The notes under the pieces: model-generated
Database searches by the model: none
Told to the model about the DNA's origin: nothing
The model's input: only the letters and a program-made list of their open reading frames with translations
Translations under genes and position numbers: made by a program
Source: a virus
Lineage: Duplodnaviria; Heunggongvirae; Uroviricota; Caudoviricetes
Reading direction: 5' to 3' (one strand)
IMG/VR virus record: IMGVR_UViG_648276670_000007
Coordinates: 1-5,691 of that record
Length of the DNA: 5,691 nucleotides
Shown: in pieces, positions 1 to 5,691 of the stretch
Numbering within the stretch: the first letter of the stretch is position 1
Layout of the letters: the number at the start of each line of letters is the position of its first letter

Positions 1-390
1 TTACTCTTTTTTCTCCGTATCTACATCGGGTTCATCAGCAAATAGCTTGCCCTGCATCCGATCCAGTTCTTCTTTTCTTACCCGCTTAACCACGCTGTAG
101 ACCCACTGAAGCGAAACACCAAATTTGCGGGCCAGTTCATGGTGATTACGTCCGTTAAACTCCCTGAAGATTTCCCGGTCGCGCTGACTGACCTTCCATA
201 CCATGCCCATCGGGAAATAAACGTTTTGCCCGCCCCAGACCTGCATCATGCGGTTCGCGACGGCCTGACCAATCTGGTCGGCAATTGCGGGCTCAATATC
301 AATAATCTCGCGAACGGTCTCAGAGGTATGCTGTGCCAGTTCCACCAGGAGTTCCGGCCCTTTACTTCGAAACTGATTCAGGTCGCTCAT
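1..390 (-). CDS. mor: Mor/C-family transcriptional activator (middle operon regulator) of a Mu-like phage, complete 129 aa
   Basis: ATG at 390 with GGAG 6 nt upstream, TAA stop at 1-3. The C-terminal part (YFPMG...RDREIFREFNGRNHHELARKFGVSLQWVYSVVKR) matches the Mor/C family HTH signature as I recall it. Sits immediately after a GemA-like gene, as in Mu. Overlaps the gemA 3' end by 29 nt. Confidence 0.85.
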   Translation of the reverse strand: MSDLNQFRSKGPELLVELAQHTSETVREIIDIEPAIADQIGQAVANRMMQVWGGQNVYFPMGMVWKVSQRDREIFREFNGRNHHELARKFGVSLQWVYSVVKRVRKEELDRMQGKLFADEPDVDTEKKE

Positions 391-814
391 GTTTTACTCC
401 CGCAGCTCTGCGCTGCCACTTCTTCAGTTTCTCAATAACACTGCTTGCCTGTTCAGTATTGAGCCAGCGCAGGGCGCTGATGCCCGTTTCCCGCTTGATC
501 CACCGCGCTAATGCATTTTCTGAACGGTCACGAACAATGCCGGCAGCAGCCATTTCAAGCCATAGCGCACGGATTTTCCTGGATTGCGGATGGTTATCCA
601 GCGGTAAACCGGAGCTGGCTTTTCCTGCAGGCCTAACGCGAAAGCCTTTCCTTTTCATGGATTCCAGCACGCAGTTTAGTTGTGTGGTATCCATTCCTTT
701 GGTTGAGGCTTTACCGGTCAGCCCCTGTAACATCTGGCGGTAGGTGTCTTCATCCATACCCAGTTCATTACGGGCAATATGAATGAGCTGGATAAGACGT
801 TGTTTAGTCATCAT
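362..814 (-). CDS. gemA: GemA-like (Mu gp16, DUF1018) regulatory protein
   Basis: N-terminal TKQRLIQLIHIARNELGMDEDTYRQML resembles the GemA/gp16 family signature. Start chosen at ATG 814 because AAGGAG lies 5 nt upstream; the longest ORF starts at ATG 853 but has no SD. TAA stop at 362-364. Confidence 0.75.
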   Translation of the reverse strand: MMTKQRLIQLIHIARNELGMDEDTYRQMLQGLTGKASTKGMDTTQLNCVLESMKRKGFRVRPAGKASSGLPLDNHPQSRKIRALWLEMAAAGIVRDRSENALARWIKRETGISALRWLNTEQASSVIEKLKKWQRRAAGVKHERPESVSK

Positions 815-1019
815 CGTTGCTCCTTCTGCCTGCATCACCGATATAATCGACATATAAAGGAAGTGCCACAGGCCAGCACAGGAACATCACCGACCAGCTA
901 ATCCAGTAACCGGCACCACTGTAACGTGAATAAAACCCTGAACGGCGGTGCAGTTCAGCAGTACACCAACCGACAAAACAATACCAGAACAGGGCACATA
1001 CAACAGATTCAGTCGTCAT
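804..1019 (-). CDS. small hydrophobic (probable membrane) protein, about 71 aa
   Basis: Internal ATG at 1019 of the 804-1175 ORF, chosen because the longer form would overlap the neighbouring ORF by about 167 nt. Two hydrophobic segments (VVCALFWYCFVGW, YWISWSVMFLCWPVALPL) and an acidic C-terminus. A G-rich tract lies 9 nt upstream. Start is uncertain. Confidence 0.35.
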   Translation of the reverse strand: MTTESVVCALFWYCFVGWCTAELHRRSGFYSRYSGAGYWISWSVMFLCWPVALPLYVDYIGDAGRRSNDDD

Positions 1020-1239
1020 TCTGAATATCCCCCCAACTGATATGAATATTACGGGCAGCAATGACAGGGTCTTTATTCCACCATGCACCTGACATGTATT
1101 TTTCAACCTGTTCGCGTCCGGCAATAACACCAATTGTGATCCCCGGCCTGACGTTCTTAAAAAAGGCGCGGGCAAAAAGGTATCTGGCAGATATTCGGCA
1201 GGCTTTTAATTTCCGGCTGTTACCTGATAACGTAATCAT
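1009..1239 (-). CDS. hypothetical protein, 76 aa
   Basis: ATG at 1239 overlaps the TGA of the upstream gene (ATGA coupling), with GGAGG 4 nt upstream. No recognisable family. Confidence 0.4.
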   Translation of the reverse strand: MITLSGNSRKLKACRISARYLFARAFFKNVRPGITIGVIAGREQVEKYMSGAWWNKDPVIAARNIHISWGDIQNDD

Positions 1240-1919
1240 CTGGCCTCCAGTTTCTGCTGTTCCCGCCCACTGACCGGTCGGTGCAGTCTGACGTTCTGCC
1301 CTTCTCGAAACCCCGCATAGCGCGAGGCGTCGCCATTGCGACTTCTTCCCGGTTTACGCGCCCTGGTGGTTTGCGTCTGCGGGTATTTATGTTCCAGCCA
1401 CTGCTGCATCAGTTCACGTTCGTCATCGGTCAGGGCGAAGGACTGTATTTCACTGATAACGGCCAGCACCCAGCCTTCAGCAAACTGGTCTCCACGGCTG
1501 GTGCGGGTGGCGGTTTTTATTCTTTTGTTCTGTGCACTGATATACTGCTGACGCGCCTTTTTCAGCTGACGGGCCAGCACTTCCCAGGTGTACGCGGCCA
1601 GTGCGGCCCGTTCCCGGTTGCCGTAGAACCCCACACCCGGATATGTGCCGGGGTGAATGATGGAGTTAACACCAAATGCCTCGCGGATGATGTTCATCAG
1701 GCCCAGCATGTAGCGCGGCGGACGGAGGCTGCCTGTCGGCCAGTAGTGACTGATGGTTTCATCAATATCACTCATGGCGATGTCGGAATGTGTGATGCCG
1801 TGAACATCCATCAGTTTACGGGCGCGGCGCAGTGCCAGAGCAGCCTCATGCGGGTTGCCGGATGCTGCCAGCGCCAGCAACTTTTTCAGTTTCTCAATGT
1901 GCTTATCCTGGTCTGTCAT
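1236..1919 (-). CDS. DUF2786-like phage protein, 227 aa, with a basic Arg-rich C-terminal tail
   Basis: N-terminal HIEKLKKLLALAASGNPHEAALALRRARKLMDVHGI resembles the DUF2786 motif as I recall it; unverified. ATG at 1919 overlaps the stop of the upstream small ORF (ATGA). Confidence 0.5.
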   Translation of the reverse strand: MTDQDKHIEKLKKLLALAASGNPHEAALALRRARKLMDVHGITHSDIAMSDIDETISHYWPTGSLRPPRYMLGLMNIIREAFGVNSIIHPGTYPGVGFYGNRERAALAAYTWEVLARQLKKARQQYISAQNKRIKTATRTSRGDQFAEGWVLAVISEIQSFALTDDERELMQQWLEHKYPQTQTTRARKPGRSRNGDASRYAGFREGQNVRLHRPVSGREQQKLEAR

Positions 1920-2116
1920 TGTTCAGTATCTCCGGTATTTTTTTGCTGTTCCCATGCCCGAACAGCGTCGGACAGCTCTTTCAGGCTGTATGCTGCTTTA
2001 AGCTTTTCCCATAACCACTGCGTCACCACGTGGGTCAGCAGGGCAACCAGGGCGAATCCGGCGCAGATGCACACGGCTATACCAGTAAGCAGGAAAGCCC
2101 ATACCACAATTTCCAT
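1916..2116 (-). CDS. small single-pass membrane protein, about 66 aa
   Basis: Internal ATG at 2116, 7 nt after the stop of the upstream gene; the longer 1916-2353 form would overlap that gene by 230 nt in another frame. One clear TM segment (IVVWAFLLTGIAVCICAGFALVALL) followed by a charged C-terminal helix. Confidence 0.4.
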   Translation of the reverse strand: MEIVVWAFLLTGIAVCICAGFALVALLTHVVTQWLWEKLKAAYSLKELSDAVRAWEQQKNTGDTEQ

Positions 2117-2123
2117 AATGGTG

Positions 2124-2507
2124 TCAGTCACTGGTACCTCCTGTGGTGGTCTGGTCAGGTGCGGCGTGTGTCCTGTGGTATTTCCTGAACCAGTGGTACA
2201 GGGCAGCCAGTTTTCTGTCGATAACTTCAGTTTCCCTGTTGAAGTATTCCTGTGCCTCTTTCTCCTCTTGCGGCGGCAGTTCGCCCGGCCCACACAGGGT
2301 GTTGTAAATCCACGCCATGCCGTTCCTGGCATCACCGGTGGCCCGCCACTCAATCACTGCAGCTTTCATGACGACCAGATTGCGCCCGAAGTACAGGTCC
2401 ACCTCTTCAAATCTCTTGCGCAGGTATTCGTTTTCGTCTTCCAGTACCCGAATACGCTGTGCAGCATCTTCCGGCGTCAGTTGTGGCGTCTGTTCGGTGC
2501 GGTTCAT
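2124..2507 (-). CDS. hypothetical protein, 127 aa, acidic N-terminal region with coiled-coil character
   Basis: ATG at 2507 overlaps the stop of the MazG-like ORF (ATGA). No recognisable family. Confidence 0.55.
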   Translation of the reverse strand: MNRTEQTPQLTPEDAAQRIRVLEDENEYLRKRFEEVDLYFGRNLVVMKAAVIEWRATGDARNGMAWIYNTLCGPGELPPQEEKEAQEYFNRETEVIDRKLAALYHWFRKYHRTHAAPDQTTTGGTSD

Positions 2508-2806
2508 ATGATTTCTCCGGTGTATGTGACGCCCAGCCGTGCGGCAAGGCGTTCCAGTTTTTTCTGTTTGTGGAAGTCAATCAGCCGGTCCATTCCCTGA
2601 AGGCGCAGCTGCTCTGTCATGATTTCCACGTCTGCCAGCTCTGCCGCGAGGTCACTTTCGCTGCCCTGTCCGTTCAGGTTGCGGGCGGCACTGGCCGCCA
2701 GTTCAGCGGCCTCTTCTGTCAGTTTCAGGGCCTGTGCGTCCGGCCCGAAACGCTGCAGGGCCAGACGGTAGAGGGCGGTGCGGGTGAGTTCGGTGTTCCG
2801 TGTCAT
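2504..2806 (-). CDS. MazG-like nucleotide pyrophosphohydrolase domain protein, 100 aa
   Basis: Two acidic helices (LTEEAAELAASAAR and DLAAELADVEIMTEQL) resemble the metal-binding EExxE / ExxD motifs of small all-alpha MazG/HisE-type NTP pyrophosphatases. GAGGG lies 6 nt upstream of ATG 2806. Assignment is from motif recognition only. Confidence 0.5.
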   Translation of the reverse strand: MTRNTELTRTALYRLALQRFGPDAQALKLTEEAAELAASAARNLNGQGSESDLAAELADVEIMTEQLRLQGMDRLIDFHKQKKLERLAARLGVTYTGEII

Positions 2807-2815
2807 GCCGCGCCC

Positions 2816-3088
2816 TCAGTGTTTCCGGTCGACGGTGATGTTCAGGCCGCCTTCTGCAGTGGTTTCCACCCGGTACGGCACCTCGTGCTCTGCCGTGTGG
2901 GTGAGTGTGTTCATCAGTACCTGCAGGGCAGCCTCCTTTCCGTTGGTTGCCACAATGGCCTGCGTGGCCATGCTGATTAGCGCCGTCAGGACGTGCTTCA
3001 CATCGGTGAGGTCGCGGCATTCACACTCGTTGACATAGTGTTCAACAAGAGTTCGGGTGCGCTGTCGTGCTTCCTGTGGGGTAATCAT
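2816..3088 (-). CDS. hypothetical protein, 90 aa
   Basis: ATG at 3088 overlaps the TGA of the zinc-ribbon ORF (ATGA coupling). No recognisable family. Confidence 0.5.
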   Translation of the reverse strand: MITPQEARQRTRTLVEHYVNECECRDLTDVKHVLTALISMATQAIVATNGKEAALQVLMNTLTHTAEHEVPYRVETTAEGGLNITVDRKH

Positions 3089-3279
3089 TGCGCGTCCTCC
3101 CTGTCAGGGCGGGAGAATTCCATGACGGGCACGTCCGCCGAAAAATGCTGGCTGCAGTACGGACAGACCAGGGTGACACGTACTGCAGGTACGTGGTACT
3201 TACCGGACATCACGGCGATGGCGCTGTGAAAACGCAGGGCTGTTATATCCCTCTCGCACTGAATACATTTAAATATCAT
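3085..3279 (-). CDS. small zinc-ribbon protein, 64 aa (CxxC...CxxC)
   Basis: Cys pairs at residues 5/8 and 39/42 (CIQC ... CPYC). AGGAGA SD 8 nt upstream of ATG 3279. First gene after the gam-downstream intergenic region. Confidence 0.55.
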   Translation of the reverse strand: MIFKCIQCERDITALRFHSAIAVMSGKYHVPAVRVTLVCPYCSQHFSADVPVMEFSRPDREDAQ

Positions 3280-3297
3280 AATTTAATTCTCCTCTGT

Positions 3298-3334
3298 TTC
3301 CGGCGTGCAGAAGCCCACGGCGCTGACGCCGGAA
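3298..3334. promoter_or_regulatory. intergenic stem-loop (9-bp perfect stem TTCCGGCGT/ACGCCGGAA, 19-nt loop) between gam and the zinc-ribbon gene
   Basis: Inverted repeat read directly from the sequence. No U-run follows it on either strand, so it is not a canonical intrinsic terminator. It ends 4 nt before the SD of the downstream ORF and is flanked by an AT-rich tract (3335-3370). Confidence 0.4.
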
Positions 3335-3376
3335 TAAAAAAGAAAATGTTTTTATTAAATAATTAACGTGGTGTGT

Positions 3377-3907
3377 TTACTGCACATCCTGCTCAAAAGG
3401 AATTATTGAAAAATCCTCAATATCACTTTTTATGGTAATACCGGGAATATTTTTCACGGCGTCCTTTTCATTCAGGATAGCGTCTTTATTTATTTCCTCC
3501 TTTACACGGATAAAGCGCTCAAGCCCCAGACGTCTCAGTAATTCAATAACATTATCCGCCCCACGGATACTGACTGATGGCGGACGGTTTCGCCACTGCA
3601 CCTCGCCGGTGGTGAGGTTAGCGAACTTCACCTTCCCGTTGCCGGTCAGTTCATCACGGTGTGCCTCACACCATGTCTGAATACCGGACTGCAGTTCGGC
3701 CATGCGTTTTTTCAGGCTCTCGGTGAGCGGGGCATAACGTGCGGTGATATCGCCAATGGCGTCATTCATTTCTGTTTCAGCCCTGACCAGTTCACGGTGT
3801 GCGTCACCGAGCAGTCTGATGCCCTCAATGACCTCTTCACGTGTCCCCGGCACCCAGAGTGCTGCTGCGGCCTTGATACGTTTTGCACCTTTTGTACTTT
3901 TTGCCAT
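3377..3907 (-). CDS. gam: Gam-like host-nuclease inhibitor (Mu Gam family), 176 aa
   Basis: Size, position downstream of B, and motifs (MAKSTKGAKRIKAAAALWVP..., RPPSVSIRG..., GITIKSDIEDFSIIPFEQ) match Mu Gam as I recall it. ATG at 3907, TAA at 3377-3379. Confidence 0.8.
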   Translation of the reverse strand: MAKSTKGAKRIKAAAALWVPGTREEVIEGIRLLGDAHRELVRAETEMNDAIGDITARYAPLTESLKKRMAELQSGIQTWCEAHRDELTGNGKVKFANLTTGEVQWRNRPPSVSIRGADNVIELLRRLGLERFIRVKEEINKDAILNEKDAVKNIPGITIKSDIEDFSIIPFEQDVQ

Positions 3908-3934
3908 TTTTTATGATTTCTCCAGTTGTGCTGA

Positions 3935-4204
3935 TTACCACAAAGATTCCGGCCACACGACGCGACAGCCGTGCAGTTCGAAAACGCCCTGACGGAAATA
4001 TCCCCTGTGGTCATGTCCGGTATACAGATAACAGGCCTTTCCCTGCTCAAGCATGCGCATGCAATGCGCACTCCTGGAAACGCGGATGACAGGTTTGTTA
4101 CCCCTGATGGTGATGCTTTGTACATCCGTGTTCGTCGCCTTAAGCGCCATAATGGCTGACTGCACTTTACTGATTTGCTGGTTGATACCTGTGGTGGATT
4201 TCAT
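3935..4204 (-). CDS. hypothetical protein, 89 aa, in the position of Mu kil/cim
   Basis: ATG at 4204 lies 2 nt after the TAA of the B-like gene; GGGG lies 8 nt upstream. No recognisable family; the positional analogy is the only basis. Confidence 0.5.
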   Translation of the reverse strand: MKSTTGINQQISKVQSAIMALKATNTDVQSITIRGNKPVIRVSRSAHCMRMLEQGKACYLYTGHDHRGYFRQGVFELHGCRVVWPESLW

Positions 4205-4206
4205 TA

Positions 4207-5103
4207 TTAAACCCCTTTGACAACGTCAGCGTTGACCTGTGGAACCCCGATTTCAGCGGCCAGATTCATGGCGGCTATTACCAGGTTACTGACGGCCAGC
4301 GGATACAGCAGGCTGACCATATTTTTACGATGACTTCCCGGATTGCTCAGGCGGGTACGTATGGCATCCACTGCGCTGGCGTCCATAATGTCCGTCAGTT
4401 GTTTACCGGCCCGTTGCAGTTTGAACGTCAGAAATTCTTCAAGGTGATTGTCCAGAGGCAGAAGTTCGACCACCTCACAGCGCTGAACGACTTCGCGGAC
4501 TTCCATGTTGCGTTCAGACAGTTTTGTCGCCAGTTCCGGCTGGCCAATCAGCACGATGGACAGCAGTTTTTTGAAACCGGACTCCAGCTCAAAAAAGCGT
4601 TTGAGGTGTTTCAGTGTCGGAATGGGCAGACTGTGGGCCTCCTCAATCACCAGAACGTGGCTGAACCCCGCCTGGCTGCTGTCTTTCAGGACGCGATGCA
4701 ACTGGCGAAAGCGGGCGTCCTGACTGCGTCTGATGCTTTCCAGTGGCGCGATGGTACTGATAATGGCTTCGGCAATAGCTGCTGCCTTCAGGGTTTTCCC
4801 TTTCACATCGTTGTCTTCCATGGCAATGATGTATGGCTCGATAACAATTACCGGCGCATTCTCGCGGTTGATACGTTCAGTCAGGTCACGGCGCAGCGTG
4901 GATTTACCCGCACCGGACTCACCGATGACGGCCATAAACCCACCATGACGGGCTGTCTGGTACAACGCCTCACGCACGTAGCGAATGTCTGGTGTGGTGA
5001 ACACATCATCAGAACCCTGCATGGCTTCGTCGACGAACGGGTCACGGAAAAGACCAAACGCTTTTTTGGTTGCTGGAAATAACACCTGTTTTTTGAGTAA
5101 CAT
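4207..5103 (-). CDS. AAA+ ATPase, MuB/TniB-like transposition target-capture protein, 298 aa
   Basis: Walker A GESGAGKST at residues 61-69 and Walker B-like hhhhEE (HVLVIEEAH) at about 149-157. GAGGA SD 7 nt upstream of ATG 5103. Followed by kil-position and gam genes, as in Mu. The reading frame stays open for a further 42 codons upstream, up to a TGA at 5230-5232 (see findings). Confidence 0.8.
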   Translation of the reverse strand: MLLKKQVLFPATKKAFGLFRDPFVDEAMQGSDDVFTTPDIRYVREALYQTARHGGFMAVIGESGAGKSTLRRDLTERINRENAPVIVIEPYIIAMEDNDVKGKTLKAAAIAEAIISTIAPLESIRRSQDARFRQLHRVLKDSSQAGFSHVLVIEEAHSLPIPTLKHLKRFFELESGFKKLLSIVLIGQPELATKLSERNMEVREVVQRCEVVELLPLDNHLEEFLTFKLQRAGKQLTDIMDASAVDAIRTRLSNPGSHRKNMVSLLYPLAVSNLVIAAMNLAAEIGVPQVNADVVKGV

Positions 5104-5143
5104 ATTCTCTTCCTCACTGAGGCTCGTTTTATCTGTGGTACCC

Positions 5144-5175
5144 GCTGTACGGGGCGTGGCCGCGCCCTGTACAGC
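5144..5175. repeat. 32-bp GC-rich near-perfect palindrome (GCTGTACGGGGCGTGGCCGCGCCCTGTACAGC)
   Basis: 28 of 32 positions are self-complementary; the 4 mismatches are two T/G pairs that would be G-U wobbles in a plus-strand RNA. Lies 41-72 nt upstream of the B start codon, between B and the IS end. Confidence 0.6.
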
Positions 5176-5227
5176 ATCAAAACTCTTCGCTGTATCAATC
5201 CCCTGACTTTCCAGCCAGGACGCAAGA

Positions 5228-5691
<464 letters not shown>

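Follow-up and report, generated by a model that had tools for sequence, protein, structure and literature searches.

The DNA analysed here (the window, 5,691 nt in all) carries eight small minus-strand genes between gam and gemA. What does such a block of genes do for the phage? The original prediction took it for a cassette of unrecognizable ORFs, at a place where anti-restriction, anti-CRISPR and host-shutoff genes are to be expected. We found that the eight genes (o1 to o8) make up the semi-essential early (SEE) region of a B3-type transposable (Mu-like) prophage, and that they comprise a conserved backbone and variable insertions.

The interval between gam and gemA

SEE regions consist of small, poorly conserved genes that adjoin gam and are mostly of unknown function (PMC8705779). 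Similarly, the present interval has eight genes of 64–227 aa beside gam, with a content that differs between relatives; its place in the early operon is after A/B, the genes for transposition, and before gemA-mor. The operon runs on one strand in the order A, B (ExeA), an 89-aa gene, gam, o1-o8, gemA and mor. Its features within the window are as follows:

3377..3907, minus strand: gam, upstream boundary; encodes a host-nuclease inhibitor with 61.5% identity to Mu Gam; PGAP annotation
3280..3376, minus strand: gam-o1 spacer; AT-rich (GC 0.43), with the inverted repeat TTCCGGCGT...ACGCCGGAA
3085..3279, minus strand: o1, predicted Cys4 zinc ribbon, 64 aa, phrog_3401; backbone; ORF and PGAP CDS
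2816..3088, minus strand: o2, helical protein, 90 aa, phrog_3691; accessory, slot between o1 and o3
2504..2806, minus strand: o3, predicted MazG-type all-alpha NTP pyrophosphohydrolase, 100 aa, phrog_2245; backbone
2124..2507, minus strand: o4, 127 aa, rare accessory insertion; has a coiled coil and the module found C-terminally in Ead/Ea22-like prophage proteins
1916..2131, minus strand: o5, single-pass membrane protein with GTG start, 71 aa, phrog_3958; accessory
1236..1919, minus strand: o6, basic DUF2786 and DUF7168 protein, 227 aa, phrog_421; backbone
1009..1239, minus strand: o7, basic protein, 76 aa, phrog_3681; accessory, slot between o6 and o8
804..1019, minus strand: o8, hydrophobic aromatic-rich protein, 71 aa, phrog_6436; backbone
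362..811, minus strand: gemA, downstream boundary; Pfam GemA E=1.2e-40; PGAP 'gp16 family protein'
1..390, minus strand: mor (middle operon regulator), placed last at the prophage terminus, which is also the B3 layout; PGAP annotation

Apart from the gam-o1 spacer, the operon has no sizeable non-coding gap. The spacer matched neither a promoter nor a terminator consensus, a scan for promoters and terminators gave sites no more numerous than in shuffled sequence, and Rfam revealed no RNA family in the window, spacer included.

The prophage cassette is common in E. coli. It was present in 640 of 5,426 complete genomes (~12%, about one in eight), at many chromosomal sites, and phage PhiKM carries it at 96.8% identity. 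NZ_CP082080 is 100% identical to the window over positions 1-5227, and RefSeq PGAP calls exactly the same eight CDS there. The four ATGA overlaps described before (3085-3088, 2504-2507, 1916-1919 and 1236-1239) proved exact on the minus strand, and further overlaps join o4/o5 (GTGACTGA), o7/o8 (ATGACGACTGA) and o8/gemA (ATGACTAA). These overlaps probably couple the translation of o1-o8.

Could some of the small ORFs be open frames arising by chance? Several are shorter than 80 aa, and for o1, o2, o5, o7 and o8 no informative homology was found in Pfam, PHROGs, NCBIfam or PADLOC, nor in PDB searches for o1 and o7. In addition, a 439-aa ORF on the opposite strand (1281-2600, plus strand) shows how easily long frames stay open here. 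This antisense frame is broken by 5-14 stops in homologues and thus is not a gene. Comparatively, homologues of the predicted genes are intact in other genera, and Nei-Gojobori estimates of dN/dS against homologues were well below 1: 0.09-0.30 for o1, 0.25-0.38 for o2, 0.13-0.22 for o3, 0.36 for o5, 0.08-0.21 for o6, 0.12-0.19 for o7 (against diverged homologues) and 0.12-0.29 for o8. Seven of the eight ORFs are therefore under purifying selection (dN/dS 0.08-0.38); o4 was left out of this estimate because it has only near-identical copies in this setting. All eight match PHROG families (E at most 5.5e-16), and invariant cysteines, conserved motifs, Shine-Dalgarno sequences and the ATGA coupling also speak against chance, which we regard as very improbable. 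The claim that the ORFs are real, tightly coupled genes was thus borne out by the PGAP calls, the overlaps and the purifying selection.

In Mu, the SEE region (Mup05-Mup15, with the kil, gam and sot/arm/lig/cim phenotypes) occupies the same place between A/B and gemA-mor. It likewise includes gam and small, tightly packed genes whose function is mostly unknown, and the correspondence proposed earlier holds by this position in the early operon. It was also correct that the genes are not Mu counterparts: neither BLASTP nor a profile search against Mup05-Mup20 matched any of o1-o8, and Mu, unlike this prophage, lacks both MazG-like and DUF2786 genes. Compared with Mu the early operon is inverted, which puts mor at the end of the prophage; B3 has it there too. 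Pseudomonas phage B3, whose SEE region is ORF3-ORF10, and the D3112-like phage LPB1 have the same B3-type genome layout as this prophage, and the ExeA-type B protein is common to all three. In place of Gam, B3 and LPB1 encode DUF3164. Of the SEE genes, they have the o6 family alone in common with this prophage, and the others belong to different PHROGs.

Backbone and accessory genes

We compared gene-order maps of 23 related loci. The genes o1, o3, o6 and o8 form a backbone that keeps the same order across Enterobacterales relatives, with variable insertions between its members. In the present prophage, the slot between o1 and o3 holds o2, that between o3 and o6 holds o4 and o5, and that between o6 and o8 holds o7. 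Relatives carry other cargo between gam and gemA (for instance DUF2528, DUF6440-like, and unnamed proteins of 128, 152, 168 and 269 aa). The view of the interval as variable cargo is thus right in that its content varies between relatives, but four of its eight genes are syntenic backbone. The description of the ORFs as unrecognizable was overstated as well, considering that all eight fall in PHROG families, that o6 carries two Pfam DUFs and that newer RefSeq records name o3 an NTP pyrophosphohydrolase family protein. No ORF scored above threshold in NCBIfam, and sequence and profile searches of the PDB with o1, o3, o4, o6 and o7 gave chance matches only (T4 lysozyme, IWS1, designed repeat proteins, tetherin coiled coils).

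Among the backbone genes, o1 is found in most relatives and is retained even in the minimal Photorhabdus interval. The four cysteines of its two CxxC knuckles (C5, C8, C39 and C42) did not vary among 10 sequences, the most distant at 21% identity, and o1 is by this pattern a predicted zinc ribbon, in agreement with the earlier label. The last gene, o8, always overlaps the gemA start. It is 72-88% identical in most relatives and only 42% identical in the PhiKM allele. The earlier assignment of o8 as a membrane protein agrees with its hydrophobicity, although its Kyte-Doolittle maximum (1.51) is borderline; we consider it probably membrane-associated.

The accessory genes are more restricted. 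We found o2 only in three loci (L002, L004 and L025), besides a relative at 24% identity in Salmonella diarizonae (L024). The gene o7, in which 48 of 76 residues are invariant, was present only in L002, L003, L011 and L012. The gene o5 was seen only in the E. coli lineage. It clearly encodes a transmembrane protein, with a Kyte-Doolittle peak of 2.63 over residues 2-40, as had been predicted. The length of 66 aa given for it is probably too short: the GTG at 2131 is the most likely start, which gives 71 aa. AGGAGG lies 5 nt upstream of this GTG; in PhiKM, ATG stands in its place and the internal ATG is missing. In its N-terminal half, o5 is mosaic with respect to PhiKM (72% aa identity); within E. 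coli both this half and o8 exist as very different alleles. Action at the membrane would be the expected contribution of o5 and o8.

Proteins o3, o6 and o4

The earlier label of o3 as MazG-like held up. Its identification as a predicted MazG-type NTP pyrophosphohydrolase is supported by an all-alpha helical-bundle fold and an EExxE...ExxD motif, whose residues (E31, E32, E35, E56 and D59) are invariant in the set A3; in A4 each is either invariant or conserved to at least 90%. The match to phrog_2245 is strong (E=5.7e-34). Curated models gave scores below their cut-offs (Pfam PRA-PH E=0.034, 15.0 bits against 21.3; NCBIfam TIGR03188 14.4 against 42.7), and no solved MazG was matched at the sequence level. 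Like Atd1 of Pectobacterium phage PcCB7V, integron iMazG and archaeal SSO3215, o3 is a single-domain all-alpha protein of ~100 aa with an acidic metal-binding motif, a likeness of fold and motif only, in which Atd1 itself was compared by description. Atd1, which is phage-encoded as o3 is, depletes (p)ppGpp and protects against TIR-STING toxicity (bioRxiv 10.1101/2022.06.09.495361). By this precedent o3 may have an anti-defence role. It would act as a nucleotide hydrolase, on non-canonical dNTPs or else on the alarmone (p)ppGpp; in the latter case the cell would be kept permissive, and abortive-infection responses could be blunted.

The DUF2786 label of o6 was likewise confirmed, and a second domain, DUF7168, was added to it; both score above the Pfam gathering thresholds (PF23771, 91.3 bits against 25.5; PF10979, 43.0 against 23.9). 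The protein is basic (pI 10) and its core is a candidate KH-like fold. We did not find a GXXG nucleic-acid-binding loop in residues 52-129, where the loop reads YWPTGSLRPPR. When the o6 model was compared with viral structures by Foldseek, all hits were further DUF2786/DUF7168 proteins of phages, none of them named, and the DUF2786 literature consists of incidental mentions without functional data. As o6 is missing from the KP12, Dickeya and Photorhabdus relatives, it is dispensable. It is the only backbone gene common to distant transposable phages: B3 ORF5 and LPB1 ORF15.2 are 34-37% identical to it and lie between DUF3164/Gam and GemA. The same two-domain architecture, at 29-37% identity, is found in a different class of mobile elements. 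The family is on 285 plasmids (229 of them conjugative) and in SPI-7/SGI4-type ICEs, in one of which it lies within a ParA-DnaB-ParB-DUF2786-DUF2857-STY4528 block; on these ICEs and plasmids its neighbours are genes of DNA replication and partition (ParA, DnaB, ParB, STY4528, TopoIII). This distribution over Pseudomonas phages of the B3 and D3112 types, over conjugative plasmids and over the replication block of an ICE points to a role in DNA replication or establishment rather than in anti-defence. The protein would be a basic nucleic-acid-binding accessory factor in the replication or establishment of mobile DNA.

A rare insertion is o4: of the 5,426 complete E. coli genomes only 6 have it, and PhiKM, like most copies of the cassette in E. 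coli, lacks it. It had no Pfam hit and lacks the N-terminal Ead_Ea22 domain (PF13935). Over 95 aa, however, it shares 59% identity with the C-terminal end of P0002, a protein that carries PF13935, and this module of ~95 aa comprises a coiled coil and the motif ...VMKAAVIEW...WIYNTLxGPGELP.... An exhaustive search found the domain conserved in 261 representative proteins, which carry it C-terminally and almost all measure 100-320 aa. An Ead_Ea22 head was present in 27 of the 106 relatives scanned. The solved C-terminal domain of lambda Ea22 is not similar to o4, and neither the single sequence nor a profile matched it in the PDB. The early region that holds o4 is Mu-like and not lambdoid. Lambda Ea22 is reported to favour lysogeny (PMC7093339, PMC10834534). 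The gene o4 would be a recent Ea22-type acquisition from lambdoid prophages and may bias the lysis-lysogeny decision.

PADLOC assigns o4 differently, as 'DpdH', a component of the host-protective Dpd 7-deazaguanine modification-restriction system; model PDLC02890 matches it end to end (E=5e-92). This model has 127 positions and scores 302.7 bits over the full length of o4, which suggests that it was built from sequences very close to o4 itself. The neighbours of o4, and those of its lambdoid relatives, are prophage genes only, with no dpdA-K genes among them. The size of the relatives, the C-terminal position of the module and the Ead/Ea22 heads do not fit DpdH either. The two longest hits (1,142 and 568 aa) were treated as spurious, since each aligns through numerous short, repeated segments and a SEA domain of eukaryotic type is present in one of them. 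Gene context and family composition thus contradict the 'DpdH' assignment, to which we give practically no credence. PDLC02890 is probably mislabelled, in a widely used defence-system database.

Anti-defence or support of replication

It could be argued that the interval is an anti-defence or host-takeover island, with most of its proteins inhibiting immunity (RM, CBASS, Thoeris, CRISPR or abortive infection). Its varying content with alternative cargo, the divergent alleles of o8 and o5, the demonstrated counter-defence by the MazG-like Atd1, and a Lar restriction-alleviation head on one relative with the o4 module are all consistent with this. In addition, the cassette is far more diverged (56-76% aa identity) than the flanking B and Mor (94-95%). 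However, no known anti-restriction or anti-CRISPR family was matched in Pfam or PHROGs, half of the genes are syntenic backbone rather than cargo, the o6 family lies in replication and partition blocks of ICEs and plasmids, and the only hit in a defence database is the mislabelled one to o4. The expectation of anti-defence and host-shutoff genes was thus not supported, and such an island seems to us rather unlikely, although the variable genes o2, o4, o5 and o7 may have an anti-defence role.

We consider it fairly probable that this is the SEE region of a B3/BcepMu-type prophage common in E. coli, built of a backbone with slots, which would condition the host and support replicative transposition. 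A bolder proposal, which we hold to be improbable, is that o1-o3-o6-o8 act as one unit, with o3 Atd1-like, o6 a new class of establishment factor and the slots holding undescribed proteins that act in anti-defence or modulate lysogeny. If true, o3 would remove (p)ppGpp or another nucleotide signal and so disarm abortive infection triggered by Mu-type replication, o6 would be a nucleic-acid-binding establishment factor common to transposable phages, ICEs and conjugative plasmids, and the backbone would be a single functional unit of Enterobacterales transposable phages.

The type of region is already known and this one is ordinary of its kind; the current understanding of Mu-like phages is unchanged. 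Sorting o1-o8 into a conserved four-gene backbone and swappable extras narrows the search for functions, and o3 now has a testable enzymatic prediction, that of a MazG-type pyrophosphohydrolase. As the o6 family is common to transposable phages, ICEs and conjugative plasmids, DUF2786-DUF7168 is a reasonable target for a general function in the replication or establishment of mobile DNA.

Genes of the gam-gemA interval

The eight small genes between gam and gemA (o1 to o8, counted from the gam side) are real. They are closely packed in the early operon, in a backbone-and-slots arrangement. The original prediction had placed them as eight minus-strand ORFs, and RefSeq PGAP calls the same eight CDSs. 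All genes of the window are on the minus strand.

Features of the window, with dN/dS (Nei-Gojobori) against intact homologues in other genera; the o7 range omits the near-identical copy in Escherichia phage PhiKM
1-390, minus, mor, last gene, at the prophage end
362-811, minus, gemA, downstream of o8
804-1019, minus, o8, dN/dS 0.12-0.29
1009-1239, minus, o7, dN/dS 0.12-0.19
1236-1919, minus, o6, dN/dS 0.08-0.21
1916-2131, minus, o5, dN/dS 0.36
2124-2507, minus, o4, outside the dN/dS set
2504-2806, minus, o3, dN/dS 0.13-0.22
2816-3088, minus, o2, dN/dS 0.25-0.38
3085-3279, minus, o1, dN/dS 0.09-0.30
3377-3907, minus, gam, upstream of o1
3935-4204, minus, 89-aa gene between B and gam
4207-5227, minus, MuB-like ExeA-family ATPase gene (B), 5′ end cut by IS100
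5228-5691, IS100 (IS21 family), inserted into the MuB-like ExeA-family gene

The expected chaining of the genes was also found: the minus strand reads ATGA at 3085-3088, 2504-2507, 1916-1919 and 1236-1239. Three further junctions overlap, by 8 nt (o4/o5), 11 nt (o7/o8) and 8 nt (o8/gemA). For the membrane gene predicted at 66 aa, the ORF stood and the length did not. The start of o5 is most likely the GTG at 2131, giving a product of 71 aa. This GTG follows an AGGAGG at a distance of 5 nt; in PhiKM the same position is an ATG and the internal ATG is lacking. The open frame of gemA reaches 853 (163 aa). PGAP starts the gene at the ATG at 811 (149 aa), which is preceded by the Shine-Dalgarno sequence AAGGAG and overlaps the stop of o8.

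By dN/dS, a coding signal is clear in seven of the eight genes. Copies of o4 in the semi-essential early (SEE) setting were all near-identical, which kept it outside this set; its domain is kept across 261 representative proteins. A 439-aa antisense ORF (1281-2600, plus strand, opposite o4-o6) was rejected as a gene because homologues have 5-14 stops in that frame; it is open in the E. coli variant only.

E. coli MS20655 carries a prophage that is 100% identical to positions 1-5227; mor adjoins torS there. The identity to PhiKM, a phage listed under Bcepmuvirus, was 96.8%. Pseudomonas phage B3 shares the inverted orientation of the early operon, which puts mor at the prophage end. The IS100 insertion takes away approximately the first 49 of the 388 codons of the MuB-like gene. 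Replicative transposition is probably beyond this prophage copy.

The only sizeable gap in the operon is the AT-rich gam-o1 spacer (3280-3376, 97 nt, GC approximately 0.43). Within it, an inverted repeat, TTCCGGCGT(N19)ACGCCGGAA, immediately precedes the ribosome-binding site of o1 and may form a regulatory hairpin or bind a protein. No T-run, promoter consensus or Rfam match was found in the spacer. The 89-aa gene is at the kil position and its C-terminus, ...LHGCRVVWPESLW, resembles the ...LNGCQIIWR of Mu Kil. The BLASTP match to Mu Kil was weak (E = 0.14), and a C-R-[IV]-x-W motif was present in every homologue of the gene.

Backbone and slots among related prophages

Of 5,426 complete E. 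coli genomes, 640 carried the cassette, scattered over many sites in the chromosome, consistent with random insertion of the Mu type. In a scan anchored on GemA, with one genome per species, 23 related loci were found, including Mixta, Pantoea, Erwinia, Trabulsiella, Buttiauxella, Limnobaculum, Xenorhabdus, Photorhabdus, Dickeya, Salmonella diarizonae and others, and every window protein was placed on them. The most frequent order was B, 89 aa, DUF3164, o1, o3, o6, o8, gemA. The gene-order maps therefore define the interval as a backbone of four genes, between which there are three insertion slots (o1/o3, o3/o6 and o6/o8). The o1/o3 slot holds o2 in three loci and, in one further locus, a relative with 24% identity; the o6/o8 slot holds o7 in four. 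Among the mapped loci, o5 was confined to the E. coli lineage and o4 to the window's own variant. Other loci fill the slots differently: a 128-aa protein is in place of o6 in KP12, 67-aa and 56-aa proteins replace o3 in some loci, and Dickeya and Salmonella have genes of other kinds, among them DUF2528 and a DUF6440-like protein. In the Photorhabdus relatives, the entire B-gemA interval is only approximately 714 nt and an o1-like zinc ribbon is still present. Half of the eight genes belong to the conserved backbone and are not cargo.

A DUF3164 protein occupies the Gam slot in 14 related loci of other genera (L003, L004, L006-L013, L015, L016, L025 and L026). Between these genera the protein is 98-100% identical; its identity to B3 ORF6 and to ORF12.1 of the D3112-like phage LPB1 is 41-44%. 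Gam and DUF3164 look like a non-orthologous replacement at one position.

Divergence within the early operon is greatest in the cassette. Between E. coli and other genera, B and Mor had 94-95% amino acid identity and a synonymous difference of approximately 0.35-0.40; the values for o1, o3 and o6 were 56-76% and 0.55-0.75. GC content was lowest over o7-o8 (0.46) and highest over o2-o3 (0.62). The GC swings, together with divergence exceeding that of the flanks, point to a mosaic origin of the cassette. Likewise, gam and the 89-aa gene were far more diverged from other genera than B and mor, and E. coli has two very different o8 alleles (42% amino acid identity).

The o4 family and the DpdH label

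A module of approximately 95 aa in o4 recurs, at 59% identity, at the C-terminal end of Ead/Ea22-like proteins from lambdoid prophages. An exhaustive search for relatives gave the 261 representatives, mostly 100-320 aa with the module C-terminal; their heads contained PF13935 in 27 of 106 scanned and a Lar restriction-alleviation domain in one. Only six of the 5,426 E. coli genomes had o4. Aligned with PhiKM, it appears as a clean insertion, with mosaic divergence extending into the first half of o5.

The PADLOC-DB model PDLC02890, named 'DpdH', has 127 positions and matched o4 end to end (E = 5e-92, 302.7 bits). Such a fit suggests that the model was derived from sequences very close to o4. 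We rejected the DpdH identity because of this fit, because no dpd genes were found near o4 or near its lambdoid relatives, and because its family is made up of small prophage proteins of the Ea22-like type. With PDLC02890, prophage genes are probably miscalled as components of Dpd defence. Lambda Ea22 favours lysogeny (PMC7093339). By analogy, o4 may tilt the choice between lysis and lysogeny, although the Ea22 head is absent from o4 and the solved C-terminal domain of Ea22 is not similar to it.

Predicted functions and place among early regions

All eight ORFs fall in catalogued families. The o1 product is a Cys4 zinc ribbon with four Cys invariant down to 21% identity. In an Erwinia tracheiphila locus (L013:5507-5908), an o1-like ribbon is fused in frame to another domain, which is a free-standing 67-aa gene in loci L006 and L009; this fusion suggests that the ribbon and the 67-aa protein work together. 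The o5 product is a single-pass membrane protein, and o8 is hydrophobic and rich in aromatics, with borderline hydropathy. Similarity searches with o2 and o7 gave nothing informative.

The o3 product is a predicted MazG-type all-alpha NTP pyrophosphohydrolase. It matched phrog_2245 (E = 5.7e-34), its AF2 model had a pLDDT of 90, and the acidic motif E31-E32-x-x-E35 ... E56-x-x-D59 is conserved. Matches to Pfam and NCBIfam models were below the curated thresholds; the newer PGAP annotation gives it an enzyme name (NTP pyrophosphohydrolase). The house-cleaning enzyme iMazG hydrolyses non-canonical dNTPs. Atd1, a MazG-like phage protein, protects from TIR-STING toxicity and depletes (p)ppGpp (bioRxiv 10.1101/2022.06.09.495361). 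Probably, o3 would hydrolyse nucleotides, with non-canonical dNTPs or (p)ppGpp as candidate substrate classes. An anti-defence role would be conceivable for o3, for which Atd1 is a precedent, and for the variable genes. Searches of o1-o8 in Pfam and PHROGs matched none of the known anti-defence families.

The o6 protein contains DUF2786 and DUF7168 and is basic (pI 10). In its AF2 model (pLDDT 82.7), the N-terminal domain is helical and the core has the order beta-alpha-beta-beta-alpha. The family occurs in 178 phage records, mainly transposable phages of Ralstonia and Pseudomonas, and on 285 plasmids, 229 of them conjugative. It also occurs in an SGI4/SPI-7-type integrative conjugative element, in a block ordered ParA, DnaB-type helicase, ParB, DUF2786, DUF2857, STY4528-family replication protein and topoisomerase III. 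No functional study of any family member was found in the literature on DUF2786. Its basic character, a fold like those of nucleic-acid-binding proteins and a place within replication or establishment modules in three mobile-element classes make an accessory factor in DNA transactions a likelier role for o6 than an inhibitor of immunity.

B3 ORF5 and LPB1 ORF15.2 belong to the o6 family and have the same position between DUF3164/Gam and GemA. This is the sole gene that B3 and D3112-type phages have in common with the cassette; the remaining SEE genes of B3 and LPB1 had no PHROG in common with o1-o8. As predicted, the cassette also differs from the Mu region in having no gene-for-gene correspondence to it. 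The SEE region of transposable phages is a long, poorly conserved run of small genes of unknown function (PMC8705779), and the cassette belongs to this already described kind of region. The interval would condition the host and support replicative transposition.

Follow-up and report, generated by a model that had tools for sequence, protein, structure and literature searches.

The window, i.e., the whole analysed stretch of 5,691 nucleotides, is a leftward early operon of a BcepMu-type (Mu-like) transposable prophage of E. coli. The operon spans from a MuB-like ATPase to GemA and Mor, with every gene on the minus strand, and this arrangement bears out the initial annotation, which had placed the locus in a phage early region. 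Positions 804-2131 form a portion of the variable slot between a MazG-like gene and gemA, and are occupied by four genes: orfB, a DUF2786 gene, orf76, and orfA. A locus of 100% identity is found in E. coli MS20655, where all four are annotated in RefSeq, and each of them matched a PHROG family. As read from the sequence, these genes are tightly packed, with start/stop overlaps of 4-11 nt, and they are translationally coupled.

Upstream of the small ORFs, the MuB-like gene of the window is interrupted by an IS100 element, and the operon may therefore be silent in the source strain. A crude consensus scan of the minus strand from positions 1 to 5300 yielded 0 promoter-like sites, no Rfam family reached the gathering threshold in the window, and a tRNA scan was negative. 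The genes of the window displayed no homology to Mu early genes beyond Mor, GemA, and Gam. A plus-strand antisense ORF (1281-2600, 439 aa) was rejected as a shadow ORF, as it is closed in diverged homologues.

Gene calls and predicted proteins

The gene orfB (1916..2131, minus strand) encodes a 71 aa protein, which corresponds to the RefSeq CDS WP_000132655.1. This protein matches the entire length of phrog_3958 (E 5.4e-38, residues 1-71 of 71), a family with no assigned function, and the stop of the gene overlaps the start of the DUF2786 gene (ATGA). The initial annotation had delimited this ORF at 1916-2116, which is most likely too short. On sequence grounds the start is most likely a GTG at position 2131, because it lies 5 nt 3′ of a GGAGG Shine-Dalgarno motif (2137..2141, minus strand), because a second orfB allele has ATG at the homologous codon, and because the match to phrog_3958 is full-length. 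The second allele also carries GGGAGG in the Shine-Dalgarno position and an Arg in place of the internal Met6, which is encoded by the ATG at position 2116. That ATG was rejected as the start, in favour of the GTG, on account of the RefSeq CDS, the phrog_3958 match, and the comparison of the two alleles.

The gene orfA (804..1019, minus strand; RefSeq CDS WP_000206197.1) also encodes a protein of 71 aa, and for this gene the boundaries first proposed were correct. It overlaps the stop of orf76 by 11 nt and the start of gemA by 8 nt. Residues 1-63 align to positions 1-63 of the 68 positions of phrog_6436 (E 5.5e-16), again a family without assigned function. Proteins encoded by orfA measure 64-71 aa and are conserved among Enterobacterales prophages of the BcepMu-type lineage. 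An exhaustive profile search recovered about a dozen small-protein clusters and compositional matches in giant proteins, and nothing else. The ATG of orfA is kept in homologues. A ribosome-binding-like G-run (GGGGGG, 1029..1034, minus strand) is located 9 nt 5′ of it, and homologues retain GGGGAG or GGGGTGG at this position. Start codon conservation, which the initial annotation had named as the check on its short forms, thus supports them, with the ATG of orfA conserved and codon 2131 of orfB being ATG in the second allele.

Short ORFs of this kind could be chance, non-functional frames, or else their long TTG-initiated forms could be the real genes. Their shortness, the occurrence of longer in-frame forms in the ORF list, and the indels or frameshifts within the transmembrane region of several database orfB variants would fit such an explanation, which we nonetheless regard as scarcely credible. 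The longer ORFs (804-1175 and 1916-2353) had been called out-of-frame, but are actually in-frame TTG extensions. These extensions overlap conserved upstream genes, and stops occur 1-47 codons upstream in diverged homologues, showing that the long forms are artefacts. Meanwhile, the short forms display conserved length, start, and Shine-Dalgarno position, third-position-biased variation, and membership in PHROG families. The dN/dS ratio was 0.155 for orfA (32 alleles) and approximately 0.40 for orfB, and the former value indicates that orfA is under purifying selection. Judged by these signatures, orfA and orfB are genuine conserved genes, and for orfA the explanation by chance or by long forms is already refuted.

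Both products had been taken for membrane proteins, which is clear for orfB and probable for orfA, the allele of the window being marginal. The orfB protein is strongly hydrophobic (KD19 maximum 2.63, Hessa sum -2.7), with values like those of Mu gp20, the transmembrane control. It displays one transmembrane helix at approximately residues 8-33 (2033-2110), followed by a charged, helical C-terminal part, and is unambiguously predicted to be a single-pass inner-membrane protein. The orfA protein is aromatic-rich and gives a weaker membrane signal than orfB. Its hydrophobic segments cover approximately residues 5-21 and 38-57, separated by the basic loop HRRSGFYSRY, and the window allele is borderline by hydrophobicity (KD19 1.51, Hessa +3.2); two hydrophobic segments of about 17 residues and a net-positive loop are conserved family-wide. 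AlphaFold modelled a two-helix hairpin (helices H3-27 and H34-67) with modest confidence (pLDDT 67), suggesting that orfA is probably an inner-membrane two-helix hairpin. The charge of its C-tail ranges from -4 to +3 within the family, hence the positive-inside rule does not settle the topology. Only G17, W49, and P50 are invariant. A Cys/His metal site was considered and discarded, as C8, C19, and C48 are not conserved among distant members.

Between the two small genes lie the DUF2786 gene and orf76. The former (1236..1919, minus strand) encodes a protein of 227 aa with a DUF2786 domain at residues 8-44 (PF10979, 43.0 bits against a gathering cut-off of 23.9) and a DUF7168 domain at residues 46-189 (PF23771, 91.3 bits against 25.5). 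It is a full-length member, with the same architecture of about 230 aa as the DUF2786+DUF7168 proteins (phrog_421) of many unrelated phages, and nothing sets it apart from other such phage or prophage proteins. The initial annotation had described its C-terminal tail (residues ~190-227, window 1239-1352) as basic and probably disordered. The tail is indeed basic (12 K/R vs 4 D/E over residues 186-227) and probably flexible (pLDDT 47-57 over residues 190-227), yet it contains motifs that are kept at identities as low as 35%. Any resemblance of the DUF7168 core to KH, with its beta-alpha-alpha-beta-beta-alpha fold, would be at the fold level only. The protein had no Pfam KH match, and the alignment of the core displayed no conserved G-x-x-G of a KH GXXG loop at residues ~58-68. 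We found no functional data in the literature mentioning DUF2786. Meanwhile, orf76 (1009..1239, minus strand), whose start overlaps the stop of the DUF2786 gene (ATGA), encodes a basic, non-hydrophobic protein of 76 aa (KD19 0.96) that matches phrog_3681 over its full length (E 2e-53).

Exchange and assortment of the genes among relatives

Comparison of the window with phage PhiKM, by blastn HSP boundaries and 60-nt sliding identity, revealed a backbone of 95-100% identity broken by only two sharp islands of divergence. The first (806..980) covers the body of orfA, which is 40-53% identical to PhiKM at the nucleotide level with no gaps, pointing to an allelic replacement of the orfA body. Deeply diverged orfA alleles (38-42% identity) have likewise been swapped into otherwise near-identical backbones. 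The second island (2054..2519) covers the 5′ half of orfB, with its transmembrane segment, and orf127; in PhiKM and most relatives this stretch has diverged or is missing. The transmembrane halves of the two orfB alleles are about 50% identical. Recombination has left a breakpoint near codon 37 of orfB, and the 3′ half of the gene is 94% identical at the nucleotide level, similar to the DUF2786 gene downstream. We therefore rejected the C-tail of orfB as a constrained interaction surface, as its conservation reflects the breakpoint and not selection.

The gene orf127 (2124..2507, minus strand) encodes a soluble protein of 127 aa, identified by its match to phrog_18739 (E 1e-60) and by synteny. 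It was found only alongside the window-type orfB allele, and this linkage indicates that the two form a single insertion or replacement cassette. The orf127 protein also matched a PADLOC model labelled 'DpdH' (E 5e-92). We did not accept this identity: the model is probably mislabelled, as genuine DpdH/I are described as BrxC-like.

We compared 63 distinct homologous MazG..GemA intervals. Retrieval of these loci was partly biased, with 57 fetched through orfA and 30 through orfB, and within this set orfA was present in 62 intervals, the DUF2786 gene in 54, orf76 in 41, orfB in 24, and orf127 in 4. Among the intervals, orfB was restricted to E. coli, and 0 of 23 loci collected by way of GemA alone, in species-representative genomes, contained it. 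Of 5426 complete E. coli genomes, 636 carry the DUF2786 gene, 533 have any orfB DNA, and 13 have the window-type orfB allele. The gene orfB is a dispensable cassette specific to E. coli.

The bracketing of the DUF2786 gene and the 76 aa ORF by two small hydrophobic ORFs, which had drawn attention to the locus, holds for the window but is not maintained across the intervals. Such flanking would be explained if orfA, orfB, and the DUF2786 protein made up one module, e.g., a membrane-tethered nucleic-acid-binding complex, a proposal that we consider highly doubtful. In the window, the genes lie side by side and their translation is coupled, orfB adjoins the DUF2786 gene wherever it is present, and some 533 of the 636 E. 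coli genomes with the DUF2786 gene also have neighbouring orfB DNA. However, 31 of the 54 intervals with the DUF2786 gene lack orfB, and in all sampled genera other than that of E. coli the DUF2786 gene stands without it; 8 of the 63 intervals have orfA but no DUF2786 gene, and orf76 sometimes intervenes and sometimes does not. Moreover, unrelated phages widely carry DUF2786/DUF7168 proteins without these small genes. The matrix of presence and absence has already weakened the module proposal. The five genes orfA, orf76, DUF2786, orfB, and orf127 assort independently, and the flanking is without functional meaning. Both orfA and orfB are ordinary exchangeable accessory genes, and not part of a dedicated unit with the DUF2786 gene.

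Candidate roles of the small membrane proteins

We propose, with a probability of roughly 0.55, that orfA and orfB are swappable accessory membrane genes with a likely role in conflict at the inner membrane, and that they form no functional unit with the DUF2786 gene. The role in conflict is suggested by the status of orfA and orfB as the sites of hypervariability and exchange within the operon, and is inferred from their variability, dispensability, and membrane character alone. The coincidence of the two divergence islands with the two small ORFs fits such an accessory, conflict-type role. Under this proposal, both small proteins would appear only once the prophage is induced, translated from the early transcript through coupling to adjacent genes. 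The orfB protein would probably insert with its N-terminus out and its C-terminus in, so that a helical tail of about 35 residues would face the cytoplasm, and the orfA hairpin would probably expose its basic loop in the same compartment. Acting at the inner membrane, the small proteins would most likely take part, during lytic growth, in conflict with the host or with other phages, possibly through early exclusion of incoming DNA or through interference with a membrane-associated host function. A role in replication or transposition is less likely.

The near-universal presence of orfA and its tight coupling to gemA could alternatively point to a core role linked to GemA. Accordingly, orfA might be a conserved partner of GemA and no accessory gene at all, perhaps linking the modulation of host gene expression by GemA to the membrane; we judge this unlikely. 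The gene adjoins or overlaps gemA in 62 of the 63 intervals, that is, wherever it is present. Among the 23 loci found via GemA alone, 15 had an orfA-family gene adjoining gemA, including those of Xenorhabdus, in which orfA is 39% identical; two of these 15 genes were frameshifted. In a single database protein (P0113), an orfA-like N-terminus runs on into GemA, but this lone fusion may be a sequencing error. Relatives such as BcepMu, Mu, and those of Photorhabdus, Dickeya, and S. diarizonae possess gemA but lack an intact orfA. Furthermore, orfA alleles of 38-42% identity are swapped beside gemA genes of 96-99% identity, and diverged alleles next to a near-identical gemA mean that orfA and gemA do not co-vary. 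A combined version would have orfA as a lineage-wide membrane partner of GemA with swappable alleles of exact length, serving either as a specificity determinant of the immunity/exclusion type or as a GemA tether, and orfB as a second, E. coli-specific conflict cassette. To this we likewise give only a low probability.

Returning to the conflict role, more specific functions were also weighed. The initial annotation had likened the small proteins to Kil, i.e., orfA and/or orfB would be host-killing or division-blocking proteins of a semi-essential early region. Both are small early-region genes in a Mu-like phage, and the Mu early region does carry kil. Nevertheless, the analogy is poor and the reading improbable. 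Mu Kil is soluble and non-hydrophobic (KD19 0.78), blastp of orfA and orfB against Mu gp5 gave no match at E <= 10, and Pfam, searched to E <= 1, returned neither lambda Kil nor a toxin family. The operon position differs as well: orfA and orfB are located 2-3 kb downstream of B, and B is immediately followed by orf89 (3935-4204, 89 aa), which occupies the position of kil and is unrelated to it. As for type I toxins (Hok/Gef, TisB, Ldr), Pfam returned no toxin match, and no Rfam RNA in the window reached the gathering threshold.

With 71 aa, one or two hydrophobic helices, and charged tails, the two proteins superficially resemble class II/III holins, and they could be lysis-timing proteins (holin, pinholin, or antiholin-like). 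This is very improbable, as the genes form part of the early operon at the left genome end, where they precede gemA/mor and adjoin no endolysin or spanin, and as neither Pfam nor PHROG returned a match to a holin family. In addition, expression of a holin this early would be expected to be self-defeating.

Relation to known systems

Membership in a described Imm or Sie family, which superinfection exclusion as proposed for these ORFs could have implied, found no backing in profile searches. Searches of Pfam, NCBIfam, PADLOC, and PDB sequences gave no significant match to Imm/Sie, holin, Hok-type, or other characterised families, and in Pfam orfA matched 0 families while orfB gave sub-threshold, unrelated matches only. 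T4 Imm, P22 SieA, and HK97 gp15 are small phage inner-membrane proteins that act in superinfection exclusion; of these, T4 Imm is expressed in the early lytic phase and contains two hydrophobic segments. The orfA protein resembles T4 Imm in having two such segments, but neither orfA nor orfB displayed sequence or profile similarity to any of the three. Unlike the exclusion proteins compared, orfA and orfB are probably not expressed in the lysogen. Mu Kil (gp5) and lambda Kil are likewise small early-region proteins of temperate phages, yet they are soluble division inhibitors and differ from orfA and orfB in sequence and operon position.

If the proposed role in exclusion or host takeover holds true, two membrane effectors would be added to the little-explored early regions of BcepMu-type prophages. 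By the count of the DUF2786 gene, prophages of this type are present in about one ninth of complete E. coli genomes. No long-standing question is made testable by the finding. Its practical value lies in annotation: the start of orfB is corrected, the long ORFs are rejected, and the DUF2786 gene is placed outside any module with its small neighbours.

The order of the backbone is that of BcepMu and Mu: A, B (ExeA-like), small genes, (Gam), a MazG-like pyrophosphatase, variable genes, GemA, and Mor. Transcription runs toward the left genome end, as in BcepMu. The variable slot holds gp3/HU/DUF3164 in BcepMu and gp11-gp14 in Mu, and neither phage has homologues of orfA, orfB, orf76, or the DUF2786 gene.

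A close parallel comes from the Mu-like phages of the P. aeruginosa D3112/DMS3 group, the early arm of which contains 'regions of genomic plasticity' with short accessory ORFs (PMC4378225). These ORFs have 34-100 codons and are mostly without assigned function, and some of them encode anti-CRISPRs (PMC4378225). In common with orfA and orfB, they are short and lie at sharply bounded, non-homologous islands in a conserved early arm, where close relatives may keep, lack, or replace them (PMC4378225). The operon of the window displays the same hallmarks, as seen from the islands at 806-980 and 2054-2519, the occurrence of orfB in 24 of 63 intervals, and the replacement of orfA alleles. The two cases differ in lineage, ours being BcepMu-type and from Enterobacterales, and in sequence. 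The anti-CRISPRs, which are the known functional examples of the D3112/DMS3 group, are soluble. Finally, orfA is only rarely missing, and its variation comes from the exchange of alleles rather than from presence or absence.

Early operon and prophage context

The 5691-nt window is densely packed with genes, and every convincing one is on the minus strand. In order of transcription, Pfam and PHROG scans placed a MuB/ExeA-like ATPase (4207 onward), an 89-aa gene directly after this B-like ATPase (orf89, 3935-4204, phrog_2041), Gam (3377-3907), a 64-aa CxxC...CxxC protein (3085-3279, phrog_3401), a 90-aa gene (2816-3088), a MazG-like gene (2504-2806), the 127-aa orf127 (2124-2507), the small hydrophobic orfB (1916-2131), a DUF2786+DUF7168 gene (1236-1919), the 76-aa orf76 (1009-1239), the second small hydrophobic gene orfA (804-1019), GemA (362-811) and Mor (1-390). 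Across positions 1-5227 the window matches, at 100% identity, a prophage of E. coli MS20655, for which RefSeq annotates exactly the same CDSs, including 216-nt genes for orfA and orfB. The same prophage lineage disrupts torS and phoA, one each in E. coli MS20655 and E1433, which is consistent with Mu-like random transposition.

A copy of IS100 (IS21-family, 99.8% identical) occupies 5228-5691, with its junction at 5227/5228, and truncates the 5′ end of the ATPase gene, which is short of about 48 codons at its N-terminus. Transposition is probably defective in this prophage copy. The insertion also cuts the early operon off from its upstream promoter region, so the genes may be silent in this strain. 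No sigma-70-like site was found on the operon strand across positions 1-5300, and Rfam and tRNA scans of the window detected no Rfam family or tRNA. The sole sizeable intergenic gap of the operon (3280-3376, 97 nt) separates gam from the 64-aa gene. It falls where the window is richest in AT (GC 0.43) and could serve as a site for regulation or for binding of a host factor. The 64-aa protein itself, probably a zinc ribbon, has CxxC motifs at residues 5-8 and 39-42 and retains 26-58% identity in distant relatives.

Boundaries and coding evidence of the small genes

The initial annotation had weighed short forms of orfA and orfB against longer ORFs (804-1175 and 1916-2353). The latter are in-frame TTG extensions that arose from mechanical ORF calling. 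Stop codons interrupt them in diverged homologues, 1-47 codons (orfA) and 27 codons (orfB) 5′ of the conserved starts, and they would run into the conserved orf76 and orf127. Conservation of the long forms, the result named at the outset as a refutation, was thus not seen; the long forms are rejected and the short forms hold, with orfA exactly as first delimited. The orfB start proposed at ATG 2116 is better placed at GTG 2131, on four indications: a GGAGG 5 nt 5′ of the GTG, the RefSeq start, a PHROG profile covering the protein end to end (1-71/71), and a second orfB allele with ATG at the homologous codon and Arg in place of the internal Met.

Loci were fetched from IMG/VR via orfA (57) and orfB (30), and via GemA alone (23, one genome per species). 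Among them, 32 distinct full-length DNA alleles of orfA varied by codon position as 32/24/53, a third-position bias, with a median dN/dS of 0.155 at dS 0.51, comparable to GemA (0.20). For orfB, dN/dS was about 0.40, from fewer alleles, and its two alleles share a length of 71 codons, the start, the Shine-Dalgarno sequence and the ATGA where the gene overlaps the start of DUF2786. Many rare orfB database variants carry in-frame Ala/Leu triplet indels, a 13-residue deletion or local frameshifts, which fall in the GC-rich, repeat-like transmembrane-coding stretch (2033-2110), suggesting that this stretch is slippage-prone or that orfB is decaying in some lysogens. A 439-codon stop-free plus-strand ORF (1281-2600), antisense to DUF2786, orfB and orf127, was rejected as a shadow ORF, being closed in diverged homologues.

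Predicted proteins

All hydrophobicity figures are approximate values on the published scales. OrfB is clearly a single-pass membrane protein: it displays a single strongly hydrophobic helix at about residues 8-33, with a KD19 of 2.63 and a summed Hessa value of -2.7 (Mu gp20 transmembrane control, -2.3; Mu Kil, +11.6), a hydrophobicity unapproached by any other protein of the window. Its flanking charges, 0-1 positive N-terminal of the helix versus two Lys shortly after, weakly favour an N-out/C-in orientation. Meanwhile, the orfA allele of the window is marginal by KD19 (1.51) and Hessa (+3.2), although its many Trp, Tyr and Phe residues make it strongly favourable by the Wimley-White octanol scale. 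All members of its family display two hydrophobic segments of about 17 residues and a net-positive loop (+2 to +3), distant members are plainly hydrophobic (Hessa down to -2.1), and AlphaFold placed helices at 3-27 and 34-67 (mean pLDDT 67). OrfA is therefore a probable hairpin membrane protein. Since only G17, W49 and P50 are invariant, a conserved cysteine metal site was ruled out.

The 227-aa DUF2786 protein belongs to both Pfam families, DUF2786 and DUF7168, as a full-length member, and its AlphaFold model is good (pLDDT 80.8, pTM 0.71), showing a helical hairpin at the N-terminus and a core of alpha/beta type. Over the last ~38 residues the pLDDT is 47-57 and the net charge about +8. Homologues with as little as 35% identity nevertheless share conserved positions in this tail: G203 and G218 never vary, and conservation is 90% or more at R188, L212, E220, Q221 and K223. 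The tail is therefore a functional element, not a random basic stretch.

Mosaic exchange and putative role

Compared with phage PhiKM in steps of 60 nt, the backbone shows 95-100% identity and is broken by two islands with sharp edges. The first (806-980) is the body of orfA, 40-53% identical and gapless, an exact-length allele replacement. The second (2054-2519) comprises the 5′, transmembrane half of orfB and orf127, which is absent from PhiKM and found only alongside the window-type orfB allele. Nucleotide identity within orfB is 94% in the 3′ half, similar to the downstream gene, and 61% in the 5′ half. The seemingly strong conservation of the C-terminal half marks the far side of a recombination breakpoint near codon 37 and was rejected as a sign of constraint. 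As a separate observation, orf127 matches a 127-position PADLOC model named 'DpdH' (E 5e-92) and aligns solely to the C-terminal part of the 416-position phrog_18739 profile. Since authentic DpdH/I is described as resembling BrxC, the model has probably been given the wrong name and represents a prophage protein.

When every protein of the window was mapped onto the fetched loci, 63 distinct MazG..GemA intervals emerged, with orfA in 62, DUF2786 in 54, orf76 in 41, orfB in 24 and orf127 in 4, in eight presence/absence combinations. In one prophage (IMG/VR 2512047041_000005), orf76 is split by a ~1.24-kb insertion, probably an IS element. Among the 23 GemA-retrieved loci, none carried orfB and 15 had an orfA-family gene adjoining gemA, frameshifted in two cases. 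The 15 come from Limnobaculum, Mixta, Buttiauxella, Trabulsiella, Pantoea, Erwinia, Intestinirhabdus, Pseudocitrobacter, Apirhabdus and Xenorhabdus, the last at only 39% identity. Photorhabdus retains only an orfA remnant, and Dickeya and S. diarizonae have other genes in its place. An exhaustive orfA profile search over 1.8 billion representative proteins returned only about a dozen small-protein clusters, and 50,697 phage records held orfA in three and orfB in one. Among 5426 complete E. coli genomes, 636 carry the DUF2786 gene, 533 some orfB DNA (13 the window-type allele) and 208 window-type orfA DNA; the remainder most likely carry an orfA allele only 42% identical in protein. The flanking of DUF2786 by two membrane proteins, as initially described, thus holds for this window and for some of the E. 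coli lineage and is no conserved module; the genes assort independently.

OrfA, orf76, DUF2786 and orfB are four overlapping genes within one long operon, and both small genes are located in variable islands. We propose that orfA and orfB would be translated from the early transcript following induction and that, as exchangeable accessories working at the inner membrane, they would take part in conflict between phage and host or between phages; our best guess is Imm-like early exclusion or interference with a membrane-associated host function. The Kil-like killing first suggested is unlikely, as Mu Kil is soluble, unrelated and encoded elsewhere in the operon, at a place taken here by orf89. 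The latter, which has a close relative that RefSeq calls 'HI_1482 family', displays no significant similarity to Mu Kil and is the positional candidate if any window gene is a kil analogue. Gene location likewise makes a holin-type role unlikely. A live minority alternative is that orfA is a GemA partner: it is constantly adjacent to gemA, and in the 119-aa database protein P0113 an orfA-like N-terminus continues directly into that of GemA, an apparent read-through that either is a real fusion or stems from faulty sequencing or assembly where the genes overlap. Apart from the orfB start, the initial observation was essentially correct, and its functional interpretation was generic and supported only in part.

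OrfA and orfB are already annotated as hypothetical proteins and represent a type of phage feature that is already known. The locus agrees with BcepMu in its gene order, in being transcribed leftward to a genome end just past Mor and in its ExeA-type B protein, and PhiKM (97% identical) is classed under Bcepmuvirus in GenBank. The island pattern matches the 'regions of genomic plasticity' of Pseudomonas Mu-like phages, which harbor short accessory early-arm ORFs, a few of them anti-CRISPRs (PMC4378225).

Follow-up and report, generated by a model that had tools for sequence, protein, structure and literature searches.

The early operon of a Mu-like prophage, carried in the 5,691-nucleotide window analysed here, probably includes a small relative of the all-α NTP pyrophosphohydrolases that may shape the nucleotide pool, and the gene that follows it is probably part of a separate accessory cassette. 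The first gene, a predicted single-domain MazG/HisE-like all-α NTP pyrophosphohydrolase of 100 residues, lies at 2504–2806 on the minus strand (ORF list and RefSeq CDS). The second, at 2124–2507 on the same strand (ORF list, RefSeq CDS and homology), encodes a helical protein of 127 residues that resembles a stand-alone Ead/Ea22-like C-terminal module. RefSeq annotates both coding sequences as well, in an E. coli chromosome of 99.9% identity. Judged by the many homologues of each and by conservation at the protein level, both ORFs are real genes.

The source element is a transposable E. coli prophage of BcepMu/Mu-like type, with both ORFs in its early region. The window region is 96.8% identical to PhiKM (an Escherichia phage of the genus Bcepmuvirus) and 99.9% identical to a prophage of E. 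coli MS20655, which has the transposase and repressor-side genes. Pfam and PHROG matches identified Gam, GemA, Mor, an ExeA/MuB-like ATPase and a DUF2786 protein around the two ORFs, with gam upstream of them and gemA/mor downstream, which agrees with the early-operon location proposed in a sequence-only reading of this DNA. The window is thus the early ("semi-essential") region of the prophage, with all genes on the minus strand in one operon. About 8 of its 12 gene junctions overlap, 4 of them by 4 nt (from ORF and RefSeq coordinates). A promoter/terminator scan returned no promoter-like or minus-strand terminator-like sites within 1800–3500, and an Rfam search of the window gave no matches. 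In the window genome IS100 starts at 5228 and severs the operon from the transposase/promoter side, which may disturb the normal expression of this copy.

The gene at 2504–2806 very probably specifies a nucleotide pyrophosphatase of the MazG type; phages are already known to carry such enzymes. Residues 1–97 of its product matched PHROG 2245, "nucleoside triphosphate pyrophosphohydrolase" (E 5.7e-34), and the three next-best PHROG matches were to NTP-PPase/MazG-like families as well. A close homologue found at the same position in E. coli prophages (WP_000197789.1; DNA ~99% identical over the gene) is named "nucleoside triphosphate pyrophosphohydrolase family protein" in RefSeq, and the window copy and its nearest RefSeq twin, WP_000197790.1, are both labelled "hypothetical protein".

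No curated family threshold in Pfam or NCBIfam was reached by the protein. For Pfam PRA-PH (PF01503) it reached 15.0 bits (E 0.034) where 21.3 are required, no match to Pfam MazG (PF03819) was reported for it, and NCBIfam returned only a 14-bit match to HisE. Sub-threshold Pfam matches recurred in its homologues, 13/20 of which matched PRA-PH and 7/20 MazG. The best of these among the homologues scanned had E values of 1.7e-4 (PRA-PH) and 0.002 (MazG), and the top one of the MazG scores shown, 18.8 bits, fell short of the cut-off of 22. Relatives from Bacteroidota and Firmicutes, taken as a bridge past the Pfam MazG threshold, were still below it (E 0.002–0.02). HMMER searches of PDB sequences with the single sequence gave chance matches only, as did searches with two family profiles (A1, 20 sequences; A3, 33 sequences). 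Aligning profile A3 with single E. coli MazG and HisI sequences in hhalign gave probabilities <1%, a result that is uninformative rather than negative because a single-sequence template is too weak. Since the protein falls below the MazG and PRA-PH cut-offs, we place it at the level of the superfamily, outside both families proper.

The predicted structure and its residues fit the superfamily. The AF2 model (pLDDT 90.9) is helical, and the two acidic helices noticed by the sequence-only reading appear in it as helix 22–44, bearing E31-E32-A-A-E35, and helix 50–91, bearing E56-L-A-D59-V-E61...E65. The solved structures nearest to the model are MazG and HisE enzymes, with Foldseek E values all >0.5. 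Superfamily members have an all-helical core, here with other members as the nearest structural neighbours, and four acidic Mg2+-binding residues on two adjacent helices in a pattern of (E)ExxE, 12–28 residues and ExxD, here, on the two central helices, E31-E32-A-A-E35, 20 residues and E56-L-A-D59. This spacing agrees with that of the Mg ligands of Mtb MazG (E119, E122, E138, D141) and C. jejuni dUTPase (E46, E49, E74, D77; PMC10014863), the comparison being one of spacing. E32, E35, E56 and D59 are therefore putative Mg ligands, with E31 beside them.

These residues are highly conserved. Among 136 unique relatives E31 is kept in 96%, E32 in 92%, E35 in 93%, E56 in 93% and D59 in 98%, and the basic residues K80, K83 and R86 in 96%, 92% and 96%, respectively; R42 is also a conserved basic residue. 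The EExxEL motif is retained in Bacteroidota and Firmicutes relatives at 30–40% identity, and in a few homologues position 32 or 35 is replaced by K. E61 and E65 are conserved in 100% of the 136, and together with Q66, likewise invariant, they are a peculiarity of this family. A second peculiarity is in the model, where one long helix (50–91) takes the place of the two found in classical MazG domains. From sequence and model combined, the protein is best described as a minimal single-domain member of the all-α NTP pyrophosphohydrolase superfamily (MazG, HisE and dimeric dUTPase); the suggested kinship with MazG/HisE-type pyrophosphatases thus holds, at superfamily level.

The gene was present in 621 of 5,426 complete E. 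coli genomes (~11%), and a tblastn search with the protein matched only 5 of 50,697 phage records. The subfamily that shares A-D-V-E-I-M-I-E-Q has a fixed place in the early operon of transposable prophages of the Mu-like and BcepMu-like kinds throughout Enterobacterales. More distant relatives lie among genes for RusA, DNA methylase, RecT/exonuclease and RNase H, surroundings that are DNA replication/recombination modules.

We propose that the 100-residue protein assembles as a dimer or tetramer, like its structural relatives, that its four acidic residues would bind Mg2+, and that its conserved basic residues would hold the phosphate chain. An NTP-type substrate would then be cleaved between the α and β phosphates to give NMP and PPi. 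Produced early after induction or infection, the enzyme could remodel the host's pool of nucleotides for replicative transposition, most likely by removing unwanted or non-canonical (d)NTPs and less likely by removing (p)ppGpp. The 127-residue protein would stand outside this function.

Could the protein instead be an enzyme dedicated to counter-defence or host takeover, with a signalling or antiviral nucleotide as its substrate, and not a cleaner of the dNTP pool? Candidate substrates would be immune second messengers, chain-terminator nucleotides or, as with Atd1, (p)ppGpp. A precedent comes from Pectobacterium phage PcCB7V, whose MazG-like pyrophosphatase Atd1 hydrolyses ppGpp and guards against the toxicity of TIR-STING and retron-TIR (bioRxiv 10.1101/2022.06.09.495361). 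The early accessory region of a temperate phage is also a frequent home of such functions, and the invariant E61, E65 and Q66 hint at a specialised site. However, PcCB7V is not among the five phage records matched by tblastn, so that this search revealed no sequence link to Atd1. The purified MazG of cyanophage S-PM2 prefers dGTP and dCTP and does not hydrolyse (p)ppGpp (PMC6850273), PADLOC gave no match for the 100-residue protein, and the replication/recombination setting of the distant relatives also speaks against a counter-defence role. We consider such a role unlikely. Equally doubtful is the related idea that the Pfam-invisible subfamily with the invariant A-D-V-E-I-M-I-E-Q is a specialised host-takeover or counter-defence enzyme, possibly working with the DUF2786/DUF7168 protein described below and not with the 127-residue protein.

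It is somewhat less probable still that the protein has a MazG-like fold without enzyme activity, serving as a sponge that binds nucleotides or as a small helical protein that regulates the Mu-like early programme or acts in it as an adaptor. The missed curated thresholds, the lack of a match among PDB sequences, the unusual single long helix in the model and the change of E32 or E35 to K in some homologues would all fit such a protein. Against it, four acidic and three to four basic residues are 92–100% conserved across relatives from Enterobacterales, Bacteroidota and Firmicutes, so that catalysis, or at least metal–nucleotide binding, is hard to avoid. The sequence-only reading had named two outcomes that would count against an enzyme. 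Neither was seen: profile and fold searches pointed to the MazG superfamily and not to a non-enzymatic helical family, and the acidic motif is conserved in the homologues at the levels just given.

The pyrophosphohydrolase relative had also been proposed to form a functional pair with the 127-residue protein, on the strength of the overlap between their genes. The overlap is there as described: the TGA of the first gene and the ATG of the second share an ATGA at 2504–2507, both genes being on the minus strand, where the junction reads ...GGAGAAATCATATGAACC... A GGAG lies 7 nt upstream of the 127-residue ATG, inside the end of the first gene. Such an arrangement would suit a translationally coupled pair, with the 127-residue protein as, for example, a regulator, specificity subunit or antidote, and the two genes are adjacent in 6/6 E. 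coli genomes and 3/3 viral contigs that carry the 127-residue gene. However, like overlaps occur in the same operon at 3085–3088, 1916–1919 and 1236–1239. Overlapping junctions are the rule in this operon, and the ATGA is therefore not specific evidence for this pair.

The co-occurrence counts largely refute a coupled pair. The 127-residue gene follows the MazG-like gene in 6 of the 621 E. coli genomes and is absent from the other 615, and no 127-like ORF was found within 4 kb of the MazG-like gene in any of 50 species-level loci. Conversely, of 80 viral loci that encode a 127-like domain, 77 have neither the MazG-like gene nor any Mu gene; most of these domains are Ea22-like fusions beside exo/bet in lambdoid phages. 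The remaining three viral loci, which have both genes, are all at least 98% identical, and with the six E. coli loci they make up a single lineage at that identity. Co-occurrence is thus limited to one narrow E. coli prophage lineage and does not extend across independent lineages, as it would for a two-gene module. With these counts, and with the insertion/deletion unit described next, the proposed pairing is unsupported; we regard it as very improbable.

The 127-residue gene shares its unit with a gene at 1916–2131 (minus strand; PHROG 3958, E 9e-37; RefSeq CDS) for a 71-residue protein with a putative single membrane span, which was interpreted by eye from a hydrophobic stretch in the sequence. 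This ORF starts with GTG, or encodes 66 residues if read from the ATG at 2116, and was found in all three viral loci that have both the 127-residue and the MazG-like gene. An 8-bp direct repeat, ACCGGAGA in minus-strand reading, lies at each edge of this unit: the upstream copy, at 2514–2521, contains the ribosome-binding site of the next gene, and the downstream copy is at 1929–1936 (both minus strand). In the common E. coli arrangement (L002) the junction corresponds exactly to the two junctions of the window joined at this repeat. By this comparison the 127- and 71-residue genes are a 585-bp insertion/deletion cassette bounded by the repeats, placed between the MazG-like gene and a DUF2786/DUF7168 gene, and the 127-residue gene is a swappable accessory with no conserved partnership with the MazG-like gene.

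The relatives of the 127-residue protein point the same way. Its residues ~9–124 are 51–57% identical to the C-terminal ~100 residues of Ea22-like proteins. In VT2-Sakai orf9, Pfam Ead_Ea22 (PF13935) covers residues 2–138 and the homologous region comes after it; the N-terminal region and central coiled coil that characterise Ead/Ea22-like proteins are missing from the window protein, which had no Pfam match at E up to 1. We therefore read it as a free-standing form of a C-terminal module that is elsewhere fused to Ea22-like coiled-coil proteins of Stx/lambdoid phages. A search of PDB sequences gave no match, although the C-terminal domain of lambda Ea22 (8DSX) was included, and the structure model is all-helical. 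The protein had been called acidic, and its pI of 5.27 agrees with this, but only mildly so (22 D+E against 17 K+R). We give next to no credence to its being DpdH of the Dpd 7-deazaguanine DNA-modification/restriction system, and reject that identity: PADLOC model PDLC02890 "DpdH" (127 positions) covers residues 1–127 at E 5e-92, but the NCBIfam DpdH model (1,014 positions) gave no match at E up to 1, no dpd genes are present in the window or the 12.7-kb locus L001, every relative is a phage Ea22-like protein, and the PADLOC label is most likely a mislabel, as a 127-position model at 2.4 bits/residue evidently derives from sequences that are nearly identical.

It is a DUF2786/DUF7168 protein, not the 127-residue protein, that recurs beside the MazG-like gene. 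In the window this is the 227-residue product of the gene at 1236–1919 on the minus strand (Pfam E 5.5e-26 and 4.4e-11 for the two domains). In the common E. coli arrangement its gene directly follows the MazG-like gene, and the two adjoin in 20 of the 50 species-level loci, two of which are in Chryseobacterium.

What do these results mean for Mu-like phages? If the enzyme is active, transposable prophages of this kind become a further phage group with a MazG-type nucleotide pyrophosphatase of its own. The 100-residue family is a compact subfamily overlooked by Pfam and NCBIfam, and many copies, the window's included, are therefore labelled "hypothetical protein". Its substrate would distinguish the cleaning of the dNTP pool before replicative transposition from interference with alarmone or immune signalling. 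As both activities are documented for other phage MazG proteins, the gain is incremental and the substrate ideas of the sequence-only reading (ppGpp, dNTPs, defence nucleotides) are not new; the protein is an unexceptional, uncharacterised representative of a known kind. The 127-residue gene should not be interpreted via the MazG-like gene, and the DUF2786/DUF7168 protein is the neighbour worth attention.

Compared with known systems, the 127-residue protein shares its module with the C termini of the Ea22-like proteins VT2-Sakai orf9 and 933W L0069, in keeping with Ea22 proteins being mosaics with interchangeable C-terminal domains (PMC10834534). It differs from Ead/Ea22-like proteins in lacking the Pfam Ead_Ea22 N-terminal and coiled-coil part, in its all-helical model, whereas the 8DSX domain of lambda has a mixed α-β fold, and in its location in a Mu-like early operon, whereas their genes lie in the exo-xis region. 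We found nothing specific in the literature on Ea22-like proteins in anti-defence work, or on a MazG-like gene in Mu-like or transposable phages.

The superfamily enzymes closest to the 100-residue protein are S. solfataricus MazG (1vmg), the HisE proteins of B. cereus and M. tuberculosis (1yvw/3c90) and the integron iMazG (2q5z). It differs from MazG and HisE in falling below both Pfam gathering scores, in having a helix after the motif that is predicted to be single and long, and in carrying, after the ExxD, the family-specific A-D-V-E-I-M-I-E-Q with the invariant E61, E65 and Q66 where HisE and MazG are hydrophobic. It belongs directly to PHROG 2245 and to the RefSeq family of WP_000197789.1, whose names are annotation labels only. 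The BLAST search showed no similarity to S-PM2 MazG or Atd1, and the phage type differs, its carrier being a transposable Mu-like prophage; the activity of neither protein can be transferred to it. Like both, however, it is a small phage-borne MazG-type protein, presumed to be expressed during infection to change host nucleotide pools.

The sequence-only reading of the 100-aa ORF (2504-2806, minus strand) as MazG-like was supported at the superfamily level, and we take its membership of the fold superfamily as shown. It matched PHROG 2245 "nucleoside triphosphate pyrophosphohydrolase" strongly (E 5.7e-34), and the PHROG matches ranked 2-4 were NTP-PPase or MazG-like families as well. In RefSeq, a close homologue that occupies this position in a prophage is called "nucleoside triphosphate pyrophosphohydrolase family protein", and several relatives carry the JGI name "NTP pyrophosphatase (non-canonical NTP hydrolase)". 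Matches of the protein itself to Pfam PRA-PH (15.0 bits, cut-off 21.3) and, in NCBIfam, to HisE (14 bits) were sub-threshold. Weak Pfam matches recurred in homologues (PRA-PH in 13/20, best E 1.7e-4; MazG in 7/20), and MazG was matched by 4/10 distant relatives (E 0.002-0.02). An AF2 model made with 20 homologues as input was confident (pLDDT 90.9), and a structure search listed, by rank 36, nine further superfamily members (2yxh, 2p06, 4qgp, 7bgm, 2yeu, 2gta, 2a3q, 2oie and similar). Foldseek listed the same families, none of them significantly, and searches of PDB sequences with the protein and the family profiles gave no match. The family constitutes a subfamily of its own, separate from Pfam MazG and PRA-PH proper. 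The protein belongs to a known type of phage enzyme and, although already annotated, is uncharacterised.

Both acidic helices described from the sequence were found: of the predicted helices, the one at 22-44 bears E31-E32-A-A-E35 and the one at 50-91 bears E56-L-A-D59-V-E61...E65. Across 136 unique full-length relatives the acidic motif was well conserved, with E31 kept in 96%, E32 in 92%, E35 in 93%, E56 in 93%, D59 in 98%, and E61 and E65 in 100%. Basic positions were also retained (K80, 96%; K83, 92%; R86, 96%), and R42, or K in its place, was kept in 95%. The relatives were retrieved by methods favouring shared words, and ADVEIM[IT]E was the pattern of the locus scan, so residues 58-65 are invariant partly by construction. 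EExxEL, by which the 15 distant loci (Bacteroidota, Firmicutes, others) had not been selected, was intact in all of them. The spacing of E32/E35/E56/D59 is compatible with that of the published Mg ligands of Mtb MazG (E119/E122/E138/D141) and C. jejuni dUTPase (E46/E49/E74/D77; PMC10014863), and this putative metal-binding constellation is conserved.

The gene lies within one tightly packed operon, and all real genes of 1-5227 are on the minus strand. The ORF listing and Pfam/PHROG place an ExeA/MuB-like AAA ATPase furthest upstream (4207-5103+), followed by an 89-aa protein (3935-4204), Gam (3377-3907), a 64-aa zinc-ribbon protein with two zinc-ribbon-like CxxC pairs (3085-3279; PHROG 3401), a 90-aa helical protein (2816-3088; PHROG 3691), the MazG-like gene, the 127-aa ORF (2124-2507), a 71-aa protein with one hydrophobic membrane-span-like stretch (1916-2131), a 227-aa DUF2786 + DUF7168 protein (1236-1919), two small proteins (804-1239), GemA (362-853) and Mor (1-390). 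The genes at 3085-3279 and 2816-3088, both small, conserved, early and upstream of the MazG-like gene, overlap each other by 4 nt. At the DNA level, identity to Escherichia phage PhiKM (genus Bcepmuvirus) is 96.8%, and the 731 bases at 2100-2830 are 99.9% identical to a prophage of E. coli MS20655, which has the same gene layout and, further upstream, a DDE transposase, a DUF3102 protein and HTH regulators. Given this likeness and layout, the window represents the "semi-essential" early region of a transposable, Mu-like prophage. Neither a sigma-70-like promoter nor a minus-strand terminator-like site was found in 1800-3500, and an Rfam search of the window gave no match. A 439-aa plus-strand ORF (1281-2600) runs antisense to the DUF2786, 71-aa and 127-aa genes and part of the MazG-like gene; RefSeq annotation across it has minus-strand genes only, and the ORF most likely arises as a shadow of the GC-rich coding strand.

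The left end of an IS100 element (IS21 family) is found at 5228 (TGTCACGAACGG...). This part of the element fills the window from there to 5691, with istA on the plus strand starting near 5314, and matches IS100 copies in phage records at 99.8% identity. It splits the ExeA/MuB-like ATPase gene, which, judged from relatives, would reach the equivalent of 5373 if intact. Thus, the rest of the operon is separated from the first ~49 codons of this gene, from the transposase gene and from the early promoter. The ORFs of the window are intact, yet their normal early expression in this genome is doubtful, and this prophage copy is probably defective.

That the 100-aa ORF ends in an overlap with the 127-aa start had been taken to suggest a functional pair. 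The overlap itself was confirmed: both ORFs are present on the minus strand and have the ATGA at 2504-2507 in common, with GGAG 7 nt 5' of the 127-aa ATG. It is not special. Overlaps of 4 nt occur at four operon junctions (3085-3088, 2504-2507, 1916-1919 and 1236-1239), and most other junctions overlap too. Co-occurrence counts and the cassette junction did not support a pair. The MazG-like gene is present in 621 of 5,426 complete E. coli genomes, and the 127-aa gene lies behind it in 6. In the commonest E. coli arrangement the DUF2786 gene comes straight after the MazG-like gene and overlaps it by 4 nt, and in PhiKM a 71-aa gene lies between the two. No ORF matching the 127-aa family profile was found within 4 kb at any of 50 species-level loci with a MazG-like relative (one genome per species). 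Of the 80 viral loci that best matched the 127-like domain, 77 had no MazG-like gene and no Mu genes; the only 3 with either share at least 98% identity with the window.

Comparison of the junctions revealed an 8-bp direct repeat, ACCGGAGA (minus-strand reading), at 2514-2521 and 1929-1936, whose copies overlap the ribosome-binding sites of successive genes and bracket 585 bp. Because the junction of the common arrangement (...GTACACCGGAGATACTGAACAATGACAGACC...) is an exact fusion of the window's two junctions across this repeat, we interpret the 127-aa and 71-aa genes as one 585-bp insertion/deletion cassette. This suggests gain or loss via recombination at conserved inter-gene junctions.

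The 127-aa protein, described as acidic, is so but mildly (pI 5.27). It had no match in Pfam or NCBIfam, and matched two function-unassigned families, PHROGs 18739 and 250. Exhaustive HMMER searching returned 261 representative clusters, in nearly all of which residues ~13-113 aligned with the C-terminal end of 130-320-aa proteins. By tblastn it matched 98 phage records at 51-64% identity, mostly Stx-converting and other lambdoid phages, in genes annotated ead/Ea22-like. For example, VT2-Sakai orf9, which encodes 257 aa and is flanked by a DksA-like gene and orf8 in the exo-xis region, has Pfam Ead_Ea22 at residues 2-138, and the region homologous to the 127-aa protein comes after it. Ea22 proteins are described as mosaics in which an N-terminal segment and a coiled coil are combined with C-terminal domains that can be exchanged, and the whole protein favours lysogeny (PMC10834534). 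In the AF2 model (pLDDT 83), residues 12-57 form a long helix and 61-71 a short one; a conserved G-P-G-E-L-P loop and a helix at 85-114 follow. By analogy, and speculatively, the protein may dimerise and serve as a module that binds a host factor. The PADLOC-DB model PDLC02890 "DpdH" (127 positions) matched it end to end (127/127, E 5e-92). We rejected this identity: NCBIfam DpdH (1,014 positions) gave no match and there were no dpd neighbours. PDLC02890 seems to bear a wrong label or to have been built on a hitch-hiking prophage gene.

GemA or Mor adjoins the MazG-like gene in 35 of the 50 species-level loci, which are Mu-like or BcepMu-like early regions in Enterobacterales. They include true Mu-type prophages (MuA, MuB, Kil, Gam), where the protein has a ~60-aa C-terminal extension. 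Such ~160-aa proteins occur in Salmonella, Klebsiella, Kluyvera and others (for example at 5001-5480 of locus L005), and the conserved extension of ~60 residues (columns ~105-190 of A3, the 33-sequence family alignment; ...LLxEAxEQLxxAxxLY.D...R.AA...R.AIxLLMQAAQxMIxEQQ...) matched no Pfam family. In the remaining 15 loci (Bacteroidota, Firmicutes, others) the neighbours are RusA, DNA methyltransferase, RecT/exonuclease/SSB and RNase H genes, sets typical of temperate-phage replication and recombination modules. Such surroundings suit a part in supplying nucleotides for phage DNA synthesis more than one in a defence island; PADLOC gave no match to the MazG-like gene. In a Thermoanaerobacterium locus (L055, 3812-4264) the MazG-like domain is apparently fused to an N-terminal CxxCxGxG-type zinc-finger segment (MEDKYKCPYCGGTGKE...CEHCHGSGKK), and an RNase H/SWIM protein follows this ORF.

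A DUF2786/DUF7168 protein adjoins the MazG-like gene in 20 of the 50 loci, with the stop-to-stop frames of the two genes at most 60 nt apart in 17 of these. It is on the downstream side in 18 Enterobacterales prophages, and directly upstream, in reversed order with a 2-nt overlap, in 2 Chryseobacterium (Bacteroidota) prophages (L046, 3217-3945; L058, 3226-3942). This may be a conserved association of two uncharacterised phage proteins, a lead rather than a result, and represents two independent lineages at most.

How might the 100-aa protein act? We propose that it would oligomerise, bind Mg2+ through the acidic residues, hold phosphates with the basic residues of the C-terminal helix, and cut an NTP-type substrate to NMP + PPi early after induction. 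In our judgement alone, there is an even chance that the substrate is a canonical or non-canonical (d)NTP. (p)ppGpp is an unlikely substrate, and other signalling or antiviral nucleotides are a long shot; that the protein is not catalytic is about as improbable as the latter. Precedent is divided: cyanophage MazG acts on dGTP/dCTP but does not hydrolyse (p)ppGpp (PMC6850273), and Atd1 cleaves ppGpp and weakens TIR-based defence (bioRxiv 10.1101/2022.06.09.495361).

Follow-up and report, generated by a model that had tools for sequence, protein, structure and literature searches.

The window analyzed here, a 5691-nt stretch of DNA, carries the early region of a Mu-like (B3/BcepMu-type) prophage on its minus strand, with genes for Mor (1–390), GemA, DUF2786, Gam (3377–3907) and the AAA+ transposition protein B. 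Near its end, at positions 5144–5175, lies a 32-nt palindrome. The question raised by this locus is what kind of element the palindrome represents and on which strand it would act.

An inverted-repeat search of the region 5050–5300 returned the palindrome as the only hit, with arms at 5144–5159 and 5160–5175. The arms are 16 nt each, follow each other without a spacer and are complementary at 14 of 16 positions (88%), in agreement with the 28/32 self-complementarity given in the original prediction. The two non-Watson–Crick positions are A·C on the minus (B mRNA-like) strand and G·U on the plus strand. The claim that the mismatches can pair as wobbles only on the strand opposite to B transcription was thus borne out, and the asymmetry proved to be family-wide. 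As RNA, the plus strand forms 14 pairs (12 Watson–Crick and 2 G·U) enclosing the loop GGCC at 5158–5161. Folding of both strands gave −26.4 kcal/mol for the plus strand (z −5.0, with none of 200 shuffles as good) versus −20.9 kcal/mol for the minus strand (z −3.7).

The palindrome exceeds chance expectation. In 300 dinucleotide-preserving shuffles, a palindrome of equal quality (16-nt arms, at least 14 Watson–Crick pairs, loop 0–8) appeared somewhere in the 5691-nt window in 1.3% of cases. Synonymous recodings of the encoded peptide AVQGAATPRTA with the codon usage of B attained 14/16 pairing at a frequency of 0.075% (P = 7.5e-4), and all five pairs at third codon positions of the palindrome are Watson–Crick.

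Position of the palindrome inside gene B

The minus-strand sequence at 4207–5227 is a remnant of a transposition ATPase gene of the ExeA/'Eha' type, comprising codons 49–388 of 388. It matched the domain AAA_22 (3.8e-20) and the family PHROG 296 (1.3e-92), and in intact relatives the gene directly follows that of the DDE transposase (order A–B). The AAA+ domain, the full-length similarity and the place after the transposase gene identify the product as a transposition protein B of the B3/BcepMu type. In the intact prophages of E. coli E-1246 and phage PhiKM, B is annotated as a 1167-nt ORF of 388 codons. With coordinates converted as window position = E-1246 locus position − 1201, full-length B would occupy the window-equivalent 4207–5373. 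In E-1246 (locus L002, 1–1560) the Mu-like prophage borders with its Mor end on the tail genes of a different prophage, which are encoded on the other strand; the transposable phage thus apparently inserted itself into that prophage.

The reading frame of B is open through the palindrome, upstream of an ATG at 5103, and matches the intact protein. The palindrome therefore consists of B codons 67–77 (A V Q G A A T P R T A, minus strand) and is not part of an untranslated leader. The comparison with an ordinary 5′ UTR, from which the original prediction started, accordingly does not apply, since these codons are coding in both E-1246 and PhiKM. Its location "upstream of B" was correct in part. 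The ATG at 5103 is the internal Met91 of full-length B and not the start of the gene; a conserved Shine–Dalgarno sequence does precede this codon, and B of Lonsdalea prophages starts there. At the protein level the palindrome falls in an indel-rich, poorly conserved interdomain linker, between the N-terminal domain and a conserved E-x-x-M-L-L-x-K-Q motif that precedes the AAA+ domain.

The 5′ part of B was removed by an insertion sequence. Positions 5228–5691 of the plus strand belong to the left end of IS100 (IS21 family), with 100% identity to plasmid copies, and include the 5′ portion of its istA gene (ATG at 5314). The insertion, with its junction at 5227/5228, took away the start codon and the first 48 codons, which decapitated the long B ORF and left the hairpin element intact. 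The distance from the palindrome to the start of IS100 is 52 nt. None of 5426 complete E. coli genomes has the B::IS100 junction. The event is specific to the source strain and has no connection with the palindrome. The possibility of a recombination or transposition site tied to the IS junction can be discarded, since the identical palindrome occurs in hundreds of prophages devoid of IS100. A terminal or target structure of IS21/IS100 was also rejected, because IS100 starts at 5228 and the palindrome is present in IS-free intact prophages.

Two further features of the early region were noted. A 64-aa ORF on the minus strand at 3088–3279 encodes a zinc-ribbon-like protein with two CxxC pairs (PHROG 3401); at the equivalent position the PhiKM annotation has an ORF on the opposite strand instead. 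A Com-like zinc-finger RNA binder was considered for this CxxC...CxxC ORF and rejected, as it gave no Com match in Pfam. The intergenic stretch between Gam and the 64-aa ORF contains a GC-rich hairpin at about 3296–3340 (CCGGCGT...ACGCCGG). Its T-run, read on the early-transcript (minus) strand, comes before the hairpin and not after it.

Conservation and covariation of the stem-loop

The exact 32-mer was found at 704 places in 636 of the 5426 E. coli genomes, with a median of one per genome. Among the matches listed, all lie within an ExeA-family (B) gene, and the totals equal those obtained with longer B-gene queries. A REP/BIME-type repeat was rejected on the basis of this median of one copy and the location within the B gene rather than between genes. 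The proposed search of homologous prophages and of the genome thus showed that the palindrome is conserved in intact prophages and is no genome-wide REP-type repeat. A covariance model of the element, derived from the 30-mer alignment described below, gave one match per locus, always in the B linker, including a single match in the 34.7-kb PhiKM genome. Among the 44-nt windows of both strands of that entire genome the hairpin ranks second in stability, surpassed solely by an intergenic terminator-like hairpin. The latter, at 30769–30812 of locus L239, has a 15-bp stem, is situated between a DNA adenine methylase gene and the next gene, and looks like a bidirectional terminator.

Conservation was examined in about 240 loci with a B homologue, which came from named phages, viral contigs and genomes. 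B3-type phages, together with related prophages in Enterobacteria, Pasteurellaceae, Pseudomonas, Ralstonia and Stenotrophomonas, have a stem of 13 bp and a loop of 4 nt at the same site of B. Strong hairpins of differing sequence occupy the same place in homologues whose linkers defy alignment to that of the window, both in prophages (Serratia, Brenneria, Xenorhabdus, Pasteurellaceae, Pseudomonas and Oxalobacteraceae relatives) and in the phages B3, Fc02, PM105, phiSHP3, Ralstonia YO107_2 and Lsp-JY19. BcepMu has a variant hairpin with a different 10-bp stem at this site. On the antisense strand the linker contains the most stable 44-nt window of the approximately 4-kb locus in 20 of 32 representatives and one of the top three in 7 more. 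The hairpin is retained over a range of protein identity from 100% to 50%, with several double changes that arose independently. In Pectobacterium/Dickeya relatives double changes (A-T to G-C, T-A to A-T and G-C to A-T) preserve the outer stem, and some of these are non-synonymous. Single-sided changes that weaken the stem occur among the close relatives of E. coli type. Stem and loop lengths vary between lineages; Photorhabdus, Eikenella and some Brenneria have a weakened hairpin or none. Phages Bise and Mae-JY22 show no clear hairpin in the B linker, and muB of phage Mu has none.

In a Pasteurellaceae subfamily (L165–L195) and in BcepMu (L240) the hairpin of the B linker has a 10–12-bp stem with a 19–22-nt loop, and the apex-like sequence TTGGCG is found on the sense strand, as if the loop were inverted between the arms. 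A strong hairpin, GCTGCCG-TTCG-GCGGCAG, recurs in the 3′ part of transposase gene A (L089, L127 and L041, around 1148–1190), about 350 nt before the start of B and outside the window. It overlaps the conserved peptide K-A-L-P-F-G-G, belongs to the top-ranked hairpins of several loci and could represent another conserved structure or simply follow from the peptide sequence.

Covariation was scored on an ungapped alignment of 52 distinct antisense 30-mers (13-bp stem plus 4-nt loop), a set that was chosen for at least 11 of 13 pairs. In this alignment 97.3% of the cells are paired and 12 of the 13 pairs change on both sides; the covariation score was 0.906, whereas shuffled controls gave 0.21 and sliding of the partners 0.25 at most. 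The pair G12–C19 (G5156–C5163 in the window) is invariant in this alignment of all lineages, and the wobble that closes the loop, U13·G18 (T5157·G5162), is present in 50 of the 52 distinct sequences. Together these positions give a conserved apex of the pattern G-U-[loop]-G-C, which in the window corresponds to GCGTGGCCGCGC (5154–5165, plus strand). Since the 52 sequences had been preselected, the test was repeated on unfiltered family sets. RNAalifold returned the same helix for 17 unfiltered Pseudomonas-type sequences, with no broken cells and 8 pairs with compensatory changes, and again for 20 unfiltered enterobacterial sequences.

The motif is translated in two different frames. In Enterobacteria and Pasteurellaceae it reads GCG-GCC/CCA-ACN (A-A/P-T), and in Pseudomonas, Ralstonia and Stenotrophomonas CGC-GCC-AAC (R-A-N). 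The conserved entity is therefore a nucleic-acid structure and not a peptide; a motif at the protein level was rejected because of the two reading frames in a linker that is otherwise unalignable. The alignments show compensatory substitutions that have preserved the hairpin across widely differing hosts, and this comparative evidence for conservation and covariation is solid. The palindrome of the window is probably one copy of a previously undescribed structured nucleic-acid element.

Strand preference and a predicted internal start of B

To compare the two strands, we counted stems at a fixed geometry of 13 pairs and a loop of 4, allowing Watson–Crick and G·U pairs. Perfect 13/13 stems were present on the antisense strand in 119 of 233 loci, versus none of 233 on the sense strand. 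The 52-sequence alignment contains 114 G·U cells (17% of the cells) versus at most 18 unpaired cells, and in pairs 3–12 there are 63 G·U cells versus a single other cell on the antisense strand. Compensatory evolution therefore passes via G·U on the antisense strand only. The antisense hairpin was predicted to be more stable than the sense one in 19 of 23 lineages, although the two strands of B genes do not in general differ in folding stability (mean difference −0.4 ± 3.5 kcal/mol). The covariance model matched 5145–5174 on the plus strand of the window with 41.3 bits, versus 22.7 bits on the minus strand. A test of strand preference at synonymous sites was confounded by codon bias in GC-rich hosts and had few events elsewhere. 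Because of this, the assignment of the strand rests on the counts of pair types. Part of the G·U asymmetry could stem from avoidance of T at codon positions 1–2 in hydrophilic linkers, and part from the bias towards C-ending codons in GC-rich hosts. The sense-strand TTGGCG of the Pasteurellaceae subfamily and of BcepMu is a further caveat to an antisense assignment. In lineages of AT-rich or intermediate GC content sense G·U pairs are few (3 of 37). From these counts we infer, with good support, that selection acts on the antisense strand, and the strand concerned in this locus is quite probably the plus strand of the window.

A second conserved region lies downstream of the hairpin in the direction of B transcription. 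The internal ATG (5101–5103, minus strand), Met91 of full-length B, is preceded at a distance of 3 nt by the Shine–Dalgarno-like sequence GAGGAAGAG (5107–5115, minus strand). Met91 is invariant in 186 of 186 unique homologues, and an SD-like GAGGA stands before it in almost all lineages. The codon of Leu92 is TTA or CTA in all 186 unique genes and that of Pro100 is CCA in 174 of 182, GC-rich hosts included, where these are rare codons. The segment with the SD, the ATG and the constrained codons covers B codons 86–101 (5071–5117, minus strand). This synonymous constraint in the Met91 region suggests either a second internal translation start, giving a short B, or an overlapping signal on the opposite strand; a short isoform from the internal start is plausible. 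The hairpin is located about 56 nt upstream of the internal SD and ATG, with a range of about 40–60 nt.

Prophages of Lonsdalea (L038, L053, L036 and L047) provide an informative arrangement. Their B lacks the N-terminal domain and starts at the equivalent of Met91 behind a GGAGG sequence. About 110 nt before the start of B, a non-coding spacer of about 190 nt that follows transposase gene A contains a shorter version of the hairpin (CCTGACGGCGYGCCGTCGGG, antisense strand). The sequence context of Met91 and the Lonsdalea arrangement therefore indicate that the hairpin belongs with the start of the AAA+ module.

The antisense strand of the Met91 region also contains a smaller stem-loop, placed between the CAT complementary to Met91 and the main hairpin, with the anti-SD sequence as its 5′ arm. 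In the window this structure is CCTCACTGAGG at 5112–5122 (plus strand), which includes the anti-SD CTCTTCCTC. It begins 6–7 nt after the CAT in Pasteurellaceae and Pseudomonas; in the E. coli lineage the distance is greater by a few nt.

A candidate antisense RNA and its alternatives

The sequences following the palindrome, ATCAAAACTC on the plus strand and GGGTACCACA on the minus strand, do not contain a T-run, and a terminator scan of the equivalent region in an intact prophage called nothing at the site. These two results uphold the earlier statement that the palindrome is not a standard terminator, and an intrinsic (Rho-independent) terminator was rejected for the E. coli lineage. Some distant lineages have U/C-rich tails, such as CUUUUUUG in locus L051. 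By visual inspection no slippery motif conserved across lineages was found upstream of the hairpin, and a frameshift site was rejected.

A search for promoters on the antisense strand of four lineages did not give a sigma-70-like promoter at a consistent position, nor was a consistent sigma-54 site found. The best candidate near the element, TGGAAA-18-TAACAT, was recognized by eye; it agrees with the consensus at 8 of 12 positions and is poor in Pseudomonas. An antisense TAnCAT over Met91–Leu92 is invariant, which is explained equally well by the context of the start codon. The one strand-specific RNA-seq study of a B3-like phage, Fc02, reports antisense-strand transcripts in lysogens from the regulatory region only and makes no mention of an RNA at the hairpin (PMC9936078). 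RNAs below about 100 nt are generally lost in libraries of this type, and small RNAs probably escaped detection.

Comparison with Rfam 15 gave no family at or above its gathering threshold. The best match in the window was FinP with 16.9 bits (threshold 45), and in phiSHP3 we found asX1 (24.4 bits, threshold 70), ctRNA_pGA1 (20.6, threshold 45) and SymR (19.9, threshold 61). Kinship to asX1 was rejected in view of the sub-threshold score and because asX1 is a chromosomal sRNA of Xanthomonas with no link to phages (PMC3300014). A survey of the open-access full-text literature returned neither a description of the element nor anything relevant on an antisense RNA in Mu-like or other transposable phages. 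Conserved secondary structure on the strand opposite the target gene, as in cis-encoded antisense RNAs, is present in the B linker.

We tentatively propose, with a probability of about 0.4, that the palindrome is a structured element acting antisense to B, most likely a stem-loop of a candidate cis-antisense RNA that would control B. A short cis-antisense RNA would be the most economical molecular form of such an element. The hairpin would be its main stem-loop, and the RNA would also carry the smaller 5′ stem-loop with the anti-SD and extend across the internal start of B translation. Once paired with the mRNA of B, it could limit or tune B expression, possibly including the ratio of long to short B, in analogy to the action of RNA-OUT of IS10 on its transposase. 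It is conceivable, if doubtful, that the B3/BcepMu-type phages of Gamma- and Betaproteobacteria share a predicted two-hairpin RNA of this kind, nested antisense in the B linker and controlling the internal start, and hence the balance of isoforms or the dose of B. In that case the peptide of the linker would only follow the nucleic-acid structure, which would account for the two reading frames of the motif.

Several observations that concern the internal start would also fit an element of the sense (early, B-encoding) mRNA, which we consider rather unlikely. Such an element, located upstream of the internal start, would set the level of short B relative to long B and transposase A, in the form of a processing stem for RNase III/E, a 5′-stabilizing stem or a ribosome 'speed bump'. 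The hairpin is always about 40–60 nt 5′ of the conserved SD and ATG, codons 91–100 are strongly constrained at synonymous sites as is typical of a translation initiation region, and the Lonsdalea element lies in a true A–B spacer upstream of the B start. Moreover, the sense hairpin is still stable (−16 to −32 kcal/mol), and the recurrent mismatch at stem position 7 together with the loop-closing pair could be a designed internal loop. What speaks against it is the nature of the substitutions. Compensatory intermediates take the form of G·U on the antisense strand alone, as reflected in the 63 versus 1 cells of pairs 3–12, and a perfect sense stem was not encountered in any of the 233 loci. The scarcity of sense G·U in AT-rich and intermediate-GC lineages points the same way, since in the AT-rich members codon bias should favor T-ending codons.

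The strand specificity with G·T-compatible wobble positions would also suit a hairpin in single-stranded DNA of the plus strand. Such a hairpin could serve as a site for protein recognition, priming or pausing in replicative transposition, for example on the lagging-strand template of a fork that enters from the Mor-proximal end of the phage. These phages replicate by transposition, their early region is oriented towards the near end, and neither a promoter nor a terminator is evident. However, G·T in DNA is costlier than G·U in RNA, yet 17% of the cells are of this type. Phage Mu has no hairpin in muB, and we know of no requirement for a single-stranded hairpin site in Mu-type replication. 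The constant distance to the internal start codon would also be left unexplained, and overall we regard a DNA element of this type as improbable.

The covariation and the conserved asymmetric apex fit poorly with two further explanations. A template-switch (quasi-palindrome) mutation could have produced the palindrome as a non-functional by-product that is tolerated in an unconstrained linker peptide. The linker does accept indels and substitutions, single-sided changes weaken the stem among close E. coli-type relatives, and some lineages have lost the hairpin. Such an origin is nevertheless very improbable in view of the persistence to 50% protein identity with independent double changes, the conserved apex and closing wobble, and the top rank of the hairpin within the locus in most lineages; repair by template switching would make both strands fully complementary and not leave G·U on one of them. 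The operator for a dimeric regulator that the original prediction considered, taken here as a double-stranded operator or enhancer bound by a dimer of the phage repressor, a Ner-like protein, transposase A or the B N-terminal domain, is hardly tenable: the dyad is perfectly centered in the window and an apex-like motif occurs in either orientation in two lineages, but half-sites predict conserved arms and a variable center, and the alignment has the opposite, with arms that covary freely and differ wholly between lineages around a conserved center, with variable stem and loop lengths and with every asymmetry oriented to one strand.

Among known systems, the putative antisense RNA of the B linker appears to resemble the antisense regulators of transposons most, with the difference that it is nested in a linker over the internal start of an AAA+ helper. 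Like RNA-OUT of IS10/Tn10, the element would be a stable stem-loop with wobbles or mismatches in its stem, encoded on the opposite strand inside a transposition gene and extending over an SD and AUG. A transposition protein would be controlled in both cases, and by analogy with MuB, B is probably harmful in excess. The differences are that the hairpin in B lies about 270 nt inside the ORF, in the interdomain linker and over an internal start instead of the 5′ end of the gene, that the target is the AAA+ helper B and not a DDE transposase, and that there is no sequence similarity. The antisense RNA of the B linker is also a prediction from sequence. Antisense RNAs of the FinP, ctRNA and SymR type (RF00107, RF00236, RF01809) share the two-hairpin architecture with a long GC-rich terminal stem and were the sole, weak Rfam matches, all on the antisense strand. 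Scores of 17–25 bits against thresholds of 45–70 reflect a generic hairpin resemblance, and the B element is not a member of these families.

Other hairpins share separate properties with the element. The RNase III sites of T7, lambda sib and REP stabilizers are strong hairpins lacking a U-tract in a polycistronic early transcript before a translation start, whereas the B element is optimized on the non-coding strand, lies within an ORF and is single-copy. The bottom strand of integron attC sites, IS200/IS605 ends and primosome assembly sites have a strand-specific hairpin with a covarying stem and conserved unpaired or wobble features. In contrast to these sites, the B element comes without an associated recombinase or HUH enzyme and without extrahelical bases, and there is one copy per phage. 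AAA+ genes of the ClpB type, which yield two isoforms, are comparable in that the conserved internal SD and ATG ahead of the AAA+ module suggest a long and a short B; for B these two isoforms are a prediction from the nucleotide sequence. We know of no hairpin in ClpB that is comparable to the element in the B linker.

If functional, the antisense element would add a layer of control on the transposition machinery of very widespread temperate phages. The prophage studied here occurs in 12% of complete E. coli genomes, ST131 included, and relatives are found in genomes of Pseudomonas, Burkholderia, Haemophilus-like bacteria and plant pathogens. The internal start would provide these phages with two isoforms of B. 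A practical yield is a compact covariance model with which such prophages can be found and oriented. Gene annotation and dN/dS analyses normally overlook overlapping structures of this kind, and the B linker, again if the element is functional, would be a clean case in which an overlapping nucleic-acid structure of the other strand prescribes the sequence of a protein linker.
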